A stretch of 64,000 nt of DNA. Source: Escherichia phage FFH2. The notes under the pieces were generated by a model. That model saw only the letters and a program-made list of their open reading frames with translations. It had not been told where the DNA came from and searched no databases. A program made the translations under genes and the position numbers. The stretch's first letter is position 1; the number at the start of each line of letters is the position of its first letter. The stretch lies in sequence record KJ190158. The stretch is one strand, 5' to 3'. Positions 1 through 64,000 of this stretch are shown piece after piece.

Positions 1-479
1 CTGCTGAGCGTATTGACTGGATCTGCAAACAGGTCAGATATTATATCCACACGCATCACGTTGACACCGTGGTTATGGAAGGGCTTTCCTTTGGATCACG
101 CGGGGATGCCACACGTGAACTGGCTGGGTTGTTTTACGGTCTTGAAATTATGCTTTGGGATGCCTTAGCTGATTGTGAAAATGACGGCCTGTTTAAGGTC
201 CACACAGTGACACCAACAACTGCCAAAAAGTTTGCTCGTAGTCATCTTCCTGAAGAACTTGCTTTTGAGGAGAAGAAAAAGCTTGACAAAAAGACAGGTA
301 AAGAGCATACTGTGAAGAAACCTGTTACAATGGATAAAAAGTTGATGGTTAAGGCCTGCGAAGTATCTGAACCTGGGTTCCTAGACGGGATCAATTTGGT
401 ACAAGGTAAGGCCGATCTCGCAGATGCTTATTGGATAGGCAGGGCTCATCTGGAGGGATTATCGCAAAGCGTAAAATAA
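1..479 (+). CDS. RuvC-like Holliday-junction resolvase, 5' end outside window
   Basis: The frame is open from nt 3 to the stop at 477-479. HHVDTVVMEGLSFGS resembles the RuvC catalytic Glu after a beta strand. The C-terminal GKADLADAYWIGRAH resembles the RuvC D-x-x-DA-x-x-IA motif. Confidence 0.6.
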   Translation, partial: AERIDWICKQVRYYIHTHHVDTVVMEGLSFGSRGDATRELAGLFYGLEIMLWDALADCENDGLFKVHTVTPTTAKKFARSHLPEELAFEEKKKLDKKTGKEHTVKKPVTMDKKLMVKACEVSEPGFLDGINLVQGKADLADAYWIGRAHLEGLSQSVK

Positions 480-1036
480 GAAAGAAAGCTGTCAAAGCCC
501 CAGTTCATAACGGGTGGTTAAAAGATTCTAAGGACATAGCCAACTTTCGAAAAGAATTGTCAGAGGAGCAGGATGGTCTTGATCCGATCTTGTGCGAGCC
601 ACTTCGTAAGCCTTGTTTAGATCATGATCATCTGACTGGTCGTTGCAGGGGTGTTTTGTCTCAATGCACTAATACCTTTGAGGGGTATGTGCTTAAATAC
701 TGGATGAAATACTGTAACGAGTATACAGATTGCAGTTTATCAGAGGCGTTGCGCCGGATGGCTGACTATTTGGAGAAAGACTACAGCGACTTCCCGCTCC
801 ACAAAAACTACAGAGATGATATGACAAAGTTCTTGAGGAGATGCTCTAAAGCTACGATTATTGCACGAGCAGAATCAGATCTCAATCTTGTCATTGATCC
901 GGAGTGCACCAAGCATGAGGCTATTGAGTTCTACATGCAAGAGTTTATAAAGAAAACTGAGGAGAGAGATTTCTATGGGGATGAAAAAGGTATTCAATCC
1001 TTGCGACTCGGTCCTGATCAGGATGAAATACCGTAA
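431..1036 (+). CDS. Endonuclease VII-family nuclease
   Basis: CLDHDHLTGRCRGVLSQCTNTFEG fits the DHDHxTGxxRGxLCxxCN signature of the T4 endonuclease VII family. There is no in-frame ATG before residue 92. The TTG at 431 overlaps the upstream gene by 49 nt, so the start is uncertain. Confidence 0.7.
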   Translation: MDRQGSSGGIIAKRKIRKKAVKAPVHNGWLKDSKDIANFRKELSEEQDGLDPILCEPLRKPCLDHDHLTGRCRGVLSQCTNTFEGYVLKYWMKYCNEYTDCSLSEALRRMADYLEKDYSDFPLHKNYRDDMTKFLRRCSKATIIARAESDLNLVIDPECTKHEAIEFYMQEFIKKTEERDFYGDEKGIQSLRLGPDQDEIP

Positions 1037-1196
1037 CTGGAAAGGTGTTGTTGCAGATCGCTGCGTTACTGAGCCTAATTTATGGTTTGGCTCTACAGAG
1101 TATCATAAAGAAGAGCAGTGGTTGATGCGTGCCTTCGATGTAGACAAGGGCGAATATCGTGACTTCGCTTTAAAAGACATTCTTCAGTTTTACTAA
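975..1196 (+). CDS. hypothetical protein (start uncertain: ATG 975, 981 or 1023)
   Basis: Co-oriented ORF filling the gap between neighbours. No recognisable motif. Confidence 0.4.
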   Translation: MGMKKVFNPCDSVLIRMKYRNWKGVVADRCVTEPNLWFGSTEYHKEEQWLMRAFDVDKGEYRDFALKDILQFY

Positions 1197-1208
1197 GGAA
1201 TCTTAACG

Positions 1209-2192
1209 ATGATGACAAAGTTAACTCTTGAGCAAATTTTAACACTAAAGCAACAGGGATACACTAATAGACAAATTGCTCGTGAATTTTTAGGCCGTGA
1301 GTCACGTGAGAGCTGGATCCGACTGCAGCTTAAACGTGCACAAGAGAATATGTCAGAGATTGTAGGAGAAGCAACGGAGCGCTTCCTTGAAGAGCACAAA
1401 GGTGCTAAAGTTTGGGTGTATGATACAGAGACATCTCCAACAAACGGCTGGTTCTTTGGGCACTATAAGACCAACATTCAAACCTGCGGTATTGAAATTA
1501 TGCCATATATGCTAACTTTCGCAGGTAAGTGGTTAGACAGTCCTAGTGTGGTTGACTGCGCTCTTCCTGATTATAAAATGTGGAGCGAAGATATTCACAA
1601 TGATCTTGAATTGATTCAGGACTTGTGGTATTATCTTGATAAATGCGATGTAGCAGTAGCCCACAATTCAGGTTTTGACTGTGGGTGGGCCAACCAACGA
1701 TTTGCATTTCACGGGTTGCCTCCAACAAGCTCCTACAAAGAGGTTGACACCCTTAAAATGATCAAGAAGGCATTCCGTTTGAATGCAAACACTTTAGAGT
1801 ATGCATGCAAATACTTCCAACTGGCCCGACAGAAACTGATTGACCACACATTTGAAATGTGGATCAAGTGTGTCCATGGCGATCTTGAGGCATTTAAACA
1901 GATGCGGGAGTATAATGTTGGTGATATCCTGTCTCTGGAAGGCTTGTATTTGCTGGCTCGCCCGTTTGCTAAGCAGCACCCAAACATGTCATTGTACTAC
2001 CAGGACGAGGAGCCAAAGGTTCGTTGCCCACGCTGTGGTGGAGAACACCTTCACGAGGAAGAAGCTTTGGCGTATACTCAGCTGAGTGCATTTAAAACAT
2101 ACCGCTGCGAAGGTTGTGGATCTGTTGTTCGTGATCGTAACAACATCCGTACCAGAGAAGAGATGAAAAACACCCTGATTCAGATAATCTAA
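1209..2192 (+). CDS. DEDD-family 3'-5' exonuclease (RNase H-like fold) with N-terminal HTH and C-terminal zinc ribbon
   Basis: VWVYDTETSP (ExoI DxE), VAHNSGFDCGW (ExoII) and YNVGDILSLEGLY (ExoIII Yx3D). The N-terminal QGYTNRQIAREF is HTH-like. The C terminus has CPRCGG...CEGCG. Confidence 0.7.
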   Translation: MMTKLTLEQILTLKQQGYTNRQIAREFLGRESRESWIRLQLKRAQENMSEIVGEATERFLEEHKGAKVWVYDTETSPTNGWFFGHYKTNIQTCGIEIMPYMLTFAGKWLDSPSVVDCALPDYKMWSEDIHNDLELIQDLWYYLDKCDVAVAHNSGFDCGWANQRFAFHGLPPTSSYKEVDTLKMIKKAFRLNANTLEYACKYFQLARQKLIDHTFEMWIKCVHGDLEAFKQMREYNVGDILSLEGLYLLARPFAKQHPNMSLYYQDEEPKVRCPRCGGEHLHEEEALAYTQLSAFKTYRCEGCGSVVRDRNNIRTREEMKNTLIQII

Positions 2193-2200
2193 CAAGTAGA

Positions 2201-2228
2201 GGGAGGCTTGCGCCTCCCTTTTCCTTTT
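2201..2228 (+). terminator. rho-independent terminator after the exonuclease gene
   Basis: GGGAGGC-ttgc-GCCTCCC stem-loop followed by TTTTCCTTTT. Confidence 0.7.
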
Positions 2229-2237
2229 GGAGGCACT

Positions 2238-3056
2238 TTGAGCAAGAAAGAGTCTAACGACAAATACTACACAAACCCTGAGTATGCAGAATATCTTGTT
2301 GGTAGAGTAAAAGACAAGTATGGGAATTGTGCATACGTTGAGCCTTCTGCTGGAAGGGGTTCTTTTTCAAAACTATTTTCAGAGATACTGTCGTACGATC
2401 TAGTACCAGATCCTGAATTTGAAGGACCAACACCGTGCATTCAGGCAAACTTCTTGGAGGTGCATCCCAAGGCAGATGTCTTCATAGGTAACCCACCATT
2501 TGGCAAGAATTCATCTTTAGCTTGCAAATTCTTTAACCATTGTGCATCGTTGCTAGATCTTGGCGGGGCTATAGCCTTCATCTTGCCACGGACATTTGAA
2601 AAAATATTTTTTGCAAACAAACTGGACATGTCTATGCACCTTGTCTACAGCGAAAGGTGCCCTAAGAACTCGTTTTTACTTAATGGCAAACCTTATGACG
2701 TGCCATGTGTTTTCCAAATTTGGGAGAAAAAGGCGTGCAATAGGGATCCTGTAGAGATTGGAGAGAATAGGTTATTTTCTTTTAGCACACCAGATGACTA
2801 CGACTTCTGTGTAAGACGTGTTGGGTATAATGCTGGAAAAGTATTGGGTGATGATGACCCAAAATCTAAAGAATCTACATATTTCATAAAATCTTTAGTT
2901 GACGGTGTTGACAGAGTGTTTGCTGAATGCTATTCTTCTTTTCAAGAAGAAGCAGGTAAGACTGCTGGAATGAAGAGTATAGGCAAGAAAGAACTACAAT
3001 ACATTTTGGAGACCCGGTATGATCAAAAGTATAGACTTGACCAAAGAACTTACTGA
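2238..3056 (+). CDS. DNA N6-adenine methyltransferase (motif I before motif IV, NPPF type)
   Basis: VEPSAGRGSF (SAM-binding motif I) followed by FIGNPPFG (motif IV). The start is placed at TTG 2238, with GGAGG 5 nt upstream, because the longer ORF start at 2208 lies inside the terminator hairpin. Confidence 0.75.
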   Translation: MSKKESNDKYYTNPEYAEYLVGRVKDKYGNCAYVEPSAGRGSFSKLFSEILSYDLVPDPEFEGPTPCIQANFLEVHPKADVFIGNPPFGKNSSLACKFFNHCASLLDLGGAIAFILPRTFEKIFFANKLDMSMHLVYSERCPKNSFLLNGKPYDVPCVFQIWEKKACNRDPVEIGENRLFSFSTPDDYDFCVRRVGYNAGKVLGDDDPKSKESTYFIKSLVDGVDRVFAECYSSFQEEAGKTAGMKSIGKKELQYILETRYDQKYRLDQRTY

Positions 3057-3477
3057 TGCAAAAGCTTTTGGTGAGACAGCAGTACAAAGGGGGCAGGCGA
3101 TGGGACTGGCACTACCTTTCGTCTTAAAAGAGCACTTTACAGATTTTCAACTTATCAAGGGTGATAAGGGAATGCTTATCCTGGAGCATAAGTTGAGTAA
3201 GAAACGCTATAAAGTTGTTTTTAATTCTAAAGCTCCAACAAAACTGGGATTCAGAACTTACAATCTTAACCCATCCTACACTAAGGGTGTTGGAAGGGTA
3301 GAACAACAGCATTTCAGTGCCAGAGCTTCTTTAGCCCCTTTGATGCTAAATTTCTCAGGGGTGGCTTTAGGATACCTTGATAAGAAAAGAGTTCTTCATG
3401 TCCGTTTCACAGACTTTGTAACGCTCTTAGCTAACAACGAGGTTGATGAAAAGGGACGTGTAAAAACAAACTTCTAA
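3019..3477 (+). CDS. hypothetical protein
   Basis: 152-aa ORF with GGAGA upstream of the ATG. It overlaps the methyltransferase 3' end. No recognisable motif. Confidence 0.55.
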   Translation: MIKSIDLTKELTDAKAFGETAVQRGQAMGLALPFVLKEHFTDFQLIKGDKGMLILEHKLSKKRYKVVFNSKAPTKLGFRTYNLNPSYTKGVGRVEQQHFSARASLAPLMLNFSGVALGYLDKKRVLHVRFTDFVTLLANNEVDEKGRVKTNF

Positions 3478-3504
3478 TAACGCATAGTATGATTGGAGAC
3501 CGAA

Positions 3505-3696
3505 ATGACACTAAAGTTAACAATTCCAGACAGCTTTTCAGAAAACTTTATCCCAGAAATGATGAGTAAGATGCGATCATTGCTTGATCAGATTGAGGAG
3601 GCTGTTTGGGAAGACGATGCTGTAGTGGCTAACGAGCTGGTAGATAAGTGTAAAAGTATTATTGATGCAGTTGAAGAATACCACGGAGGTTTTTGA
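3505..3696 (+). CDS. hypothetical acidic protein (63 aa)
   Basis: ATG 3505 is preceded by GGAGAC. The stop overlaps the next start (TGATG). Confidence 0.55.
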   Translation: MTLKLTIPDSFSENFIPEMMSKMRSLLDQIEEAVWEDDAVVANELVDKCKSIIDAVEEYHGGF

Positions 3697-4310
3697 TGGA
3701 TATTATTGTTCTTAACGCCCCACCCAGCAGTGGTAAGGATCACATTGCAGATCTCTTGTTGGAAGCTATTCCTAACTCACACCACCGCGAGGTTAAGGAG
3801 ATGCTCTTTAGTGTGGCAATTAAGGCAGCTGGTGTAACTCCTCAACTCTGGAATGCACTTTATGACCGCCACTACAAAGAAGAGCCTTGCCCTTTCTTAA
3901 TGATAGACGGCAAGCATGTTTCTCCGCGAGAATGGATGATCCATTGTAGTGAAAATCTGATTAAACCTATCTTTGGTGAAGATGCTTTCGGTAAAGCCGC
4001 AGTCGCATCTTTGAAGAAAGATTTCCCTAAAGGTAAAGGGGTTGTTGTTTACTCCGATGGTGGATTCAAAGAGGAGCTGGCATGCCTTAGCGAGTACGCA
4101 TACAGCACAGGTGGAGATCTGTTGTTGTTCCGTATTCACCGTGTCGGATATGACTGGGGAAATGATTCCAGAACCTATCTAAGTCTGGAAAAGAACGGAA
4201 TAAAAGGAATTGAGTTTGATGTTGTAAACCCTGAAGGTGCACCTTGGGAATGTGCATCGGAGATTGTGTGCAAGTATATTGATGCTAAAGAGGCCCAAGA
4301 AGAATGTTAA
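3696..4310 (+). CDS. P-loop kinase, probable deoxynucleoside monophosphate kinase
   Basis: The N-terminal IIVLNAPPSSGKDHIADLL P-loop is arranged as in T4 gp1 and T5 dNMP kinases. GGAGG SD upstream. The gene sits in the nucleotide-metabolism cluster. Confidence 0.5.
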   Translation: MDIIVLNAPPSSGKDHIADLLLEAIPNSHHREVKEMLFSVAIKAAGVTPQLWNALYDRHYKEEPCPFLMIDGKHVSPREWMIHCSENLIKPIFGEDAFGKAAVASLKKDFPKGKGVVVYSDGGFKEELACLSEYAYSTGGDLLLFRIHRVGYDWGNDSRTYLSLEKNGIKGIEFDVVNPEGAPWECASEIVCKYIDAKEAQEEC

Positions 4311-4897
4311 TCGGAATTGATGTAGATTTGACACTGGTAGATTCAGGAACAGCATGGTGGGAGTGGTTGGAGCGTTTGTATGGTCCAGCCAGTAAGACAG
4401 TCGCTAAACCTTCTAATGGACTGATGTATTACGATCTGTCAAAGTATTGGCCTGATCGCCCCAAAGAAAACATCATAGGGCCTTTTGATTTCTGGAGTGA
4501 CCCATTCCTCTACGACTTTCTTAAGCCTGAAGAGGGGGCTATTGAGGTTATGAAAGATTTGGTGGCTCGTGGTCACAAGCTTGCATTTATCTCGGTATGC
4601 AAGAAAGGTCACCTTGCATCTAAATCAAGGTTCTTAAAGCGTTGGACCAGTGATTTTATGGATCTGGACGATCACACCCAGGGTCACGGCTTCTACGCCA
4701 CACATTTCAAAGGAAATGTGGCTGTAGATGTTATAATTGACGACAGGCATGAATACCTTAACCAATTCGCTTCACGACCTGAAGTTATTAAAATCCTAAA
4801 AGATACGCCTTATGAGCAATTCGAGGAGTTAAAGGTCAGTGTTGACTATACCGCTAATAGTTGGTATAAAATAGGAAAGTTTTTAGAAGGTATTTGA
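4304..4897 (+). CDS. HAD-superfamily phosphatase, 5'(3')-deoxyribonucleotidase-like
   Basis: N-terminal GIDVDLTLVD (DxDxT nucleophile motif) and a later VIIDDRHEYL (DD motif). Size and context match phage deoxyribonucleotidases. Confidence 0.55.
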   Translation: MLIGIDVDLTLVDSGTAWWEWLERLYGPASKTVAKPSNGLMYYDLSKYWPDRPKENIIGPFDFWSDPFLYDFLKPEEGAIEVMKDLVARGHKLAFISVCKKGHLASKSRFLKRWTSDFMDLDDHTQGHGFYATHFKGNVAVDVIIDDRHEYLNQFASRPEVIKILKDTPYEQFEELKVSVDYTANSWYKIGKFLEGI

Positions 4898-4898
4898 A

Positions 4899-5099
4899 AT
4901 GGGCAGATGTTCTAAAGGTGGCGATCCTGTAGTCAGATACGGTGACTGGCTGGAGGTATATGATCTGGGGGGTAAGCTAGTGTATGCCTCCAGGATCACC
5001 CAAGATATGTGCTCTGATATGTTTAACAGATACCTTGCATTTAAGGCCAATATAAACCCAGACGAAATTTCCAAAATTAAAACAAGGAGAGCTAAATAA
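4899..5099 (+). CDS. hypothetical protein
   Basis: 66-aa ORF between two enzymes, with an AGAAGG SD. Its stop overlaps the thyX start. Confidence 0.5.
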   Translation: MGRCSKGGDPVVRYGDWLEVYDLGGKLVYASRITQDMCSDMFNRYLAFKANINPDEISKIKTRRAK

Positions 5100-6082
5100 T
5101 GCTAAAACTGTGCACTGCAAAGATCATTGCTGACAGCATTTCCGAGAAAGGTAAGCGTATCACCACTTTTGAACTAGAGTATCCTCGAATTATTCACTCA
5201 GAGCTTATGACGCACCGAGTATTCAGCCGAAACGCCATGTCTTCCCGTGCAGTGCCTGTCGGCAAGATGCTGCAGCAGATTGTGGAGAATCCGGCAATGC
5301 CAGTTCGCTTCGGTGTAAATAAGCGAGGGATGGAAGATGGTGGGGAACACGATCAAAAGATCCGTGTAGAGTACACTGACATGGAGCTAACCCCTGAAGA
5401 GTTTTGGAAAGAAGCTGCAAAAAACGCCGCTTGGCATGCAGAGAAGTTCGCCCTTGCTGGTTACCATAAACAAGTATGTAACCGCTTAGTGGAGCCGTTT
5501 CAGCGCATGAAAACAGTTGTAACAAGCACAGAGTGGAATAATTTTTTCCATCTCCGTTGCTGGCACGATGCGGATCCTACGATTCAGATGTTGGCTAATT
5601 GTATGTGGGAAGCTCTTGTGAATAGCACTCCTGAAATCCTTAAACCAGGTCAATGGCACACTCCATATGTAGAGCACGTTTATTTGGACGGAGAGTTTAA
5701 CTACGCTGTACGTGACACAGAAGGAAAGCTCTGCATTCTTGATACTAAAGAAGCTCTGTCTATTAGTGCTAGTTGCTGTGCACAAGTATCTTATCGAAAT
5801 ATTGACAGCACGTTTGAAAAGGCAGACAGTGTGGCTAAAAAATTGATTGGTGGGGATCGTATTCATGCAAGCCCTTACGAACACCAGGCAACACCTATGG
5901 ATCATGATAACGCAATGGAACGTTTAAACTACTACCTATCTTCATGTGAAATCACACAAGACATTAGTACTTGGCAGGAAGGTGTAACCCATCAAGACCG
6001 TGATGGTAAATTCTGGTCTGCCAACTTTTGTGGGTGGGTTCAGCACAGACAACTGCTTAATAACCACTTCGTGAAAGGTTAA
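5099..6082 (+). CDS. thyX: FAD-dependent thymidylate synthase ThyX
   Basis: HSELMTHRVFSRNAMSSRAVP matches the ThyX signature RHRxxSxxxxSxR. AAGGAG SD upstream. Confidence 0.9.
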   Translation: MLKLCTAKIIADSISEKGKRITTFELEYPRIIHSELMTHRVFSRNAMSSRAVPVGKMLQQIVENPAMPVRFGVNKRGMEDGGEHDQKIRVEYTDMELTPEEFWKEAAKNAAWHAEKFALAGYHKQVCNRLVEPFQRMKTVVTSTEWNNFFHLRCWHDADPTIQMLANCMWEALVNSTPEILKPGQWHTPYVEHVYLDGEFNYAVRDTEGKLCILDTKEALSISASCCAQVSYRNIDSTFEKADSVAKKLIGGDRIHASPYEHQATPMDHDNAMERLNYYLSSCEITQDISTWQEGVTHQDRDGKFWSANFCGWVQHRQLLNNHFVKG

Positions 6083-6111
6083 TCCTATCACAGCGATAGG
6101 TAACTTTTGTG

Positions 6112-6140
6112 TTGACTAATAGTATCAGATAATCTATAAT
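6112..6140 (+). promoter_or_regulatory. sigma70-type promoter
   Basis: TTGACT-17 nt-TATAAT. A GGCTCAC...GTGAGCC hairpin (6144-6164) follows, then an SD and ATG 6181. Confidence 0.7.
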
Positions 6141-6180
6141 AATGGCTCACTTTGTTGGTGAGCCAGAAATGGAGACAGAT

Positions 6181-6642
6181 ATGAGTAATGTTATGATTCC
6201 TAAAAAGACATTTATTTCAGTTACTTTAGATTTCCTAGCTACCGTCCCTGGGTTTAACGTTCGCACACGAAACGGTCTCCGAGCTGCACTCTTCGCCGTA
6301 GGGTTTGATTTAAAAAATATTGATGTTCTTCGTGGAAAAAACGTTAGATGCAAAAATAAGCCAACCCATTATCGAAAGGCAGATGTATTTGCTGGTGTCA
6401 TGCGTGCAGACTTTAGATACCCACAAATGTATAACGGTGTAGATATTTTAGATGTAGATAAAGCACCTGGTGAGGCAATGCTTGTTCAAGATCTTCCGTA
6501 TGATATCCCTGTAGAGGATCGTGTTAATGTAAGAAAGTATACAAAACAATCTGAAAAGGCTGAAGATATTCATATTGTTGATGAACCTTTCAATTTTGAA
6601 GATCTGCATCGCCTAGAAAAATTATTCGGTATTGAAAGCTAA
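6181..6642 (+). CDS. hypothetical protein
   Basis: The start is set at ATG 6181 (GGAGACAGAT upstream). The longer ORF from 6142 would begin at the predicted transcription start and run through the 5' hairpin. Confidence 0.55.
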   Translation: MSNVMIPKKTFISVTLDFLATVPGFNVRTRNGLRAALFAVGFDLKNIDVLRGKNVRCKNKPTHYRKADVFAGVMRADFRYPQMYNGVDILDVDKAPGEAMLVQDLPYDIPVEDRVNVRKYTKQSEKAEDIHIVDEPFNFEDLHRLEKLFGIES

Positions 6643-6652
6643 GGTGGTGAAG

Positions 6653-6883
6653 ATGAGTCATAACTCCAAGTGGAAGGATCTTGGTTTTGCAAGTCGGGCA
6701 GAATATGTTGGCTGGCTTTGGTTCAACGGCCTGACAAACGATATTAAAATGTATGATGATGTTTATTATGACGAGTATACAGGTAAAATTATAAATATCT
6801 CTGTAGAAGAGGATACCTTTGTCCAGCAAGATACTGATACCTGCCTTGATAAATACGTTAATGAAGCGGAGGAAGCAAATTGA
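6653..6883 (+). CDS. hypothetical protein
   Basis: ATG 6653 is preceded by AAGGTGGTGAAG. The stop overlaps the nrdA TTG start. Confidence 0.5.
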   Translation: MSHNSKWKDLGFASRAEYVGWLWFNGLTNDIKMYDDVYYDEYTGKIINISVEEDTFVQQDTDTCLDKYVNEAEEAN

Positions 6884-9195
6884 TCACCAAGGTAATTAAA
6901 AGCAACGGATGTGAAGTGGCATTCGATCCAGAACGTTTAAATAAGGCAGCTATTTTCGGTGACGACGGTAACGGCAATTGGTCACACATTGCACTGGATG
7001 CATACAAACGACTGTATGATGGATGTACAACCAAAGAAGTTAACCAAGCTATCATAGACTCCTGTGTTAGCCGTAAAGACGAAGCACATTCCCGTATGGC
7101 TGGTCGTGTTCTTATTGGTCAGATTTATAAAGAGGCTTTTGGAGGGTTTACAAAGATCCCTTCCTTACCATCATTCTACAATACCATGGTTGAGAAAGGG
7201 TATTGGGAGGATATGGGCTATAGCTTTACCGAGCTAAACACTTTAGACGCTGTTATTGACCACAGTAAAGATCTCGGTTATGGCTATGCAGTCCTTAAAC
7301 AGTTTCGCGACAAATACGGGATCAAGGATACTCTTAAAGACACCTTGTTTGAATCTCCCCAGATGATGTTTATGGGGATAGCAATGGCTGTCATGAAGAA
7401 TATGCCGAAAGAACGTCGTATCAACGATGTTGTAAAATTATACACTTATCTGTCCGACTTAAAGATCAATGCCCCGACACCGTACTTAAACGGGCTGCGC
7501 ACAGGTAAGACAGGGTATGCATCTTGTTGTGTAATAAAAGCTGATGATACAGCAAAATCTATTGGTGTGGCACGTGAAGTTGCGTACACAATGACGGTTA
7601 ACCAAGCAGGTATCGGCTACTATTTATCATCAAGATCTGCAGGCGATGGTGTTCGTGGTAACACTATTAAACACATGGGTAAGATTCCATATTATCGAGG
7701 TATTGATGCTGGGGTTAAGGAGAACAGACAACAATCACGTGGCGGTTCTGCAACAGTATCATTCCTTGCACTAGACCCGCAGATTGATGAGCTAATCCGT
7801 TTGAGAAACCCTATGACTGTTGCTTCAAAAAGAATCAACACCATGGACTACTCTATAGGTATTAATAGGTCGTTTATCAACCGTGTGGCTAAGAATTTAG
7901 ATTGGATGCTTGTTTCTTATAAGCACGCGCCTCAACTGCATGAAGGTATCTTCACCATGTCTATGGAGGAGTTTGATGCAGAGGTTGATCGTATCGCTAA
8001 AGATGACAGTATTCCTAAAACATGGATCCGAGCTAGAGATCTTGCTGTTGAACTGCTCACGCAGCGTATTGAGGTTGGAAGGCTGTTCGTATACTGGACA
8101 GACGAGATGAATAGACATACACCTTTTAAAGATGTGATCTATTCAAGTAACCTGTGTGCAGAAATAGCCCTCCCGACAAAAGGCTATTCAGATATGCGTA
8201 ATATCTTCAAGCACGATGTTGATGATGGCGAAGTTGCATTGTGCTTCCTGTCATCACTTGTAGCTGGAAGGGTTACCCCAGAGGAGTATGAGGATGTTGC
8301 ATATTACACGGTGCTTATGATTGACAATGTTATGGAAATCATGACATATCCGTATGAAAATATGGAGAGCACTGTTAAAAAACGCAGATCCATCGGAGTT
8401 GGCCTTACCAATGTTGCACATTTTATTGCCAGCCACAAGGTTACTTACGGATCTCCTGAAAGTAAACAGCTTGTTCACGATCTTGCAGAACTTCACAGCT
8501 ACAGCTTGCATAAGGCAAGTTTACGGTTGGCAAAAGAGCGTGGTGTCTGCGAGTGGATGCATAAAACAAAATATCCAGAAGGTTGGTTACCAATCGACAC
8601 CTATAACAAAGAGGTCGATAGCGTGGTGAAAGATCCTTCTCTTAAACAGGATTGGGAAGGGTTACGTAAAGAAATCATTGAAAATGGTGGGCTACGTAAT
8701 AGCGTTCTTGAAGCATATATGCCTAATGAAAGCTCTTCGCTGGCAACAAACACCACTAATGGGGTTTATCCTGTCCGTGAGCACATTATCTTTAAAAAAT
8801 CGCCACAAGGGCAGGTGCTGTTTATCGTTCCTGACTATGATGAGTTGAAAGAGTATTACACCTCGGCTTGGGACGTTGATACTAACGACATGATCGATAT
8901 GTATGCTGTGATTCAAAAATTCACAGGTCAGGCAATCAGCGCGGATTTATACATAGACTACACCAAGTTGAAAGATGGTAAAATTTCAATGAAGGAGCAG
9001 CTAGGGTATCTTATCCGTGCCACTAAATTCGGGATGAAGACATGGTATTATTTAAACTCCAGGGTTGGTGCTGGTGACTCCTTGGCAGAGGAACTTCATG
9101 CCAAGAAACAGGCTGAAGATGAAACCAGAAAGAACTATCCTTTGATTGCAGATAGTTCAGTTGAAGATCCGTATTGCGAAAGTTGTGCACTATAA
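6880..9195 (+). CDS. nrdA: Class Ia ribonucleotide reductase large subunit
   Basis: N-terminal ATP cone (VIKSNGCEVAFDPERLNKA), active-site SNLCAEIALPT, and a C-terminal redox tail CESCAL. TTG start with a GAGGAAG SD. Confidence 0.95.
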   Translation: MITKVIKSNGCEVAFDPERLNKAAIFGDDGNGNWSHIALDAYKRLYDGCTTKEVNQAIIDSCVSRKDEAHSRMAGRVLIGQIYKEAFGGFTKIPSLPSFYNTMVEKGYWEDMGYSFTELNTLDAVIDHSKDLGYGYAVLKQFRDKYGIKDTLKDTLFESPQMMFMGIAMAVMKNMPKERRINDVVKLYTYLSDLKINAPTPYLNGLRTGKTGYASCCVIKADDTAKSIGVAREVAYTMTVNQAGIGYYLSSRSAGDGVRGNTIKHMGKIPYYRGIDAGVKENRQQSRGGSATVSFLALDPQIDELIRLRNPMTVASKRINTMDYSIGINRSFINRVAKNLDWMLVSYKHAPQLHEGIFTMSMEEFDAEVDRIAKDDSIPKTWIRARDLAVELLTQRIEVGRLFVYWTDEMNRHTPFKDVIYSSNLCAEIALPTKGYSDMRNIFKHDVDDGEVALCFLSSLVAGRVTPEEYEDVAYYTVLMIDNVMEIMTYPYENMESTVKKRRSIGVGLTNVAHFIASHKVTYGSPESKQLVHDLAELHSYSLHKASLRLAKERGVCEWMHKTKYPEGWLPIDTYNKEVDSVVKDPSLKQDWEGLRKEIIENGGLRNSVLEAYMPNESSSLATNTTNGVYPVREHIIFKKSPQGQVLFIVPDYDELKEYYTSAWDVDTNDMIDMYAVIQKFTGQAISADLYIDYTKLKDGKISMKEQLGYLIRATKFGMKTWYYLNSRVGAGDSLAEELHAKKQAEDETRKNYPLIADSSVEDPYCESCAL

Positions 9196-9234
9196 TTTTA
9201 AAGGGGCTTCGGCCCCATTTTAGAGGTTAGAATA

Positions 9235-10323
9235 ATGGCTGTATTTAATGCTGAGAACACCGCTCATAAAACTGGTGACTATCCGCTGTTTCTAGGACAG
9301 CAAATGGGTATGTACGACTCTATCAACAAAAAATATCCACAACTGTTTGAACTATACAAAAAACAAAAAGAACAAGACTGGGCAGAGGATGAAGTGGATT
9401 TGTCGCAATCTATTTCAGATTTTGTAACATGCTCCAAGTCAACTTATGATGTGATGGTGCAGACCTTGATGTGGCAATGGGAGGCTGATAGCGTTGCGGC
9501 AAGATCGATCATCTGCCTCTTTTCACCATTCATCACTAATAGTGAGCTTTTCACTCTATTGATGAAACAGTCAGAGATTGAAGTTCTTCACGCACTAACT
9601 TACTCAGAGATTGTTAGACAATGCCTCCCCAATGCCCGTGAGATTATAGAAGAGATTCAGGAAAACCAAAACGTTCTGAGCAGATCTGGCGTTATTGTCA
9701 AATACATGCAAGAGCTTGAGGTTATTGGTGCAAAATACCGACTGGATCCTTCTAGTGTTAAAGAAGATATTGTGCGGAAATGCATTCTTAGAGCGCTTTT
9801 TGCACTTTTAGCCCTGGAAAGTATTGAGTTTATTGCAAGTTTTGCATGCACTTTCGCAGTAGCTGAACAGGGTATTTTTGTTCAGGTGGCGCAGCTTGTT
9901 CAAAAAATCATGCTTGACGAAATGCTACACTCGAAAGGTGATTTTGCCATCATTGATATCCTGCTTAATGATCCGGCATGGGAGAAAAGCTTCCTTGAGA
10001 TAAAAGGGGAGTTAAAAGAGATTCTTGATGAAGTACGAACCAAAGAGTACGGTTGGAGTGACTATATTTTCAGCGAAGGAAGAGCGATTATAGGTCTTAA
10101 CTCACCGTTGCTTAAAGAATGGGTTGACTATAACTGCTCACCAATTTATGATTACTATGGCATCGACAAAGACTTTGTGCCGCCAACAAAGGACCCTCTA
10201 CCGTTTATGCAGGTGTGGATGAAACCTTCATTGCAACAGACGGCGAACCAAGAAATGTCGAACACTGACTACCGCGTCAACACAACTGTTAACGACGCTG
10301 AAGAAGAAATTTGGGAGTTTTAA
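9235..10323 (+). CDS. nrdB: Class Ia ribonucleotide reductase small subunit
   Basis: Ferritin-like R2 with E-x-x-H iron-ligand motifs (EIEVLHALTYSE, LDEMLHSKGD). The acidic-aromatic C terminus EEEIWEF is typical of the R1-docking tail. Adjacent to nrdA. Confidence 0.9.
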   Translation: MAVFNAENTAHKTGDYPLFLGQQMGMYDSINKKYPQLFELYKKQKEQDWAEDEVDLSQSISDFVTCSKSTYDVMVQTLMWQWEADSVAARSIICLFSPFITNSELFTLLMKQSEIEVLHALTYSEIVRQCLPNAREIIEEIQENQNVLSRSGVIVKYMQELEVIGAKYRLDPSSVKEDIVRKCILRALFALLALESIEFIASFACTFAVAEQGIFVQVAQLVQKIMLDEMLHSKGDFAIIDILLNDPAWEKSFLEIKGELKEILDEVRTKEYGWSDYIFSEGRAIIGLNSPLLKEWVDYNCSPIYDYYGIDKDFVPPTKDPLPFMQVWMKPSLQQTANQEMSNTDYRVNTTVNDAEEEIWEF

Positions 10324-10326
10324 TAT

Positions 10327-10605
10327 ATGAGCTGTGAAAAATCTTTTTTCTTTATTATTTACGGTAAAGATAACTGCCCACATTGTGTAAGAGCAAAAGA
10401 ATTTGCAGTCAGTAAGGGTCTGCCTTTTGTATATAAGACACTTGGCGAGGGTTACACAAAAGAAGAGCTTATTGAGAAGTGCAGTCCAATCGTACCCAGA
10501 ACGTTGCCGCAGATCTTCTTAGAAAGTAATCTTGAAAGTGTCCATATAGGCGGTGCCGACGATTTCATCTCTTTTGTTAAAAATGGTTTTGGAGAGAAAA
10601 AGTGA
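10327..10605 (+). CDS. Glutaredoxin/NrdC-like redoxin
   Basis: YGKDNCPHCVRAKEF has a CPHC active site. TLPQIF...IGG is the glutaredoxin-fold cis-Pro and GG region. The gene sits between nrdB and nrdD. Confidence 0.8.
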   Translation: MSCEKSFFFIIYGKDNCPHCVRAKEFAVSKGLPFVYKTLGEGYTKEELIEKCSPIVPRTLPQIFLESNLESVHIGGADDFISFVKNGFGEKK

Positions 10606-11462
10606 AAGTTGTAAAACGGGACGGTAGAGAAGAGTTCTATAACGGAATTAAGGTGATCAAGGCGGCAGAGTCCGCCTTACTTGAGTCTGGACATACTGAA
10701 GAAGAAGCTTACCGGATCGCCTGCGCGGTTAATGAAGTTGTTGCTAACAATCTACCAACCGACCAGTGCACGATCTCTGTAAAAAATATCCATATCCTTG
10801 TTGAAGACGCTCTTATGGATATGGGTTTAAAATGTGCAGCCAGAGAATACATCCAGTATAGGCAGACAAGAGATAATAACAGAGAGGCAGGTGGAAAACT
10901 GCTTGCAGATATTAGTGGCTTCTTGGATCGCACTTGTGATGAATTTACAAAAGAAAACGCAAATAAGCCTACCAATCATGTACACACTCATCGTGACCTG
11001 CTTGCAGGCATCCTTAGCAAACACCTTGCATCAACACAGATCCTGACAGACCGTGTCTCAGAAGAGCACAATAAAGGCTTCATCCATGTGCATGATCTTG
11101 ACTACTTGATCAGTCCGTTAACAAACTGTTGTTTGGTAAATTATCCAGATATGTTGGAAAACGGATTCAACATTGGTAACGCCCATGTCAGTAAGCCGAA
11201 GTCAATAGGGGTTGCAACAACAATCCTTAGCCAAATCTCTAGTGCAGTAGCTAGTGCTCAATATGGAGGTCAGACTATGAGCCATATTGATCATTATCTG
11301 GCACAGTATGCTGAAGCGACCTATGAGAAGAACCTTAAATTTTGCCAGGAACATTGGTTGCCAGATGCTGAGACTGTTGCAATGCAAATGACAGATAAAG
11401 ACGTATTTGACAGCATGCAGACTTTGCTCTATCAAATCAATACGTTAACCTCTGTCAACGGT
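10602..11462 (+). CDS. nrdD: Anaerobic ribonucleoside-triphosphate reductase, exon 1
   Basis: ATP cone (KVVKRDGREEFYN) and colinearity with E. coli NrdD up to ...YQINTLTSVNG (E. coli ...YEVNTLHTANG). The frame hits a stop immediately after the proposed 5' splice site. Confidence 0.9.
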
Positions 11463-12260
11463 TAACAAACTGGCCGTTGTAAAACTCTCCTAACCTCATA
11501 AGAGGGGTCGGTAAATCCGGCTAACGGGGAACGCTAAGGCGAAAGCTATGCCAATCCCGTGACTAGTTCTTACAGGAGTTGGAACGGTTGTAACGACTAA
11601 CGAAAGGCAGAGATGCTTGACAAACATTTCTGAACCAAGTAGTGTAGAGGTTAGTTGAAATACTAACTTCGAAATGGAGAGGCTCTATGAAAAAGATCAT
11701 TCTTAATGGTGAAGAATCAAACTATGTGATTGATGAGGTTGGAAACGTATACGGAAAACGTGGAATGCTACACCCAATATTGTGGGGAGGTTATGGAAAA
11801 GGTAACAAGCATGTTAAACGCCGTTATATGTACTCTTTCAACCACAAAGGTAAAAAGATTCGAATCCAAACCTCAAGGATTGTTGCCTTGTATTGTTTGC
11901 CAGATGTCCCAGAAGACCCTGAAAACTGGGAAGTGAATCATAAAGACGGCAATACATTGAATGATCATCCGTCTAACCTAGAGTGGGTTTTGCCGGAAGA
12001 TAATAAGAGACATGCTTTCCGAACAGGGCTTTGCCCAGGCAAGTGCTATAGGAAAGTGCAGGCATACAAAGGGAAAACCTTGGTGGGTGAATATCCTTCA
12101 CTCTATGCCTGTGCAAAAGCCTTAAATTTGAACGTAGGTAACGTTCATAGGGCTATCGAAGGAAATGCCGAAGGTAAGCATCTCACAATAAAGGGTTATT
12201 ATCTTATTGAAGTAGAGTAAGAGATAGTCTGGCCCTGTGGAAACACAGGGGAGGAGACAG
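11463..12260 (+). mobile_element. Group I intron in nrdD carrying an HNH homing-endonuclease ORF
   Basis: The exon end CAACGGU can pair with the intron GCCGUUG (11475-11481) to form P1 with a U.G wobble at the splice site. The intron ends in G (12260). P7 candidates are GACUA (about 11565) and UAGUC (12225-12229). Joining 11462 to 12261 gives NTLTSVNG|QTPFITLSLGLDTS, matching E. coli NTLHTANGQTPFVTFGFGLGTS without a gap. Confidence 0.85.
11687..12220 (+). CDS. HNH homing endonuclease (intron-encoded)
   Basis: VNHKDGNTLNDHPSNLEWV is an HNH motif. A C-terminal NUMOD1-like HTH is present (YPSLYACAKALNLNVGNVHRAI). The ORF lies entirely inside the nrdD intron. Confidence 0.85.
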   Translation: MKKIILNGEESNYVIDEVGNVYGKRGMLHPILWGGYGKGNKHVKRRYMYSFNHKGKKIRIQTSRIVALYCLPDVPEDPENWEVNHKDGNTLNDHPSNLEWVLPEDNKRHAFRTGLCPGKCYRKVQAYKGKTLVGEYPSLYACAKALNLNVGNVHRAIEGNAEGKHLTIKGYYLIEVE

Positions 12261-13523
12261 CAGACTCCATTCATCACATTAAGTTTAGGACTGGATACCT
12301 CGGTCTTTGGTAGAATGATTACCAAAAATTACTTGAAAGTCCACAAAATGGGTCTTGGTGAAGAACGTATCACACCTGTGTTCCCTAAAGTGCTGTTCTT
12401 CCTAGAAGAGGGTGTCAACATGAACCCTGGAGATCCTAACTATGATTTGAAAAGATTGGCTCTGGAATGCTCTGCAGAGCGGATTTATCCTGACTTTGTT
12501 TCTGTTCCACTAAATCGTAAAGTGACAGGCTCGACAGATGGTAAAGTAACGAGCATGGGTTGCCGGAGTTTTCTTAGCAAATACAATGACTTGGAAACAG
12601 GCGAGGAGAAATACCTTGGCAGATTTAACTTAGGCGTTGTTAGCCTTAACCTGCCAATGATTGCGGCAAAAGCTAAAACGGAAGGTGTTGATTTCTTTGC
12701 AGTTCTTGACGAATACTTGGATCTTGCATACGAGGCTCACCTTGTAAGGGTTAACCGTCTAAAAGGAACAAAGGCAGGGCAGAACCCTATCATGTGGTGT
12801 GAAGGCGCTCTTGCTCGCCTGGATCCTGAAGAGAGTATTGATAAACTCTTCTATGACGGGTACGCTTCCATCAGTATTGGGTATATTGGTGTGTATGAAA
12901 CCTGTCAGATTTTGGGCAGAGAGGGTGACAAGGCTTTAGCTCTTGGAATCCTTCAGCACATGAAAGATGCTTGTGAGCGATATAAGAAGGAAAGTGGACT
13001 AGCATTTAGCTTGTACGGCACCCCTTCTGAGAGTTTATGCTATAAAGCTGCAACCTGTCTGGATCGTGAATATCCAGAAGTGTTGAAGCACGAGCATGAA
13101 TACCTCACCAACAGTTTCCATCAGCCAGTATGGATCAATAGTTCACCTTTTGATAAGTGGAAGTATGAAGAAGGTTTTGCTATGATCTCTTCTGGTGGCA
13201 ACATTGGATATATAGAGACACCTAACCTGAAAAACAACCTGGATGCTTTAGAGGCTCTTGTTGACTTCGGGTATAAACACATTATGTATTTTGGTATTAA
13301 CCAACCTGTGGATAAATGTCTCAAGTGTGGTTTCTCTGGTGAGTTCAGTGCAACAGCTAAAGGCTTTGTATGCCCAGAGTGTGGAAACCATGAAGAGGGA
13401 ACGATCAGTGTAATTCGACGTGTGTCCGGATACCTTTCCAGTCCTAACTCCCGTCCTTACAATAAAGGTAAGCAAGCGGAAGTTATCGAGCGAGTTAAGC
13501 ACTATGGAAGTTGTAGTTGCTGA
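12261..13523 (+). CDS. nrdD: Anaerobic ribonucleoside-triphosphate reductase, exon 2
   Basis: Colinear with the E. coli NrdD C-terminal half. It has a Zn ribbon (CLKCGFSGEF...CPECGN) and the glycyl-radical motif RRVSGYLS. Confidence 0.9.
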   Translation, partial: QTPFITLSLGLDTSVFGRMITKNYLKVHKMGLGEERITPVFPKVLFFLEEGVNMNPGDPNYDLKRLALECSAERIYPDFVSVPLNRKVTGSTDGKVTSMGCRSFLSKYNDLETGEEKYLGRFNLGVVSLNLPMIAAKAKTEGVDFFAVLDEYLDLAYEAHLVRVNRLKGTKAGQNPIMWCEGALARLDPEESIDKLFYDGYASISIGYIGVYETCQILGREGDKALALGILQHMKDACERYKKESGLAFSLYGTPSESLCYKAATCLDREYPEVLKHEHEYLTNSFHQPVWINSSPFDKWKYEEGFAMISSGGNIGYIETPNLKNNLDALEALVDFGYKHIMYFGINQPVDKCLKCGFSGEFSATAKGFVCPECGNHEEGTISVIRRVSGYLSSPNSRPYNKGKQAEVIERVKHYGSCSC

Positions 13524-13526
13524 TAC

Positions 13527-13556
13527 TTGACAAAAGCTACAAGGATGTGGCATATT
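13527..13556 (+). promoter_or_regulatory. sigma70-like promoter
   Basis: TTGACA-18 nt-CATATT immediately after the nrdD stop. Confidence 0.45.
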
Positions 13557-13586
13557 ATTGACACACAGTGAGCTAGGAGGTACAGT

Positions 13587-13703
13587 ATGTCTACAGGTAT
13601 TTATAAAATTTGCAAGTGTGGTTGTCGTTGCAATCTTCGTTGGTGCAAGGCACTGGACGATTTTATTTGGCATTGCCCTAAATGTGATGCGGAGTATCTA
13701 TGA
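13587..13703 (+). CDS. Cys-rich mini-protein (38 aa), zinc-ribbon-like
   Basis: MSTGIYKICKCGCRCNLRWCKALDDFIWHCPKCDAEYL. It has a strong SD (TAGGAGG) 7 nt upstream and is below the ORF-track cutoff. Its stop overlaps the nrdG start (ATGA). Confidence 0.5.
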   Translation: MSTGIYKICKCGCRCNLRWCKALDDFIWHCPKCDAEYL

Positions 13704-14173
13704 ACATTGCCGGATACACAGAAATATCTTACACCGAAGGACCAGGTATTAGAACTGCCTTATGGGTATCTGGGTGCCCACACGCTTGCCCTGGTTGCTT
13801 TAATCAGGCATTTTGGTCAAAAGATAAGGGGAGAGAGTTTACTGAAGAAGATTTGCAAAAAATCTTGTCAGATTTAGATAACCCGTCTGTGTGCGGTATC
13901 TCTCTGCTGGGTGGAGAACCATTAGCATACTATAATGAGCCAGATATTATTAGCCTGATGGAGAAAATTAAGGAAAAATTTGGTGACAAGAAAACTATTC
14001 TTGTATATACTGGGTTCACATTTGACCATATCTCTAGTGATGTTCTTAAACTGGCTGATATCATCATTGACGGTAAGTATGTAAAAGATTTACCAACCAA
14101 GAAACCGTTCCGAGGTAGCGATAACCAAAGAATGTTTAAAAAAGTAGCAGGCGGTTGGGTTCAGGTAGACTAG
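13700..14173 (+). CDS. nrdG: Anaerobic RNR activating enzyme (radical SAM)
   Basis: SGCPHACPGCFNQ is a CxxxCxxC cluster, and the protein is colinear with E. coli NrdG (GISLLGGEPL, IIIDGKYV, RGSDNQR). Confidence 0.9.
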   Translation: MNIAGYTEISYTEGPGIRTALWVSGCPHACPGCFNQAFWSKDKGREFTEEDLQKILSDLDNPSVCGISLLGGEPLAYYNEPDIISLMEKIKEKFGDKKTILVYTGFTFDHISSDVLKLADIIIDGKYVKDLPTKKPFRGSDNQRMFKKVAGGWVQVD

Positions 14174-14176
14174 TTG

Positions 14177-14206
14177 TTGACAAAGCTTTGTTTAGATAGG
14201 TATAAT
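14177..14206 (+). promoter_or_regulatory. sigma70-type promoter
   Basis: TTGACA-18 nt-TATAAT. Confidence 0.65.
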
Positions 14207-14237
14207 TATCGTAAAATGAAAGAAGAGGGGGTGCCAA

Positions 14238-14351
14238 ATGGCTAAAAAAGCCTTGAAGAAGGCGTACAAAAAAGAGATTGCGCTTGAGCTTAAGAAAAAA
14301 CACAAGCGTGAAAAGAAATATCATGAGGATGAAGAGGGGGTGCAACAGTGA
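14238..14351 (+). CDS. small highly basic protein (37 aa)
   Basis: MAKKALKKAYKKEIALELKKKHKREKKYHEDEEGVQQ with an AGAGGGGG SD. Below the ORF-track cutoff. Overlaps the next start. Confidence 0.4.
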   Translation: MAKKALKKAYKKEIALELKKKHKREKKYHEDEEGVQQ

Positions 14352-14698
14352 CACAAGAACGTATCGATTTGGCTAATAAGTTTGTAGATCTCATTTTGCC
14401 ACGGTTAGTTACTCAACATGCAGATGCTATTTCTACTAATCTTGATGGCTTACGTCTAATGCTGAATCGCACAGATGACCCTCGTATTCGGGCTGATTTA
14501 GAAGCCTCTGCCAACAAACTGGAAAAGTTCTTGCAAGTGGACACGCAAGAAGCCTTGCACAAGATCATGGTGGAAGGTTTCTCTAAAGAATTTACCGTTA
14601 AAGAGCTTAAGGAGCTGATCCACCAAGAAGAGATGAATATCCGAGTTCAGGCTGTTGCAAGCAGCATGGAAGCGGCTATTGAAAAACTGTTGCAGTAA
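14348..14698 (+). CDS. hypothetical protein
   Basis: 116-aa ORF with a GTG start preceded by the same GAAGAGGGGGTGC box as the upstream mini-ORF. Confidence 0.55.
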   Translation: MTQERIDLANKFVDLILPRLVTQHADAISTNLDGLRLMLNRTDDPRIRADLEASANKLEKFLQVDTQEALHKIMVEGFSKEFTVKELKELIHQEEMNIRVQAVASSMEAAIEKLLQ

Positions 14699-14736
14699 AA
14701 GTACTTGGCACATCTCAATCTGAAAGGAGTCCCAAC

Positions 14737-15525
14737 ATGGGTCGAGCTAAAGAAACAAAACGCATGCGTGATGAAGCTAGAGAGGCTCGCAAATCTGATC
14801 GCCTGCGTAAGGCTGCTGAGAAATTTGCTGACGAAAGAGAGCACACTGCTCCAGCTCTCCGACCAATGAATAAGAAGCAGCAAAAGTATCTTGATTATCT
14901 AGGGTCACGTAAGATTATTATTGTAAACGGTGTGTTTGGATCCGGTAAGACGTTCATGGCATCTGCATATGCAGGTGATCTTCTGCGTAAGAACGAGATT
15001 GATAAGATCATTGTTGCACGTCCTTACGTTCAGACAGGAAAGACTTCAGGATTTAAACCTGGAAATGCAATGCAGAAACTGTGGCCCTATCTTCGAAGCA
15101 TGATGGACACGATTTGTCGTCGTGTTGGCAAAGGTGCTTTTGCCGCAATGCTGGGAGACGGTCAGAACAGCCGTATCGAGATTTGTGAGGTTGAAAGCAT
15201 TCGTGGTCGTAGTTTCGATGAGCGATGCTTTGTCCTGATTGACGAGGCACAGCAAACTAACCCTGAAGAAATGTTGTCAATTATCACAAGGATCTCTGAT
15301 CAGGCCACCCTTGTAATTATGGGCGATAATAGCCAACGTGACATCCCTGGTAAATCTGGCCTTGCATGGGTGACGGATTTCTTTACTCGTCATCCAGATC
15401 CTGAGGTTGGAATGATCAGCTTTGATAGTCCAGACGATGTTGTTCGTTCCGGGTTGGGTCGTCAGATTGCACTCAATCTTATTGAGGATCGTGCAAATCA
15501 TATTTGGACCCCTGTTTCCGAGTAA
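14737..15525 (+). CDS. phoH: PhoH-like ATPase
   Basis: Walker A (VNGVFGSGKTFMA), Walker B (FVLIDEAQQT) and IMGDNSQRDIP, typical of the PhoH family. Confidence 0.9.
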   Translation: MGRAKETKRMRDEAREARKSDRLRKAAEKFADEREHTAPALRPMNKKQQKYLDYLGSRKIIIVNGVFGSGKTFMASAYAGDLLRKNEIDKIIVARPYVQTGKTSGFKPGNAMQKLWPYLRSMMDTICRRVGKGAFAAMLGDGQNSRIEICEVESIRGRSFDERCFVLIDEAQQTNPEEMLSIITRISDQATLVIMGDNSQRDIPGKSGLAWVTDFFTRHPDPEVGMISFDSPDDVVRSGLGRQIALNLIEDRANHIWTPVSE

Positions 15526-15569
15526 TACAGAAGGGTGGTTATTCCACCCTTAGATATCTAAAACAGCTG

Positions 15570-15598
15570 TTGACAAACAGGTAAGATTTAGATATTAT
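15570..15598 (+). promoter_or_regulatory. sigma70-type promoter
   Basis: TTGACA-17 nt-TATTAT. An AGGGTGG...CCACCCT hairpin precedes it, after phoH. Confidence 0.6.
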
Positions 15599-15628
15599 TA
15601 CCGGACAAGACAAGGAGAAGGAGATAGT

Positions 15629-15940
15629 ATGGCTACAATACAAGAGAGGCTGAATAAAATATACTGCCTGTTTGTCTATAACGGCGAGACAATTTTGGCA
15701 TATAAAGGATCCAAGAATGTATGGATCAAGGACAGTGGTGGTAATATAATCAACTTAGCGTTGCTACGTGAGCGCCGACACAGATTCTTTATCGAGTCTC
15801 GGATTATTGAAAGCAACACCTGCTACAGAACAGGCGATAAAGTGATTGTTGACAATGATACGTGGTATGTGGTAGACTGGCAATCATTGAGCTGTGATGC
15901 TTCTGACAATCGTAAGTATTCCCTAGTGATTGCTAAATAA
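15629..15940 (+). CDS. hypothetical protein
   Basis: 103-aa ORF with an AAGGAGAAGGAG SD. Confidence 0.6.
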   Translation: MATIQERLNKIYCLFVYNGETILAYKGSKNVWIKDSGGNIINLALLRERRHRFFIESRIIESNTCYRTGDKVIVDNDTWYVVDWQSLSCDASDNRKYSLVIAK

Positions 15941-16000
15941 AGGTAAATGTGAATCAGGTTTAAATAAATAGCTTTCAACTTCCAATATTAAGGATTTCTC

Positions 16001-17050
16001 ATGAATTTAACACCTCGCAGCACCATGGTACACGGCATGAAAGAAAAACAGAACGGTTTCGAACCTATGAGTAATAAAATGTTTGGTATGCCGGGTGGTA
16101 TTATGGAAACATACAGCTACCCAACACCTGTTGTTGACCACGTTCTTTATATCGACGATTTGGAAGACTTACAAGATCATATGTCTCGTCTGCAGACGAT
16201 CCGTATGGCTCAGCCGGAAGAAAGCATTCGGGTGATCATCAATAGCCCTGGGGGTTGCGTGCACATTGCAATGGCTTATCTGCAGGCATTCCGCGAGTCT
16301 CAGGCAAGCGTTGTTGCACATGCCGAAGGGATGTGTTGCTCTGCTGGAACAATCTTATGGCTTGGTTGCAAAGAACGTACTGTGGCTCCGGACACAGAAT
16401 TTATGTTCCACTACTATCAAGGTGGCACTTATGGTAACGGTGTGAACATGAATACTCAGGTCAGCTACTGGAAAAAACGTTTTGAACGCCTGATCGAAAA
16501 ATACTACGGTGGGGTGCTGACAGAAGATGAGATCGCATCCATCACAGCTGGTGGCGAAGTGTGGTTGGACGGAGAAGAGCTGGCAGCACGCACTGGAGCT
16601 ATTATTCTGGATGAAGGCAACATACAACGCATCCAGAACGGACAAAAACCGAAAAAGCTTCTGGCAAAAGGTGATGAGGAAGGCGTGTTAGGTGAAGCAG
16701 GTCTTCCGGAGATTCACCAGTGCACATCTTTAGATGAGTTAGTTCATGCTGTTGAATCTGCAAAAGCGGGCGGTTCGAAAGGTGATGTTCACACCGTGTT
16801 CCTGAACCTGCAGATGGAAAGTGGCGAGACCGTCAGAATTGCCCTGGGTGAAATTACTTCAGAAGATCTGCAGAGATTCTCTGTCGTTGAACTTCAGGAT
16901 ATTCTGTCTCAATTGAAGACTACTCTGAACGGCGGTGAAGAGGTTAAGGTGAAAGATAAGACTCGCAAGCGTCTGGTGGATAATATTATTAAAACAGCAA
17001 AAGAGCTCAATGAAAAAATCCTGGGTGCAGGAATTGTCGAAGAAGTTTAA
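16001..17050 (+). CDS. ClpP-family (S14) serine protease with a ~140-aa C-terminal extension
   Basis: VIINSPGGCV, GMCCSAGTILW (catalytic Ser context) and FMFHYYQGG (His) follow the ClpP order. The acidic, Lys-rich C-terminal region has no ClpP counterpart. Confidence 0.75.
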   Translation: MNLTPRSTMVHGMKEKQNGFEPMSNKMFGMPGGIMETYSYPTPVVDHVLYIDDLEDLQDHMSRLQTIRMAQPEESIRVIINSPGGCVHIAMAYLQAFRESQASVVAHAEGMCCSAGTILWLGCKERTVAPDTEFMFHYYQGGTYGNGVNMNTQVSYWKKRFERLIEKYYGGVLTEDEIASITAGGEVWLDGEELAARTGAIILDEGNIQRIQNGQKPKKLLAKGDEEGVLGEAGLPEIHQCTSLDELVHAVESAKAGGSKGDVHTVFLNLQMESGETVRIALGEITSEDLQRFSVVELQDILSQLKTTLNGGEEVKVKDKTRKRLVDNIIKTAKELNEKILGAGIVEEV

Positions 17051-17063
17051 ACATTAATTCTAA

Positions 17064-17086
17064 AGCCCTCTTCGGAGGGCTTTTAT
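17064..17086 (+). terminator. rho-independent terminator
   Basis: AGCCCTC-ttcg-GAGGGCT followed by TTT. Confidence 0.7.
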
Positions 17087-17101
17087 GATCTGGAGATTTG
17101 C

Positions 17102-17635
17102 ATGACTTGTGCTAGAAAACCTGATGAACAACGTAACGCCTACGATGAGTATGTGACACCGGAGTGGTGTGCAGAAGGGCTGTATGACCTTATTCCGTTC
17201 CCAGAAGACTGGACCTACTTAGAGCCTTGCAGGAATAGTGCCTCAGGTGTGTTCTACTCCCGTATGCCGTTAGGATCTGCATGGGGAGAAATCCAAGAAG
17301 GTGTTGACTATCTGAATACAGAATACAACCATGTTGACTGTATTATCACCAACCCACCATACAGCTTGGCTCGTGAGTTTGTAGACAAGGCGTTGAAAGA
17401 TGCTGACGTAGTTATTATGCTTTTACGTCTTAATTTTCTGGAAAGCAAAGCCAGATTTGAATGGTGGCTTGATAATGCACCTACCACTGTGATCACAATA
17501 TCTAAGCGTCCATCATTTCAATCAAATGGTAGAACTGACGGGCAAGCATATGCATATTTTGTATGGGACAAGAAAAACCGTCTAGACTTGCCGCCATTTA
17601 TGTGGTTGGCACCACCAGAGGCAGATTTGAAATGA
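17102..17635 (+). CDS. DNA N6-adenine methyltransferase (small, NPPY type)
   Basis: IITNPPYSLAREF is motif IV (NPPY). An upstream DEYVTPEW and LEPCRNSASGVF resemble the SAM pocket. Confidence 0.75.
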   Translation: MTCARKPDEQRNAYDEYVTPEWCAEGLYDLIPFPEDWTYLEPCRNSASGVFYSRMPLGSAWGEIQEGVDYLNTEYNHVDCIITNPPYSLAREFVDKALKDADVVIMLLRLNFLESKARFEWWLDNAPTTVITISKRPSFQSNGRTDGQAYAYFVWDKKNRLDLPPFMWLAPPEADLK

Positions 17636-17916
17636 AAATGAGTGCTAAGGACAAGTTGCACCAGTTAGCGCTAAAACGTCCTGTAACGCTCCCTGACGAG
17701 CTTAACTCCATTTATGATGCGATTGTAGGGGAGATACAAAATAAAGCGTTAGCAGGCTTTCTGGGATGCGGATTTTCGATAAATCTACCCTCGCATCTCT
17801 CAGATTACTTCCCGCACATTGTTGGGGATTTGAGGGCAGGAGGTCTGCAGGTGGATGTTGTTGGCATCTCTCCGGAGAAAAATAACACAGTTGCCTACTT
17901 GACAGTGACCTGGTAG
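17632..17916 (+). CDS. hypothetical protein
   Basis: The start is set at ATG 17632, overlapping the methyltransferase stop (ATGA). The longer ORF from 17563 would overlap the methyltransferase by 70 nt. Confidence 0.5.
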   Translation: MKMSAKDKLHQLALKRPVTLPDELNSIYDAIVGEIQNKALAGFLGCGFSINLPSHLSDYFPHIVGDLRAGGLQVDVVGISPEKNNTVAYLTVTW

Positions 17917-17951
17917 TAGTGTATTTTGTTTTCAACAAGAGGGGGTCATTT

Positions 17952-18191
17952 ATGTACAAGTCATTCTCAATCTACTCAAGACAGGCGAAACACTACACAG
18001 AGATCCTGATCACTCAGAAAAAGTCTGTAGAAGGTGAGTGGGAGTATCACCATAAAATGTTGCGTCCAGATTGGGTTTTTGATAGACTTATTGCTATGAT
18101 CCCTCTTGGAGAAGTATACCCTCTGACAGGTCATAGGGATGCTTGGGATTTAATTGATTACATAGATTCATTTAAGGAGCCCAGTGTATGA
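17952..18191 (+). CDS. hypothetical protein
   Basis: ATG 17952 is preceded by AAGAGGGGG. Confidence 0.5.
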   Translation: MYKSFSIYSRQAKHYTEILITQKKSVEGEWEYHHKMLRPDWVFDRLIAMIPLGEVYPLTGHRDAWDLIDYIDSFKEPSV

Positions 18192-18586
18192 AGATTGAGA
18201 TCACTAAAGAAGGTAAGAAAGTGTCTGGAGACTATGCAACAGTAATTCGAGATTTAATGTTTGAAACCACCAAGTTCGGCACATCTAAAGTTGGTCAAAC
18301 TGTTAGTGTGCAAGGCAATATCACCACAGGGGAGAAGATAATCATCGTGATCAAAGGACAAGATCCTGTGGAAGGAACAGTGGGCCGAGGAGGCTACCTG
18401 TGCATTTCTGAAGAACCGCGCATGCTGGTTGCTGATAACTCCACAGGTAAAAAGCGGGTATGTAACACGGACGAGGTGATGATTATCTATCCAGTCAATC
18501 CAGATGATCCGGCAACATGGATTGTGGGAAATGAAATCTTCTCTTTAGAAGAGTTATCCTTTCCAGCTCCGCGCTCTGTTCAGTAA
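18188..18586 (+). CDS. hypothetical protein
   Basis: 132-aa ORF whose start overlaps the upstream stop (ATGA). Confidence 0.55.
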   Translation: MKIEITKEGKKVSGDYATVIRDLMFETTKFGTSKVGQTVSVQGNITTGEKIIIVIKGQDPVEGTVGRGGYLCISEEPRMLVADNSTGKKRVCNTDEVMIIYPVNPDDPATWIVGNEIFSLEELSFPAPRSVQ

Positions 18587-18625
18587 TAATTTATCTTACC
18601 AGGGACGGTAGAAGTAGGAGGTAGC

Positions 18626-18859
18626 ATGAAAGTTAAATTTCTTACAGATTTAGGGTACCCTTCCTTGGTTGACTGCATTGGTAAAATTGTGGAAGCAAAA
18701 CGGCTATCTGCAAACGATAATGTTGTCATGGTTAAGGGAAAAGATTTATTAGCTGCAGGTGCAGAGTCTGGCAGGATCTCTCCTGACTATACATATTACT
18801 TATCTTTAAGTAATCTACCAGAACGAGGCGGCAAAGGCCTTGAAGTTGTGGAGGAGTGA
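18626..18859 (+). CDS. small paralogue family A member (MKVKxL...VEVVEE)
   Basis: MKVKFLTD...KGKDLLAAGAE...LEVVEE. It shares its N-terminal, central G-x-D-L-x-AAGA and C-terminal motifs with 22289-22513 and 22503-22757. Confidence 0.65.
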   Translation: MKVKFLTDLGYPSLVDCIGKIVEAKRLSANDNVVMVKGKDLLAAGAESGRISPDYTYYLSLSNLPERGGKGLEVVEE

Positions 18860-18864
18860 CAGGT

Positions 18865-19401
18865 ATGCTTCTGATTAACTGGGAAGACCTCTATGGGGAC
18901 AAAGACCCTGTTGCGTTTGTTGATCGTAGATGGAGATACACTGAAGAACAACTGGCTGCAAAAAATTTAACTGCGAAACGCAGAAAGATCATCCAGTGCA
19001 AGTACAAATACGCACAATTTGCTGCAAAAGTGTCTCCACAAATCGAGAGTTTTGTACTTAAATTGTATGACGAATACCTCAAGTTCAAATTGGATTTTGT
19101 ACAGGTGTACCGTGCACAGGTACGCCCAGATACCAACATATGTAGATGGAAGGTTGTTTGTGACGGTAAAGATTTGCCGCTCAGCTTGACAATTGAGTGG
19201 CGTTATGGGTATCATGAGTGTGGTCTGTATGATACTTGGGATGTCATTGTAGATCCTGCTAAGTACCTGAACACAGAGGAGCTGGAATATATCAATAAGG
19301 TTATTCTCGATATGTTTTTCAGATACACCCGTGAAAACTCTGAGAAAGAACGGGATGATTTTCTTGACACCATCAGCAACCATCTGCAGTATACAATTTA
19401 A
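18865..19401 (+). CDS. hypothetical protein
   Basis: ATG 18865 is preceded by GGAGGAG. Confidence 0.55.
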   Translation: MLLINWEDLYGDKDPVAFVDRRWRYTEEQLAAKNLTAKRRKIIQCKYKYAQFAAKVSPQIESFVLKLYDEYLKFKLDFVQVYRAQVRPDTNICRWKVVCDGKDLPLSLTIEWRYGYHECGLYDTWDVIVDPAKYLNTEELEYINKVILDMFFRYTRENSEKERDDFLDTISNHLQYTI

Positions 19402-19419
19402 CCTACAAAGGGAGGGCTA

Positions 19420-19644
19420 ATGAGTATAAATGTTGTGCTAATAGGCTACCTGGTAATAGCCGTTATAACAGCGGTATTCTTGACAGGTATATGCATCGTG
19501 TCTAGACGAAAGGTGAAGTTTGATGATTTTATCACCATCATCACTGCTGCACCTTTTTGGCCTATTGTTATCTTCATCGTAATAATGTGCCTAGTTGATT
19601 ACTACAAGAATATTCGTAAGGAGAAAAAGGAGAGTAGGGATTGA
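19420..19644 (+). CDS. small membrane protein (2 predicted TM helices)
   Basis: Two hydrophobic stretches (VVLIGYLVIAVITAVFLTGICIV and ITAAPFWPIVIFIVIMCLV). GGGAGGG SD. Confidence 0.6.
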   Translation: MSINVVLIGYLVIAVITAVFLTGICIVSRRKVKFDDFITIITAAPFWPIVIFIVIMCLVDYYKNIRKEKKESRD

Positions 19645-19875
19645 GACCGCACCTAAAACTGTTTATACTGTTCTTAAAGAGATTGCGTTCTACGCAGATC
19701 TTAGCCAGGCACCTTTATGGGAAAAGAGCATGTATTTAAAATGGTGCGTTAATTTAGGGAGACCTTCCAGTGTTTCAAGCCATGTTTATTGAGATGCTAT
19801 CTGGGGTATTGTTACTGGTAGCCATCTTAGGTGGTGCAGTTCTGATGTATAACTATCTTGAAAAAGGAGACAGCA

Positions 19876-20061
19876 ATGGCAAAAAATAAATCTTTAGAGC
19901 AGGCTGAAAACCTTCTCCACGAGCTGGTAAAGGAGTGGAAAGTTGAATACTCAGATTTTAATGCACGAGAGGGTGAAGATTATTGGCCTACGGAGCGCTC
20001 AGAGGGCGAATGGTATCAAGATTTTATAGAGTGGTTATATCAGACGTGCGATGAGGGGTGA
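19876..20061 (+). CDS. hypothetical acidic protein
   Basis: ATG 19876 is preceded by AAAGGAGA. Confidence 0.5.
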   Translation: MAKNKSLEQAENLLHELVKEWKVEYSDFNAREGEDYWPTERSEGEWYQDFIEWLYQTCDEG

Positions 20062-20063
20062 CG

Positions 20064-20519
20064 ATGTTTGTTAAATATGTAAAAACGTGCCTCAACAGTC
20101 TTGGCAGAGAGCATTGGTACACCTTACTTGAAAAAGGAGAAATTTTAACAAAATCTGGAAAGATAACTTTGATACCCTTGGACGATAAAGACCCGTCACT
20201 CCTTGTCATAGATGATTACGTTACAGGTGTGTCGTACGAGGTCTCTGTGGAGAGGTTAATACGCAGAGCTGGCGGCCCTTGTGATCAAAGAGAGTATGTT
20301 TTCGATTCCGTTACAGAGAGGGATCATCCGTCTTTAATGTTCAGGATGGTAATCAGGGATATGAGGTCATCTATAGATAGGATCGTAAAGGACATTAAGG
20401 AACCTTTTAGGGTAAAAGTTAAGAAGTTTTTTGATTCTAAGATTAACATACTTGCTGTTGTGCTAGGCGTAATTCAACTTCTGTTAATTTTGCACTATTT
20501 TGAACTGTTGTTTAAGTAG
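20064..20519 (+). CDS. hypothetical protein with C-terminal TM helix
   Basis: ATG 20064 is preceded by GAGGGG. The C terminus is hydrophobic (ILAVVLGVIQLLLILHYF). Confidence 0.55.
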   Translation: MFVKYVKTCLNSLGREHWYTLLEKGEILTKSGKITLIPLDDKDPSLLVIDDYVTGVSYEVSVERLIRRAGGPCDQREYVFDSVTERDHPSLMFRMVIRDMRSSIDRIVKDIKEPFRVKVKKFFDSKINILAVVLGVIQLLLILHYFELLFK

Positions 20520-20579
20520 TGTGCAACAAGGCACAAAGGATGTGCCATAATTAAACAAATTAAGAAAGAGGTAGAGAGA

Positions 20580-20927
20580 ATGTCAAAGATTAAATCGATA
20601 TTAATGTGGGTAGCTGTTGTGGCTTTTGTAGGATACTGGACTTGGGAAACTGAATTAAAAGATATCGGATATACCAGTCTTGAGAGCAAGGCATGCATTG
20701 GCATAACCGATGCATTCAGGCAAAATGCTATGGATCACGAATGTGTCGATGCAGATATAGATGAGAAACTGTCTAAGGACAAGGATTTTTACCATGGTCA
20801 TGCCTTGCTTGATAGTGGTGACACTGTAGAATTCTGGTCGTGGTTCCGTGAAGATGGAACAATAAAGACAGCAGTAAAGATTTCCAACAAAGAGTTAATG
20901 CTGTTGCAGCAGAAGGAGGTGCAATGA
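20580..20927 (+). CDS. hypothetical protein with N-terminal signal-anchor
   Basis: The N-terminal ILMWVAVVAFVGYW is hydrophobic. AGAGGTAGAGAG SD. Confidence 0.55.
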   Translation: MSKIKSILMWVAVVAFVGYWTWETELKDIGYTSLESKACIGITDAFRQNAMDHECVDADIDEKLSKDKDFYHGHALLDSGDTVEFWSWFREDGTIKTAVKISNKELMLLQQKEVQ

Positions 20928-21211
20928 TTTGGATATCCTACACTGATGGCACCATGCTGTATACTGCAGGTACTAGGTATGAAGTTCAGGAGGACGATAA
21001 AAAATTTATCGTAAAAACATTTGACAAGGACGACAACCTTTTGTTAGAATTGACTTACAAGGTTGGGGAGGTATCTAGCATCCAATTGGATTGCGGTCAT
21101 AAAGATAACCCGCTCAAGAAACCTGGGGTAGGTAAAGCTTCAGAAGAACGCCTGTCTCGTATTGCAGAAAGCGTTTCTGCACAAAAATCTAAGAAGAGGA
21201 TTAGAAAATGA
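20924..21211 (+). CDS. hypothetical protein
   Basis: The start overlaps the upstream stop. GGAGG SD. Confidence 0.55.
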   Translation: MIWISYTDGTMLYTAGTRYEVQEDDKKFIVKTFDKDDNLLLELTYKVGEVSSIQLDCGHKDNPLKKPGVGKASEERLSRIAESVSAQKSKKRIRK

Positions 21212-21408
21212 GTGACAAAATTCTTAAATTTAATACCTACTATGAGAATGATTTGAACGATCTGTATTATATAGTGCGTAGCGAAAACCCAAATGTAGTA
21301 CTGTTTTGCCGAGAACCTTTCAAAAAAGAGGAGATTGAATCTACCATGGATGTGGATCAGATTTCACACCTGCTGCTCCTTGGATCATTAAAAGAGGCAG
21401 TATTCTAA
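21208..21408 (+). CDS. hypothetical protein
   Basis: The start overlaps the upstream stop (ATGA). Confidence 0.5.
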   Translation: MSDKILKFNTYYENDLNDLYYIVRSENPNVVLFCREPFKKEEIESTMDVDQISHLLLLGSLKEAVF

Positions 21409-21427
21409 ACCAGGATGGAGGGTTTTT

Positions 21428-21613
21428 ATGAAGCACTATTGTCTGTCTGGTAGAATGGGTGCAGATTGTGATTGGGTTTTCTTAAAACTTGTCAGCATTC
21501 GAGAGTCCATTTCAGAGGAAGAGCAAGAAAGTGAGCTAATGTCCTGGATCAACCATTACGGTAACACTTTTCGGCATGTTAAGGTAGAAGAGTTGCCAAG
21601 TGAGGCTGATTGA
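21428..21613 (+). CDS. hypothetical protein
   Basis: 61-aa ORF with a GGATGGAGGG SD. Confidence 0.5.
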   Translation: MKHYCLSGRMGADCDWVFLKLVSIRESISEEEQESELMSWINHYGNTFRHVKVEELPSEAD

Positions 21614-21615
21614 CT

Positions 21616-21705
21616 ATGATTGCATCAATATTAACGTTTATGGGTGGCGTGGCATTCGGATTCATTGTTTGCCTGTTTATAGTGATTATGTCTATGCGAG
21701 GCTGA
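21616..21705 (+). CDS. hydrophobic micro-protein (29 aa)
   Basis: MIASILTFMGGVAFGFIVCLFIVIMSMRG exactly fills the gap between neighbours. Below the ORF-track cutoff. Confidence 0.4.
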   Translation: MIASILTFMGGVAFGFIVCLFIVIMSMRG

Positions 21706-21708
21706 ATT

Positions 21709-22005
21709 ATGAAACTTTTTGAGTGGTTTAAAAAGTTTAAATATAAAGCTGTAGCCATCGTGCCGTGGTCCATTCAGTGGGTTGATGAAGGTGGTCTACC
21801 AATACCTGGTGACAAAGATACTGGGTACTGGATTATGATGGAGAACGGGTTTGGAAAGCGAAAGTATACGTGCACAAACTCTACTCGATCTGCGCTTAAT
21901 AGAGTGCCTGGTTACAAACTTATGGTTGTGTGGAAAATGTCAGGCGTGCCTCCAGCTAATGCTCAATTTCTTACTGACAATCCGACCACGGTAGAGGAAG
22001 ATTGA
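21709..22005 (+). CDS. hypothetical protein
   Basis: 98-aa ORF in the co-oriented array. Confidence 0.55.
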   Translation: MKLFEWFKKFKYKAVAIVPWSIQWVDEGGLPIPGDKDTGYWIMMENGFGKRKYTCTNSTRSALNRVPGYKLMVVWKMSGVPPANAQFLTDNPTTVEED

Positions 22006-22007
22006 TA

Positions 22008-22289
22008 ATGAAAAAGATTAACAGTGGTGAAGTTGAGTTTAAACTTGTCGGGAAAGGCACTTACTGGGAAGTTCGTCAAAAGGTATATTTGTTCGGTCTT
22101 ATTCCCTATTGGTCTAAATTCTACTGGGGAGCTAACGAGTGGGGAAGATACGCCACCAAATCAATGGCACTTATTGGTATAGCAGAGTACATTGCAGCCA
22201 GAGATAGGGTTGGAGACACTTATTACTATACTGCGGACGATATTCGTAACAGTGTTTACGTCCCACAACCACCTGATGGAGACCGTTGA
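22008..22289 (+). CDS. hypothetical protein
   Basis: ATG 22008. The stop overlaps the next start. Confidence 0.55.
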   Translation: MKKINSGEVEFKLVGKGTYWEVRQKVYLFGLIPYWSKFYWGANEWGRYATKSMALIGIAEYIAARDRVGDTYYYTADDIRNSVYVPQPPDGDR

Positions 22290-22513
22290 TGAAAGTTAAA
22301 GTTTTAGATTCAAGCTTCTATATTGGTCAGGAGCCTTTAGTAGGAAAAGTGTTTACTGCTGTCCCTAACGAAGATTACCCTGACCTTTTAAAAATAAAAG
22401 GAGCAGATCTTATTGCCGCTGGTGCATCTCAGGAATGCTTTGACAGTCAGTGGACCTACAACTTTGCCCTAGGTGAGGATGTAGAGGTAGTGGAGGACGA
22501 TCATGAAGGTTAA
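22289..22513 (+). CDS. small paralogue family A member
   Basis: MKVKVLDSSFYIGQEPLVGKV...KGADLIAAGAS...GEDVEVVED. Confidence 0.65.
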   Translation: MKVKVLDSSFYIGQEPLVGKVFTAVPNEDYPDLLKIKGADLIAAGASQECFDSQWTYNFALGEDVEVVEDDHEG

Positions 22514-22757
22514 AATTCTTGATTCTAACGTCTACTTGGGACAATCCTTCCTGAATGGAAAGGTCGTTCCTGCGGTATACTTTGAAGGGTTGCCGTGGGA
22601 TGATCCTGTGCGGCAACATCACAGTTATGTAGGCCACAACGTGGTGTTTATCTTGGGATCAGACCTGATCACCGCTGGTGCACCTGAATATTATTTCGGG
22701 GAAGAGTCCTACTATGCCTTTGGGGTAGGGTCAGATGCAGATATTGTAGAGCTGTGA
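22503..22757 (+). CDS. small paralogue family A member
   Basis: MKVKILDSNVYLGQSFLNGKV...GSDLITAGAP...GVGSDADIVEL. Confidence 0.65.
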   Translation: MKVKILDSNVYLGQSFLNGKVVPAVYFEGLPWDDPVRQHHSYVGHNVVFILGSDLITAGAPEYYFGEESYYAFGVGSDADIVEL

Positions 22758-22769
22758 TGGGTAACCGTT

Positions 22770-23168
22770 GTGAAAAATAAACTGTTTAAAGTTACAATGA
22801 AAATTCGCGGGGCTTGGAGCGTAAAGCAAGGGCGTATTCCAGAATTTGAGAAAGACTTCTACGTAGTCTCCACCTCGGAGGAGGCTGCATGCTGGCAGGC
22901 TGGCTATGCCTATGCAAGAACCTGGTACGAAGGGTACCAGACTGGGGGCTATGACGGAGAAATTATCAGCAAGGGTGTAGAAGAAATTAATGTGTTGACA
23001 AGTGAAAAAGTTTTTGTTATAGTGCATCCAGATTCCAGAGTGAAGCATTACTGGAATGCCAGAACAAAAACTTGGACACCGTTTGCAGATTCTGCTACGC
23101 CACTTTTAAACCAGAAAGCTCTTGACTCTGCCCCAAGTTATGGGGTTGTTGAAGAAAAGCTAAACTGA
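22770..23168 (+). CDS. hypothetical protein, paralogue of 24975-25370
   Basis: It shares FV..HP.S....YW......WTP....AT.L with the 131-aa protein at 24975. The start is uncertain (GTG 22770 or ATG 22797). Confidence 0.55.
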   Translation: MKNKLFKVTMKIRGAWSVKQGRIPEFEKDFYVVSTSEEAACWQAGYAYARTWYEGYQTGGYDGEIISKGVEEINVLTSEKVFVIVHPDSRVKHYWNARTKTWTPFADSATPLLNQKALDSAPSYGVVEEKLN

Positions 23169-23185
23169 AACAGTGAGGTGTCACC

Positions 23186-23476
23186 ATGATGGATTTAATT
23201 CTAAATATTGATAACGCAGGAGAGTTTAAAGACGATGGTGTAACAAGCATGGACAAACCCTGCTCTGCTAAGGTTGACTCAAAATGGACCTACAAGTTTG
23301 ACGGAGAGATCTTCGCAAATGATGAGAAGGTTGTAGATGCTGCAGCCATTTTAAACGCTCTAGGGTACGACCCTGTGAATTCTTTGATCAAGGATCCTGT
23401 TGAGTTTGCAGAGTATGTTCGAAAAATGGCAGATCTTGCTGTGGATATTTTAAAAACTATCGACAACAAGCTGTAA
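23186..23476 (+). CDS. hypothetical acidic protein
   Basis: 96-aa ORF with a GTGAGGTG SD. Confidence 0.55.
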   Translation: MMDLILNIDNAGEFKDDGVTSMDKPCSAKVDSKWTYKFDGEIFANDEKVVDAAAILNALGYDPVNSLIKDPVEFAEYVRKMADLAVDILKTIDNKL

Positions 23477-23482
23477 AAACTG

Positions 23483-23511
23483 TTGACACAACGCTTCAGA
23501 TTTAGTATCAT
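23483..23511 (+). promoter_or_regulatory. sigma70-type promoter in front of the HPF-like gene
   Basis: TTGACA-17 nt-TATCAT, followed by an AGAGGG-tttggtt-CCCTCT hairpin (23521-23539) and an AAGGA SD. Confidence 0.65.
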
Positions 23512-23558
23512 TGTTTTCAAAGAGGGTTTGGTTCCCTCTTCTTTAAAAGGAACACGTT

Positions 23559-23876
23559 ATGCAAATTGAAATCACTGGCAACGTAGAAATCACTGAAGGT
23601 ATGGTGTCTTTCATTTCCCACAAAATGTCTAAGCTGGAGCGTTTGCACCCCTCTGCCAACTATGCACGTGTGAGTGTAAAAGTTGAAAATGATCACCAGG
23701 AAGTTATGGCGCTCATTTTTGACAATTCTGGAAAAGAAGTTATTGCCAGGGCTAAAGGTAGTGATGCTTACGAGGCAACTGACCGTATGGTAGATGTTGC
23801 AGCACGTCAGCTGGCTAAATGCGGTGGAAAGAAAGGTAAGGGGAAAGGCAAAGTAAAGATTGACTTTGGAGAATGA
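23559..23876 (+). CDS. hpf: Ribosome hibernation promoting factor / RaiA (S30EA) family protein
   Basis: MQIEITGNVEITEGMVSFISHKMSKLERL...VSVKVEN...GSDAYEATDRMVDVAARQLAK aligns along its length with E. coli HPF (MQLNITGNNVEITEALREFVTAKFAKLEQY...VVLKVEK...GQDMYAAIDGLIDKLARQLTK). It is the short form, with a basic KGKGKGK tail. Confidence 0.8.
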   Translation: MQIEITGNVEITEGMVSFISHKMSKLERLHPSANYARVSVKVENDHQEVMALIFDNSGKEVIARAKGSDAYEATDRMVDVAARQLAKCGGKKGKGKGKVKIDFGE

Positions 23877-23885
23877 GGTGCTACA

Positions 23886-23987
23886 ATGGGCGTGATTAAG
23901 AAACTAGTCCCAAATGTAGAGATTGCATGCTTTGAAATTATGTTTGCAATCGCAGTTGTAGTTAATGTGTTAGGTTACGGCTATTAA
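23886..23987 (+). CDS. hydrophobic micro-protein (33 aa)
   Basis: MGVIKKLVPNVEIACFEIMFAIAVVVNVLGYGY with a GAGGTG SD. Below the ORF-track cutoff. Confidence 0.4.
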   Translation: MGVIKKLVPNVEIACFEIMFAIAVVVNVLGYGY

Positions 23988-24013
23988 TATCAAATAATTG
24001 AGGAGACCTCTAA

Positions 24014-24283
24014 ATGAAAATTAAATTATTCAAAACTGAGCTGGCAGACAAAAACTGTGGACTGGTTGAAGGCATGATTGTCGAAGCACGACCAGTTGAC
24101 TATATGAAGGTGGTTCGTGATGCCCTGGGTGAAGGTTTTGATCTGATGGAGCCAGCTCTGCGAGAAGATGTTATCGAGATGGCTAAAAAGCACACACCTG
24201 AAGGAATGGTGGTGTTTGTTGCACCAGGTAACGGAGAAGAGTTGATTGTAACTCCGGATGTGTATGAGATTGTAGAGGAATAA
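24014..24283 (+). CDS. small paralogue family A-related protein
   Basis: MKIKLFKTE...VVFVAPGNGEELIVTPDVYEIVEE. GAGGAGA SD. Confidence 0.6.
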   Translation: MKIKLFKTELADKNCGLVEGMIVEARPVDYMKVVRDALGEGFDLMEPALREDVIEMAKKHTPEGMVVFVAPGNGEELIVTPDVYEIVEE

Positions 24284-24374
24284 TCCTGCTTGGATTAGCA
24301 TACTTCCTCGACAAGGAAGGTTTGTAATTATTTGTGGGAAAGGAATCCCAATCTCTTACCATAGGTGATACTAT

Positions 24375-24638
24375 ATGATTGTTTATTTTAAAACTTCAGG
24401 TGGATACCCTGATTCTCAAAGCTTGATCGGAAAAACGTGCACAGCATACTCACCTCTTGATGAGGAGGTAGGCGATATTCTACGAAATATGTATCGGATT
24501 GATCCCCAAGAAGCCTTTGATCAAAACCTTGTATTTGTCAAGGGCTCAGACATGAAGTCTTTGGGAGCATTCCCTGAAGCAGATGATGATGCCGTTTATT
24601 CGTTCATGACCCCTTTTGAAGCTATGGTTGTCGGGTGA
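24375..24638 (+). CDS. small paralogue family A member
   Basis: ...SLIGKTCTAY...LVFVKGSDMKSLGAFPE... Confidence 0.6.
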   Translation: MIVYFKTSGGYPDSQSLIGKTCTAYSPLDEEVGDILRNMYRIDPQEAFDQNLVFVKGSDMKSLGAFPEADDDAVYSFMTPFEAMVVG

Positions 24639-24642
24639 TAAT

Positions 24643-24975
24643 ATGAAAGTACGCTTTATTGGTGAAACAATTCCTGTGCATCTCCGGTCGCCTGAAGATT
24701 CTGCAGATCTTGCATCTCAGAAGGCGAGAGGTTATGATAAGAAAGTAATCTCAACCGATGTAGAACTTGAGGCTACTAGTCTACCTGACCCTGCTGCATT
24801 CTTTAATCATTATGGATACTATTTCAGCAATCTGATGAATATCGGTGAGCTTGTGTTTATTAGTGGTGGAGAAATTGTTAGCAAGCTTGGCGGCGATCCG
24901 GATGTCTTTCATGAAACCTGTCCTTTTGCATTTGTGGTAGGTTCAGATGTGGAAGTTATTGAGGAGGTGCGGTAA
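24643..24975 (+). CDS. small paralogue family A member
   Basis: MKVRFIGE...LVFISGGEIVSKLGGDP...FVVGSDVEVIEEVR. The start is set at ATG 24643, after the upstream stop. Confidence 0.6.
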   Translation: MKVRFIGETIPVHLRSPEDSADLASQKARGYDKKVISTDVELEATSLPDPAAFFNHYGYYFSNLMNIGELVFISGGEIVSKLGGDPDVFHETCPFAFVVGSDVEVIEEVR

Positions 24976-25370
24976 TGGTAAGCCTATACCGTGTTGAGTA
25001 TAGCTCAGATACTGTGTACAACGTAAGAAGCAAAGATCGCAGCGACAGAGTGCAAGAAATGTATGTTCTTGCCGACAGTCCGTTATCTGCAGCGTTCAAG
25101 GCAGGGGCTCTTGCATCTCGTTGGAAATTTGAAGGCGGATCTTTCTATGAAGAAACCCTTGAAGATTCTGTTGTTATTTCTTCTGTAGAGGTTTCAGATG
25201 ACTACGAAGGGAAAAAGTTCGTAATGCGGCACCCACACAGCAACATTGCGTACTACTGGGATGTTCTGAACAACGAGTGGACCCCAGATCTTCAGAAGGC
25301 TACTGTGCTAACACCGTTTTTGGCAGATAAGTTCCCACCAGAAGGTAATTTATCCGCACTGTTTCAGTAA
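24975..25370 (+). CDS. hypothetical protein, paralogue of 22770-23168
   Basis: FVMRHPHSNIAYYWDVLNNEWTPDLQKATVLTP compares with FVIVHPDSRVKHYWNARTKTWTPFADSATPLLN. Confidence 0.6.
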   Translation: MVSLYRVEYSSDTVYNVRSKDRSDRVQEMYVLADSPLSAAFKAGALASRWKFEGGSFYEETLEDSVVISSVEVSDDYEGKKFVMRHPHSNIAYYWDVLNNEWTPDLQKATVLTPFLADKFPPEGNLSALFQ

Positions 25371-25378
25371 TTTTCTTG

Positions 25379-25417
25379 CACACAGGTGTTGACAACACCA
25401 ACCCTGTGTGAAATAAT
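25379..25417 (+). promoter_or_regulatory. sigma70-like promoter with its -35 box inside an 8-bp inverted repeat
   Basis: CACACAGG-tgTTGACAacaccaac-CCTGTGTG, then AATAAT 17 nt after the -35 box. Confidence 0.5.
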
Positions 25418-25449
25418 ACCTTCATCTTAACAAGACGGGAGACTGATTG

Positions 25450-25707
25450 ATGAAGATTAAACTGAAAAACCTTGAAATGGCAGAGATTCAGGATGGTGTT
25501 GATTTCCGCTCTAAAGATGGTGACATCTTAGAGGTAAATCTTCCAACCTACGAGCTGATTAAAGGTTTTGGCAACGTTCAGGAAGAGGATATTCCAGAAA
25601 TTCTTATGATGTTGATTCTTGACGGAACTGTGTTTGTAGGTGAAGGTGAGAACGCTATTGCAATCCCAGGCCATTTTTATGAAGTAGTTGACGAAGAGGT
25701 GCTGTAA
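25450..25707 (+). CDS. small paralogue family A-related protein
   Basis: MKIKLKNLE...TVFVGEGENAIAIPGHFYEVVDEEVL. Confidence 0.6.
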   Translation: MKIKLKNLEMAEIQDGVDFRSKDGDILEVNLPTYELIKGFGNVQEEDIPEILMMLILDGTVFVGEGENAIAIPGHFYEVVDEEVL

Positions 25708-26058
25708 ATGAAAGTAGAAATTACCGGTTTTGATGTGAATGTGGTTCCGGAAGATATTTTAGCTAAACTTCCAGAAGGTTTTGGTAACGGCGTTGTGGTG
25801 GATGCTGTTCCTCCTACCAAAGACATTCTGCTGCAGTATGGTGTAGCAGAGGAAGATGTCGATAAAGTTCTTACAATGATGGCAATCGATCGTGTTGTCG
25901 TTGTTAAAGGTCTCGATAATTTTGAGAGTGATCCACTGATTATTCGTGGAGATGACTACAAAATCATCGATAATGAAGGCCAAGAGTTCTATGAGCCTTG
26001 TGCAGAAGATATTCTTAACTTATTACTGGAAGCAGGCACCGAAGAGGAGGACGAATAA
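25708..26058 (+). CDS. small paralogue family A-related protein
   Basis: MKVEITGFD...VVVVKGLDNFESDPLIIRGDDYKIIDNE... Confidence 0.6.
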   Translation: MKVEITGFDVNVVPEDILAKLPEGFGNGVVVDAVPPTKDILLQYGVAEEDVDKVLTMMAIDRVVVVKGLDNFESDPLIIRGDDYKIIDNEGQEFYEPCAEDILNLLLEAGTEEEDE

Positions 26059-26387
26059 TGAAGATTGACCCGTTACTGAAGGCTCGTGCAGAAAAAGCGT
26101 ACACCATTAAGTTGACCAACTTGGTTCCTACTTGTCATCCGGATGTAGGTTGGCCCGAAGGTTTGGTGGAGGGAACTGTAACAGCTGCATACCTTCCTAA
26201 CATCAAATACCTCATGGAAATCTTGGAGCTGGATGAGGAAACGGCAGAAGAGTTCCAGTTGGACATGAAACAAAGTGGGACTCTGGTTATTCACGGGTGG
26301 TATAATACTAAAGATGCAGAAGACCCTCTGGTAACTTCTAATCTGGCATATGAAATCTTAGGGCCTTTGAACCTGGAGGAAGACTAA
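26058..26387 (+). CDS. small paralogue family A-related protein
   Basis: ...TLVIHGWYNTKDAEDPLVTSNLAYEILGP... The start overlaps the upstream stop. Confidence 0.55.
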   Translation: MKIDPLLKARAEKAYTIKLTNLVPTCHPDVGWPEGLVEGTVTAAYLPNIKYLMEILELDEETAEEFQLDMKQSGTLVIHGWYNTKDAEDPLVTSNLAYEILGPLNLEED

Positions 26388-26674
26388 TGAAAGATCTGGT
26401 TAAGATTAAGATTAAAGATACCAATGGAGAACTCAGTCATTTTGGAATTAATGATGGTGACGAGCTGATCGCACACCTGCCTACCAAGGAGGTTGTAAGC
26501 AAAGCAGTTGCCGGAGAAGAAGCTGCAATGCAGGCTGCAGGTGTGGATGAAAACTATGTAGCTATGTGCATGTGCCGAGATCAGGTTGTTCTGTATAAAG
26601 CGTATCGACCAAACGGAGCCACGGAGTGGCTTGTATTCCGACCCGAAGGATATGAAATCTTAGAGGCACTATGA
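26387..26674 (+). CDS. small paralogue family A-related protein
   Basis: MKDLVKIKIKD...VVLYKAYRPNGATEWLVFRPEGYEILEAL. Confidence 0.55.
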   Translation: MKDLVKIKIKDTNGELSHFGINDGDELIAHLPTKEVVSKAVAGEEAAMQAAGVDENYVAMCMCRDQVVLYKAYRPNGATEWLVFRPEGYEILEAL

Positions 26675-26754
26675 TAAATCTTGCCAAGGTTGCAACGGCA
26701 CTGTTAATTATTTGCTGGTCAGTAACCTTAACACTGTGTCTTGTATTTCAGTGA
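26671..26754 (+). CDS. hydrophobic micro-protein (27 aa)
   Basis: MINLAKVATALLIICWSVTLTLCLVFQ. The start overlaps the upstream stop (ATGA). Below the ORF-track cutoff. Confidence 0.35.
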   Translation: MINLAKVATALLIICWSVTLTLCLVFQ

Positions 26755-26763
26755 GGTGCTTGT

Positions 26764-27027
26764 ATGAACATCCTGATGTGGGTTATAGCAGTGGCGTTTG
26801 TTGCATGTTTTTGCTGCTGGGTTGCGGTGAGGATTTCTGTAGCTACCCTTCGGAAGTTGGGGTTCTCAGAATGGGATATTAATATCCTTTCTTTTCGCAA
26901 TGAAACAATCTCAGCCGCCCTGCTTTGTAAGAAATTTAAGTGGGAACCTTGTGAGGTCATGAGCTATCTAAGAACAGGCGATATCCCTGAAAGATTTAAA
27001 AAAGTTCTTGACGGCAAGGATAAATGA
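26764..27027 (+). CDS. small membrane protein
   Basis: The N-terminal ILMWVIAVAFVACFCCWVAV is hydrophobic. GTGAGGTG SD. Confidence 0.55.
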   Translation: MNILMWVIAVAFVACFCCWVAVRISVATLRKLGFSEWDINILSFRNETISAALLCKKFKWEPCEVMSYLRTGDIPERFKKVLDGKDK

Positions 27028-27055
27028 CAGTATAGTGACTAACAAGAGGTGAGGG

Positions 27056-27196
27056 GTGACTGATTTTACTGAAGCTTTAATGATGGCCTTGTCTGTTTTA
27101 GCGCTATCGGTGTGTTTTGGGGCGTTATTCACATCTCTGGTTAAAGTTTTACATACAGTATTATTACCCAAGGAGCGCAGTAATGACGAAGATTGA
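27056..27196 (+). CDS. hydrophobic micro-protein (~46 aa, GTG start)
   Basis: GAGGTGAGGG sits upstream of the GTG. ALMMALSVLALSVCFGALFTSLV is a TM-like segment. The ORF overlaps the next start. Confidence 0.3.
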   Translation: MTDFTEALMMALSVLALSVCFGALFTSLVKVLHTVLLPKERSNDED

Positions 27197-27434
27197 CTTG
27201 AATGCTGGTGATCATGTTGTTGTCAAATGCATTGGAGATTATCTTGGATTCACAATCGGCAATACTTACGAGGCGGTAGTGGCGAAGGTTTATCATGATA
27301 AAGTCCTCAGTCTTGTATTTGACTGTGATGATGACGGAGATGACCGTTACGTCTGTGAGGTGCTGGCTCGTGACGATAGTGAAGACCAGAAATTCCTGGT
27401 TATTGAACTGAACGGTATTTTTGTAGAACGTTAA
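27183..27434 (+). CDS. hypothetical protein
   Basis: ATG 27183 is preceded by AAGGAG. The longer ORF from 27117 lacks an SD. Confidence 0.55.
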   Translation: MTKIDLNAGDHVVVKCIGDYLGFTIGNTYEAVVAKVYHDKVLSLVFDCDDDGDDRYVCEVLARDDSEDQKFLVIELNGIFVER

Positions 27435-27462
27435 TTTAAAACAACATAAGGAGACTCTTACT

Positions 27463-27768
27463 ATGGCTAAATCTAAAGTTGAACTGTTCACCTCTCTTCC
27501 TTCTGACACTGCAGAGCGTGATCGCCTTCGCAAAACAATCGAAGAACTGGTGGAACTCCAACTTCAGATTAAAGATCTGAAAGATGCCATTAAGGATATC
27601 ATTCTCGTTGAGAAGCAGGATCACCTGTATTCTCCTAAATTCATCAAATCTCTGGTTGCTACCGAGTTTGATATTCGCTATGAGGCTGAAAAACGTCGAG
27701 CTAAAATCGAAGAAGAGGTTGAGCACATGTCCGAGGCAGACATTCTGTTCAAACGCTCTGTAGAATAA
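27463..27768 (+). CDS. hypothetical coiled-coil protein
   Basis: 101-aa ORF with an AAGGAGA SD. The heptad-rich pattern weakly resembles GapR/DUF2312-type DNA-binding proteins, but I would not rely on that. Confidence 0.6.
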   Translation: MAKSKVELFTSLPSDTAERDRLRKTIEELVELQLQIKDLKDAIKDIILVEKQDHLYSPKFIKSLVATEFDIRYEAEKRRAKIEEEVEHMSEADILFKRSVE

Positions 27769-27774
27769 TGACAA

Positions 27775-27800
27775 AGAGGGGGGCTTGGGCCCCTCTTTTT
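27775..27800 (+). terminator. rho-independent terminator
   Basis: AGAGGGG...CCCCTCT stem followed by TTTTT. Confidence 0.75.
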
Positions 27801-27823
27801 ACTATCTATGGAGGAGATTTAAG

Positions 27824-28156
27824 ATGGGTATACCGATCACTGTAAAAGAATTGAATGAACGTGATGCAGGTGGTCTATGGCCTGCACGAAAAATACGCTG
27901 CATCCGTATGAAAGAGAACCTTGAGCATCTTGAGCAACAGAAACGGATTGAGGTTGGCGATATTTTCGAAGTATTTTATTCTGATCGCCGTAACTGGGAA
28001 ACCATTCAACCTTCCGGTTTTGTTCTTGCTAAGCTTGACACTGGAGAAGTGATTGTTCCTGGGTTGGATATTGTCTTCGAAATTATACAGGAGTGGGATC
28101 CGGACAAGATTAGATACGAAGAGCTATTCGGTGAAGGTATTATCAAACCTGTGTGA
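27824..28156 (+). CDS. hypothetical protein
   Basis: ATG 27824 is preceded by GGAGGAG. Confidence 0.55.
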   Translation: MGIPITVKELNERDAGGLWPARKIRCIRMKENLEHLEQQKRIEVGDIFEVFYSDRRNWETIQPSGFVLAKLDTGEVIVPGLDIVFEIIQEWDPDKIRYEELFGEGIIKPV

Positions 28157-28164
28157 GGTGGATT

Positions 28165-28464
28165 ATGTCTACAAAGGCGGCTAAATACTCCTATATGCCA
28201 TCAACCTCTGCAGAGGTAGACTTTAGTTTCGATGTGTTTCCACTGTTTGAGGTGGTTCTGGCATACCCAACAATACTATCTACTCCTGAATCACTTGTGC
28301 CTGTTAAGTTGCAGAACGCTATGCATTACATGCACTACAACAACAAATGTAGGCACAGATGGTGTCAGGACGAGGAAAAAGATTTGGATAGTTTGAGAGA
28401 TTTTGACAGTCACCTTTTGACACCTTTCAGCTACTCCAACCTTGATAAGCCCTCGTGGGTATAG
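28165..28464 (+). CDS. hypothetical protein
   Basis: ATG 28165 is preceded by GTGAGGTGG. Confidence 0.5.
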   Translation: MSTKAAKYSYMPSTSAEVDFSFDVFPLFEVVLAYPTILSTPESLVPVKLQNAMHYMHYNNKCRHRWCQDEEKDLDSLRDFDSHLLTPFSYSNLDKPSWV

Positions 28465-28488
28465 CAAAATATCAAATTTAAGACACCT

Positions 28489-28515
28489 AGGACGCTCTGT
28501 GGCGTCCTTTTCTTT
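28489..28515 (+). terminator. rho-independent terminator
   Basis: AGGACGC-tctgtg-GCGTCCT followed by TTTTCTTT. Confidence 0.75.
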
Positions 28516-28738
28516 ATCTGGTGCACGATTGCATACCTTGGGTAGTTAATCTCATTACAGAGCGTTTAAGAGCTCCCTACAAACAACTCCATATTTCGAG
28601 CGTAGCGAGAACGCACGTCCGTTTTGACCCAAATCACCATACGCTCGGATTTTAACCAAACCCTCGCGGCGTTTCTGTGGACACATTACCGATCCAGTGA
28701 TAGTATCCACACATAGTTTGTAGAATATGGAGTACACA

Positions 28739-28828
28739 ATGAGAACATTGTCCGAAGTTTTAGTGGTGATCCTGATGATCATTACGTCCATAGCGGCTGT
28801 TGCCGGAATACTCACGGGTGGAACATGA
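28739..28828 (+). CDS. hydrophobic micro-protein (29 aa)
   Basis: MRTLSEVLVVILMIITSIAAVAGILTGGT. The stop overlaps the next start (ATGA). Below the ORF-track cutoff. Confidence 0.4.
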   Translation: MRTLSEVLVVILMIITSIAAVAGILTGGT

Positions 28829-29037
28829 TCAACACACATGCATCTGAAGAGACATCCGAAGGAGTTACCATCTGTCCCTTGGCTGAGCCAGTGAAAGAGG
28901 AAAACTTCGATTCTGAAGATTATCCATCTCCGTCCCAGGTAGATCCTGAGGCTGATGACCTAACGTGGGAAGACATCGTAGATATCTGGTTCTCTATTAT
29001 GCCTGAGCACGAAGAGTTCAGGGGTGGTAGACTATGA
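28825..29037 (+). CDS. hypothetical very acidic protein (70 aa)
   Basis: Rich in D and E (EENFDSEDYPSPSQVDPEADDLTWEDIVD). Confidence 0.5.
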   Translation: MINTHASEETSEGVTICPLAEPVKEENFDSEDYPSPSQVDPEADDLTWEDIVDIWFSIMPEHEEFRGGRL

Positions 29038-29156
29038 AGCACCGAGCCCACACAGGTTCCTCATACTAAAGCATGGCCTGAAGAGGCAAACGTGCATAAT
29101 TCCTGCGCATTTGGACGTATAATCCTGTTCACACTCTCATTTCCAGAGGAGATTTT

Positions 29157-29372
29157 ATGAAGATAGAAATATTTGGTGGAGCTGACAACACTCGTGGCCT
29201 GATTTACCTTGAATTTGATGAATCATACCTGCCAGAGGTGTTAAATATAGACTCTGTTGCTGAGGCTTTGGGAGTAAACCCTAAAGAACTCCACTCTTGT
29301 GCTGAGATCGATGGTTGGGAAGAGACCATGAACATTGATTTCAGTGAAGTAGAGGATGAACCGCTGGACTGA
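29157..29372 (+). CDS. hypothetical acidic protein, last plus-strand gene
   Basis: MKIEIFGG...EVEDEPLD with an AGAGGAGA SD. Confidence 0.55.
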   Translation: MKIEIFGGADNTRGLIYLEFDESYLPEVLNIDSVAEALGVNPKELHSCAEIDGWEETMNIDFSEVEDEPLD

Positions 29373-29499
29373 CACACAATTAGCTGCCCGGCTAAAGTGC
29401 TGGAAGCACCTATAACACATCTTTCAACTAAATTTCCTACCACCACAATCACTTACCTCCCACACATGACTGTTTGCTTGTTTAGTGAGCAGTCATGCC

Positions 29500-29527
29500 T
29501 TGACATTCTTGCCTATCCTGATAAAAT
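29500..29527 (+). promoter_or_regulatory. sigma70-like promoter firing into the ORF-free region
   Basis: TTGACA-16 nt-TAAAAT, just after a CATGACTG...CAGTCATG hairpin (29465-29497). There is no ORF downstream for about 2.3 kb. Confidence 0.5.
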
Positions 29528-30842
29528 TAAGTTCTTCTCTTTTCTTTTACCGAGTAATTCGGGTTTTCTGTTCTCTTCGGTTTGAAGGGGTATAGAGATA
29601 CACCTGAGTGAACAGGGTGAACAACCGAACATTTGGCTATGGCATTAGCATGGCGAAGCGGACGGGTGACGAAAGAGGGGCCGGAGGACACCAGTCACTG
29701 CCATATGATATATGGGTGATAACCTGAAGAGTCTGAATAAGTGTTTAAGTACCAGTCAGAGGAAAAGGTGAATGGTAGCCGAAGGGGGAGGGGGGTTTCT
29801 TGTATCTTTAATTTGTATATTATGTATACACTTGTAAACCAATCTCATCTGAATTTGTTTACCACACAAAGTGGATAGGGACAAATATTACCTATTAAAC
29901 TTGAATTATTTATAGAAATACCACAACACCACTTAAGTCTTTGATTTTACACACAAATCCTACAGATATTCACCCTCCATATTTAACATACCTGTAACAT
30001 ATTCCATACCCTACCTGACCGATCAATTCACCCAACTACATCCCCATATTTTCCCTGTCTGTACTACCCCTGCCCCGCCGGGAGTCCCGTCATATCTGGC
30101 TTTCCAGCAAATATCACACCCACAAATATCATTGCCTGAAGAGGGTTTCATCCCATAATACATGCCTTACCTGAAGAGCGCTTCATACACCACGTAAATT
30201 TTTTAATTGACCCCCTCCCCGCCGCCGGAGAGGTTGGCTTTTCCCACACAGACCTGAAGAGTCAGCCAGAAATATCTGAACAGGTCCAGCTATGCCACGA
30301 TTTTGTGCTTGTCCTACAGGAGTGCCTCCCTGTCAGGAGCCGGTAGCGACTGGAGTGCTGCCAGGCGGACGAAATGGGAATCATTCTCATTCTTATAACA
30401 ATTCTCAAATATCGAGGCAGTGAGGCAAATTAATAGGTGAGGCCGTTCACACAATGGCACAACATTTGCAACCTATCTTGTGGGAGTGAATGAGAATACC
30501 TATCATTGTGAGAATAGTTATCATTACGGGCAATTTAACATAATACCCATTATGCGCACCACTGGCGATCCATACAGGGATTGATAACATGGGTTACTGT
30601 TTACACACATAACAATTATATTTCTTACTATTTGTGTGGGATATAGTTAGCAGCCGATAGATTAGATATTGACCTGTAGACTTCCAACCGTCCAGACGTC
30701 TAAACGCCCACACAACAAGGGTTATACATACACAACTGAATGTAAACAGGGCCGCAAAAATGCTACCATACAAGCTTGTAAATTTTTCATGCAGCACTTG
30801 ACAAAGAGGAGGAAAACTTGTCTGACACTTTAGACACAATAG

Positions 30843-31168
30843 TGACATAATATGACATAATGGTGACACTGAACATAATTGACATGCCTGACTGTTTACA
30901 TAGCTAACTATTCATACAGAAATGATAAGCCATGCCATTCGTTTGCATGATAATAATTAACTTGTTTACAATAGATGACATAATATAAAAGCAGGGCAAC
31001 TATTAGAAGATCTATAGTTGCCTTGCTTGTTATGTCATGATTAACTAAATACAAGGCAACTATGATCTGATTAATAGTTTGCAGACAAACTATCACGGGG
31101 GTGATGGTTACTGCTTTTATATTATGTCGCGACTCCGTCGCGCCATGCCATTCGTTTGCATAGTTGCC
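30843..31168. repeat. cluster of three short repeat families (TGACATAAT, GGCAACTAT half-sites, 20-mer GCCATGCCATTCGTTTGCAT)
   Basis: TGACATAAT at 30843, 30853 and 30976, plus inverted near-copies at 31029 and 31121. GGCAACTAT/ATAGTTGCC at 30995, 31014, 31055, 31074, 31086 and 31160. The 20-mer at 30929-30948 and 31142-31161. Confidence 0.8.
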
Positions 31169-31778
31169 TTATTGTTACAGATAAAATAATTGTATTGTTA
31201 ATTATTTCTTATCTTTCTCTTAGTCATCTAATGATTCCAGTCAGTATAGTAATGTACAGTAAACATTAGACGACTAAAGATTTCTCTGTTTATTATAACT
31301 TACCGTGACAATTTCAGGCTGTTTACGAAAAATGTTGACACCTGGGCCGATTTATGTTATGCAGTTTACACGAATAATTATTTTATGCAGGTATTGACTA
31401 TTCCGTTATTCTATGGTTGGAATAAATACTTAGCAGACTATAGAATGGTGAGCGTACGTAAATTCTGAGATCTGGCGGCTATAGTTATACTCGATTTTTC
31501 ACGTAGAACACGCTTTTGTTAGTGTGTAAGTGTATGACTTATAAAGATTTTTAGTTGTTGACAAGATATTGAAGATGTGCATCAGGTTAAATTTTGTGCA
31601 ATAGCGGCATTACGTGCAATTTTGAGAGAGAAAACGGGTAAAAATGGCCTTGCTATCACACAATGAAAAATTATGCAATAGTTATTTTACATGTATGTTT
31701 GTACAGTGTGTGGGATTGATGGCTAGTCAATTATTCCACTTGCCAGGCTGGGCCGTTTGTGGTAGGAGAAATACAGAC

Positions 31779-31806
31779 AAAAAGAAAGGGGCCTTTTAAA
31801 GCCCCT
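31779..31806 (-). terminator. rho-independent terminator ending the minus-strand small-gene block
   Basis: Minus strand: GGGGC-tttaaaag-GCCCC followed by TTTCTTTTT. Confidence 0.75.
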
Positions 31807-31824
31807 GATAGTTTAGTTAAGAAA

Positions 31825-32244
31825 TTATAATGATTCGTATATTTCATAGATTCGATTTGCCAGGTCGTTACGGTAGCGGAATTTTTCCTCACGTTTGATC
31901 ATCAGATCTTTAAAGCCATATTCTTTAAGCACTTCATTAACTTTATGGCGGCATACCTTCATATTATCCTGTGCGTCACCAATAAACCTGTTGCTATGGT
32001 GCATGGCTTTAATTTCTTCTTCCAGGACCAGAGCAACTATGCGGACCGGATCAAGCTGATAGGCGGTAACATCCATGCGGCATTGTAAACGACTTTTTAC
32101 GTCTGCCACCGGATATACTGCAACCTCTTCCCCGTCAACATTGACAATAATTAGTTTACCATCGATTTCGAATCCTTTCGCCGCCGGACCGTGACAAAAA
32201 GCGTTATCAAAGCTATATGCCGGATTATTAGATTTAATGTTCAT
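31825..32244 (-). CDS. hypothetical protein
   Basis: 139-aa ORF with an AAGAGGTAAAA SD and its own promoter upstream. Confidence 0.6.
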   Translation of the reverse strand: MNIKSNNPAYSFDNAFCHGPAAKGFEIDGKLIIVNVDGEEVAVYPVADVKSRLQCRMDVTAYQLDPVRIVALVLEEEIKAMHHSNRFIGDAQDNMKVCRHKVNEVLKEYGFKDLMIKREEKFRYRNDLANRIYEIYESL

Positions 32245-32293
32245 GGTGTTTTTACCTCTTAGTTAATTTTCTTACAACTTCCCTTCAAAAAAG

Positions 32294-32322
32294 AATATAG
32301 CAAAACTGCCGATCCTTGTCAA
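32294..32322 (-). promoter_or_regulatory. sigma70-type promoter
   Basis: Minus strand: TTGACA-17 nt-TATATT. Confidence 0.65.
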
Positions 32323-32390
32323 CCAAGGATAGCATAATTTTTATGTGATCAAGGGGCTTTATTGCCCCCCTGATCGTGCAACTTGTTGTA

Positions 32391-32654
32391 TTATTTGTTG
32401 CTCATCCAGTTTTCCCAAGCTGCCTGATAATCTGCCTCACTGCGGCGGATCTCTTCTTGTTCTTCAAGCCGGATCTCTTCTTCCAGGTACCCCAGGATAT
32501 CGGCTTTTTTGGTCTGGCGTAACATCCAATCATCTTTTTTACGAGTAAAGATCTTATAAGCTTTCTCGCAAACCTCTTTTTTGCTACCTTTTTGGACTTC
32601 AAGAACACGATAAGCCATATATTGAACTAGTTTGAGCTGGTCAAGACGTTTCAT
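32391..32654 (-). CDS. hypothetical protein
   Basis: 87-aa ORF with an AAAGAGGAAAA SD preceded by a GGGCC-aaaa-GGCCC hairpin. Confidence 0.6.
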   Translation of the reverse strand: MKRLDQLKLVQYMAYRVLEVQKGSKKEVCEKAYKIFTRKKDDWMLRQTKKADILGYLEEEIRLEEQEEIRRSEADYQAAWENWMSNK

Positions 32655-32714
32655 AGTGTTTTCCTCTTTGTGCGGTTCTGATTAGTGGGCCTTTTGGCCC
32701 GTGTCATTATCTTA

Positions 32715-32987
32715 TTACTTATGGCGGCAGAATTCAAGCGTTTTTAATTGATAATCTTCCTCAGCCTGGAGTACTACCGCCTCGATCATTTCGTTGGCAT
32801 TGTTAAAGCCATAACCTTTAGCGAACTCATCCGCGCCACCTTCGTGATCATGTTCTGCGTTCATCGCTTCCACAAAATGGAATTCCAAATTGTTGAGGTA
32901 GGGGCTTGATGTTCCGTCCTCTTTTTCGATGAGATCCCAGATAGCATTAAAACGTGATTCGACTTCTTGATTAATCCAGCTTGACAT
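32715..32987 (-). CDS. hypothetical acidic protein
   Basis: 90-aa ORF with a GAGAGGAAAA SD preceded by a GGGCA...TGCCC hairpin and a TTGACA-17-TAACAT promoter. Confidence 0.6.
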   Translation of the reverse strand: MSSWINQEVESRFNAIWDLIEKEDGTSSPYLNNLEFHFVEAMNAEHDHEGGADEFAKGYGFNNANEMIEAVVLQAEEDYQLKTLEFCRHK

Positions 32988-33095
32988 AATGTTTTCCTCT
33001 CTTCTGGTTGTTGTGTGGGCACTTTTGCCCCTTCAAGATAAATGTTACCCCACCCCCTGGCAGATGTCAACGGTTTTTATAGTTCTTATATGACA

Positions 33096-33138
33096 GGCAG
33101 GCCCGGTGATTGTCTCCCCCCGTCGCCAGGTGCCTGCC
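33096..33138 (-). repeat. GC-rich structured element, copy 3 (see 42421 and 42556)
   Basis: Minus strand: GGCAGGCacctggcgacgGGGGGAGACAATCACCGGGCCTGCC. The outer arms GGCAGGC and GCCTGCC are complementary. The core GGGAGACAAYCACCGGG is shared with the 42.4-kb copies. Confidence 0.7.
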
Positions 33139-33151
33139 GTTGAATAAGTAT

Positions 33152-33184
33152 AACAAAAAACAGGACCATTGCAAGCCCTGTTTT
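33152..33184 (-). terminator. rho-independent terminator
   Basis: Minus strand: AACAGG-gcttgcaatggt-CCTGTT followed by TTTTGTT. Confidence 0.65.
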
Positions 33185-33198
33185 CTAGTCAATAAGGA

Positions 33199-33390
33199 TT
33201 ATATTTTTTCGCCTATGTAGTCCGGTCGGTTTTTCTCTGTCATGCGCTTTAGCAATTCTTGCATGTTACTTATGGCTTGTAGTGTATCCCCTTCCAGGCT
33301 TGAATCAACATAATCAGGATCGTCTATGACCTTTCTATGATTATGATAACGCAGTACCGCTAATACCTTTCTAACTTGTTCGATATTCAT
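33199..33390 (-). CDS. hypothetical protein
   Basis: 63-aa ORF, last gene of a 4-gene mini-operon (33824 to 33199). Confidence 0.5.
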   Translation of the reverse strand: MNIEQVRKVLAVLRYHNHRKVIDDPDYVDSSLEGDTLQAISNMQELLKRMTEKNRPDYIGEKI

Positions 33391-33402
33391 TTTTACCGCT
33401 CT

Positions 33403-33537
33403 TTAAAACAAGGTGCCAACCGTTTCCAATAGATCACTGACTACCAGGACAATACTGATCAGCACATACCTAACCATAAGGGGAAAGAGCGCCAGCGATC
33501 CCGCCACAATCCCCAAGGTGATGATTATCTTTCTCAT
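33403..33537 (-). CDS. hydrophobic micro-protein (44 aa)
   Basis: MRKIIITLGIVAGSLALFPLMVRYVLISIVLVVSDLLETVGTLF exactly fills the gap between neighbours. Below the ORF-track cutoff. Confidence 0.45.
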   Translation of the reverse strand: MRKIIITLGIVAGSLALFPLMVRYVLISIVLVVSDLLETVGTLF

Positions 33538-33539
33538 GG

Positions 33540-33824
33540 TTAACGGTTTACGTAAGCTTTACCGTTTACGGTGATGGGCAGATCTTCCAGGTCTGGATCT
33601 TCCTTAAGGTCGCGAGCAAGCTCACCGCACCGGATACCCTCGAATCCGTAGTACTCTGTCGTGCCGTCCTGGAAAGTTTTAGCGGCAAGGCATAAGCGAT
33701 AAGTAACCCCGATTTGATTGACGGCATGAATATCCGTTAGATTAACCTCTTTTGCCAGCTCTTTAGCCATTACAGGCGCATTAAGTCCAACAACCAGGGC
33801 AACCACTGCGATCATCTTTTTCAT
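33540..33824 (-). CDS. secreted/periplasmic small protein
   Basis: The N-terminal MKKMIAVVALVVGLNAPVMA looks like a Sec signal peptide with an AxA-type cleavage site. Confidence 0.6.
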   Translation of the reverse strand: MKKMIAVVALVVGLNAPVMAKELAKEVNLTDIHAVNQIGVTYRLCLAAKTFQDGTTEYYGFEGIRCGELARDLKEDPDLEDLPITVNGKAYVNR

Positions 33825-33915
33825 TGTGTCTATCCTCTTTCTGCTACGTTTAAGGCGGCGGTAACCGCCTGTTTATGCTTTGTTGGTTAATTTTCGGGTA
33901 TCGGTATAAATTAAA

Positions 33916-34131
33916 CTATGCTGTACGCTCAACTATAACAACGGTTTGGGGGATCTCCCCTTCCACCACTAGTAAGGCCTTTTTCTGCGTGATAGATATC
34001 TTTACCCGTTGCAGCGTGGCGGTGAAGTCTTTCATTTCGTCACGTGGTGTTTTAGTGCAATGCCAGATTTCAGGCTTGCCGATCTGTAAGTTGCGTAAAA
34101 ATTCTGTTTTTCCTGTTTTGTTAGTGATCAT
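33916..34131 (-). CDS. hypothetical protein
   Basis: 71-aa ORF on the same strand as all supported neighbours. The overlapping plus-strand ORF 33875-34267 lacks an SD. Confidence 0.5.
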   Translation of the reverse strand: MITNKTGKTEFLRNLQIGKPEIWHCTKTPRDEMKDFTATLQRVKISITQKKALLVVEGEIPQTVVIVERTA

Positions 34132-34140
34132 TTGTCAACC

Positions 34141-34245
34141 TCACCCGATACCGTTGGAAGACAAGATCACATTAGCCATGGTTGCAATCAGGCCAATACC
34201 TAAGGCAATAACCAGGATCACAGCATCAATTAATTTTTGTTTCAT
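34141..34245 (-). CDS. hydrophobic micro-protein (34 aa)
   Basis: MKQKLIDAVILVIALGIGLIATMANVILSSNGIG with an AGAAGAGAATAAA SD after a GGGGCCG...CGGCCCC hairpin. Confidence 0.4.
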   Translation of the reverse strand: MKQKLIDAVILVIALGIGLIATMANVILSSNGIG

Positions 34246-34322
34246 GGTGTTTATTCTCTTCTGTTAGTAACCTTATTCATGGGGCCGTAGCAGCGGCCCC
34301 AGGGTAAGGCGGCTATATGCTT

Positions 34323-34568
34323 TTAGTGTTTCATTCCAACCATCGCGGCACGGATCGCCGTAGTGCTGTACTTGAAGCCGTCCGGGGTCTTATCTTGTCC
34401 GGTTAGCTCCAGAAAAAGCATCATATCCCGCGCCGCATCATTACGATTAGCATTGGCGTTAATAAAGCCTTGGGCCAACCGGTACAATGACTCATCGTTA
34501 TTAATCCAAAGGCTTACATTCCAATGAGTTTTGTTTTTGTAACCGTTATAACCTTTATTGCTTTTCAT
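34323..34568 (-). CDS. hypothetical protein
   Basis: 81 aa, YNGYKNKTHWNVSLWINNDESLY... I recall this N-terminal pattern as recurrent in phage and plasmid proteins of unknown function, but that is unverified. Confidence 0.6.
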   Translation of the reverse strand: MKSNKGYNGYKNKTHWNVSLWINNDESLYRLAQGFINANANRNDAARDMMLFLELTGQDKTPDGFKYSTTAIRAAMVGMKH

Positions 34569-34659
34569 GGTGTTTACCTCTTCTTTGTTCCAGGTGGCGG
34601 ATCATTCTACCACCTTATGTATTATGCTTTGTTAGATGGTTGTTTGTTGTCAAACTATT

Positions 34660-34839
34660 TTAACGATAATCATCATATGCTTTATTGACCTGGCGAATAT
34701 AACATTCAAAAGCTAGATCAATAGATTTATATTCACGGATATATTCACCGTAGGAAACCACATACATTTCTATAGCTTCCTCATATGCGAGTAGAATAGA
34801 ATCTAAGCCTACGATCTCAGTCTTTGCAATAATAGCCAT
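34660..34839 (-). CDS. hypothetical protein (59 aa)
   Basis: MAIIAKTEIVGLDSILLAYEEAIEMYVVSYGEYIREYKSIDLAFECYIRQVNKAYDDYR with an AAAGAGGATAAAA SD. A TTGACA-16-TAATAT promoter and a GGGGC...GCCCC hairpin lie upstream. One residue under the ORF-track cutoff. Confidence 0.55.
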   Translation of the reverse strand: MAIIAKTEIVGLDSILLAYEEAIEMYVVSYGEYIREYKSIDLAFECYIRQVNKAYDDYR

Positions 34840-34914
34840 GATTTTTATCCTCTTTGTGGTTGGTGGGGCTTGTTGCCCCCTTTGATTTATATATTACAGT
34901 CTTATATGGTCATG

Positions 34915-35148
34915 TCAACTATTTTCAAAAAATTTTTCTGCTGTGATATTCTTCCCGGTAGGGTTCGCTACTTTCAAAATTTTATCATGCACTGGACGCC
35001 CAAAAGAATAAGCGCCGTACACAGTAAACCAATAATCGCCGTCAGGTTGTACTATTACCGCCGCATATGGTACGCCTTTTTCGTTTTTGCTGACAAAATA
35101 GATCACATTGCCATTAATAGCCTCAGCGCGTTTAATTTGTTCCATCAT
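34915..35148 (-). CDS. hypothetical protein
   Basis: 77-aa ORF with an AAGAGAGGTAAA SD after a GGGGCC-gaaaa-GGCCCC hairpin. Confidence 0.55.
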   Translation of the reverse strand: MMEQIKRAEAINGNVIYFVSKNEKGVPYAAVIVQPDGDYWFTVYGAYSFGRPVHDKILKVANPTGKNITAEKFFENS

Positions 35149-35202
35149 GATGATTTACCTCTCTTTATTTTCATAATTGGGGCCTTTTCGGCCCCGCCAG
35201 GT

Positions 35203-35487
35203 TTATTTATTGATAGCGTGCAGTGGGAAAGGTACGCCAGGTTGATAAATAACCTTTACAACCTCATCAGGACAAAAGAAGTTGCAGAACTCACCGCAAT
35301 ATGCCTCATCCTCTTTCAACTCTTCATCAACATACTCAAAAAAGTAGTCGATGCTTGGATAATCCTGGCCGGGATTATAGTCAACCATCGTTAATAATAA
35401 CTCTTGATCATTCCGTAGGATGTGCATACCCGCTTTTAAGTATTTTGCTTCCATTTCTACTACATCGCCAGCGGTAACAATAGCCAT
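35203..35487 (-). CDS. hypothetical acidic protein
   Basis: 94-aa ORF with a TAGGAG SD. Confidence 0.55.
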   Translation of the reverse strand: MAIVTAGDVVEMEAKYLKAGMHILRNDQELLLTMVDYNPGQDYPSIDYFFEYVDEELKEDEAYCGEFCNFFCPDEVVKVIYQPGVPFPLHAINK

Positions 35488-35620
35488 GATTTTAACTCCT
35501 ATCTATCTGGTCAACGATTGGGGGCCTCCCCCTCGACAACTCTTATTATCCATATTGTCGGGAATGATGCAAGTACTTCTTTAAAAATTTTTTAAGCGCC
35601 CCGTATGCCGTTGTAACGCC

Positions 35621-35654
35621 AAAATAATAAAGGCCATGCGGTTGCATGGCCTTT
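35621..35654 (-). terminator. rho-independent terminator
   Basis: Minus strand: AAAGGCCATGC-aacc-GCATGGCCTTT followed by ATTATTTT. Confidence 0.75.
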
Positions 35655-35689
35655 ATGTGATTATATTGCTGCAGGCCCTGCTAGGGGCC

Positions 35690-36040
35690 TTATTTTGCAT
35701 TCTTGCCTGTATTGCCGCCACGGTACCAGCGTCTGCGGTGAAAATGGTAATAATCACCCTCGGCATTAAACATCAGATGATTTTCAATAACCAGCTTACG
35801 AAGGTAGGCCGGATCTTGTTCCATTCTTGCCAGATTCCAGCGGCTGTTACGTAAGCGTATAAATTCCATATTCAGGCCGTTGATTGCAGTATGGATGTCA
35901 AAGTAACCACCTTTGAGACGTTCACGCATGGCGTTAAGCTCAACACAATATACAGATTTCTCACAAATCAAGGTATTAGCTATGGCGCGGACCTGGGCAA
36001 GGGGGTTAAGCTCATTAAGGTAATATAGTTTTATTTTCAT
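35690..36040 (-). CDS. hypothetical protein
   Basis: 116-aa ORF translationally coupled to the upstream gene. Confidence 0.55.
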   Translation of the reverse strand: MKIKLYYLNELNPLAQVRAIANTLICEKSVYCVELNAMRERLKGGYFDIHTAINGLNMEFIRLRNSRWNLARMEQDPAYLRKLVIENHLMFNAEGDYYHFHRRRWYRGGNTGKNAK

Positions 36041-36057
36041 AAAATCACCTGCTGAAA

Positions 36058-36366
36058 TTAGTTTGAGAAAACATCGTTCACAATAGCGATCACAATGCCG
36101 CCCACCTTGTCACGGTCAACAACGCACAAATCACCATAGATCATGCGGTAGTCTGGATGATCTTTCACAGAATAGTCAATAAGTGTTTTCTTGTCGTCCA
36201 GCTTCGTAACTTCCATTCTCATAACGATATGAGAATCATCAAAGGCATTATTCCGAAAAGTCATAGCCTGACCGCCAGGGCACCCGGTGATCTCCACTTC
36301 CACACCATCTACGATCTGACCATCAAAGAAATAAAGATTATTAGCCTGGATAAACATGTCTATCAC
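36058..36366 (-). CDS. hypothetical protein
   Basis: 102-aa ORF with an AAGGAG SD, downstream of promoter cassette copy 1. Confidence 0.55.
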   Translation of the reverse strand: MIDMFIQANNLYFFDGQIVDGVEVEITGCPGGQAMTFRNNAFDDSHIVMRMEVTKLDDKKTLIDYSVKDHPDYRMIYGDLCVVDRDKVGGIVIAIVNDVFSN

Positions 36367-36403
36367 TCCTTGTTAACTGCGTGGTCTTTTAACAGGGTTT
36401 AAA

Positions 36404-36450
36404 TTTACTTTATTGATGGCCCTGAAGTCAAGGCCATCTAAAAATAAATT
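36404..36450 (-). promoter_or_regulatory. 47-bp promoter cassette, copy 1 (-35 box inside a 7-bp inverted repeat)
   Basis: Minus strand: AAATTTATTTTTA-GATGGCC-TTGACTTCA-GGGCCATC-AATAAAG-TAAATT. It begins right after the upstream stop codon. Near-identical copies lie at 40146 and 40765. Confidence 0.7.
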
Positions 36451-36651
36451 TTACAGGCCTACAATCTCTTTGATTCGTTTAACCGCCGCCTCAGCGCCTT
36501 GGGGGTAAAAATTATGGTAACCAATCACGCGAGTGATACTAATCGCCGTTTGATGATCTTCATAGTCGCCCTTGAAGATTTCTTGACCGTCAATCAGCAC
36601 GGCAATTTTTTCTTCTTTTTTGAAGTTAATAACGCGGATATTGTTGCTCAT
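36451..36651 (-). CDS. hypothetical protein
   Basis: 66-aa ORF with an AAAGGAGAAA SD after a GGGGAaacaTCCCC hairpin. A TTGCAA-17-ATAATA promoter lies upstream. Confidence 0.55.
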   Translation of the reverse strand: MSNNIRVINFKKEEKIAVLIDGQEIFKGDYEDHQTAISITRVIGYHNFYPQGAEAAVKRIKEIVGL

Positions 36652-36893
36652 TTTTGTTTCTCCTTTCTGGTTTTTGTGTTGGTGGGGATGTTTCCCCGTT
36701 GATTGTTATTATCCATATTGCGGACCAGATTGCAACACCCTGGAAGAAAAATTTTTTGAAAAAGTTAAGCCCCCATGATCGGGGGCGTTATCAGTTACTT
36801 ATAGCAATAAAGTACATTCCTACCCCTAACAATATTTCAAGGGCGATGATCTCAAGCCATACCATAACACGGCGCACCTTATCAGCGCATGGC

Positions 36894-37019
36894 TTATCCT
36901 TGGTTGTCATCGTCTCCCCCTTCCCTCCTGTTAGTAGTGACGTGGTTTACAATGGCCCCCAGGAGTCCTATCACCACGCACACCACAAGAAAAATTATCT
37001 CCGCTGTTGTTCGATCCAT
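36894..37019 (-). CDS. hydrophobic micro-protein (41 aa)
   Basis: MDRTTAEIIFLVVCVVIGLLGAIVNHVTTNRREGGDDDNQG with GAGGA 11 nt upstream. It overlaps the 3' end of 36931-37152 in another frame. Confidence 0.4.
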   Translation of the reverse strand: MDRTTAEIIFLVVCVVIGLLGAIVNHVTTNRREGGDDDNQG

Positions 37020-37152
37020 TGTTATAAAATTCCTCAAGATCAGGCCTGAAAATAAAGCGTTCGTTATTGAATCCGTCACGCCAGGCGGCTGGCTTCAAAT
37101 CTTCACTAAAGGGATTAATTAACGTGACGTTATTTAAACGGCTGGTCCACAT
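36931..37152 (-). CDS. hypothetical protein (3' part doubtful)
   Basis: ATG 37152 is preceded by GAGAGGAATAGAAAAT. The last ~29 codons overlap a better-looking TM ORF and read as low-complexity sequence. Confidence 0.4.
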   Translation of the reverse strand: MWTSRLNNVTLINPFSEDLKPAAWRDGFNNERFIFRPDLEEFYNNGSNNSGDNFSCGVRGDRTPGGHCKPRHY

Positions 37153-37501
37153 ATTTTCTATTCCTCTCAAATAGGCGATCCGCCTCAGTTAAACATATCT
37201 CATGGGCTTGGTCTCTGGTTTTAGCCTCATCAAAAACCTGTTGTGCCAGGCTGCAGCGTAGGGAGACTGGAAGATCACTATAATAGGCGTTGACAAACGT
37301 TTGTGCGTCATACAGGTCGGAAAACACTTTACCCTTTCTATTATCGCCCTTGTCAACAATTGCAAGGATAACCAATACAATAGTTGCAACCACTCCCAGG
37401 AAAATAGATATAACAAACCATAGAAAAGCGGATCTACCTATCTTGCCAGCGATCCAGGCGTTGAACAAGGCAACTACTACAGCCAAAATAATAAATTCCA
37501 T
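37130..37501 (-). CDS. membrane protein (2 TM helices plus soluble C-terminal domain)
   Basis: The start is set at the internal ATG 37501 (AAAGAGGTACATAGA upstream, after a GGCGGC...GCCGCC hairpin). MEFIILAVVVALFNAWIAGKIGRSAFLWFVISIFLGVVATIVLVILAIV. Confidence 0.6.
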   Translation of the reverse strand: MEFIILAVVVALFNAWIAGKIGRSAFLWFVISIFLGVVATIVLVILAIVDKGDNRKGKVFSDLYDAQTFVNAYYSDLPVSLRCSLAQQVFDEAKTRDQAHEICLTEADRLFERNRKYVDQPFK

Positions 37502-37565
37502 TCTATGTACCTCTTTTGCAGTTCTGTTTAACAATAAGGCGGCAAATATGCCGCCTGTTACCTGA

Positions 37566-37946
37566 TTAAAAATTATCGCCGTAAATCTTTCCGCTTTCTG
37601 CCCACACCACCACGCGGGGCATGTTATCCCATACATCTTGTTTCAGATTTAACGCGTGCAATTCTTCGGTGGTGCTCATACCAGGCACGGGCTGATTGTA
37701 TACTGCAAAACGACCACCTGCATAATCATAGGCCAGGGTTAAATCACACTGAATCATCTTTTTGATCATGGCGTTGAGCATAGCGTTAGCCGCATACTGG
37801 TCACGTTTTAAAGGCAACTCTTTGATTAGTTTGCGATAGTTTTCAATGTGATCGCACACTGTTTCACGTGGAAGATCTTTCATATCCTCGCGAAAGGTAA
37901 CCAGGTTAAACATAACGGTGTCAATAGCTTTAGTAGTGTTTTTCAT
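37566..37946 (-). CDS. hypothetical protein
   Basis: 126-aa ORF. Upstream are a TTGCAA-17-TATATT promoter, a GGGGGCAAGACGTTTGCCCC hairpin and an AAAGAGGAAAA SD. Confidence 0.6.
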   Translation of the reverse strand: MKNTTKAIDTVMFNLVTFREDMKDLPRETVCDHIENYRKLIKELPLKRDQYAANAMLNAMIKKMIQCDLTLAYDYAGGRFAVYNQPVPGMSTTEELHALNLKQDVWDNMPRVVVWAESGKIYGDNF

Positions 37947-38035
37947 AATGTTTTCCTCTTTGTTTTGTGTGGGGCAAACGTCTTGCCCCCTTGAGTTTTA
38001 ATATAGCAGGTTTTTAGATTATTGCAACACTTTAT

Positions 38036-38659
38036 TTATGAAAAACTCATCTCTCCATATTCATCTACATCAAACCGCCAATCATTGGCCTCAATAAGGC
38101 CGATCAGGTTTTCGGTAGTGAACTGCTCTAGATAGGCCTCCTCCAGGTCTACGTAAACCTTGCGGGATAGCTCCCGTACCGTCTCGGTGATCAGCTCTTC
38201 CAGGTCTTCCACTTTGTTTTCTTGTTTGGCGGTCAGATCTAGCCAGGTGGTATCAATGTATCCGCTTACAGTGTTTTCATGGCTGTAATGGCTGTACTTG
38301 TCGCGTTCAATACTGGCTGATAACTCGCCATCGTGCATTGTGCCGAACAAGTGACGAATTGATCGGAACTTGGTCAGGGCCTTTACTTTACGCAAGAATT
38401 TTTCTAAATCCACGTTTTCAGCACTGATTGACGCGCCGTCACCCTGGCACCAAAAGCCGGACCAATGTACATCGGTATCTTCAAGGCCGTACTCTGGAAA
38501 AACTTGTTCTTTATAATATTCAATTACACTTTCTGCGAAAAAATCCTCTCCGCTGTGTTCTTCTCTTTCGCGGACCATTTCAATAGCTTTTTCTTTTTGT
38601 TCGTCGGTCAGCACGTCGAAAGATAAATTGCAACCTGTGGTAATGTTAACGGTGGTCAT
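38036..38659 (-). CDS. hypothetical acidic protein (207 aa)
   Basis: Contains HWSGFWCQGDGASI and YSHYSHENTV motifs. It has its own promoter, hairpin and SD. Function unknown. Confidence 0.6.
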   Translation of the reverse strand: MTTVNITTGCNLSFDVLTDEQKEKAIEMVREREEHSGEDFFAESVIEYYKEQVFPEYGLEDTDVHWSGFWCQGDGASISAENVDLEKFLRKVKALTKFRSIRHLFGTMHDGELSASIERDKYSHYSHENTVSGYIDTTWLDLTAKQENKVEDLEELITETVRELSRKVYVDLEEAYLEQFTTENLIGLIEANDWRFDVDEYGEMSFS

Positions 38660-38716
38660 GATATTTTCTCCTGTTTTCTTTGTTAGTGGCGGGAAGTTTT
38701 CCCGCCTGTGTGTTTA

Positions 38717-38744
38717 ATTATACTTATTGAGATTTACTTGTCAA
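38717..38744 (-). promoter_or_regulatory. sigma70-type promoter
   Basis: Minus strand: TTGACA-16 nt-TATAAT, followed 10 nt later by the hairpin GGCGGGAAaactTTCCCGCC (38688-38706). Confidence 0.7.
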
Positions 38745-38994
38745 CACTATTTTTTAAATTATTGTGGCGCAAAATGTTTAAAATCTCTTCAACGTCATCA
38801 ACACGGCGGCAATTTTTAAACGCTACCAATTGCCCCATGATTTTAATCACTGGGCGGCCTTGCCAGTGCCCCTGGAGAAAGCGCGCCTTGACTTTATCGG
38901 TGGGACTATCACGCCACCAAATGGCCTTGTTATTGCAGTAGTAAAAATTATTCAGGACAATATCAACTTTATCAAAATTTTTTAATTTACGCAT
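38734..38994 (-). CDS. hypothetical protein
   Basis: 86-aa ORF with an AAGGAAGGAG SD and a TTGACA-17-TATACT promoter upstream. Confidence 0.55.
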   Translation of the reverse strand: MRKLKNFDKVDIVLNNFYYCNNKAIWWRDSPTDKVKARFLQGHWQGRPVIKIMGQLVAFKNCRRVDDVEEILNILRHNNLKNSVDK

Positions 38995-39204
38995 AGTGTT
39001 TACTCCTTCCTTCTTGCTTTGATGTGGTTAGTATATCCGGACTATTCCAAGGTGTCAAGCTTTAAATAAAATCACTGTCAATGATATTTTTAACACCATA
39101 AAACGGCCCTAGGCGATGTTTTCAGGTTAATAAAGGGGATTGCATAGGTAGGGGCTTTTGTGGCGTTTGTGGGGCCAACCAGGGGCGCTATTCGTAGGAT
39201 AGAA

Positions 39205-39231
39205 ATAAAAAGCCCCGCACAATGGCGGGGC
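39205..39231 (-). terminator. rho-independent terminator
   Basis: Minus strand: GCCCCGC-cattgt-GCGGGGC followed by TTTTTATTT. Confidence 0.75.
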
Positions 39232-39239
39232 GTTGGTTG

Positions 39240-39437
39240 CTATTTGTCTTTGTGGCGGTATCGTTCCGCCTGTCGTTCACGTTCCAAAAGCAGGCCCGGT
39301 AATTTGCGATCATAGTGATTTCTCCAGATCTTCCCGAACCTTTTCGGTTTATTCAGTTTATTGTTACGCTGGCGGCGTTCCGGCAGCTCTTCGGAATCGT
39401 GGGGGCGCTTTACAATTTTTTCGAAATTAATTTTCAT
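39240..39437 (-). CDS. small basic protein (65 aa)
   Basis: ATG 39437 is preceded by AAAGGGGG. Rich in Arg and Lys. Confidence 0.5.
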   Translation of the reverse strand: MKINFEKIVKRPHDSEELPERRQRNNKLNKPKRFGKIWRNHYDRKLPGLLLERERQAERYRHKDK

Positions 39438-39798
39438 AAACGCCCCCTTTACTGATCTCAATATTTGCCTGAATCGCCCGGATACGACGTTTTATAGTCT
39501 CCTGATCCTTGCAATCATATCCCCAAAAGTCTACGATTTTTGCGCCGCCAGCCTTTAAGCGGTATAATGTTTCTTGCATCTTGTAAGCTGGGATCGGTCT
39601 CGGTGTTACCTGGTCCCCTTTCCCATCCTTGTACTTGATAATGTAGTCTTCGTTGTCGTTGAATACCCAAAATGGGTATTCTGTAAGCGCGTTGCTCTCT
39701 TTTTCGTTTTTGGATTGGATCTTGTTTACAATTAAAGCCGTAGCAATAGCGCCAATAATAAAACTTGCCCCGCTGATCATGTTACTTTCTCCTTTCAT
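39427..39798 (-). CDS. membrane-anchored protein
   Basis: The N-terminal ISGASFIIGAIATALIV looks like a TM anchor, followed by a soluble domain. Confidence 0.55.
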   Translation of the reverse strand: MKGESNMISGASFIIGAIATALIVNKIQSKNEKESNALTEYPFWVFNDNEDYIIKYKDGKGDQVTPRPIPAYKMQETLYRLKAGGAKIVDFWGYDCKDQETIKRRIRAIQANIEISKGGVYEN

Positions 39799-39856
39799 TG
39801 TGCTGATAAACTATCTTTATAGATGGCCCTGCCACCAGGACCACCGAAAAAACAGT

Positions 39857-40102
39857 TTATTTGACGATACCGACAAAACAGATCCCGCCTTCCCCTATAT
39901 AGGCAATATCGGTAATTTTATAATTTGTCAAGATCCGCGTGTTCAGATCATTAATAAAATCGGTCATCGCGTTGGTGTAGTTGTCTTCCGTGTCTAAGGC
40001 ATAATCCCAGGTGTAAACCTTTTTACGTCCGAAGCCTTTTACCATGATACGGGCGCTTTTGGTGTTGGTAGGGGCATAATATTTGGTAATTAGTGCGGCC
40101 AT
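39857..40102 (-). CDS. hypothetical protein
   Basis: 81-aa ORF with a TAGAGGAG SD, downstream of promoter cassette copy 2. Confidence 0.55.
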   Translation of the reverse strand: MAALITKYYAPTNTKSARIMVKGFGRKKVYTWDYALDTEDNYTNAMTDFINDLNTRILTNYKITDIAYIGEGGICFVGIVK

Positions 40103-40145
40103 TGTTTTAACTCCTCTATATTAGTTCAGTGTTAACAGTGTAAAG

Positions 40146-40192
40146 TTTACTTTATTGATGGCCCTGGAGTCAAGGCCATCTAAAAATAAATT
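40146..40192 (-). promoter_or_regulatory. 47-bp promoter cassette, copy 2
   Basis: Minus strand: AAATTTATTTTTA-GATGGCC-TTGACTCCA-GGGCCATC-AATAAAG-TAAACT. Confidence 0.7.
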
Positions 40193-40533
40193 TACTCGTT
40201 TTCTTCCAGTTCTGCAAGCTCTTCTTTCACTTCTTCAAGCTCTGTCTGTAATTCTTGGTATTCTTCATCGTCCTCAATATCCAGGCTGTCGATGTAGTCG
40301 CTAAATCCGCAGCGGTAAGCGATAGGATCTAGCTCCTTGAGGATACGCGACGGAAGAAAAGAAATGTTTCCGATCATAATTTCGCCGTAGATCTCGTCTA
40401 ACCATTCATCATAGTTTTCGTCGTACTTGTCCTCGTCGATTTCAAAGTTATCGATCTTATTCTCAAGGTCTGCGATCTGTTTTTTCAGCGCGGCGATCTG
40501 CATGGCTTTTTCTGCGGCGGTCATAGTAGTCAT
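40192..40533 (-). CDS. highly acidic coiled-coil protein (113 aa)
   Basis: About one third of residues are D or E (IDEDKYDENYDEWLDE..., DIEDDEEYQELQTELEEVKEELAELEENE). It has its own TTGACA-16-TATACT promoter and hairpin. Confidence 0.6.
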   Translation of the reverse strand: MTTMTAAEKAMQIAALKKQIADLENKIDNFEIDEDKYDENYDEWLDEIYGEIMIGNISFLPSRILKELDPIAYRCGFSDYIDSLDIEDDEEYQELQTELEEVKEELAELEENE

Positions 40534-40611
40534 GGTGTTTTCTCCTTTTGTGTGTTCTGGGAAGTTTTCCCGTTTATGTGTTTAGTATACTGATCTAAGT
40601 TAGCTTGTCAA

Positions 40612-40731
40612 TTAAAAGTTTAAGAAAAATTTTGCGATACCGTTGGCGCTACCCATCAACATTTGCGCCAGGATGTAACCAATGATGCAAACGATAATAG
40701 TTACCTTTGTGTGCTGGCGTGTAGTACTCAT
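40612..40731 (-). CDS. hydrophobic micro-protein (39 aa)
   Basis: MSTTRQHTKVTIIVCIIGYILAQMLMGSANGIAKFFLNF with an AAAGGAGG SD, downstream of promoter cassette copy 3. Confidence 0.45.
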   Translation of the reverse strand: MSTTRQHTKVTIIVCIIGYILAQMLMGSANGIAKFFLNF

Positions 40732-40764
40732 CTTCAAGCCTCCTTTTAGCTTAACTGGGATTAG

Positions 40765-40810
40765 TTTACTTTATTGATGGCCCTGGCGTCAAGACCATCT
40801 AAAAATAAAC
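40765..40810 (-). promoter_or_regulatory. 47-bp promoter cassette, copy 3
   Basis: Minus strand: AAGTTTATTTTTA-GATGGTC-TTGACGCCA-GGGCCATC-AATAAAG-TAAACT. Confidence 0.65.
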
Positions 40811-41206
40811 TTAGTAAGTTTTCAGTACTTTCCCGTCCAATCTGTCAAGCTGGATCTCGATAGCTGCAGAAAACCTATTATAAACCACATCGCCCATGGA
40901 GTCCAGCCAATCTATGACGTTATACACCTGCTCTTTATTCTTGCAAGTCCGGATCCGTTTCATTACGTAAGACGGATCAATATTAGTGCTCTCGTTGTTG
41001 TGGTCATGCGCCTGGCCTGCTGCATTAGTTATAGATTTTACAACCACCTGAAAGGGCTTTAAGGTGCCTTTTGCGTTCATCTCACGCGCTTTTGCGGCGC
41101 GGTTGTTATATGTTACACAACGGCGGCAAATGTTGACCAAATGCATATCAATAATTTTTTCATCGTTTGCCAGTTCGTTCATGATGCGGCGTACGTTCTT
41201 ATTCAT
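40811..41206 (-). CDS. hypothetical protein
   Basis: 131-aa ORF. Upstream are a TTGACA-TAAACT promoter and the hairpin GGCGGGAATGTTTCCCGCC (41225-41243). Confidence 0.6.
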   Translation of the reverse strand: MNKNVRRIMNELANDEKIIDMHLVNICRRCVTYNNRAAKAREMNAKGTLKPFQVVVKSITNAAGQAHDHNNESTNIDPSYVMKRIRTCKNKEQVYNVIDWLDSMGDVVYNRFSAAIEIQLDRLDGKVLKTY

Positions 41207-41292
41207 GATCTTTTTCCTTTGTGTTGGCGGGAAACATTCCCGCCTTTTGTGCCCAGTTTACTTTAATTTTGCAGCGTGTCAATAATTTTTTT

Positions 41293-41691
41293 TTATTCGT
41301 GGGCGCATGTCACAATGTGCTTTTTATACCCCAGGTGGGCAGCAAGTGCTGACAAAAACTCATCTTCATAGATCCAGCCGTTGGCAGTGATCCCCATAGC
41401 ATTTAACGCGCTTTCAAGTGCTGCATTGGCCTTATCATAACCGTGACCGCTCGCCTTGCCACCAGTATAACCGTACTTGTTGTTCTTGCTGTCGTGCATC
41501 CAAAAGACGCAATAATGAGTGTTACCGCTGGAGGCGGCATAGTACCGGATCTCCGCTACTTCGTGCAAATTATTATCATCGTCCAGGCCAACCAGATTAT
41601 AAGCCTTGTAAAATCCACGATCACGGCGGCAGTTCTTGACATCAGAAAAAGAGAAGTCGGCATTGTCAAAATTAAAGGTTGTGGTTTTCAT
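41293..41691 (-). CDS. hypothetical protein
   Basis: 132 aa, containing GGKASGHGYDKANAALESAL. A TTGACA-17-TATACT promoter lies upstream. Confidence 0.6.
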   Translation of the reverse strand: MKTTTFNFDNADFSFSDVKNCRRDRGFYKAYNLVGLDDDNNLHEVAEIRYYAASSGNTHYCVFWMHDSKNNKYGYTGGKASGHGYDKANAALESALNAMGITANGWIYEDEFLSALAAHLGYKKHIVTCAHE

Positions 41692-41755
41692 GATTTTATC
41701 CTCTTAGTGTCTTTTGTGATTTCAGTATATTTTGTGTCGGGGCGTATGTCAATAC

Positions 41756-41953
41756 TTATTTTTTATTAAACCAGTGATTGATCTGACCTTTTGTCAGGGC
41801 GCAACGATTAAGTTGGTGCCGGGTATAGCTCTGACCGCGACGGAATTTATAAAGGCCTTGCCCGTTGTTGATGGTTACGTCCACCTGGCAAACCATTTGA
41901 TCGGTGACCACCTGGCGAGCGTTGCGACGTACTTTGATTCCGTAGGCGTTCAT
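41756..41953 (-). CDS. small basic protein
   Basis: 65-aa ORF with an AGAGAGGATAAAA SD and a TTGACA-17-TATTCT promoter. Confidence 0.5.
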   Translation of the reverse strand: MNAYGIKVRRNARQVVTDQMVCQVDVTINNGQGLYKFRRGQSYTRHQLNRCALTKGQINHWFNKK

Positions 41954-42038
41954 GATTTTTTATCCTCTCTGTTAATTAGTGTGGTGTTGTTCACCTTGCG
42001 AGGATAAGAATAACAAGAACTGTCCGAGCTGTCAACTA

Positions 42039-42215
42039 TTAGTTAAAATTATTTTTTGGGCGGAATTCTCCAGCCGCCGCCCCTGCCAGGTTAACCATCA
42101 TTTTTTCGTACTCTTCTTTATATTCCAACGCTCCCGCTATAGCCTTTTCAACCAGGGCGATAGCCTCAGCGTCATTAATAGCTACATTTTCCAGGGGGAT
42201 CATATTACCTTTCAT
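42039..42215 (-). CDS. hypothetical protein (58 aa)
   Basis: MKGNMIPLENVAINDAEAIALVEKAIAGALEYKEEYEKMMVNLAGAAAGEFRPKNNFN with a strong SD (GAAGAGGAGG). Below the ORF-track cutoff. It is the first gene of the small-gene island. Confidence 0.55.
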   Translation of the reverse strand: MKGNMIPLENVAINDAEAIALVEKAIAGALEYKEEYEKMMVNLAGAAAGEFRPKNNFN

Positions 42216-42374
42216 TTTTGTACCTCCTCTTCAATTGTTACCTATCCTATAGCATAGGCCCACCAGGTTTACAAGCCTTCATTCTCTCCTACCTGGTCAG
42301 TTAGGTCCTGCCAGGCTGGCCCCACTAGGTTGCAGCGGTTAGTGCATCAGGTTAGAAAAATTTTTTGAAAAGTG

Positions 42375-42403
42375 TTGACAGCGGCCCCGCCAGGTGGCAC
42401 AAT
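42375..42403 (+). promoter_or_regulatory. plus-strand sigma70-like promoter P1 in the ORF-free island
   Basis: GAAAAATTTTTTGAAAA (UP-like), then TTGACA-17 nt-CACAAT. It is oriented opposite to all flanking genes. Confidence 0.5.
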
Positions 42404-42420
42404 ATACCTATCGAAAGGAC

Positions 42421-42493
42421 GGCAGGCACCGGTGACGGGGGAGACAACCACCGGGGATGGGCGCTGCATAAAATGAGAACGGTTATCATTATC
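42421..42493 (+). repeat. GC-rich structured element copy 1 plus Fur-box-like motif
   Basis: GGCAGGCACCGGTGACGGGGGAGACAACCACCGGGG... contains the CCGGTG/CACCGG stem. It is followed by GAGAACGGTTATCATTATC (42475-42493). Confidence 0.7.
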
Positions 42494-42518
42494 ATTTAAA
42501 AATTTATGCAAAAAATCC

Positions 42519-42546
42519 TTGCTTTCTTTGTCCTGTGTGATACTAT
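42519..42546 (+). promoter_or_regulatory. plus-strand sigma70-like promoter P2 (extended -10)
   Basis: TTGCTT-16 nt-TGaTACTAT. Confidence 0.45.
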
Positions 42547-42555
42547 AATAACAAG

Positions 42556-42629
42556 CCGGGGCAACAGGGGCCGGGAGACAATCACCGGGCCTGCCCGTTA
42601 TTCTGCAAACGAGAATGATTATCATTCAA
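42556..42629 (+). repeat. GC-rich structured element copy 2 plus Fur-box-like motif
   Basis: CCGGGGCAACAGGGGCCGGGAGACAATCACCGGGCCTGCCCG followed by GAGAATGATTATCATTCAA (42611-42629). Confidence 0.7.
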
Positions 42630-42742
42630 AATTCTAAATGAGAACTCCTCGCATTTAATAAATTTAATTAGCACGCTAATTACACTCCGTAACAATTTAC
42701 TATAAAATAGTATCCACTAAAATATTCCCATATAGAAATTTT

Positions 42743-43200
42743 AAAAATCCATTTCTGAAAACGAAAAATCGATTTCGTCCCTAAAAATTTCAGGCCTAGA
42801 TCCGGAACGATTTCCAGAAAATCCGATTCAGAAAACGAAAAACAGATCGAGTACTGAGAAATTTATCGAGAAAAATTTTCAGAAAATCCAAGCCCTGAAA
42901 TGAAAAGTAGATCGAGTACCTGGAAAGCTGCACCGCAACTTCAAGATAGTGGTTAGATTGTTACCATAGAAGGTCAAGGGTAAGTGGAGGAAGTTCTAGT
43001 AGAGGGAGGTTAGCATGTGTGGGAAATCTATAATGGTGGCCTGGAATATAGTGCAAACGATAGGATGAGTTATTCAGCTTGTCGCGCCTACTCTGAAAAA
43101 TCCATTTTAGTTTTCGATCCATTTTCTGATTTTCTAAGAATTTTAAAATATCCGGCCCGGTGAAATATCAAAAGGAGGAAATCCATTTTAGAAATCCCCC
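42743..43200. repeat. A/T-rich iteron field: three tandem ~65-73-nt units plus inverted copies of (A/G)GAAAATCC
   Basis: Units start at 42743, 42816 and 42881 (AGAAAATCCnnTTCnGAAAAYGAAAAnnAGATCGAGTAC...). Further AAATCCATTTT copies lie at 43095, 43177 and 43190, with inverted copies at 43115-43135. Confidence 0.75.
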
Positions 43201-43231
43201 TTATACTTGATATGCCAGGAATTTTCAAGTA

Positions 43232-43561
43232 TCAGCTGTCTTTGTTTTTAGGTTTGTACATGCGCAGAGGTATGGTCTTTGTAACATTCCATTTCCTCAA
43301 CCCTTCCCAGCTCCAGTTGTGGGCGTGATACCCGGTTATGCATGCACTGCTGGCGTGATCATAAGCATAAGAGAACGCTATGTGCACCAGGTGGGGCCAG
43401 TCCTTCCACGGCTGTGGACCGTAAGCCTTTCTCCAACACCGACACAAACTAATTGTCTCAAGAATAGGGAGAATAACAATTCCATATACCACCACCAGAA
43501 TGGTCAGTGCAATGATTGTCAGGAACACATACCCTGCAGTTGAAATGATGATCTCTGTCAT
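43232..43561 (-). CDS. membrane protein
   Basis: The N-terminal IIISTAGYVFLTIIALTILVVVYGIVILPIL is hydrophobic. Last gene of the 64-to-43-kb minus-strand block. Confidence 0.55.
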   Translation of the reverse strand: MTEIIISTAGYVFLTIIALTILVVVYGIVILPILETISLCRCWRKAYGPQPWKDWPHLVHIAFSYAYDHASSACITGYHAHNWSWEGLRKWNVTKTIPLRMYKPKNKDS

Positions 43562-43761
43562 TTGTCGTCCCCTTTCTTACGAATATAGATGTGAGAGCCT
43601 GCCTGTATATAAATTTCTCGACCATCCTCTGCAAAGATATGAAATACACGATCACCTTCGTACTCGATACGAGATATCTTCATAATGGTCTTTCCACCTG
43701 GGATACGGATCTCGTCCCCCACAGCGATGTTCCATGCAGATTTAAGCTTAAACATCTGCAC
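43558..43761 (-). CDS. hypothetical protein
   Basis: 67-aa ORF overlapping its neighbours by a few nt, consistent with translational coupling. Confidence 0.5.
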   Translation of the reverse strand: MQMFKLKSAWNIAVGDEIRIPGGKTIMKISRIEYEGDRVFHIFAEDGREIYIQAGSHIYIRKKGDDK

Positions 43762-43993
43762 CCTCCTTTGGGAACTTGAACTCTGGCATAGCCATATACG
43801 CTACAACAGGGTTGTGATCAAAGTAGAACTGACCGTTAATTATCCCGGTTTTGTCCACATAGTTACCAGATCCTGCAAGAACAACCTCGCAAGCTCCGAA
43901 ATCCACATTGCCATTCTCATCTGCCATGGCTACAATATACTTTCCTAGAGGCATGTTTTTAACGCCGTCTACAAATGTCCACCCTTTGTTCAT
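43748..43993 (-). CDS. hypothetical protein
   Basis: 81-aa ORF with an AGGAGA SD. Confidence 0.55.
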   Translation of the reverse strand: MNKGWTFVDGVKNMPLGKYIVAMADENGNVDFGACEVVLAGSGNYVDKTGIINGQFYFDHNPVVAYMAMPEFKFPKEGADV

Positions 43994-44014
43994 AACTTTA
44001 TCTCCTGGACTTTC

Positions 44015-44347
44015 TTAAGGTAACCAGTAAACAATTTCGCCTTTCAGTTCCATGTCGTTACCGACATAGATTTTCCAGCCATCCATTTTAGCCACTGCAG
44101 GAGTGAAGTCCGAAGAACCACTAACCTCTTTCCAAGTCCCGTAGTCAGGTTGCCAGATATAGAATCCACCTTCCTTGTCCCATGCTCCATATACCACATC
44201 GAGCAGGTTGCCCATTGCAACAATAGTAGGCCGTGGGAACAATGCATCTACAGATGCGCCACAATATCTAGTATCTTTTAAATTGCACTCCCAAAAGATG
44301 TCTGCCAGTGTGGCGGCGATAGCTTTACGTCTTTCTAATGTTACCAT
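44015..44347 (-). CDS. hypothetical protein
   Basis: 110-aa ORF in the co-oriented array. Confidence 0.55.
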   Translation of the reverse strand: MVTLERRKAIAATLADIFWECNLKDTRYCGASVDALFPRPTIVAMGNLLDVVYGAWDKEGGFYIWQPDYGTWKEVSGSSDFTPAVAKMDGWKIYVGNDMELKGEIVYWLP

Positions 44348-44354
44348 ATCATAC

Positions 44355-44546
44355 TCACTTGTTGTTGATAAGTTCTAAAACTTTCTGTCTTACTTTGTCA
44401 AGGTCTGTGGATTCAAAAACTGTACGATATCCCCAACTTTGCCCATAGGAGTGACTGCAATCCCCGTAGCACCATTGCTCAATTTGATAGTATTCAAGGA
44501 ACGGGTGCTGTCTAACTATGATACCATCCCGGTTAAAAATTACCAT
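44355..44546 (-). CDS. hypothetical protein
   Basis: 63-aa ORF in the co-oriented array. Confidence 0.5.
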   Translation of the reverse strand: MVIFNRDGIIVRQHPFLEYYQIEQWCYGDCSHSYGQSWGYRTVFESTDLDKVRQKVLELINNK

Positions 44547-44609
44547 AATACATCACTCTCTGTTAGTTTATGCATATATTATACACTGCAGTTTTCAGAT
44601 GTCAATCTT

Positions 44610-44804
44610 TTACAGGTTACTCCAGTATAATCGGCATTTACATTTTGGGCAATAAGGTTCTTTTATGTAATAACCATCAGTCTTTGGAACACTTTTTGGT
44701 GCAGTTTTAAGATTGTACCTGGTAAAACATCGGAAGCAGGTTACCTCTCCCACCTGTTGATCGTTGATCCACTCACCAGAGTAAAGCTCTTTCTTGTTTC
44801 TCAT
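44610..44804 (-). CDS. zinc-ribbon protein (64 aa)
   Basis: ATG 44804 is preceded by GGGAGAG. CFRCFTRY...CPKCKC form two Cys pairs. Confidence 0.5.
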   Translation of the reverse strand: MRNKKELYSGEWINDQQVGEVTCFRCFTRYNLKTAPKSVPKTDGYYIKEPYCPKCKCRLYWSNL

Positions 44805-44830
44805 AATTCTCTCCCAAATCCTCTGCAATC

Positions 44831-45001
44831 TTATACCAAAATCTCCAGCCAGAAAGCACACGGGAACACTTTGAGGATTGAATCTTTACTTGGCTCGGAA
44901 GTTCTTTTTCCGTATGGTAGGTAGAAATACCCTCCTGCAGACTCTAACACAGCCCCTTCGGTTGTATCTATCACAGCCAGAATTAAGATTTTAGTCTCCA
45001 T
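44831..45001 (-). CDS. hypothetical protein (56 aa)
   Basis: METKILILAVIDTTEGAVLESAGGYFYLPYGKRTSEPSKDSILKVFPCAFWLEILV with a GAGAGAGGGAG SD. The TTGACA-17-TATAGT promoter (45024-45057) overlaps the macro gene stop. Below the ORF-track cutoff. Confidence 0.5.
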   Translation of the reverse strand: METKILILAVIDTTEGAVLESAGGYFYLPYGKRTSEPSKDSILKVFPCAFWLEILV

Positions 45002-45054
45002 AGTGCTCCCTCTCTCAATCGTTGTGGTGACTATACCATCTCAAAAACCAGCTG

Positions 45055-45513
45055 TCAACACTTTTTGTACTCCACCACGATAATATCCATATCAAAAGTG
45101 GCAAGGTTAATAACGTCCTCTACGTGCTCCCACTTCAAACCGCCTATGCCGCACCCGATCTTAGGGATGTAGAATGGTAAAGTCGATCCACTGAATACCT
45201 CATTGACTAGCTCAAAGCCTTTCAGGATTGAGAAATATTCAGCATTAGGTCCTGGGTAGAACTGAGTATACAGATTGATTCCGTAGACAATACCTCTCGG
45301 AGATAAGTGCTCCCATCGGGAGAACGCACCCAGTTTACTTAGGCAACCATGTCTGGTCTCTTTGTCAGCTGCCAATGCTTGAGGGAACTCACGGGCAATC
45401 TGTTTTGCTATCCCCTTGCCCATTGTGTGGAAGCAGTTACAACCGTGGATCAGGTGACCAGCACCACTCTTAAAAAGGGAGATTAAATCTCCCTCTACAG
45501 TATCAATAATCAC
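45055..45513 (-). CDS. Macro domain (ADP-ribose binding / ADP-ribosylhydrolase) protein
   Basis: VEGDLISLFKSGAGHLIHGCNCFHTMGKGIAKQIAREFP and PKIGCGIGGLKWEHV match the macrodomain GD...N...G.GIA and IG.G.GG motifs. The start is set at GTG 45513 (GAGGAG 11 nt upstream). Confidence 0.75.
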   Translation of the reverse strand: MIIDTVEGDLISLFKSGAGHLIHGCNCFHTMGKGIAKQIAREFPQALAADKETRHGCLSKLGAFSRWEHLSPRGIVYGINLYTQFYPGPNAEYFSILKGFELVNEVFSGSTLPFYIPKIGCGIGGLKWEHVEDVINLATFDMDIIVVEYKKC

Positions 45514-45928
45514 GGTATGCCAGCTCCTCTTCCACAATTTCAAAAAACTCATCCCAACCTTGTGGCATATTTGAGTTACCGAAGTGGCTTTCATAGTAAA
45601 GGTTCTTACCGCTAGGAAGGTAGAAATCTGTTACCTCATAAAATCCACAATCGTCGCACTCACCTTCTTCAAACTTGGCCTTAACCTTAATACCGAGGAA
45701 GGTGAAAAGTTTATGGACATCTTCAGTTTCGAACTCCCAGGGAATGTTGTTTTCCGCATCGGTGTAGAACTGGATCAGCAGACCATTGTCCAGTTTACCA
45801 AAATACTCTGTGAAGTAACTTCCTTCCCAGAAATCTTTATGACAAATAATATCCATGCGTTTGCCCATAATAATGGTGTGAGCGTTTTGGGCATCGTCAC
45901 GAATCAGTTTTGGCATTTCATAGATCAT
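45503..45928 (-). CDS. hypothetical protein
   Basis: 141-aa ORF that overlaps the macro gene start by 11 nt. Confidence 0.55.
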   Translation of the reverse strand: MIYEMPKLIRDDAQNAHTIIMGKRMDIICHKDFWEGSYFTEYFGKLDNGLLIQFYTDAENNIPWEFETEDVHKLFTFLGIKVKAKFEEGECDDCGFYEVTDFYLPSGKNLYYESHFGNSNMPQGWDEFFEIVEEELAYRDY

Positions 45929-45996
45929 CTTAGTTCTCCGGGTTCAACAGGTGGTGGCGCTACAGGAAGATCATAAAACATAGCTATCACAGTCTC

Positions 45997-46194
45997 TTAC
46001 ACAGGAATTGCTTCAAACAGGCCGTTATCTATACCGTCCTTCAGATAGAGATTATATTCTATGTCGGTATCTGTGTAAAGGGCAGCATCCAGCATTCTAT
46101 CTGTGAGTCCATCCATTGGGTGGAGAAACCACCACCCACGCCAGTCAAAGTAACAGCCTGGTGCATCTTCTCTTACACGGATTCGATAAATCAT
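45997..46194 (-). CDS. hypothetical protein
   Basis: 65-aa ORF with a CAGGAGG SD. Confidence 0.5.
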   Translation of the reverse strand: MIYRIRVREDAPGCYFDWRGWWFLHPMDGLTDRMLDAALYTDTDIEYNLYLKDGIDNGLFEAIPV

Positions 46195-46290
46195 GGGCAG
46201 TGGCCTCCTGTTAGTTATACATCCCAGTTTTCTTCGTTCATCACGTCCTCCCGTTCTATGAAGTTATAATTGCACACCTTTCAACCTGTG

Positions 46291-46707
46291 TCAACAGAAA
46301 ACTTCAACAAATTCTTCCACAGTTTTAATGTCGTGGGAAAAAGGTTTACGGCTATAACGGGCAATAGCACTATCAACCACCGCCCGGTACTCTAAATCTT
46401 CAGAGTATTTCATGAAGCATTGTAGCGTCTCTGGACAGATAGCTAAATAGCTCCACCACCCCTCTTCAGATTGGTAGTCGAATCCCATACTCTCCAACCA
46501 TGAAGCGTACACACCTGCACCCTCTAGCCAGTGGGTATTTTCATCAAGAAATTTATTCACCGACATGTGTGCTTCCAGGCACTCGTCAAGCTCTTTTCCG
46601 TTAACCAGCCATGCACTGACTGTGGCGCATCCGAGGTCTACAGATTGAGTTGACAGGTTGTATTGGTCATAGTTCTCAGGTTTAACAATGATATCTTCTA
46701 ATGTCAT
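46291..46707 (-). CDS. hypothetical protein
   Basis: 138-aa ORF with an AAGGAGA SD right after a terminator. Confidence 0.55.
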   Translation of the reverse strand: MTLEDIIVKPENYDQYNLSTQSVDLGCATVSAWLVNGKELDECLEAHMSVNKFLDENTHWLEGAGVYASWLESMGFDYQSEEGWWSYLAICPETLQCFMKYSEDLEYRAVVDSAIARYSRKPFSHDIKTVEEFVEVFC

Positions 46708-46723
46708 TTTTCAGATCTCCTTA

Positions 46724-46754
46724 TACAAAAATGCCCCACCCTTTCGGGCAGGGC
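46724..46754 (-). terminator. rho-independent terminator (same 22-nt stem-loop as at 58453)
   Basis: Minus strand: GCCCTGCCC-gaaa-GGGTGGGGC followed by ATTTTT. Confidence 0.75.
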
Positions 46755-46769
46755 TATGTTAACTAGATG

Positions 46770-47996
46770 TTAAAACGGTATGTCATCATCAAAGGCGTAC
46801 TGTGCTGGATTCTGATCCATCGGGTCATCTTCCTCATCATTTACAGGAGGAGCGTCTACAGTGTTTTGCTGTGGAGCTGCTTCCTGTTTGGCAGCCTGAG
46901 GTTCTTGATGGTCAGTTGACCCAGCACCGTTCTTGATCCAATCGTACAACGGCTCAGCCAGATTAGTCAAGACATCTTTTGCTTCTGCAGTAATTGCCAC
47001 TGCAAAATCATCAACTTTCGTTTTCTTGTCAATACGGCGACAAGCGTTCAACACCGCATTACCGACACTGGCACCTACTTCATCTTCAGTTCGGTTGGTG
47101 GCTTGAGCATACTCTTTCTTAAGCTCAATGGTGACTACGTGCAGTGTTTTAGCCACTCCCAGTGGGTCGTCTACCTTAAACCCGCGATCCAGGATGATCT
47201 GCAACGCATTGATGCTATGCCCCGTTTCCACACCGATAGGGTCGTAAGAGGATTTACGCTTGCCACCAGATCCTTGAGTGCCGTTCTCTGCCTTAGGGGG
47301 ATAGGCCTTGAAACCACTGATAATGTTTCCGGTGTCTTTGTCAACAATGGCTGCAACACGACCACCTACCACCAGGTCTTTAAGCTGCTCATCAGTTACA
47401 ACCATAGCACCTTCGCCAATCTTGTGGTCATTAACAGTAACCACGTTGCCAACAATCTGAGTCACATCACCATAGATGCGTAAAACGTCCTGATTGGCAT
47501 TCTGCTGAGGTTTCTGCTTCTGGCCTTGTGATTGTGCACCTTGTTGCTGTTTTTGCTGCTGAGTCGCTGCTGGAGCCTCTCCTGCACCCAGCTTAACCAT
47601 CTTAGCCAGTGAGCCCTTGTAATAGGTCTTACCGTTATGCTCGTTTGCCTTCAAAGGGATATTTACGATCCATCCTGGCGTTACGGTTTCCCACTTGTCA
47701 TCAATCTTAACAGAGACAGAGTCTTGATGACCTGGTTTAAGCAGCTTATCACCCATGCTGATCCAGACTTCTTCACCACCTTGAAGCAGGTTATCAGAGG
47801 AATCCAGTTCAGAAATCAGTAAAGAGATGGTGTGGCTGGATTCAATTTTCTTACCTTGCCACACAGTGGTTTTAATACCTGTTGTAGGATCAGCACCTTT
47901 AATAGGCTTGATGCTAACACGTTTAATCATGCCGTGAGCTAGTAAAACAGTTTCACGCGGATTCATTGGGTTAGCGAATTGTTGAATAACGCTCAT
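46770..47996 (-). CDS. single-stranded DNA-binding protein (atypical, 408 aa)
   Basis: The C terminus ...AQYAFDDDIPF has the same last six residues as E. coli SSB. A Gln/Gly-rich linker (QQQKQQQGAQSQGQKQKPQQ) separates beta-rich domains. The gene lies in the replication module. Confidence 0.7.
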   Translation of the reverse strand: MSVIQQFANPMNPRETVLLAHGMIKRVSIKPIKGADPTTGIKTTVWQGKKIESSHTISLLISELDSSDNLLQGGEEVWISMGDKLLKPGHQDSVSVKIDDKWETVTPGWIVNIPLKANEHNGKTYYKGSLAKMVKLGAGEAPAATQQQKQQQGAQSQGQKQKPQQNANQDVLRIYGDVTQIVGNVVTVNDHKIGEGAMVVTDEQLKDLVVGGRVAAIVDKDTGNIISGFKAYPPKAENGTQGSGGKRKSSYDPIGVETGHSINALQIILDRGFKVDDPLGVAKTLHVVTIELKKEYAQATNRTEDEVGASVGNAVLNACRRIDKKTKVDDFAVAITAEAKDVLTNLAEPLYDWIKNGAGSTDHQEPQAAKQEAAPQQNTVDAPPVNDEEDDPMDQNPAQYAFDDDIPF

Positions 47997-48361
47997 TATT
48001 TGTCTCCTTGTTCTTCGTTAGTGCTTGCCGTGTGTGCGAACCCTGCTTGAATTAATTTGTCCTGAACTTGAGCCAACAGGCCCATTGCAAAACTTGTGGT
48101 CCCAGAGAGGGCCATCAGCATATCCCGTTGTTGAGCTACCCAACCTAAGGCATAGTCCAAACGACGATATTTTTCTTCTTCACGCAGAGCCTGAAATAAT
48201 TGTTCAGCCTCCGGTTGTTGTGTGAGCTCCTGAAGTCTTCCCATGAAAGAAGAAAGCACTAGCAAAAGAGACACTTGATCTTTACTTAACCCTAAGAAAA
48301 ATTCTTGAGGTTGTTCTTGCTCGTTCATCGCAACCGACTCTTGATCGTTCATTTGTTCCAT
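47996..48361 (-). CDS. hypothetical protein
   Basis: 121-aa ORF whose stop overlaps the SSB start. Confidence 0.55.
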   Translation of the reverse strand: MEQMNDQESVAMNEQEQPQEFFLGLSKDQVSLLLVLSSFMGRLQELTQQPEAEQLFQALREEEKYRRLDYALGWVAQQRDMLMALSGTTSFAMGLLAQVQDKLIQAGFAHTASTNEEQGDK

Positions 48362-48444
48362 TATGGAATCTCCGATTTTATTTGAACAACATAGAAGGAG
48401 ACACTATTTTAGCATCCCCTTCTGTAAATTACAATAGGTATTTG

Positions 48445-48690
48445 TTAGCCAATCACTTCGAAAGTTCCCCAATTCCCGTCCAGCAGGCAGGTGATCGGAT
48501 CCCCATCGTCGTCAAAGATTTCAAAGTTTTCAGCATCCAGGATGTGGCCCTCGAACACAATACTTTCGTCGCCACCACCAGAGATAACAGCGTATTCCTT
48601 ACCTTGAGTCAAGTTTTGACACCCTTTGCCACCAAAACCTACTTCAACACAACGTACTTTCTGTCCTGCGCGAGCAACTACTTCAGTCAT
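48445..48690 (-). CDS. hypothetical protein
   Basis: 81-aa ORF with an AGGAGA SD. Confidence 0.55.
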   Translation of the reverse strand: MTEVVARAGQKVRCVEVGFGGKGCQNLTQGKEYAVISGGGDESIVFEGHILDAENFEIFDDDGDPITCLLDGNWGTFEVIG

Positions 48691-48707
48691 CTTAAGGTCT
48701 CCTGATA

Positions 48708-49028
48708 TTAATCGTCAAGTTCAAAATAGATTTTAACAGCTTCATCGAAGATTGGAATCCCGATGTTGTTGATAAGCTGCCAAACTACCATATCTTTACC
48801 TGGATCTGGGAGAATGTCAACCTTTCTCCATGCGCTGTATACCCAGTTCGGACCGCCTTCTGCACTAACTGGCAGATTTTCACCAGCCTCCTGTAGATAC
48901 TTATACAGCAAAAGATATTCTGGATACTCCAGAACACTGTCCTCTGTAGTATATAGCAGTTCACGGTATACTTTTAAGAACCCTGCTGGGGTGATGTTTT
49001 CAGTCTTCATTTGCTGCTTCTCCTGCAT
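48708..49028 (-). CDS. hypothetical protein
   Basis: 106-aa ORF in the co-oriented array. Confidence 0.55.
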   Translation of the reverse strand: MQEKQQMKTENITPAGFLKVYRELLYTTEDSVLEYPEYLLLYKYLQEAGENLPVSAEGGPNWVYSAWRKVDILPDPGKDMVVWQLINNIGIPIFDEAVKIYFELDD

Positions 49029-49389
49029 TCATCAGATCTGCCATAGCGTCACCCACGAAGAGAACAACCACATCGTTTACCGCGTCAGCATCATCTTTGT
49101 TGACGTTGCTGAATTTAGGACACACAGCAATAATCATATAGACACCGTTACCCACCTGAACTGTCCGTGTGGTGCACATCATGGCGGTATTTGTGCCTTC
49201 TTTGAAGGCGAAGCCTTGAAGACGCTCCTCTAGAGTGTTACCGGTAGACTTCAGAAGCGCCAGCTCGTCCAAGGCATAGATGATATCTCCGGAAGTTAGT
49301 GTTGCCTTGCCATCAGACACCATAATCACTCCATCAGCACCGTCAAGCTTAGAGGCTTCAAAGATATCAATATCCCAAATATTTTTCAT
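49000..49389 (-). CDS. hypothetical protein
   Basis: 129-aa ORF whose start overlaps the upstream stop. Confidence 0.55.
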   Translation of the reverse strand: MKNIWDIDIFEASKLDGADGVIMVSDGKATLTSGDIIYALDELALLKSTGNTLEERLQGFAFKEGTNTAMMCTTRTVQVGNGVYMIIAVCPKFSNVNKDDADAVNDVVVLFVGDAMADLMNAGEAANED

Positions 49390-49661
49390 TACGCTTCCTC
49401 GTCGTCTAAGTAATCATCAAGAGAGGTGAAGATTTCACCGAAGTATTCTAAGATTTCTAGCTCACGTGTGGTGCAGCAAACATAATCGCCTTGGTCGTCC
49501 TTAATAGTGGCCTCTTTACCCAGAATATCTACTTCAAGTTCATCGTTCAACAGGACGGCCCCTGTGTAAACTTTGTCAGCTGTGCAGTCCCGAAAAGCAG
49601 AGTCCTTCTCCAGATAGTCTGGCTTAACCTTGGCTTTAATTCGTTGGTATTGTTTGGTCAT
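49389..49661 (-). CDS. hypothetical protein, paralogue of 49725-49979
   Basis: ATG 49661 is preceded by AAAGGGGA. KVKPDYLEKDSAFRDCTADKVY...KDDQGDYVCCT compares with LKPECVANDRAFKDCTVGAIY...KDDEGDSVWCT. Confidence 0.55.
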   Translation of the reverse strand: MTKQYQRIKAKVKPDYLEKDSAFRDCTADKVYTGAVLLNDELEVDILGKEATIKDDQGDYVCCTTRELEILEYFGEIFTSLDDYLDDEEA

Positions 49662-49683
49662 TGTTGTGGTCCCCTTTCGTTTT

Positions 49684-49721
49684 GATAGGACCATTGTATT
49701 AGGTCCTATCGCTGTTGTCAA
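49684..49721 (-). promoter_or_regulatory. sigma70-type promoter with its -10 box in the loop of a 9-bp inverted repeat
   Basis: Minus strand: TTGACA-acagc-GATAGGACC-taaTACAAT-GGTCCTATC. The spacer is 17 nt. Confidence 0.6.
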
Positions 49722-49724
49722 GTA

Positions 49725-49979
49725 TTAATGTTCAGGTTTTACAAAAACGACTTCATTAACAGTGCACCAGACAGAGTCTCCTTCATCATCTTTAAAGGTA
49801 AGGCACTGTGCTGAGTTTTCCAGCTCATCGATCTCTTCTTGTGATAAAGGGGCCCCTTCTTCCAGAAGGGCTTTTACCAGAGGGTTCTCACAAAACTCTG
49901 CTTCATAAATTGCACCGACTGTGCAATCTTTAAAAGCTCGGTCATTTGCAACGCATTCTGGCTTCAAAGTAATTTTCAT
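49725..49979 (-). CDS. hypothetical protein
   Basis: 84-aa ORF with an AAGGAGA SD. Confidence 0.55.
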   Translation of the reverse strand: MKITLKPECVANDRAFKDCTVGAIYEAEFCENPLVKALLEEGAPLSQEEIDELENSAQCLTFKDDEGDSVWCTVNEVVFVKPEH

Positions 49980-50055
49980 CTTGGCAGTCTCCTTAGTTAT
50001 TTAAAAATCACCGATCTGTTTGTGTGAAGCATCTTATATCTAATCTTACTTCTTG

Positions 50056-50427
50056 TCAATGGCTATTTTCAATCAGCCACACAGGGTCGAGGTAAATTTG
50101 TTGGCGTGTTGCCCAATGACAAACTTCATTGTACATCTGAATCTCTTTGTCCGTCAGTTCACGAATAGGCTCATCTATACCCTCATTTTTGTGGTAATCC
50201 CAGTCGGCATCGATTTCCCACAGCCATGACTTGTTGTCACCACGCTTACGCACACAGAAGTCACCGGGACGGCCTGCCAATGCATTTAAGAACTCGTTCT
50301 CCGCTCGCTCTTGGAGAATACTAAGGAGCAAAACGTTAGAACATGACCGTAGAATATGCTTCAGCTCACAATCATCAATCTCAACTTCAATACGTTGTTT
50401 GACTGTGTGGGTACCTTTTACTAACAT
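50056..50427 (-). CDS. hypothetical protein
   Basis: ATG 50427 is preceded by TAGAGGAGGTAGG. Confidence 0.55.
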   Translation of the reverse strand: MLVKGTHTVKQRIEVEIDDCELKHILRSCSNVLLLSILQERAENEFLNALAGRPGDFCVRKRGDNKSWLWEIDADWDYHKNEGIDEPIRELTDKEIQMYNEVCHWATRQQIYLDPVWLIENSH

Positions 50428-50437
50428 CCTACCTCCT

Positions 50438-50632
50438 CTAAACGAACTCTGCAAGGGTTGTGTTGTTCACTGCACCGCAGTAAATGGAGTATCCCAGCCC
50501 ATTAGAGTGCAGAAACCACGGCGTTCCGAAATTATCTTTCACGTAGACATCGCCGTTGCTTGTAAAGGGCCAATATTCTTCGCCAAGGGTAAAATACCTA
50601 CTCATACCTTCAGCAAGATACTTTACTTTCAT
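50438..50632 (-). CDS. small paralogue family B member
   Basis: ...GEEYWPFTSNGDVYVKDNFGTPWFLHSNG... shares the G..Y....(I/V)KD..G..W(F/Y)L pattern with the next two genes. Confidence 0.55.
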   Translation of the reverse strand: MKVKYLAEGMSRYFTLGEEYWPFTSNGDVYVKDNFGTPWFLHSNGLGYSIYCGAVNNTTLAEFV

Positions 50633-50856
50633 AGGTCCTCTTCTACAGCTACAAACTTGGCAAGCAGGGTGGTTCCGTAGATATGATACTCACCGTTTGC
50701 CAGATGGGAGATAAACCAGGCAATCCCTTCCTCGTCTTTAATCATCTTGTTTGCACGATTTTTATCGTAATAAACCTCGTAGGTCTTTCCTTCTTTAAAG
50801 AATGACAGGTCTGTCATCTTTTCTTCTACAAAAGTAGCTTTAACCAAAGTTGTCAT
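50629..50856 (-). CDS. small paralogue family B member
   Basis: ...EGKTYEVYYDKNRANKMIKDEEGIAWFISHLANG... Confidence 0.55.
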   Translation of the reverse strand: MTTLVKATFVEEKMTDLSFFKEGKTYEVYYDKNRANKMIKDEEGIAWFISHLANGEYHIYGTTLLAKFVAVEEDL

Positions 50857-51137
50857 TGATCGGTCTCCTTCTTGTTAAGTCTGAATACTGCAATAATAAC
50901 ATTCCCAAGGTGCAGTGTCAAATCATTTCCAAGATACCACAACATTCCACGGTCATCTTTGATGAAAGGGTAACAATCTGGTGCCTTCCAGACATTGTAC
51001 ACTTTCCCAACCTGAAAGAAATCAGGCCCTGTTGGGATTTTGGTACCAGGCCACACTTGAGATACCTGAACACACTCCACCTGCATAATAACAGGGATAG
51101 TCATAGATGTAAATGTTTTTGTTGGTTCTACTACCAT
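50853..51137 (-). CDS. small paralogue family B member
   Basis: ATG 51137 is preceded by AAAGAGGAGA. ...VGKVYNVWKAPDCYPFIKDDRGMLWYLGNDL... Confidence 0.5.
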   Translation of the reverse strand: MVVEPTKTFTSMTIPVIMQVECVQVSQVWPGTKIPTGPDFFQVGKVYNVWKAPDCYPFIKDDRGMLWYLGNDLTLHLGNVIIAVFRLNKKETDQ

Positions 51138-51186
51138 AAAAGTCTCCTCTTTGCTCAACAACACTTCCATGTGTTGATAGTTTACA

Positions 51187-51540
51187 TTAGTGACAATCAC
51201 CCCAATTACGACCACACAAGTATTCACCTGTGATCTGGAACGGGACTCCCATCATTTTAGAAGCTTGCCAGAAGCAATGTACCACCATTTCGCCCACAGG
51301 ACTCCAGATAAGTTCAAGCTTTCCGTCATCGTTCAAGATAGGATCGTACACCGTGTTTCCGTCTCTGTCAACCACTTCGTTTCCGTCCTCATCCTTGCGT
51401 GCCTTTTTGTACTTATGACCGTCGAACACATGAAGTTTGGCCTCCTGCTCTGCCTTAAATGCTTCCAGTTCTTCGATTGTGTCGAAGGTGTACACAGTCT
51501 TATACTTCGGTGTGTCAGGGACTTGAAGCTGATATTCATC
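51187..51540 (-). CDS. DNA polymerase (family A, T7 gp5-like), exon 2
   Basis: It begins DEYQLQV..., completing motif C (YYH|DE). It ends ...GRNWGDCH, like the T7 polymerase C terminus ...GPNWAICH. Confidence 0.85.
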   Translation of the reverse strand, partial: DEYQLQVPDTPKYKTVYTFDTIEELEAFKAEQEAKLHVFDGHKYKKARKDEDGNEVVDRDGNTVYDPILNDDGKLELIWSPVGEMVVHCFWQASKMMGVPFQITGEYLCGRNWGDCH

Positions 51541-52383
51541 CATCTGTTCAGGTAGGTCGTTAAGCTACCCCGCACCATTACGTGCATAGCCATACAGTTT
51601 CCTGTATGGATCGGACTACCTCACTGCCTTGGTAACAAGGCACCTCCCATTTCGACCGCACTTGCTGGCCTACTCTACTCGCTTCTTCACACCAACCTAT
51701 GTTGGAGCTATGCTTTCGATAGTCTCTGAACGTTACTACCAGGTGTAGTTTTTAGAGATATGTTTCCACTGTCTTCTTTGCTTTATAGCCCTGACGGTCT
51801 CATAAGGATATCCAAGATCCCTAATCTCGCATTGTCGTAGACCACTCTGCAACAGTTCGCAAATCTCTATTACCTCATCTTCTGTCAGCACAGCGTTAGC
51901 ATTATACTCACCAACTGGCCTTACTCTGAGGTCATTATCATAGGCGTGCTTGATATTTCCACCAGGGGTGGTCCATTCTAGGTTCCAGTATGCATTGTTG
52001 TACTTATTCCCATCCTTATGGTTCACCCATGTGAGTCTTTCAGGATCTGGGTTTGATACAAAGCATTCAGCAACCAGGTGGTGGACACCTTTTGTGCACT
52101 GCTTCCCCTCGATTAGCATGGTTACGCAAAGGTAACCTCTACCATTATCAAAACAAAACATTGTTGTATGATCACGTTTCGATAAAGGTATTGTTCCATC
52201 ATCAAACACGGTATACCCGTGATAATCAGCTGTTCTAGCCATTTTAACTACACCCCTTTAGTCTTCGCTGCGGATTAGCATATTGAGCTTTTACCATACT
52301 CAGGTGTAAAAGTCAACTTAGCTTCCCCGTCAATTAAAGAGGTTATTCGACATAGATTACTCTATGAAGCCACAATGTTATTT
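51541..52383 (-). mobile_element. Group I intron in the DNA polymerase gene carrying an HNH ORF
   Basis: Minus strand: exon 1 ends ...UACCAU, which can pair with the intron UGUGG (U.G at the splice site). The intron ends ...ACAGAUG. P7 candidates are GACUA (5' part) and UAGUC (3' part). About 135 nt and 195 nt of GC-rich noncoding flanks surround the HNH ORF. Splicing restores the HDE of pol A motif C. Confidence 0.8.
51736..52242 (-). CDS. HNH homing endonuclease (intron-encoded)
   Basis: WVNHKDGNKYNNAYWNLEWTT is an HNH motif. The C terminus has an HTH-like region (LRQCEIRDLGYPYETVRAIKQRR). Confidence 0.85.
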   Translation of the reverse strand: MARTADYHGYTVFDDGTIPLSKRDHTTMFCFDNGRGYLCVTMLIEGKQCTKGVHHLVAECFVSNPDPERLTWVNHKDGNKYNNAYWNLEWTTPGGNIKHAYDNDLRVRPVGEYNANAVLTEDEVIEICELLQSGLRQCEIRDLGYPYETVRAIKQRRQWKHISKNYTW

Positions 52384-54807
52384 ATGGTAATAAATAATAC
52401 GACGAACACCTTCATCGTACCACCCACGCTTCACCATTTGGTGGTGCATGAGTATCCCAACTAAGTCACACAACGATGCACCACCATTTTGTTGGTATGC
52501 ATTAAGTAAAGAGTGTTTAGATCGGGTCCAGATGGCATGACCATCAAAAGAGTAGATAAACTTCTTACCCGTTGCTTCCCAGAATTTCTCCAGATCCTCT
52601 TTACGGCCCTTAAGACCAGGGTTGGCATCCCAAAGCGCATCGATTACCCTTTGTCCCAACTCTGGAGAGATGTCCAGCATATCTGCAACTTTATCTTTTT
52701 GTGCCCCGTACATAACCCCATACGTGATAGGTTTACCGTCGTTACGGGACACCTCTCTGCCTGCTACTTTTGTATATGCCTCAGCATTGTTTTGGTGTGC
52801 GTCTCCGTTACTTACAACATCATAATACAAGCCGTTGTCGAACTCAAAGGCACCCCAAGCCCCGATAAGCTGCTCTAAGTTGGACCCGTCAATACCGATC
52901 TCAAAGTATCCAGGAGGAACACCCCACAGACTACGCATCTCTTTACCCATAACCACTTTAGGAGATGGTTTAGGCATGTTTGCACAAATACTGTGTTTCT
53001 GTCTGGAAGTGTTTGTTAATCCAGAGCTTTTAGCAGGAAGCTTATGGTCAATCTTCAAACGTGGGTGATTAAGAAGACCAGTGTCAACCTTATCCTCCTT
53101 GATTGGATCAAGTACCGATCTGCGGTTTCGCAATGATAACCATAAGACGATATCTTTAGCCATCTCTCCGTTCAATTTTTCAAGATTCGGACACAGGTGT
53201 CCAAACGTATCTTTCAGTTGCGGAGAAGTAATAAGTGCCCTAGCTTTTCTACGTATTTTCCCGAATACTTCCTTTTTAATCCTTTCGGAGTTAGGAAAGC
53301 TTCGGAACTTGTGCACTGTTGTCTGAAACTTAGCATCAGTTTTGTTCCAGAAGTTGATAATTAGGTCACAATACTCTGACTCTAAAAGCTCGTCCATGTA
53401 TGCATATACTCGTGCATCAACATCTGCATCAGGTAGAGCTTTCTTCTTGCTGTCTTTAGTTACATCCTTAGTTCTCCACATTGTCGGAAGCCAACCAGCA
53501 CTGATCAGGTATCGCTTAATGTCGTCCTGATTGCTGATTTTCATAGGTATCTTGCAGTCAGGCATTCGCTTCTGCTGCAGATCGCTTATTGCCTGATCCA
53601 TCAGCTCTTTAGGCAAAGGTTGTGGTGTGGAGGTGCCCTTAATATAGCCTCTCAAGAAATCAGCCATCTTATCGTGGTCTTTGCAGCCCATCTCTTCACA
53701 CCATTTTATCCCCATTTTACTGACATCTCCTGTGGAGGTAAATGCTCGCTTAGGTGGGGCTTTGAACTCTAAAGCGCTCATGTCTACAGGATAGCCAAGC
53801 TTATCTTTTAACCATTTCCAACCATTATTGGAGATTGTCCCATCTTGGTTAAACGGCTTTTCAGGGAACTTGGGCCGCTGAGACATTGACAGCTCTTTTA
53901 AAGGTAGTTGTGGTTCAACACGATCAGCTATTTCTTTCATCCACGCATCGCAACGGTCACGTAAAGCAATAGCCCCGTCTATGTCGAAATACACACCCTG
54001 ACGGGCCTGCAGCTCCATCAGGAAGTGCTGCAGCATGCCTCGACGTAGTGCGTTCTTCCAGGTGATCTTCTTGAACCCTTTCGGCTTCTCTTTGGCTGGA
54101 TCGTACATAAAGTTCTGCATGTCAGATTTGCCGTAGAATACACCTTTTGATTCCGCTACCAGCTCTTTCCAGAGCAGCTCCTGGATGATAACGTCCTCGA
54201 ATACACGATCCACATACTTCCACAACGGAAGATCGCGCCAGTCATCAATTTGAACTTTCTGGTTACCAAGGGCGTAGCCCCATGCCATAAGGCCGTGAGG
54301 ACCAACAGGCTGCATTTTCTTAGTAACCGGGTTGAATACAGAGTCCGGACAACCTTTTGGTAAAGGGCGATCAGGCCACAAGATTCGGCTCATCGCCAAC
54401 GTATCAAACAGGTTAACCTGGTGGTCGTTGATAGTCCCCATACATTTAGGATCACGGAACATATCAAAATGAATACCGGATAATCTCTCCATCAGCATAA
54501 AGTCATAACTGTAGCAGTTATGGCAGTTCAAAGCTGTTGGTGACCAGTCGGAATTGCCTGTAAGCCAACCCTCCAACTCCGAAAAATCTGCTATGCGAAC
54601 TTCAAAATCCTTATAAAGAGTTTTCTTTGCCAGAATAAAGTTCTTAGCCTTCTCTATATCCTCCTCGGAGTAGTGTGTGCGGTCATTTAGAGGAAGGAAC
54701 AGCATAAAACGGTTCTTATTCAGCTCTTTAAACAGGCCGCAATGATAATAAAGATCTGGGTCTTCCAAAAGCCCTGAGGCCTCCAGATCGAAGCACCAAT
54801 TACTCAT
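52384..54807 (-). CDS. DNA polymerase (family A, T7 gp5-like), exon 1
   Basis: N-terminal 3'-5' exonuclease motif WCFDLEASGL (DxE). Polymerase motifs follow (DGSNLEQL region, KPITYGVMYG motif B-like). As a plain ORF it stops one codon after ...IIYYH, inside motif C. Confidence 0.9.
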
Positions 54808-55538
54808 ACTGTCTCCTCCTGTGTCTTCTCAGCATTCTTTCTTGCAGCTATTGCATCGTCCCTGTTCTTGAAATACCCAAGGCATTTCCTTTTACCATCT
54901 ACATGAATTCTGGCTACCCATCTTTCATGGGTTTTATCCCAATTCACCCCTGAGCAACCGCTGGTGTTATTATACTGCACGGCTCTTCCACTCTTGTGCG
55001 AAAAACCATTATCTTCGAAGAACTTTCTTGCCCACTCTGCCTCTTCAAAAGTTCTGTACTGGCCTAGCCAGACCCTTTCACCTACAGAGTCTGTGCCTTG
55101 AGCTACCCATGCCCCTCTTTCTTCAGAATAGTGCACCCCGACCCTGCCAGATTTGTTGTTGCTACGAGGTATCTTGCAACTTTTCTTTTTGTTATCTGTA
55201 GGTTCGAGTAGTTGCAAATTATGAATACTGTTGTCAGCCACACCACCTGTTTCCCTTATCTCCTTGATGTGGTCAACCTCATACCCTTCCGGTACAGGAC
55301 CGTTAAACATTTCCCAGATTATAACGTGGGCACCTTTAGTGCAATGCTTTCCTAGACTAACCACAGGCCTGCCATCAGCATCTTGCCCCTTGTCAGCTCT
55401 GGAGCCTGCTGAAGTTTTAACATATCCTACACCGCTGCCTGCCAGAATGTCTATCTTCCAAAAAAGATTTTGACCGTCATACTCCAATATTTCTGACCAC
55501 AAGTGATTAGCTACACAGTGATCTCTGAACTCGTTCAT
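54804..55538 (-). CDS. free-standing HNH endonuclease with two AP2 DNA-binding domains
   Basis: EVDHIKEI...NSIHNLQLLEPTDNKKKS is an HNH motif. Two AP2-like repeats follow (SGRVGVHYSEERGAWVAQ...LGQYRTFEEAEWARK and SGCSGVNWDKTHERWVARI...LGYFKNRDDAIAARK). Confidence 0.8.
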   Translation of the reverse strand: MNEFRDHCVANHLWSEILEYDGQNLFWKIDILAGSGVGYVKTSAGSRADKGQDADGRPVVSLGKHCTKGAHVIIWEMFNGPVPEGYEVDHIKEIRETGGVADNSIHNLQLLEPTDNKKKSCKIPRSNNKSGRVGVHYSEERGAWVAQGTDSVGERVWLGQYRTFEEAEWARKFFEDNGFSHKSGRAVQYNNTSGCSGVNWDKTHERWVARIHVDGKRKCLGYFKNRDDAIAARKNAEKTQEETV

Positions 55539-55596
55539 AAAGTGTTCTCCTTAAAGGGGAGGCGGTTGTACTACCCCTCCCACTCTTTGTTAAACA

Positions 55597-57675
55597 TTAA
55601 AAAGGTGTTTCATCATCCTCAAAACCAGGGACCGGATCAGAGGATGGATCATCGTATTGGAGGTCTTCCTGCGTGTCAATAGGCTTGACAGTGGGTGTTA
55701 CAACCTTATCAGCCACAACCTTGCCCATAGGTGTTTCTACAACTGCATGCTCTTGATCCTCAAACATAGCCTGAGGTCTCCAAACAACCTCCCCACCTTC
55801 TCCGTCTGTAAACATTTGCATTTCTTTGTCCCAGTACCAATTACTGGCATCATGGAACTTACCTGTGTGCGGGTCCATAACTAAAGTGTCAGCAATACCT
55901 AAAGTTTTTGCTGGACGGTTCTTAAGACCTACCAGACGGACACGTCCACGAGAACGATCCACCATTTCTTCGGCCTCGACACCTATGACTACCCAACTCA
56001 ACTGTTCAAGCCCAGCCGATCCTCGCAAATTCTCTTTTCGCACAGGATACCAGAAAGGTAACGGGTTACCATCTTTGTCCTTAGGAGGCACAATCTCTGT
56101 ACGTTTGAGGTGAGCGATCACCAAGATAAACACGTTAAACTGCTTACAAAACGCAGCCAGTTGGGTCATAGCCATGTCCAGTTCTTTTCGCTCATCCTTA
56201 ACATTAAGCCCTGAAATTACCATGGACAGGTGATCCAGCACAATATAACGACAATAGTACAGGCAAACCATTTGCTTAAGCTTGGTAATCAACTCGTCCA
56301 CCGGAATAGACCCGAAATGTTTGAACACTTTGATTTTTCCAGCTTTTGCCCATGATTGGTGAATCTCTGCGTGTTCTTGATCAGTTAAAAACTGGCTAGG
56401 ATCTTCAACAAACTCTTTAACATCAAACCCTAACTGGTTTGCATACAAGGAGTTAATTGCTTCCTCTGGATCCTCCTCAAGATGGATCATGCATAGACGA
56501 TCATCCTCTTCATAGTCATCGGCCTTCGGGCATGTCGGGTCCATTAAGTATCTTGCAATACAGTGTTCCAGTTTTTTAGCCACGGTTGTTTTACCGCCGC
56601 CTGATGGACCTGTAAGCATTACGAGTGTCCCTTTGTGCAAGCCTTTTAGCATTTTTTGCAGTTTTGGGAACTCTGCACTGATATCTACCCCGTTGGAAGT
56701 CTTTTTCCGCAAAGACTCGATAGAGAAGTCTTCTAAATCCGACACAGCATCAGGCACATATTTAACAGGGTGCCGGAACATGTTGACAATATCTTCCAGC
56801 TTTTTAGCCTTCAGCATGTCTCGGATATCTTTTACACCGTCAGGGTCATTTACTTCACCAGGGTATTCTACGTGGTAAACGTTATCAGCCATCAAAAATG
56901 CTGCGATATTGTGCGTGGCCTCAACACCTTTAATGACGTGTTTTTGCTTCTCTACCTCGTTAGCTGCATCGTTATCCATTGCCAGCACAACTGTTCCATA
57001 GCTACGGATAAACTTCTCATTGTTTGCAAAAGTATCTACTGCGTTTGCACATCCACAGTTAATTCCAACAAAAGGCAGGCAGGGTTTTCCTGCCAGATCA
57101 CCACCGTTGATAACTGCGTCGATCCCGTCCTGGACCTCTTTAGCCCACTGCTTCACCTTTGCCGGGGCTTTAGCGTTGGTGAGAATCCCTTTTACTTGTA
57201 TCTGATATGCAGCCTGCCATGCTGCAATAACATCACCTTCTCCCTCACAAACGTTAATCTGCTTACGGTTGTTGGAAGATGCACACAGCTTTTGACCAAA
57301 CATCTGGGAGTTGGCCTTTACGATGCCAACAACGGAGAAATGGCCCCTTTGCTCTTTAGGAATAGTCCAGTCACGCTTTTTGAAACCAGACAGATTTCCG
57401 TAGCGGTCGTAATATGGGAAATATGTTGCAGTGACTGTCACACCGTCTTCTTGGGACAATGCTGATCGCACACCAAAATATTGTGCAGCCATCAGACCGA
57501 TATTTTGTTGTGGGACAGGGACAATTTTAGTATTTTCTAAAACAGTCTCTACAGTTTCAACTTCTTTTTCATCACGATAGTCTCGTTTCACACTTCCCCC
57601 ACTTTTATACTTAGTTGCTTTCGGGTTTGGCTCACCGAAACGGTTGTATGCAGATGCCATAAATTTACTTCCCAT
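55597..57675 (-). CDS. bifunctional primase-helicase (T7 gp4-like) without an N-terminal zinc ribbon
   Basis: TOPRIM (NVCEGEGDVIAA ... VLAMDNDAAN), Walker A (LTGPSGGGKTT) and Walker B (YIVLDHLS). Acidic C-terminal tail ...GFEDDETPF. There is no Cys in the first ~128 residues. Confidence 0.9.
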   Translation of the reverse strand: MGSKFMASAYNRFGEPNPKATKYKSGGSVKRDYRDEKEVETVETVLENTKIVPVPQQNIGLMAAQYFGVRSALSQEDGVTVTATYFPYYDRYGNLSGFKKRDWTIPKEQRGHFSVVGIVKANSQMFGQKLCASSNNRKQINVCEGEGDVIAAWQAAYQIQVKGILTNAKAPAKVKQWAKEVQDGIDAVINGGDLAGKPCLPFVGINCGCANAVDTFANNEKFIRSYGTVVLAMDNDAANEVEKQKHVIKGVEATHNIAAFLMADNVYHVEYPGEVNDPDGVKDIRDMLKAKKLEDIVNMFRHPVKYVPDAVSDLEDFSIESLRKKTSNGVDISAEFPKLQKMLKGLHKGTLVMLTGPSGGGKTTVAKKLEHCIARYLMDPTCPKADDYEEDDRLCMIHLEEDPEEAINSLYANQLGFDVKEFVEDPSQFLTDQEHAEIHQSWAKAGKIKVFKHFGSIPVDELITKLKQMVCLYYCRYIVLDHLSMVISGLNVKDERKELDMAMTQLAAFCKQFNVFILVIAHLKRTEIVPPKDKDGNPLPFWYPVRKENLRGSAGLEQLSWVVIGVEAEEMVDRSRGRVRLVGLKNRPAKTLGIADTLVMDPHTGKFHDASNWYWDKEMQMFTDGEGGEVVWRPQAMFEDQEHAVVETPMGKVVADKVVTPTVKPIDTQEDLQYDDPSSDPVPGFEDDETPF

Positions 57676-58429
57676 TAATTCTGCTCCTTACTACAGGCTC
57701 GTTTGCTAAGAATACGGCTTTTGCCCAGCCACGTGGTGTGAGGCTTCGGATCATCTTCGTTCTTGCACTCTTTCCACCCAGCTTGGCGTGTTGCATGGAA
57801 TACCCGCTAACCGCGTCAACTATTTGCGGGACAGGTTTTGTGGCCGGGATTATAAATCCATTACCTATCCAGCCGCAAGTTATTTTTGGATAGGCATCAC
57901 GTGGAGCTATAAATTCAGGAAACCAGGGGTTTACATCATCCTCCGGTAAATACCCGCCATAGTCAGAAGGGTGAAAACGGTAATCAGGTTTGCGCCACAG
58001 TGTGGACATAACACCCACAGGATTCTCTACATGCCACGGGCAATCGTAAATCTCTCCCAACTCTTCTGCAACCCGAGCATCCTTTACAGCATTAATCTGG
58101 ATCAGCGGGTCCTTAGCCAGCTTCTTCTTAAAGTGTGCAGCACCTGACACCGCTAAGTGGGTGCACGGAGGAAATGCAAGAACAAAGTCCGGAGCGGGGT
58201 ACATGCAGAAAGTTTCCTGAGGGAACCATGGATCAATCCAATAATCTACATAGTGAATATTTGGATGATCGGTGATCACCTCTGCATAACTGCCGTGGTC
58301 AGCACCTTCTGCATTAAAGCACAGGCACAGGTACCCAGCTTTTGCCCAGTCAATAACTGCACCACCAGACCCGTCAAATAGGCTCCACACAACACCTTTG
58401 TGGTAGTGTTCTTTGTAGATGAATTTCAA
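57665..58429 (-). CDS. DNA (cytosine-5) methyltransferase-like enzyme
   Basis: LFDGSGG (motif I FxGxG), FPPCTHLAVSG (motif IV PC), HVENPVG (motif VI ENV-like) and IRSLTPRGWAKAV (R-x-L-T-P-R). The start is set at TTG 58429 (AGGAGA upstream) because the longer ORF starts inside the terminator. Confidence 0.7.
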   Translation of the reverse strand: MKFIYKEHYHKGVVWSLFDGSGGAVIDWAKAGYLCLCFNAEGADHGSYAEVITDHPNIHYVDYWIDPWFPQETFCMYPAPDFVLAFPPCTHLAVSGAAHFKKKLAKDPLIQINAVKDARVAEELGEIYDCPWHVENPVGVMSTLWRKPDYRFHPSDYGGYLPEDDVNPWFPEFIAPRDAYPKITCGWIGNGFIIPATKPVPQIVDAVSGYSMQHAKLGGKSARTKMIRSLTPRGWAKAVFLANEPVVRSRINGK

Positions 58430-58445
58430 TTTGCTGTCTCCTAAT

Positions 58446-58474
58446 GCAAAAAGCCCCACCCTTTCGGGCAGGGC
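58446..58474 (-). terminator. rho-independent terminator (same stem-loop as at 46733)
   Basis: Minus strand: GCCCTGCCC-gaaa-GGGTGGGGC followed by TTTTT. Confidence 0.75.
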
Positions 58475-58480
58475 CTAATG

Positions 58481-58963
58481 TTAAACCCGGATACCTATTG
58501 TATACTCGGTGGATACCAATGTCAAATCTAAATTTAAAATTTCTTGCATCTCATAGTATGCGTCCAGGGTGAGATACATTTCCCCATCCTTTTCTACATA
58601 TTTGTCCAAGTGCTTGAGGCATTTCGGATAACTATCAAGTGCAGCTTTCAGGCACTCAAACTCTGTGCTGTTGATGAACCCTTCCATCTTGGCTACCCGT
58701 TCTGGGGTAACGATAGCACTGTAGTGAGATTTAGCTTCCTGAATGCAATGCGTCCAAGCATCAACCTTCTCTTCGAAAAGCCCGAAGAACTTCTTTTTGG
58801 TGAGCTTCAGATTCTTCAAGTGCTTAAGCACTCGGTTGCCGATTACAGCCACATCACGAAACTTAAGGATCACCTTGTCGATATCCTCGCGGCCTATTTT
58901 CACAAAGCAGGCTTCGCACATTTCAGGGGCTGCGTAACCTACTTTCCACATAAAATCTGACAT
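58481..58963 (-). CDS. hypothetical protein
   Basis: 160-aa ORF with an AAGGAGAAGG SD. Confidence 0.6.
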   Translation of the reverse strand: MSDFMWKVGYAAPEMCEACFVKIGREDIDKVILKFRDVAVIGNRVLKHLKNLKLTKKKFFGLFEEKVDAWTHCIQEAKSHYSAIVTPERVAKMEGFINSTEFECLKAALDSYPKCLKHLDKYVEKDGEMYLTLDAYYEMQEILNLDLTLVSTEYTIGIRV

Positions 58964-58975
58964 ACCGCCTTCTCC

Positions 58976-59371
58976 TTATTCCTTAAAAGCTATGATATCA
59001 TAGGAACTTGCAGATGATTCTGGTGAAGAATGACTCCAGTCCAGGTCATCAGAATAGTCAGCGTACTGTGCGCCACTACGCAGTTTGTATTTTACCCACT
59101 TACCTGGTGCAGGGTTTTCACCACCTTCCCATACTTCCCAGCCTTCTGGCAGGCCGTCCTGAGCGTAGTCATCCACCTCACTAATGATCTTAGGGTTTGG
59201 CACCAAGATCCCCGCAGGCTCTTCCTTCCGGATAAGTGTCCACACAGCGTAGGTGTCTGAGCAGGCGCATGATAGTAAAGTATATCCACTATTCAGAACT
59301 TCTGCAAGCTCTTTTTCAGCATCTTCCAATTTGGTTAAGTGGTATTGGATAATCTTCACACCTGTAATCAT
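58976..59371 (-). CDS. hypothetical protein
   Basis: 131-aa ORF whose start overlaps the upstream stop. Confidence 0.55.
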   Translation of the reverse strand: MITGVKIIQYHLTKLEDAEKELAEVLNSGYTLLSCACSDTYAVWTLIRKEEPAGILVPNPKIISEVDDYAQDGLPEGWEVWEGGENPAPGKWVKYKLRSGAQYADYSDDLDWSHSSPESSASSYDIIAFKE

Positions 59372-59676
59372 CAGAAACCTCCCACTTCTTCAGCAAATGC
59401 AGCTGCTGTCGTCGCTGCATCCAGATATGACTCTAGTTCACGGGCTGCACGTTTGTAAATTGAGTGGCGCATATCGTTTGGCAGTTGGTGGAAGTCCACC
59501 TCTTCACCGTTGTGGTAAACATGCACATCAGTGATTTGTCTAAATCCATAATAGTCAACATCAGAATCACGGCACTCTGGGTCTGGCAACTGGACAACTG
59601 CCTGAGCTTCCACAGTGAACATATCGTCAAGTTCGAAATCGATTTCAAAAGTGTATGGTTTATAACGTTTCATCAT
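59371..59676 (-). CDS. hypothetical protein
   Basis: 101-aa ORF in the co-oriented array. Confidence 0.55.
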   Translation of the reverse strand: MMKRYKPYTFEIDFELDDMFTVEAQAVVQLPDPECRDSDVDYYGFRQITDVHVYHNGEEVDFHQLPNDMRHSIYKRAARELESYLDAATTAAAFAEEVGGF

Positions 59677-59689
59677 TTGATTGTACTCT

Positions 59690-61015
59690 TTATTGATCAG
59701 ACTTATCTTTCGTAATTAAGGTCGGAGTAAGTTTGTAATAGCGGAAGCCACCACCACCTTGCCAGTTTACAGACTTAGAAATACCCCCTTGATCTTCACC
59801 ATCGATCACTTTTTCCAAGCGCGGAATAATATGGGTATGACAATGATCACCTAGCTCGATTGAGATCCAACGTCTTTTCATCTTGTGAGCTACAGCAGCA
59901 GTAGTTCCCGAACCACCGAATGAATCCAATACCAAATCGCCTTCTAGCGTACACATTTCGAAAATCCGCTTCAAAAGAGCTTCTGGTTTTTTCCCATTTT
60001 TGAAACTAACGCCGCCTTCATTTGCTATTCCATTCCAACTAATGTCTGTCCAAACATCAGTTATTAGTTCTGCAGGTTGCATCTCACCGTCAATTTCCAA
60101 AAGTCTATTGGAGTAAAAGACCATTTGCCTACCATTTGCGATATAAAATCCTTCAACATCCTCATTTGGATGTACATAAACCTTATTCCTATCTCTCTTT
60201 GACTTCTCGATAGTTTCTTTTCTCTTTATTTTAGCTCCACCACCAATTGCAACAGATTGAAATACACGTTCTGCATTATCAATTGCGAATTGTGCTAATT
60301 CATCATCGAATGTATCAGGCAGTTTTTTCTTGGCTTCTTTTGCATCTTTATAGCCATTGGCCTTTGCAAACGCATCGGCAATACCGCACCACGTCCAATT
60401 TTTATAATGGTCGTCCGGGTTTAATAAGTATTTGTTATACCCTGTATCATACCCTTTAGGTATATAGATTTTGTTAAGCGGTTTCTGGGTGCGATCTTTT
60501 GCATATACAAGCAAAAAGTTTGCTGTGGAGAAAACTGTAGCTCCTGTTGCCTTAAATCCTGAAGGGGAGTTTGTGGTCATCGATATGGTATTTAACTGAT
60601 TTGCACGACCAAAAATCTCGTCCATCAAAACTTTTAAATACGCCATTTCGCAATCATCTAAGTGAACGAATATTACCCCATCATCACTTAGAAGATTACG
60701 AATTATTTCTAACCTATCCCTCATTAAGCCCAGCCAAATGGAATGCTCCAGGCTATCATCGTAGTGCTCAAAAGCCCTTCCGGTATTGAATGGTGGGTCG
60801 ATGTAAACACACTTCACTTTGCCTGTATACTCTTGCTCTAGCGCCTTCAATGCTAATAAGTTATCTCCAAAAATCAGTTTATTATCAAAAATATCGTTTT
60901 CGGTCACTTTCTGGCTGCGGTAAGACTTGCTCGAATCTTCTAACAAAATGTGCGGCTCTAGCTTTTTGCGCTCGTTTTTACCTATCCAGGTAAGTTCTAA
61001 TTTAGTTTTGCTCAT
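59690..61015 (-). CDS. DNA methyltransferase, N6/N4 class (beta-type, type III Mod-like), orphan
   Basis: VKCVYIDPPFNTG (motif IV DPPF) lies upstream of VLDSFGGSGTTAAVAHKMKRRWISIE (motif I). No Res or other endonuclease partner is nearby. Confidence 0.85.
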   Translation of the reverse strand: MSKTKLELTWIGKNERKKLEPHILLEDSSKSYRSQKVTENDIFDNKLIFGDNLLALKALEQEYTGKVKCVYIDPPFNTGRAFEHYDDSLEHSIWLGLMRDRLEIIRNLLSDDGVIFVHLDDCEMAYLKVLMDEIFGRANQLNTISMTTNSPSGFKATGATVFSTANFLLVYAKDRTQKPLNKIYIPKGYDTGYNKYLLNPDDHYKNWTWCGIADAFAKANGYKDAKEAKKKLPDTFDDELAQFAIDNAERVFQSVAIGGGAKIKRKETIEKSKRDRNKVYVHPNEDVEGFYIANGRQMVFYSNRLLEIDGEMQPAELITDVWTDISWNGIANEGGVSFKNGKKPEALLKRIFEMCTLEGDLVLDSFGGSGTTAAVAHKMKRRWISIELGDHCHTHIIPRLEKVIDGEDQGGISKSVNWQGGGGFRYYKLTPTLITKDKSDQ

Positions 61016-61076
61016 CGTTTGGTGCTCTCCTTAGTTTTTGTGGGGAGGAGTGCCTCCCCTTTATACTCACATCTTA

Positions 61077-61418
61077 CTACTCAAGGTCTTCAGAGTCAAG
61101 CTCAAAAAGAATCAAACTGTGCATGCCTGCAGAGAGATCAACACACCCTGCAACAATAAGGGTCTGATAGTAAGGTTCAGCACCCTCAATGTCTTCGTTA
61201 AAATCTACAACAAGATAGTCACCTTTGTTAAAGGTGTATTTGTCCGATGTAAACGCAAAACCTGCCCAGTCCCCGACTGCAGGATCTTTATCAGTCACCT
61301 TTGTTAGCAGCAGGTCTTTTTCACGAGATCTTTTAGTAAAATCGTGAATCACAACATCCTTCTCTTCAGGAGTTGGATTGCCACACACGTAGTTAACTAT
61401 ATTTCTCCACAAACTCAT
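61077..61418 (-). CDS. hypothetical protein
   Basis: 113-aa ORF whose start overlaps the helicase stop. Confidence 0.55.
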   Translation of the reverse strand: MSLWRNIVNYVCGNPTPEEKDVVIHDFTKRSREKDLLLTKVTDKDPAVGDWAGFAFTSDKYTFNKGDYLVVDFNEDIEGAEPYYQTLIVAGCVDLSAGMHSLILFELDSEDLE

Positions 61419-62785
61419 ACGTCCCCCTCTTCTGCTCTGGTTTCAAAATCTTTCCTGACAATTTTGTCTAAGTCAGGGAATGTTGTATTGTAAAACTCTA
61501 CGACTCGCGGGTCAACAATAATGTCAACTTCTCTTAGTGGACGCAACAAGTTTATTCCTTGTATTGTCTTAACTCTACTCAAAGCGACATACGTCATCCC
61601 AGGAGAGAAAGCTCCGTTCTTTCCAAGGTCTAGGTTGTAACAATCTAGCGTAAGTCCTTGACTTTTATGAGATGTTACGGCGTACCCAGATTTCAGAGGA
61701 AGTTGCTTGTATGACCCAATCACTACCCTCTCTATAAACTTCTCCATCTTCCTTTCTGCAATGTTGTATCTTTGAGAGGGCTTATACTCGTTATTCTCCC
61801 ACAACCTCTGCTCTATGTCAACCTGTGTTCCATCTTCAAGCTCTACCACCACCGCCTTGTTCTTAAATTTAACAATTGTGGCACGTGTTCCGTTAACATA
61901 ATAAGGTACTTTGTGCGTCGGGTCAACATCGTTGGCGGTTATCATAACTTTCATGCCAATTTTCAACTTCATCTCCTGCTCAACTGGCAGGGTGGAGGGA
62001 AACTTACCCTTCATTTCACCAGTGTATACCTTCTCTGGGGCGTTGATGGCATCATAGAACCTTCTGTTTACTTCCTCTGCTTGTTTGTTGGTGGCGCAAA
62101 TTGTGAGAGCATCTGTTGGTACACCACCTTTGTAACAGCGAGCATTAAGTTCTGCTACAACCTCTTTTATGCGACGACCCTCACGAACACAGTTGAGCAT
62201 TGTGGCAAATCGAATAGACTCCTGTCGGAACTGATCTATTAGGGCTATGTTGTGGAGGTCAAGCTCTTTCCAAGATTCGGTGTAGCAACACAGGTCCGTA
62301 TGGTAGAAGTTGAAGTAGGCTTCCTTCTCCATAGAAGAGACAACAGGAGGTGCCTGGTAAAAATCGCCAAACAATATGACCTGTATGCCTCCGAAAGGTT
62401 TGTCATTTTTTCGAAGGAAGCGGAGTTTCCTATCCATCTCTATAAACTTATCAGCACGGATCATAGAGATTTCATCGATAATTAGGATGGTAAATGCCTT
62501 GCTTTTCAAAGGCTTTGCTGTTTTTGCCCTTATTGCGGTCCAGTCCGACTCCATGCTCACACCTGCTGCAAGATCGAATGTTCGGTGTGCTGTTGCTCCA
62601 TTAACGTTTAAAGCGGCTACCCCTGTCGGGGCAACCGTTATGCAAGAGTCTCCATACATTGACTGGATCATGTTGATGAGATACGTCTTCCCACAACCTG
62701 CAGGTCCTGAAACGAAGACATTCTCACCGCTCATGATTGCAATGAGGGCAGCATCTGTGCCTACGTCATACTGCCCTTTTTCCAT
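61415..62785 (-). CDS. SF1B helicase (Pif1/RecD/Dda-like)
   Basis: Walker A (VSGPAGCGKTYL), Walker B (ILIIDEISMI), and the C-terminal TSHKSQGLT and YVALSRVK motifs typical of the Pif1/RecD family. Confidence 0.85.
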   Translation of the reverse strand: MEKGQYDVGTDAALIAIMSGENVFVSGPAGCGKTYLINMIQSMYGDSCITVAPTGVAALNVNGATAHRTFDLAAGVSMESDWTAIRAKTAKPLKSKAFTILIIDEISMIRADKFIEMDRKLRFLRKNDKPFGGIQVILFGDFYQAPPVVSSMEKEAYFNFYHTDLCCYTESWKELDLHNIALIDQFRQESIRFATMLNCVREGRRIKEVVAELNARCYKGGVPTDALTICATNKQAEEVNRRFYDAINAPEKVYTGEMKGKFPSTLPVEQEMKLKIGMKVMITANDVDPTHKVPYYVNGTRATIVKFKNKAVVVELEDGTQVDIEQRLWENNEYKPSQRYNIAERKMEKFIERVVIGSYKQLPLKSGYAVTSHKSQGLTLDCYNLDLGKNGAFSPGMTYVALSRVKTIQGINLLRPLREVDIIVDPRVVEFYNTTFPDLDKIVRKDFETRAEEGDV

Positions 62786-63990
62786 TACGCCTCCTCGTAG
62801 ATAATGTCGATGATGTTACCATCACGGTCAACTACGTATTCAATCGGATCGCCATCTTTGCGTGATTCCGGTGCTGCTACGATTTCGTAGCGGCATGCAC
62901 GGCACTTAGCACTGTTGTGTTGGTATGGCACACTAACCACATCCGCAGGGTCAACCATAACCATCATTACAGTGCCATAGCCCGCTGCATACTCTTTGCT
63001 GGCGCAGTGCAGGCCATAAGAACACGCAGCTTCCGGATCATCTTCTACAAAGTTACGAGGCATGGACACAAAAGCACCCTGGTATTGTGGAACTTTACCG
63101 CTGTGCCAATCCACCCACCTGCTCCCGTTAAACTGAACCCCCTTATAGCAAATGATTCGACCATCTTCTGCAACCTGGATGTCATTAGCCTGCATGAAAT
63201 CGTAGAGCATGTTCACAGATTTTGCAGACGGGTTGCGTAGCAGACGGACAAGGAATTTAACATATCGGTCGTCCAGTGTTCCATCTACATAATCTTCCTC
63301 AATTTTCTTTGCAATGGTGGATCGCATCTCTACACCGTAGTAGTAGAGCTTACCATCTTTCATGATCAGGTTGTCTGCAAGTGTGGTGAACTCATTCTTG
63401 CGTTCCAGCCAGACAAGGATTTCACCAATTGCCTCGTCATATTCCTGAACAGAGATATGATCGAAGACTTTCTGGTAAACTTCCTCACTTTCGCTGCGGC
63501 GAATTTCAAAAATGCCTTCGTTGCAGGTGATCTGGAGGAGTTCCCCGCAAATAACTACCAAAGGCTCGATGCTTCGAGTCTGTTGCTGAGACACACTGCT
63601 CACCACCTCCAGCACCGGATCTTTGACTTCTACTAAAGGTTCTTCTGACTTGATTGCCACTCCAGTGAACCCCACACCGTGAACAACACACAGTGGGTAT
63701 ACCACACCCCAACGTTTAACGGAACCTTCCCCTAAGTCTAAGATCATGGCGTACTTACCGTTATCTTCCAGCCCATATCGAAATAAACGGGCCTCTTCAC
63801 GGGTTTCAAAATCCTCACGGGTGTAGCAGACGCTGTCACGGTCAGGATCGAACAGCTCTGGGGCACCTACTGCCAGTGTCCAGGTTGTGTCACCTTTCTC
63901 AATGGCACATGTGAAACCCTTCTTCTCAAGTTCTGCACGGCGGTCGCGTGCTTCTTTACGAGTTTTGAAATGTTCGTAGATGAAAATCAT
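62785..63990 (-). CDS. hypothetical protein (401 aa)
   Basis: GGAGA SD. Two N-terminal repeats (REEARDRRAELEKKGFTCAIEKG... and REEARLFRYGLEDNGKYAMILDLG...). The C-terminal region has CSYGLHCAS and KCRACRYEIV. Function unknown. Confidence 0.6.
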   Translation of the reverse strand: MIFIYEHFKTRKEARDRRAELEKKGFTCAIEKGDTTWTLAVGAPELFDPDRDSVCYTREDFETREEARLFRYGLEDNGKYAMILDLGEGSVKRWGVVYPLCVVHGVGFTGVAIKSEEPLVEVKDPVLEVVSSVSQQQTRSIEPLVVICGELLQITCNEGIFEIRRSESEEVYQKVFDHISVQEYDEAIGEILVWLERKNEFTTLADNLIMKDGKLYYYGVEMRSTIAKKIEEDYVDGTLDDRYVKFLVRLLRNPSAKSVNMLYDFMQANDIQVAEDGRIICYKGVQFNGSRWVDWHSGKVPQYQGAFVSMPRNFVEDDPEAACSYGLHCASKEYAAGYGTVMMVMVDPADVVSVPYQHNSAKCRACRYEIVAAPESRKDGDPIEYVVDRDGNIIDIIYEEA

Positions 63991-64000
63991 CTTGGTCTCC

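Follow-up and report, generated by a model that had tools for sequence, protein, structure and literature searches.

A conserved non-coding, putative control region of rV5-like phages with predicted promoters, a G-rich element, Fur-type boxes and an A/T-rich repeat field

The primary origin of phage T7 places an A/T-rich segment behind the promoters phi1.1A and phi1.1B, and T4 ori(uvsY) and ori(34) combine a promoter with a downstream unwinding element, an R-loop providing the primer. In lambda ori and plasmid oriV, which are transcription-activated, initiator-binding direct repeats lie beside an A/T-rich region. Biocontrol and phage therapy make wide use of rV5-like phages. Searches of the literature found neither a mapped origin nor a transcriptome for the rV5 group; according to the rV5 genome paper, skew analysis failed to locate the origin, which is unmapped in rV5.

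The window analysed here is a 64-kb stretch of the ~137-kb genome of Escherichia phage FFH2, an rV5-like phage (Vequintavirus). At 42216-43231 it contains an island overlapped by short ORFs only, which confirms the ~1-kb ORF-free region described in an earlier, sequence-only reading. That reading also regarded the island as an unusually long spacer; the 1-kb ORF-free stretch is real, but it is not the sole long spacer, as the ORF-poor region at 29.4-31.8 kb is larger. Most Vequintaviruses keep a 92-aa minus-strand ORF open here (42347-42625), and the annotations of Murica, FV3 and ev156 list it as a CDS. Nevertheless, its substitutions in eight Vequintaviruses are distributed 8:9:12 over codon positions 1:2:3, without the third-position bias seen in three flanking genes (4:8:19, 19:13:42 and 3:3:26). 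In several relatives the frame is shifted or the C-terminus altered, and the ORF has no counterpart in other genera that retain the DNA elements. The ORF therefore shows neither the third-position excess nor the kept frame of a coding sequence; we agree that it is not credible, and an ordinary protein gene at this position is scarcely conceivable. Several GenBank CDS annotations over the region are thus spurious.

The island is instead a conserved, non-coding, cis-acting control region. Its core (42366-42915) is 80-100% invariant across the eight Vequintaviruses, equal to or above the flanking genes, and the plus strand downstream of the promoters holds no conserved ORF. Comparison with relatives, proposed with the sequence-only reading, showed that the region is retained. 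The small plus-strand ORFs of other genera have no homologues in the window.

Like the T7 and T4 origins, the island has tandem promoters directed into an A/T-rich segment without a gene to express. The replisome type is similar to that of T7, with a family-A polymerase and a DnaB/gp4-like helicase encoded nearby, and the G-rich leaders would favour RNA-DNA hybrids. Unlike those of T7 and T4, the promoters are of the host sigma-70 type, and neither a phage RNA polymerase nor a MotA-type activator is known in this system. The island also adds a conserved element, Fur-type operators and long direct repeats.

Promoter P1 (plus strand, 42375-42403; TTGACA-17-CACAAT with TG upstream) was recovered by a promoter scan with 10/12 positions matched, as the sequence-only reading had proposed. 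It is 80-96% invariant in the eight Vequintaviruses and agrees with the published Certrevirus early-promoter consensus, AAAA-N3/4-TGTTGAC-N17/19-TATAAT. The UP-element-like A/T tract reported before it, GAAAAATTTTTTGAAAA, is present on the same strand at 42355-42371, within repeats D3 and D7, and fits the AAAA-N-TGTTGAC part of that consensus. Promoter P2 (plus strand, 42519-42546; TTGCTT-16-TGaTACTAT, with an extended -10) was read from the sequence. It falls below the scan threshold because its -35 matches only 3/6 positions, yet across genera its hexamers and the distance between them stay constant while the intervening sequence varies. One or more candidate third promoters, P3, directed into the repeat field, were found by the scan at 42679-42723 (plus strand, 9/12 positions); the equivalents in PVP-SE1, EC152 and Ro1 are clearer (TTGACA/TTGACT-17-GAAAAT/GATACT). 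A search of the rV5 supplement for promoter sequences gave no match. P1, P2 and perhaps the weaker P3 are predicted to fire rightward, opposite to every neighbouring gene.

Promoters that oppose minus-strand transcription, together with protein roadblocks (Fur at the boxes and a phage protein at the repeats), could instead make the island a transcriptional boundary or switch, halting read-through from the replication module and setting apart a small-gene cluster with its own leftward promoter at the left edge of the island. The position exactly between two gene blocks, the convergent promoters and the failure to find an intrinsic terminator for the upstream minus-strand operon agree with this idea, as does POP15, in which a clear leftward early promoter abuts the island at the equivalent edge. 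In the window, the candidate leftward promoter for the gene at 42039-42215 (minus strand, 42246-42274; TTGTAA-17-TATAGG) is a weak, low-confidence reading of the sequence that the scan did not list, and the stretch that holds it is not conserved among Vequintaviruses. Moreover, a boundary has no need of 1 kb, a conserved element core, phased boxes or iterons, and the further copy of the promoter-element module described below lies inside a co-directional gene array, where it could not insulate. A boundary function is therefore considered quite improbable.

Each promoter is followed by the same two-part module, in accordance with the sequence-only reading: direct repeats D8 (GGGAGACAAYCACCGGG, 94% identical) and D4 (the box, 73%). 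The first part is a ~55-nt G-rich hairpin that begins within a few bases of the predicted transcript start and has a nearly invariant core, GGAGACAAYCACCGG; this core motif occurs three times, compared with 0.13 expected. Element A (plus strand, 42410-42468; core GAGACAACCACCG at 42441-42453) is 92-96% invariant in the eight Vequintaviruses and has a minimum free energy (MFE) of -20.1 kcal/mol (z -1.9). Element B (plus strand, 42550-42603; core GAGACAATCACCG at 42575-42587) is the hairpin conserved across genera, and BLAST matches to distant genera cover just this part; its outer helix pairs AAUAAC..GGG with CCCGUUAUU, and its MFE is -21.6 kcal/mol (z -1.15).

The promoter-plus-element module is not exclusive to the island. 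Copy C, at 33.1 kb (minus strand, 33082-33174), consists of the promoter TTGCAA-16-TATACT followed by the same element (core at 33104-33116; MFE -23.8 kcal/mol, z -3.2), upstream of a second promoter and the gene at 32715-32987. Its conservation extends to Phapeco-, Seuna- and Certrevirus, where it again forms a locus of its own. All three window copies and all homologues lie 5-10 nt downstream of a same-strand -10 hexamer. Copy C, although on the minus strand, likewise lies just downstream of a strong promoter, and the orientation of the element is thus tied to that of the promoter.

The element was earlier described as GC-rich and structured. The conserved G-rich element stands, while its existence as an RNA structure has at most moderate support. 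MFE z-scores range from +0.2 to -3.7, and from -1.2 to -3.2 for the three window copies. By folding energy the sense strand is the more stable in 18/29 sequences, and the antisense of copy C folds better than its sense strand. The outer helix pairs in 82% of cells, compared with 23-63% for slid controls, and a hand alignment shows AU<->GC and GC<->AU exchanges with 24 mismatches in sense versus 31 in antisense. In a column-wise test, covariation of the outer helix was not above shuffles (67/500). RNAalifold returned no consensus structure from MAFFT alignments because the 5' halves of the element do not align. A comparison with Rfam, suggested with the sequence-only reading, matched no family: the window gave no match at the gathering score, the island none that was credible at E<=10, and the relatives anhysbys and PVP-SE1 none at E<=1. 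The element is thus a recurrent conserved motif without an Rfam family. A tRNA/tmRNA search found no such genes.

Conserved hairpins directly after early promoters, recurring at several loci, are also the arrangement of HK022 put and of lambda nut/boxB. In contrast to these, copies A and B are followed by neither genes nor terminators that could be read through, and the element lacks boxA/boxB-type sequence, its loop being 9-19 nt long rather than a GNRA-like pentaloop. Copy C resembles the T4-type PeSL cassettes in joining a terminator-like hairpin to a promoter, but in PeSL the stem-loop precedes the promoter, whereas here the element follows it.

A promoter with a hairpin immediately behind it is also what early ncRNA genes would look like. 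P1 and P2 would then make two short stable RNAs of ~55-60 nt whose loop, GGAGACAAYCACC, acts on a host or phage RNA or protein, with the outer hairpin and the UAUUCU after it as a weak terminator; the box array would titrate or sense Fur, the repeats would bind a phage regulator, and the island would have no role in replication. In favour of this alternative, the module is a repeated unit that also occurs away from the repeat field (copy C), each element copy has its own predicted promoter in a tied orientation and begins a few nucleotides from where transcription is predicted to start, and in most genera UAUUCU comes after the outer helix. A different RNA (RNA1) takes the place of the first element in other genera; it shows some covariation (score 0.089 versus 0.042, reached in 0/500 shuffles) and doubles as a gene leader in Ro1. 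Searched against the window with filters off, the RNA1 covariance model gave a best match at E = 0.21, and RNA1 is therefore absent there. The related phage phiTE expresses a functional ncRNA, pseudo-ToxI, from another locus; this locus was tried as a counterpart of the island and rejected, as it lies outside the island. Against the ncRNA alternative, the structure statistics are weak and Rfam has no match, an intrinsic-terminator scan found no defined 3' end beyond the weak UAUUCU, the window holds no target complementary to the loop, and the unique A/T-rich repeat field, always downstream, is left unexplained. We regard ncRNA genes with a Fur decoy and no replication role as rather unlikely.

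The second part of the module, described earlier as a GAGAAY-N3-TATCATT box after each promoter, is present as repeat D4 and matches the Fur operator, a likeness that the sequence-only reading had missed. Box A1, AATGAGAACGGTTATCATT (42472-42490), scored 25.9 bits against a matrix derived solely from other genera, and box B1, AACGAGAATGATTATCATT (42608-42626), scored 25.7 bits and lies 20-21 nt after CACC, a fixed offset in all genera. The degenerate box B2, AATGAGAACTCCTCGCATT (42637-42655; 16.6 bits), follows B1 by 29 bp, which is the phasing of the arrays in relatives; there the boxes are phased at exactly 29 bp, with up to five per array. High-scoring boxes occur at only two non-coding loci of the window (26 bits, compared with a mean shuffle maximum of 10). 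The other locus lies outside the island at 30373-30525, within a 2.4-kb ORF-poor divergence region, with boxes at 30373, 30489 and 30507 (26.1, 19.3 and 16.7 bits).

The consensus of 42 distinct phage boxes, AATGAGAATsATTCTCATT, is identical to the Xanthomonas Fur box AATGAgAATcATTctCATT, and the boxes of Shewanella and B. subtilis are reported to be 84% identical to it. The phage boxes are 19-bp 9-1-9 palindromes with the 7-1-7 core TGAnAATnATTnTCA inside, in agreement with the Fur operator consensus (9-1-9, or the 7-1-7 core TGATAATnATTATCA), and certain phage copies have the canonical form, for example AATGATAATGATTATCATT. We ran a scoring matrix built from phage boxes only over the E. coli ent/fep locus (27 kb). 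Its top six matches all fell in fepB-entC, fepD-entS and fepA-fes, which together account for 2.7% of this sequence, and the next match scored 6.6 bits. These regions have been DNase-footprinted for Fur, and the matrix recovers the four footprinted sites of the locus; the distance between the fepA-fes and fepD-entS matches, 9548 bp, is the same as in the footprinting paper. The ArgR, KdgR and Zur boxes match in their outer AATGA/TCATT arms and differ in length and inner positions; Fur is therefore preferred.

The phage boxes thus match the host Fur operator motif and are predicted Fur sites. They share the 19-bp palindrome of classical operators (E. coli fepA-fes, fepB-entC and iucA) and differ from these in their location in a virulent phage, their fixed 29-bp arrays and a preference for G (67%) where the E. 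coli consensus has T. This preference makes a phage protein with Fur-like specificity possible; a tblastn search of the 64-kb window with the E. coli Fur sequence returned nothing below E = 0.36. In classical Fur repression the operators lie over promoters, whereas the phage boxes lie downstream, at about +60 to +100 from P1 and P2; in relatives with longer arrays they reach about +180. Relative to P3, the boxes of PVP-SE1-like phages lie at about -45 to -70. No overlap with a -35 or -10 hexamer was found, and no convincing minus-strand promoter runs over the boxes.

At 17-34 bits the phage boxes outscore the native E. coli operators (16-18 bits), which is in line with a Fur decoy. A literature search found no report of Fur-box arrays in virulent phages, and the array is the unexpected part of the island: the prediction that follows is of a strictly lytic phage reading, or manipulating, the iron regulon of its host. 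It is possible, although doubtful, that the virulent lineage of rV5-like and phi92/phAPEC8-like phages has joined Fur operators, arrayed at 29-bp phasing, to a new promoter-proximal RNA element, so that host iron status gates replication or early transcription, or so that the phage DNA acts as a Fur sponge. As a sponge, amplifying phage DNA would derepress host iron uptake and the Fur regulon for the benefit of the phage. An iron link of this kind would bear on phage efficacy at iron-limited infection sites.

Downstream of the boxes, at 42655-42754, lies the A/T minimum of the whole window: no other 100 bp of the 64 kb is richer in A/T (22% GC), and the segment is a candidate for DNA unwinding. 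Three imperfect 62-nt direct repeats (repeat D1; plus strand) lie at 42726-42926, spaced by 74 and 65 nt and mutually 61-73% identical. The second and third end in GATCGAGTAC, which is confined to the island within the 64 kb, and the repeat core CGATCGAGAAC/GATCGAGACC is common to Seuna-, Mydo- and Certrevirus. These features account for part of the 460-bp A/T-rich iteron field of the sequence-only reading. In its remainder, 42916-43090 is neither repetitive nor conserved (invariant columns only 24-60% in the variable spacer at 42930-43090), but a second conserved repeat block was found at 43091-43233 (plus strand, repeats D5 and D6), with two copies each of AAATCCATTTTAG and AAATATC and a repeat pair 81 bp apart. 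AAATATC clusters lie at the same end of the island in Ro1, Kashira, POP15 and phiTE. A second A/T minimum accompanies the second Fur-box cluster at 30-31 kb.

As in iteron origins, unique direct repeats with a conserved core lie beside an A/T minimum, downstream of promoters. The repeats differ in length, being 17-22 bp in iteron origins and imperfect 62-74-bp units here, and the island has no true DnaA boxes and no identified initiator gene. In relatives, five of seven matches to TTWTNCACA (exact TTATACACA) are the -10/start region of P2 and were therefore rejected as evidence for DnaA boxes; none was found in the island of the window.

The ncRNA, T7-like origin and temporal-switch readings offered earlier are all compatible with the evidence, and none is provable by computation. 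The best reading of the island, which we hold tentatively, is a transcription-activated lytic replication origin or control region gated by Fur. Host RNA polymerase starting at P1 and P2, and perhaps P3, would open or prime the A/T-rich field of repeats. These repeats, as putative initiator sites, could be bound by a phage protein that recruits the gp4-like helicase-primase and the family-A polymerase, whose genes lie a few kb away; the adjoining replication module contains DNA polymerase A, a DnaB-like/gp4-like helicase, a PIF1 helicase and a DNA methylase. Fe-Fur binding to the phased boxes in vivo would serve as a gate or roadblock that sets the amount of transcription entering the field, and with genome amplification the boxes would also soak up Fur. 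We know of no replication origin that uses Fur.

Promoters running into a melt-prone A/T-rich segment without a gene, and three 62-nt direct repeats unique to the site, are what an origin at which replication starts in this way would be expected to show. Neither GC nor AT skew has an inflection at the island; cumulative GC skew turns only at ~30 kb, where gene orientation turns, and the rV5 authors reached the same conclusion. As the skew is dominated by transcription, the absent inflection is weak evidence. The copy C module, the second Fur cluster and the A/T minimum at 30-31 kb mean that the island is not unique in these respects. Copy C itself does not look like an origin. The island offers a concrete origin candidate with exact coordinates, conserved across two subfamilies.

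The repeats contain GATC, as does the pac site of phage P1, and are unique to the island, which could point to DNA packaging (pac) or other DNA processing. Relatives have been reported as circularly permuted headful packagers, and several GenBank records begin inside the island. Nevertheless, the record starts lie at differing positions and therefore look arbitrary, no terminase or structural module lies anywhere near the island, and its promoters and Fur boxes would be left unexplained. A processing site is accordingly very improbable.

The same layout was found in at least six genera of two phage subfamilies, in the shared order promoter, G-rich element, palindromic boxes and A/T-rich direct repeats ending in GATCGAGWAC. 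In Seuna-, Certre-, Mydo-, Henuna- and Phapecoctavirus the ORF-free island measures ~0.8-1.3 kb and has its parts in this order, and BLAST to distant genera aligns only the part from P2 through the element to the box. Among 185,579 species genomes the island pattern had one match, in a 4-kb MAG contig. A shortened pattern matched 22 metagenome contigs (19 distinct sequences), most of which carry the module while a few look like chance; several of the module-bearing contigs are phage contigs of 130-150 kb. The module is phage-specific. In an unrelated viral contig, the same boxes were seen beside three TTATCCACA DnaA boxes.

The island at 42216-43231 (1016 bp), between the replication module (43.2-64 kb) and the small-gene cluster (31.8-42.2 kb), matches 247 phage records, with 97-98% identity to Vequintavirus (rV5-like) Escherichia phages such as EdH4, ECML-10 and PDX. 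Outside Vequintavirus, only query positions ~295-456 can be aligned, at 71-88% identity. This part corresponds to 42510-42670 and holds promoter P2, the G-rich, putatively hairpin-forming element B and the first palindromic boxes; the phages aligning there are Seunavirus, Certrevirus, Mydovirus, Henunavirus and Phapecoctavirus (separate subfamily Stephanstirmvirinae). In an alignment of eight Vequintaviruses (87-98% identical), 25-nt bins across 42366-42915 were 80-100% invariant, as high as or higher than the flanking protein genes. Conservation was low in 42916-43090 (24-60%) and resumed in 43091-43190. The least conserved part among Vequintaviruses is 42039-42315, comprising the left edge of the island and a 58-aa gene (42039-42215) that is missing or replaced in several relatives; 42116-42290 has no invariant columns.

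The sequence-only reading that about 1 kb here lacks a credible ORF was upheld, as only short ORFs overlap the island. Were it a protein gene, the 92-aa ORF at 42347-42625 (minus strand), a CDS in the annotation of several relatives, would be the candidate. Its substitutions are distributed 8:9:12 over the codon positions, against 4:8:19, 19:13:42 and 3:3:26 in three neighbouring genes, and several genomes carry a frameshift or altered end. The ORF is therefore not a gene, which makes the island non-coding yet under purifying selection and leaves a protein gene hardly conceivable.

Both rightward sigma-70-like promoters proposed earlier are present. P1 (TTGACA-17-CACAAT, 42375-42403) was recovered by a promoter scan and, with its A-tract, agrees with the early-promoter consensus published for Certrevirus. 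P2 (TTGCTT-16-TGaTACTAT, 42519-42546) scores under the scan threshold and was read in the sequence. Across genera its hexamers and their spacing are retained while the spacer sequence is free to vary, the pattern expected of a working promoter. P1 and P2 look like real promoters, and probably fire early.

The island is retained in every genus examined, as ~0.8-1.3 kb among minus-strand genes, carrying no more than a small plus-strand ORF or doubtful CDS annotations. Its conserved, modular layout keeps the same order: a small plus-strand ORF, often present, with a promoter of its own; P1 and a ~90-nt RNA (RNA1); one or two GTAAAGA repeats; P2 and an element with the core GAGACAAWCACC; one to five palindromic boxes; direct repeats built around CGATCGAGAAC or GATCGAGACC as core, numbering three in the islands of several genera; and an AAATATC-rich block. 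The left-end ORFs of other genera (comparison loci L003, 2097-2279; L001, 2075-2341; L036, about 1332-1613) are either DUF7170 (PVP-SE1 gp201) or an 'LGWQGGTVHQV' protein without a Pfam match; the 64-kb window holds no homologue of either.

RNA1 has the pseudoknot-like form CGCC-aCCCCa-CGGCG-aaaa-GGCGGGG and no Rfam match. It lies at 2330-2420 in L003, 2385-2470 in L001, and about 620-690 and 1310-1400 in L007; in Raoultella phage Ro1 one copy serves a plus-strand gene as its 5' leader. Covariation is modest (score 0.089 versus 0.042 for shuffles, reached by 0/500): the pseudoknot pairing is CCCC:GGGG in some sequences and CCAA:UUGG in others, and a variable hairpin persists. An RNA1 covariance model found no match in the window. 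In Vequintavirus its position is held by element A (42410-42468), which duplicates the P2-type element.

The two-part module said to follow each promoter is a genuine duplication, corresponding to direct repeats D8 and D4. The promoter-proximal element is recurrent: the window has three occurrences of GAGACAAHCACCG, where 0.13 would be expected. One of them, copy C, is on the minus strand (motif 33104-33116), directly behind the strong promoter TTGCAA-16-TATACT; a second promoter and a gene lie downstream of it. Its locus is kept separately in Phapeco-, Seuna- and Certrevirus, and boxes follow there too in CR3 and GEC_vB_MG. Since this minus-strand copy also stands behind a promoter, element orientation tracks the promoter, which argues for a transcription-linked function. 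In copy C (33140-33190, minus strand; comparison locus L172, 404-423) the -35 hexamer TTGCAA sits in a hairpin loop (AACAGGGC / GTCCTGTT) and the hairpin's T-run is the promoter spacer, so terminator and promoter overlap; the same hairpin is annotated as a terminator in phAPEC8.

For the element RNA, a fold with outer and inner helices and a conserved loop is predicted; it is plausible but not proven. Folding z-scores against dinucleotide shuffles were -1.9, -1.15 and -3.2 for A, B (42550-42603) and C. Aligned by hand, the sequences show AU<->GC and GC<->AU exchanges in the outer helix, with 13 G-U pairs and 24 mismatches in sense versus 6 and 31 in antisense; the helix's column-wise covariation in a MAFFT alignment was not above shuffles (67/500). 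The suggested Rfam comparison returned no family for the element. Together with the first box it is essentially phage-specific: its one match among 185,579 species genomes is on a MAG contig of 4 kb. In metagenomes, 22 contigs representing 19 distinct sequences fit a shortened pattern; most of them carry the module, several being phage contigs of 130-150 kb, and a few look like chance matches.

The iteron field proposed downstream was borne out in its repeats and extreme A/T richness but is narrower than described. Three imperfect 62-nt repeats span 42726-42926, and a second block of short repeats lies at 43091-43233. The most A/T-rich 100 bp and 300 bp in the 64 kb are 42655-42754 (22% GC) and 42607-42906, directly downstream of the promoters. 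These direct repeats are unique, GATCGAGTAC being confined to the island, and their core is common to several genera. Neighbouring genes encode a family-A DNA polymerase, a DnaB/gp4-like helicase, a PIF1 helicase and a DNA methylase. The reading we favour, tentatively, is an origin or control region in which transcription into the repeat field would activate or prime replication. The T7 primary origin and T4 R-loop origins likewise place promoters before an unwinding segment, and iteron origins work similarly; the island departs from all of these in its host-type promoters, its long and imperfect repeats and its Fur-type operators. The promoter-proximal put and nut RNAs resemble the element in position only.

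In the rV5 genome paper the origin was not located because skew changes track gene orientation only, and GC skew in the window likewise changes only with gene orientation, giving no origin signal. Apparent DnaA boxes of relatives, mostly the P2 -10/start region, were not counted as origin evidence. Against uniqueness of the island, the ORF-poor region at 29.4-31.8 kb holds its own Fur boxes and a second A/T minimum. A transcriptional boundary, which would suit the position between two gene modules, is improbable, and a pac site far more so.

Boxes A1 (42472-42490), B1 (42608-42626) and B2 (42637-42655) are Fur-type palindromes. The consensus of 42 distinct boxes from relatives' islands is AATGAGAATsATTCTCATT, and boxes in arrays start 21, 50, 79 and 108 after CACC, spaced exactly 29 bp in all genera. 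These boxes, and no others, supplied a position matrix that was run over 27 kb of E. coli K-12 DNA surrounding the enterobactin genes. The six top matches (10.7-18.5 bits; next match 6.6) were all intergenic, in fepB-entC, fepD-entS and fepA-fes, which together cover 2.7% of the scanned DNA. They coincide with the DNase-footprinted Fur sites in the list of Chen et al. (2007), and the fepA-fes to fepD-entS distance, 9548 bp, is the same in both. The Xanthomonas Fur box of Blanvillain et al. (2007), AATGAgAATcATTctCATT, is the same sequence as the phage consensus. Phage boxes score 17-34 bits, higher than native E. coli operators, and favour G in place of the T of the E. coli consensus. With the window's own boxes left out of the matrix, high-scoring boxes in the window were only 42472, 42608, 42637, 30373, 30489 and 30507 (top score 26 bits versus a mean shuffle maximum of 10).

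Judged by sequence, the phased boxes match the Fur operator motif and would be expected to bind Fur; no Fur homologue is encoded within the 64-kb window. They lie downstream of P1/P2 and over no promoter, so the placement typical of classical repression is lacking. A noncoding RNA plus Fur decoy with no replication role would account for elements and boxes while leaving the repeat field aside; it is rather unlikely, and compatible with the origin or control-region reading. The searchable literature yielded no description of the island's function, the element, or Fur-box arrays in virulent phages.

Fur-type palindromes also occur in at least 120 unrelated viral contigs (IMG/VR loci L038-L156; e.g. 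L130, 1100-1450, and L116, 560-1260), often just upstream of TTGACA promoters, and in L130 one adjoins three TTATCCACA DnaA boxes. Operators of this type may be widespread in the regulatory DNA of phages. The larger ORF-poor region (29400-31800) lies at the plus/minus gene divergence and GC-skew turn. It contains the three Fur-type boxes at 30373, 30489 and 30507, the second most A/T-rich 100 bp (31169-31268) and four of the nine window copies of CCTGAAGAG; a fifth copy, at 29077, is slightly upstream (chance expectation 0.67). The region is a possible second site of regulatory or origin-like function.

An HNH endonuclease ORF at 54804-55538 (minus strand; HNH_3 and a weak AP2 match), between the DNA polymerase A gene (52378-54807; 4-nt overlap) and the DnaB-like helicase gene (55597-57675), probably encodes a homing endonuclease. 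Seventeen GenBank 'Campylobacter phage' records (MG065646, MG065647 and MG065677 among them), most giving C. jejuni as host, match the island; those among the matches listed share 95-97% identity with this E. coli rV5-like phage, and the host label looks doubtful, through contamination or mislabelling. The '30S ribosomal protein S2' label on a 66-aa ORF of phage VB-EcoM-WM (L168, 1850-2047; PQ014731.1), a homologue of 43558-43761, is almost certainly an annotation error.

Follow-up and report, generated by a model that had tools for sequence, protein, structure and literature searches.

The noncoding islands of Escherichia phage FFH2 carry clustered palindromic motifs that are probably operators of the host regulator Fur, and the arrays in one of them may gate noncoding transcription by iron. 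Taken as a whole, we put this explanation at somewhat under even odds (roughly 0.45); its likeliest form, as judged from the sequence, is an iron-dependent block of noncoding transcription beside a putative replication origin. The window analysed here, 64 kb of sequence record KJ190158, comes from an rV5-like Vequintavirus, a lytic (virulent) myophage, and the Fur-type motifs lie in two islands at 42214–43231 (the 42-kb island) and 28465–31824 (the 30-kb island). The rV5 genome paper labels the 30-kb region ‘non-coding’, and Fur is unmentioned there.

The initial annotation had reported Fur-box-like copies of GAGAAY-N3-TATCATT confined to the two islands. When the window was searched for GAGAAYNNNTATCATT with up to one mismatch allowed, four matches were obtained, all of them exact, against 0.21 expected, and this count was reached in 0 of 100 shuffles. 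They are the four direct copies at 42475, 42611, 30492 and 30510, which had been placed correctly and all lie on the + strand; direct counting likewise gave the same matches to the Fur consensus GATAATGATAATCATTATC as before (15/19 at 42475 and 14/19 at 42611). The inverted copy also exists, three nucleotides away from its original placement, with GAGAATGATTCCCATT being the reverse complement of 30373–30388 and not of 30376–30391. The copy at 42611 holds a perfect 7-1-7 palindrome, GAATGAT-T-ATCATTC (42613–42627).

A Fur matrix built from 15 known Fur-regulated E. coli K-12 promoters, and seeded with the textbook consensus, gave 42475 the top score of all 64 kb (20.15 bits), followed within the same island by 42611 (17.03 bits) and 42605 (16.30 bits). 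In the 30-kb island, 30510 scored 14.91 and 30376 scored 13.66 bits, with 30492 being weak (10.9 bits). The phage sites fall within the score range of real K-12 Fur sites, as the training sites themselves scored 10.2–22.2 bits (7.2–21.1 bits with leave-one-out). Scoring against shuffled A/T-rich sequence with a matrix for the host, a comparison proposed along with the initial annotation, favoured the island sites: the 42-kb island contains three matches of ≥16 bits versus 0.007 expected from shuffles, and its 20.15-bit maximum was reached in 0 of 1000 dinucleotide-preserving shuffles, while the 30-kb island contains three matches of ≥13 bits versus 0.12 expected, its top score of 14.9 bits being reached in 2.5% of 1000 shuffles.

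The shuffle result for the 42-kb island, together with the conservation of one of its boxes (B1) across genera amid diverging surroundings, strongly disfavours a chance resemblance in functionless A/T-rich noncoding DNA, to which we give hardly any weight. What speaks for chance is that Fur matrices favour A/T-rich sequence, and that five matches of 13–15.6 bits lie outside the islands, against a whole-window chance level of 2.0 matches of ≥13 bits. Confinement to the islands applies to the strong sites and fails for these weaker, near-chance ones; two of them were inspected, and both are coding (22004, where ORFs adjoin, and 40687, within a small ORF). JES2013, a near-identical genome, contained no Fur-matrix match of ≥14.9 bits in its other 75 kb, and across the window and the rest of JES2013 combined, strong Fur-type sites occur only in the two islands.

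Internal geometry points in the same direction. Overlapping sites are offset by 6 nt at 42469/75/81, 42605/11, 30370/76, 30486/92 and 30504/10, and offsets of 3 or 6 bp between overlapping sites are described as the cluster signature of footprinted E. coli Fur sites (PMC2189734). Both the dyad symmetry and the 6-nt-shifted clusters expected of a Fur box are present in the phage sites. Between the 42475 box and the fecI Fur box of K-12 (GAGAATGGTTATCATTA) there is a single mismatch in 17 positions, and the fecI box GAGAATGGTTATCATTACA is an exact fit to the GAGAAY-type pattern. In sequence class, score range and 6-nt overlaps, the phage boxes are like the K-12 operators of fecI, fhuF, ryhB and fepD-entS.

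Table 1 Coordinates of promoters, leaders, Fur-type boxes and repeats in the two noncoding islands of the FFH2 window
Feature	Coordinates	Strand	Description
Inverted Fur-box cluster	30370–30394		19-mers at 30370 (13.6 bits) and 30376 (13.7 bits)
Tandem Fur-box pair, 18-nt spacing	30486–30528		30492 (10.9 bits) and 30510 (14.9 bits), each with a 6-nt-shifted partner (30486, 30504)
Promoter P_A	42375–42403	+	TTGACA, 17-nt spacer, CACAAT, upstream TG; scan 10/12, extended -10
GC-rich leader A	42408–42468	+	Fold -22.3 kcal/mol, z = -1.27
Fur-box cluster A	42469–42499		6-nt-shifted 19-mers at 42469 (13.3 bits), 42475 (20.15 bits) and 42481 (12.7 bits)
Promoter P_B	42519–42549	+	TTGCTT, 19-nt spacer, TATAAT; read from sequence; probable start near 42554
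GC-rich leader B	42553–42604	+	Conserved loop GAGACAAWCA, closing stem GGGCA/TGCCC (family alignment); fold -27.4 kcal/mol, z = -2.23
Fur-box cluster B1	42605–42629		Overlapping 19-mers at 42605 (16.3 bits) and 42611 (17.0 bits); perfect palindrome GAATGATTATCATTC
Box B2, degenerate remnant GAGAACTCCTCGCATT	42641–42656		<6 bits; aligned with GAP31, Aeromonas phage and ESCO13
Candidate promoter(s) P_C	42679–42723	+	ATTACA-18-TAAAAT or TTTACT-16-TAAAAT; promoter scan
Three iteron-like direct repeats, ~62 nt	42726–42926	+	Repeat family D1, spacing 74 and 65 nt

The arrangement of the 42-kb island is laid out in Table 1. P_A, with a probable start near 42410, points rightward, antisense to the leftward flanking genes, and the leader that follows it contains GGGAGACAACCACCGGG, which duplicates the core of leader B (direct repeat D7, 134-nt spacing, 94% identity). 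P_B was overlooked by the promoter scan because its spacer is longer than 18 nt; this 19-nt spacer in FFH2 is a point against our explanation. The position of P_B is conserved across genera while the spacer diverges, its counterparts in relatives having TTGCAA, TTGATC or TTGACC and TATATT or TATTAT at a spacing of ~16–17 nt. B2 sits 30 nt after the start of B1, and the second box of relatives 28–29 nt after the first, with the counterpart of P_C there being a clearer TTGACA or TTGACT promoter 14–22 nt past the last box. The promoters of the island point towards the iteron-like repeats, which are a putative replication origin or protein-binding array; these repeats are the one feature from which a putative origin is assigned here, neither island of FFH2 contains a DnaA box, and no initiator gene came to light. 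It is a further point against our explanation that the rightward promoters of the 42-kb island have no protein-coding gene downstream of them. No terminator-like site (a G+C-rich hairpin plus U-tract) was found in 41500–43800, the boxes being followed by A-runs on the + strand.

Relative to the conserved + strand promoters, the boxes are situated at about +55 to +85 from one start and, in relatives, 14–22 nt upstream of the next -35. For the conserved rightward promoters we found no operator overlapping the -35/-10 elements or the start site, which lowers the claim of a classical repressed promoter and does not lower that of Fur binding. Chromosomal Fur operators typically overlap the -35/-10 elements of iron-uptake promoters; the phage boxes, unlike them, occupy gene-free DNA flanked by tandem promoters and are linked to no iron gene. 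It also counts against our explanation that those promoter candidates which do overlap boxes are either weak (30408 to 30380) or non-conserved (TTGAAT-18-CAGAAT, - strand). The latter, a leftward promoter over box B1, was rejected, its -10 not being conserved in relatives.

Conservation of the motif in related phages, a further check proposed at the outset, proved extensive for the box at 42611 (B1), which is kept across several phage genera. Boxes of this type sit within a conserved module in Seunavirus, Henunavirus, Phapecoctavirus and one Aeromonas phage, in the order of a sigma-70 promoter, a ~60-nt GC-rich leader, one to four tandem boxes with a period of ~29 nt, another promoter and iteron-like repeats, similar repeats lying downstream of the boxes in all relatives. 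No element of the island is better conserved than B1 in GAP31, Hena1, GE_vB_MG, ESCO13 and Aeromonas phage 2L372X, and in distant phages this box retains 80–88% conservation where the surroundings diverge. Every relative has the double -6/0 cluster, with a top site of 15–21 bits, and in every relative having the start motif ACATRGCG this motif precedes the first box by 59–62 nt. Such conservation across genera suggests that these phages sense or manipulate host iron status.

We considered, and rejected, the idea that this conservation is due to an ORF on the - strand at 42347–42625, listed as a ‘hypothetical protein’ in many records. The ATG of this ORF falls within box B1, and inspection revealed no Shine-Dalgarno sequence; the ORF spans two repeat units 136 nt apart, out of frame, and it is frameshifted in L128 and unannotated in GAP31 and Hena1.

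The boxes of the 30-kb island are conserved within Vequintavirus only, and have no separate conservation signal because the surrounding stretch is conserved throughout. In related Vequintavirus genomes the N3 centre is variable, with most of the flanks (GAGAA and TTATCATT) being retained. A candidate leftward promoter, TTGAGA-17-AATGAT (30408 to 30380), overlaps the inverted cluster but is weak. The tandem pair is marked ‘repeat_region’ in the GenBank records of phages nomo, magaca and naswa; reading this as a terminal repeat was rejected, as the annotation covers just the 34-bp tandem box pair. GC skew changes sign at the 30-kb island, an observation confounded with gene orientation.

Each box had further been described as lying 3' of a GC-rich structured segment. 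A GC-rich segment does precede 42475, 42611 and 30373, but the ‘structured’ character of these segments is weakly supported: folding z-scores are modest (-1.3, -2.2 and -1.9, respectively), and there is no compensatory covariation, with leader B showing no compensatory pairs in the family alignment. The same data bear on whether the box acts as RNA, as part of a small RNA transcribed from P_A or P_B with a role in processing, stability or base-pairing, either through a hairpin yAUUCy...rGAAUg that uses the first half of the box or with the palindromic box itself as the hairpin. All 13 of 13 sequences retain the five core pairs of the upstream hairpin, substitutions at its three variable positions yield only G-U or U-G wobbles, which work on the + strand only, and promoters are conserved 59–62 nt upstream. 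Yet none of the pairs varies in both of its members and the 3' arm never varies, which makes the hairpin control uninformative; the alifold consensus of the promoter-to-box transcript from 10 relatives is weak (-8.3 kcal/mol, its covariation term being positive), and single-sequence folding z-scores are ordinary on either strand. There is, moreover, neither a U-tract terminator nor an Rfam match, and the box is present without the upstream RNA in unrelated contigs and in the Aeromonas phage, so an RNA element seems to us quite improbable. A search of the entire window against Rfam 15 gave no match reaching the gathering score, and in both islands and the ESCO13 island permissive E-values brought up only chance-level matches, none of them credible; a tRNA/tmRNA scan of the window was negative.

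We then considered the same motif in bacteria and in other viral contigs. The exact palindrome AATGAGAATSATTCTCATT occurs at no fewer than 120 bacterial loci (at least 120), and the 128 ORFs starting beside it among the matches listed include 14 TonB-receptor Plug, six FeoB, six FTR1, five ZnuA-type, five FUR and four Fe3+-binding-type proteins. These families are absent from the top families of 115 control ORFs located ≥1.5 kb away. Since AATGAGAATSATTCTCATT flanks TonB-dependent receptor, feoB, FTR1 and fur genes, the motif type is a true Fur box. The 17-mer of the box is also present in at least 120 diverse, unrelated viral contigs, where it forms two to eight separate clusters within 250 nt in 44/120 contigs (among the matches listed). 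In 113 viral contigs, again among the matches listed, the genes adjoining the boxes had no dominant shared function and included no iron genes; they were small ORFs, a few small terminase subunits and excisionase-type HTH proteins. As a separate observation, DnaA boxes were 5.6-fold enriched near the boxes in viral contigs (among the matches listed).

The distribution of the 17-mer across unrelated viral contigs points to a shared host factor as the recogniser. It also bears on the possibility that the boxes are the operator of another protein, either of the phage or another host binder of the GAGAAT-type palindrome, with the likeness to a Fur box arising by coincidence or mimicry. In Hena1 and GE_vB_MG the box TGAGAATgATTCTCA can be derived from the 7-1-7 Fur motif TGATAATnATTATCA by changing T to G symmetrically, and symmetric base changes of this kind separate the Fur, PerR and Zur specificities in Bacillus; a position adjoining iterons would also suit an origin-binding protein. 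Against this, GAGAAT-type palindromes flank bacterial iron-uptake genes and fur, GAGAAT is present in the K-12 fecI Fur box, and unrelated viral contigs carrying the motif are unlikely to share one phage regulator. No FUR-family protein was among the Pfam results for the ORFs of the window, and none is annotated in the remainder of JES2013. We hence consider another protein an improbable recogniser. Three readings had originally been offered (Fur-responsive promoter control, titration of Fur and an unrelated phage regulator), and the third has become less likely because the window encodes no Fur-like protein and the 17-mer is found in at least 120 unrelated viral contigs. The view of the motifs as Fur-type operators, and not A/T-rich look-alikes, was borne out by every sequence test run (matrix, 6-nt shifts, fecI likeness, genera and bacterial iron genes), classical promoter overlap being the part that did not hold.

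Under the explanation that we prefer, in which the arrays of the 42-kb island gate noncoding transcription, Fe2+-Fur dimers would occupy each cluster when iron is plentiful, with the 6-nt-shifted sites holding two or more dimers. Bound Fur would act as a roadblock to transcripts from the upstream promoter, and would also occlude the A/T-rich upstream region of the next promoter. Roadblock and occlusion together would make noncoding transcription into the iteron region, the putative origin, dependent on host iron status. Fur binding at the boxes, the sign and target of the regulation, and the iterons as an origin are all points that we infer. According to Pfam, the ORFs of the window encode NrdA, NrdB, NrdD, a radical-SAM activase and a glutaredoxin, and the ribonucleotide reductases among them are iron-dependent; gating by iron would fit a phage nucleotide supply that runs via iron enzymes (NrdAB, along with NrdD and its radical-SAM activase).

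The same enzymes figure in the main rival explanation, according to which the boxes act mainly in trans, titrating Fe-Fur as genome copies rise to hundreds per cell; the host Fur regulon (iron uptake, nrdHIEF) would thereby be derepressed, feeding the iron-dependent ribonucleotide reductases of the phage. Tandem arrays of up to four boxes that avoid core promoter elements are in line with such titration, as are the occurrence and repeated clustering of the 17-mer in viral contigs, the lack of iron genes or of a dominant family beside the boxes listed there, and the presence of NrdA/B, NrdD and the activase in the window. In the Fur titration assay (FURTA), multicopy Fur-box DNA derepresses the Fur regulon in trans, and one Fur box on a multicopy plasmid is enough to derepress fhuF::lacZ (PMC3145626). 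In formal terms, a phage genome that replicates with several clusters on it amounts to the same thing, although FURTA itself relies on an artificial high-copy plasmid. On the other side, there are only ~5 clusters per 137-kb genome, so that sufficiency hinges on copy number and the Fur pool, for which a rough estimate is borderline; and neither the fixed distance of 59–62 nt between promoter start and box nor the strict synteny over several genera would be needed for titration alone. We regard a role mainly in trans as unlikely, while giving it more credence than the other alternatives.

Several known systems offer partial parallels to the proposed gating. Transcription-linked origins include the T7 primary origin (tandem promoters and an A/T-rich region), T4 oriF and oriG, and ColE1 RNA II; like the 42-kb island, these have noncoding transcripts running from tandem promoters towards an A/T-rich or repeat region, and none of them is known to carry Fur operators. 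At E. coli ftnA, Fur bound to upstream sites displaces H-NS and activates this iron-storage gene. These sites, in A/T-rich DNA, precede the core promoter much as the phage boxes precede P_B and P_C, but ftnA is a case of activation of an iron-storage gene that involves H-NS. On phage DNA, the stx1 promoter has a Fur box on temperate-phage cargo. Another such box belongs to the sitABCD operon of lambdoid coliphages (PMC6969025). Both are host Fur boxes on phage DNA, as proposed here, and both control a prophage-expressed cargo gene within the host regulon; the FFH2 boxes, in contrast, are in noncoding control regions of a virulent myophage and are conserved across phage genera. The Fur box itself is a textbook element, and the phage-borne Fur boxes that we found reported in the literature searched are on prophage cargo genes; for virulent phages, rV5-like or other, no report of Fur boxes turned up there. 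A wider generalisation, that host Fur operators stand in conserved arrays, unlinked to any iron gene, in virulent phages of several genera and in many uncultivated ones, in order to gate origin-region transcription and DNA replication by iron or to soak up Fur, is one that we offer tentatively and hold to be rather doubtful; on either version a global host regulon would be taken over through DNA sites alone, with no encoded protein.

If Fur does bind these sites, the rV5-like Vequintavirinae and Phapecoctavirus, therapeutically relevant coliphages of broad host range, would be wired into the iron status of their host, iron being the most restricted nutrient in the gut and at infection sites. 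An iron-dependent burst size or latency would then be predicted, and scrambling of the boxes would provide a simple genetic handle. The 42-kb island is also the leading candidate for the replication origin, as yet unmapped, in the rV5-like phage group. Beyond this group, the 17-mer, often arrayed and present in at least 120 viral contigs, may serve as a signature for iron-linked control regions or Fur sponges in uncultivated phages.

Genes in the window run in two converging arms and leave two stretches without credible genes, one where the arms meet, corresponding to the box that the rV5 paper labels 'non-coding' (PMC3606486), and one within a leftward block of small early-type genes (see table). 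The initial annotation had described five Fur-box-like copies of GAGAAY-N3-TATCATT in these islands, and this observation is confirmed. The four direct copies (42475, 42611, 30492 and 30510) lie exactly where they were placed; the inverted copy exists, but three bases further left (30373-30388, not 30376-30391). The counts of 15/19 (42475) and 14/19 (42611) against GATAATGATAATCATTATC are also correct. Searching the window for GAGAAYNNNTATCATT with ≤1 mismatch gave four matches, all exact, against 0.21 expected, with no shuffle reaching four, and the 42611 copy includes a perfect 7-1-7 palindrome (GAATGAT-T-ATCATTC).

The 42-kb region shares 95-97% identity with Vequintavirus rV5-like E. coli myophages (PDX, APECc02, JES2013, rV5), rising to 99.7% in a 321-nt core; this makes E. 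coli the host and its Fur consensus the proper standard of comparison. GenBank records labelled 'Campylobacter phage', host Campylobacter jejuni (MG065646, MG065647, MG065654-MG065690; matches H1, H2, H15-H18, H21, H22 and others), share 96-99.7% identity with this E. coli rV5-like phage, which looks like mislabelling of the host or contamination of the preparations.

To score the sites with a host-specific matrix, as the initial annotation had proposed, we started from the textbook consensus and refined a palindromic 19-mer weight matrix iteratively on 15 known Fur-controlled promoter regions of E. coli K-12 MG1655 (fepA-fes, fepD-entS, fepB-entC, fhuA, cirA, fiu, fecI, tonB, exbB, fur, ryhB, feoA, sufA, fhuE, fhuF). 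The window sites fall within the range of the training sites (10.2-22.2 bits; leave-one-out 7.2-21.1 bits), site 42475 being the highest in all 64 kb and the 30492 copy weak. The K-12 fecI site returned by the procedure, GAGAATGGTTATCATTACA, is an exact instance of the GAGAAY pattern, with a single mismatch to the 42475 box over 17 positions. Matches are grouped at 6-nt offsets, the signature of overlapping sites described for footprinted E. coli Fur sites (PMC2189734).

In dinucleotide-preserving shuffles, the 42-kb island's three matches of ≥16 bits compare with 0.007 expected, and 20.2 bits was reached by 0/1000 shuffles; the 30-kb island has three of ≥13 bits against 0.12 expected. Because the shuffles fall this far short, A/T-richness does not explain the island scores. 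Across the window, 12 matches of ≥13 bits were found (2.0 expected), 7 of them within the islands. The remaining 75 kb of JES2013, a near-identical genome, has one match of ≥13 bits (13.9, intragenic), no site of ≥14.9 bits and no copy of the GAGAAY pattern, so the claimed confinement to two islands holds genome-wide for strong sites. By all computable measures, conservation among related phages included, the Fur-box reading of the motifs is supported.

Features of the window and of related loci (window positions unless a locus is named)
Feature	Position	Strand or direction	Remarks
Gene arm	1 to ~29.4 kb	rightward
Gene arm	64 to 31.8 kb	leftward
30-kb island	~29.4-31.8 kb		no credible genes
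42-kb island	42.2-43.2 kb		no credible genes
Box A cluster	42469/75/81		42475, 20.15 bits
Box B1 cluster	42605/11		42611, 17.03 bits; 42605, 16.30 bits
Box B2	42641		degenerate; after box B1
30-kb cluster	30370/76		30376, 13.66 bits; 30370, 13.60 bits
30-kb cluster	30486/92		30492, 10.9 bits
30-kb cluster	30504/10		30510, 14.91 bits
P_C candidate promoters	42679-42723	rightward
Three iteron-like direct repeats, ~62 nt	42726-42926		spaced 74 and 65 nt; just downstream of Fur boxes
CCTGAAGAG copies	29077, 29723, 30135, 30170, 30253	+	clustered in 30-kb noncoding island
CCTGAAGAG other copies	4526, 5393, 12825	+
CCTGAAGAG other copy	61362	-
~90-nt relatives' transcript	L273 770-880; L002 1312-1420; L003 1322-1425; L005 1325-1435
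Viral contigs with exact Fur-type 17-mer	IMG/VR loci L006-L125		e.g. L035, L086, L050, L089, L098

The box of phages Hena1 and GE_vB_MG, TGAGAATgATTCTCA, is a Fur 7-1-7 motif altered by T-to-G replacement at symmetric positions. As this change could mean a different protein, the GAGAAT-type motif was tested in bacterial genomes. The 19-mer palindrome AATGAGAATSATTCTCATT occurs at at least 120 bacterial loci, against ~4-10 expected by our own estimate under uniform composition, and the matches listed are mostly from beta- and gamma-proteobacteria. Among these, 128 flanking ORFs start ≤350 nt from the site and read away from it; they include 14 TonB-dependent receptors, 6 FeoB, 6 FTR1 iron permeases, 5 ZnuA-type metal-binding proteins, 5 Fur itself, 4 Fe3+-type binding proteins and 3 siderophore-binding proteins. 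These iron and metal families are absent from the top families of 115 control ORFs at the same loci (≥1.5 kb from the site), where only operon mates such as FecCD appear. The GAGAAT-type motif is therefore a genuine Fur box.

BLAST of the 42-kb core showed that the part common to distant phages is box B1 with ~40 nt on each side (80-88%), found in Cronobacter GAP31 and Salmonella GE_vB_MG (Seunavirus), Erwinia Hena1 (Henunavirus), Klebsiella, Raoultella, Enterobacter and Pectobacterium phages, E. coli Phapecoctavirus and Aeromonas phage 2L372X (Plateaulakevirus). Read from the sequences, these loci have one layout: a sigma-70 promoter (TTGCAA/TTGATC/TTGACC, ~16-17 nt spacer, TATATT/TATTAT), a start motif ACATRGCG, a GC-rich leader with the conserved loop GAGACAAWCA, yATTCtGCAAAy followed by GAGAATGATTMTCATTC, 0-3 extra boxes with a period of ~29 nt (four boxes in total in ESCO13 and loci L053 and L088), another promoter 14-22 nt after the last box, and iteron-like repeats. 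ACATRGCG lies 59-62 nt from box 1 in all relatives with the motif, and the double -6/0 cluster is present in every relative, its best site scoring 15-21 bits by the E. coli matrix. In the window the unit is duplicated (promoter P_A with box A, P_B with box B1), and the leader core GGGAGACAAYCACCGGG occurs in both copies, 134-136 nt apart. P_A, P_B and P_C all fire rightward, opposite to the genes on either side, and have no ORF downstream. An ORF at 42347-42625 (-), a 'hypothetical protein' in many GenBank rV5-like records, covers both Fur-box clusters and two promoters; its ATG lies inside box B1, and GAP31 and Hena1 carry no such annotation, so the ORF is very probably spurious.

Another conserved transcript of ~90 nt (…CGCCACCCCACGGCG…GGTGGATCGCCGGTAG…) lies behind the first promoter in relatives, with 17 predicted pairs, 2 of them compensatory, from only four sequences. 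It has no Rfam match, and none was seen on inspection of the window island, where the P_B-unit duplicate occupies its place. A 347-kb, jumbo-phage-sized contig (L027, 1255-1290) carries the same box at 20.0 bits with the family-specific upstream flank CTGCCTGCTATTCC…AATGAGAATGATTATCATTC, and the module may thus reach past Vequintavirinae-like phages.

Conservation of the 30-kb boxes is limited to Vequintavirus, where the central N3 varies and the flanking GAGAA and TTATCATT are mostly retained; this adds little, because the entire surrounding stretch is conserved too. Other features of this island include five of the nine window copies of the 9-mer CCTGAAGAG (nine against 0.67 expected; no shuffle reaches nine), which resembles the hammerhead core CUGANGA, although Rfam found no ribozyme at the island cluster. 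At 29500-29800 (+), a near-consensus sigma-70 promoter (11/12, TTGACA-16-TAAAAT) precedes ~250 nt of GC-rich, ORF-free sequence, a candidate noncoding RNA with no Rfam match, and a run of TGACATAAT-like repeats (gacataatatgacataatggtgacac…cataattgacat; 30820-30990, +) contains three promoter-like matches (30822, 30852, 30957). A strong hairpin, AGGGGCTTTAAAAGGCCCCT (31787-31806, T-runs on the - strand), where the leftward gene block ends, is the terminator that the rV5 paper expected without finding between genes 163 and 164.

The exact 17-mer GAGAATGATTMTCATTC recurs in viral contigs that are very diverse and number at least 120; it lies outside long ORFs in 96/113 of those listed, and in 44/120 it forms 2-8 separate clusters inside 250 nt, often tandem or inverted. 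Box-adjacent genes in the listed contigs have no predominant common function, and none is an iron gene. A motif spread over such diverse contigs without a common neighbour function points to a shared host factor rather than to a regulator specific to one phage. No Fur-family protein was among the Pfam results for the window. In the same listed contigs, the small terminase subunit is the commonest annotated neighbour, and DnaA boxes (TTWTNCACA) are 5.6-fold enriched ≤300 nt from the 17-mers relative to random windows drawn from those contigs.

What the sequences establish is that the sites are good, clustered, conserved and fixed in geometry, and that this motif type goes with the Fur regulon; occupancy and all its consequences are inferred. 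In our preferred reading, Fe-Fur would occupy the box clusters. Bound at ~+55 to +85, it would block transcripts from the upstream promoter and, as boxes in relatives end 14-22 nt before the next -35, would also occlude the A/T-rich DNA just before that promoter. Titration is the main rival: the boxes would soak up Fur and derepress its regulon, as a Fur box on multicopy DNA does in FURTA (PMC3145626). Tandem arrays away from core promoters look sponge-like, but five clusters per genome are few, and strict synteny and spacing speak for a role in cis; the two are not mutually exclusive. Action of the box at the RNA level is weakly suggested by a hairpin that includes half of box 1 and retains five core pairs through wobble-only changes on the + strand, but there is no covariation, terminator or Rfam family, and the box is kept where the upstream RNA is not conserved.

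With Fe-Fur acting in this preferred, cis-acting way, noncoding rightward transcription into the iteron region would become iron-dependent. Transcription-linked origins are known in T7, T4 and ColE1, and by likeness to these we infer that the iteron region, a possible replication origin, is the best origin candidate of this phage group. The islands of this phage contain no DnaA boxes and no initiator was identified, so the origin role is proposed as putative. In GAP31, Hena1, GE_vB_MG, ESCO13 and the Aeromonas phage, analogous repeats come after the boxes, with 'gaaaatcc.ttt' and 'gatcgag' among their themes. The window also encodes an iron-hungry nucleotide supply (NrdA, NrdB, a split NrdD, a radical-SAM activase, glutaredoxin and ThyX). 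NrdD matches fall in two separate ORFs of the + strand arm, and HNH endonuclease ORFs are also present, which suggests that nrdD was split by homing-endonuclease insertion.

The phage boxes share consensus, symmetry, clustering and regulon association with known Fur boxes and do not overlap a core promoter; judged as sequence elements, they are members of the Fur-box family in an unusual context. The Fur box of stx1 is carried on temperate-phage cargo. Phage-borne Fur boxes found in the literature likewise lie on such cargo (sitABCD, PMC6969025); we found no report of Fur boxes in rV5-like or other virulent phages, and the rV5 genome paper does not mention them (PMC3606486). That phages widely sense or take over the iron regulon of the host by DNA sites alone is a tentative idea to which we give roughly three chances in ten.
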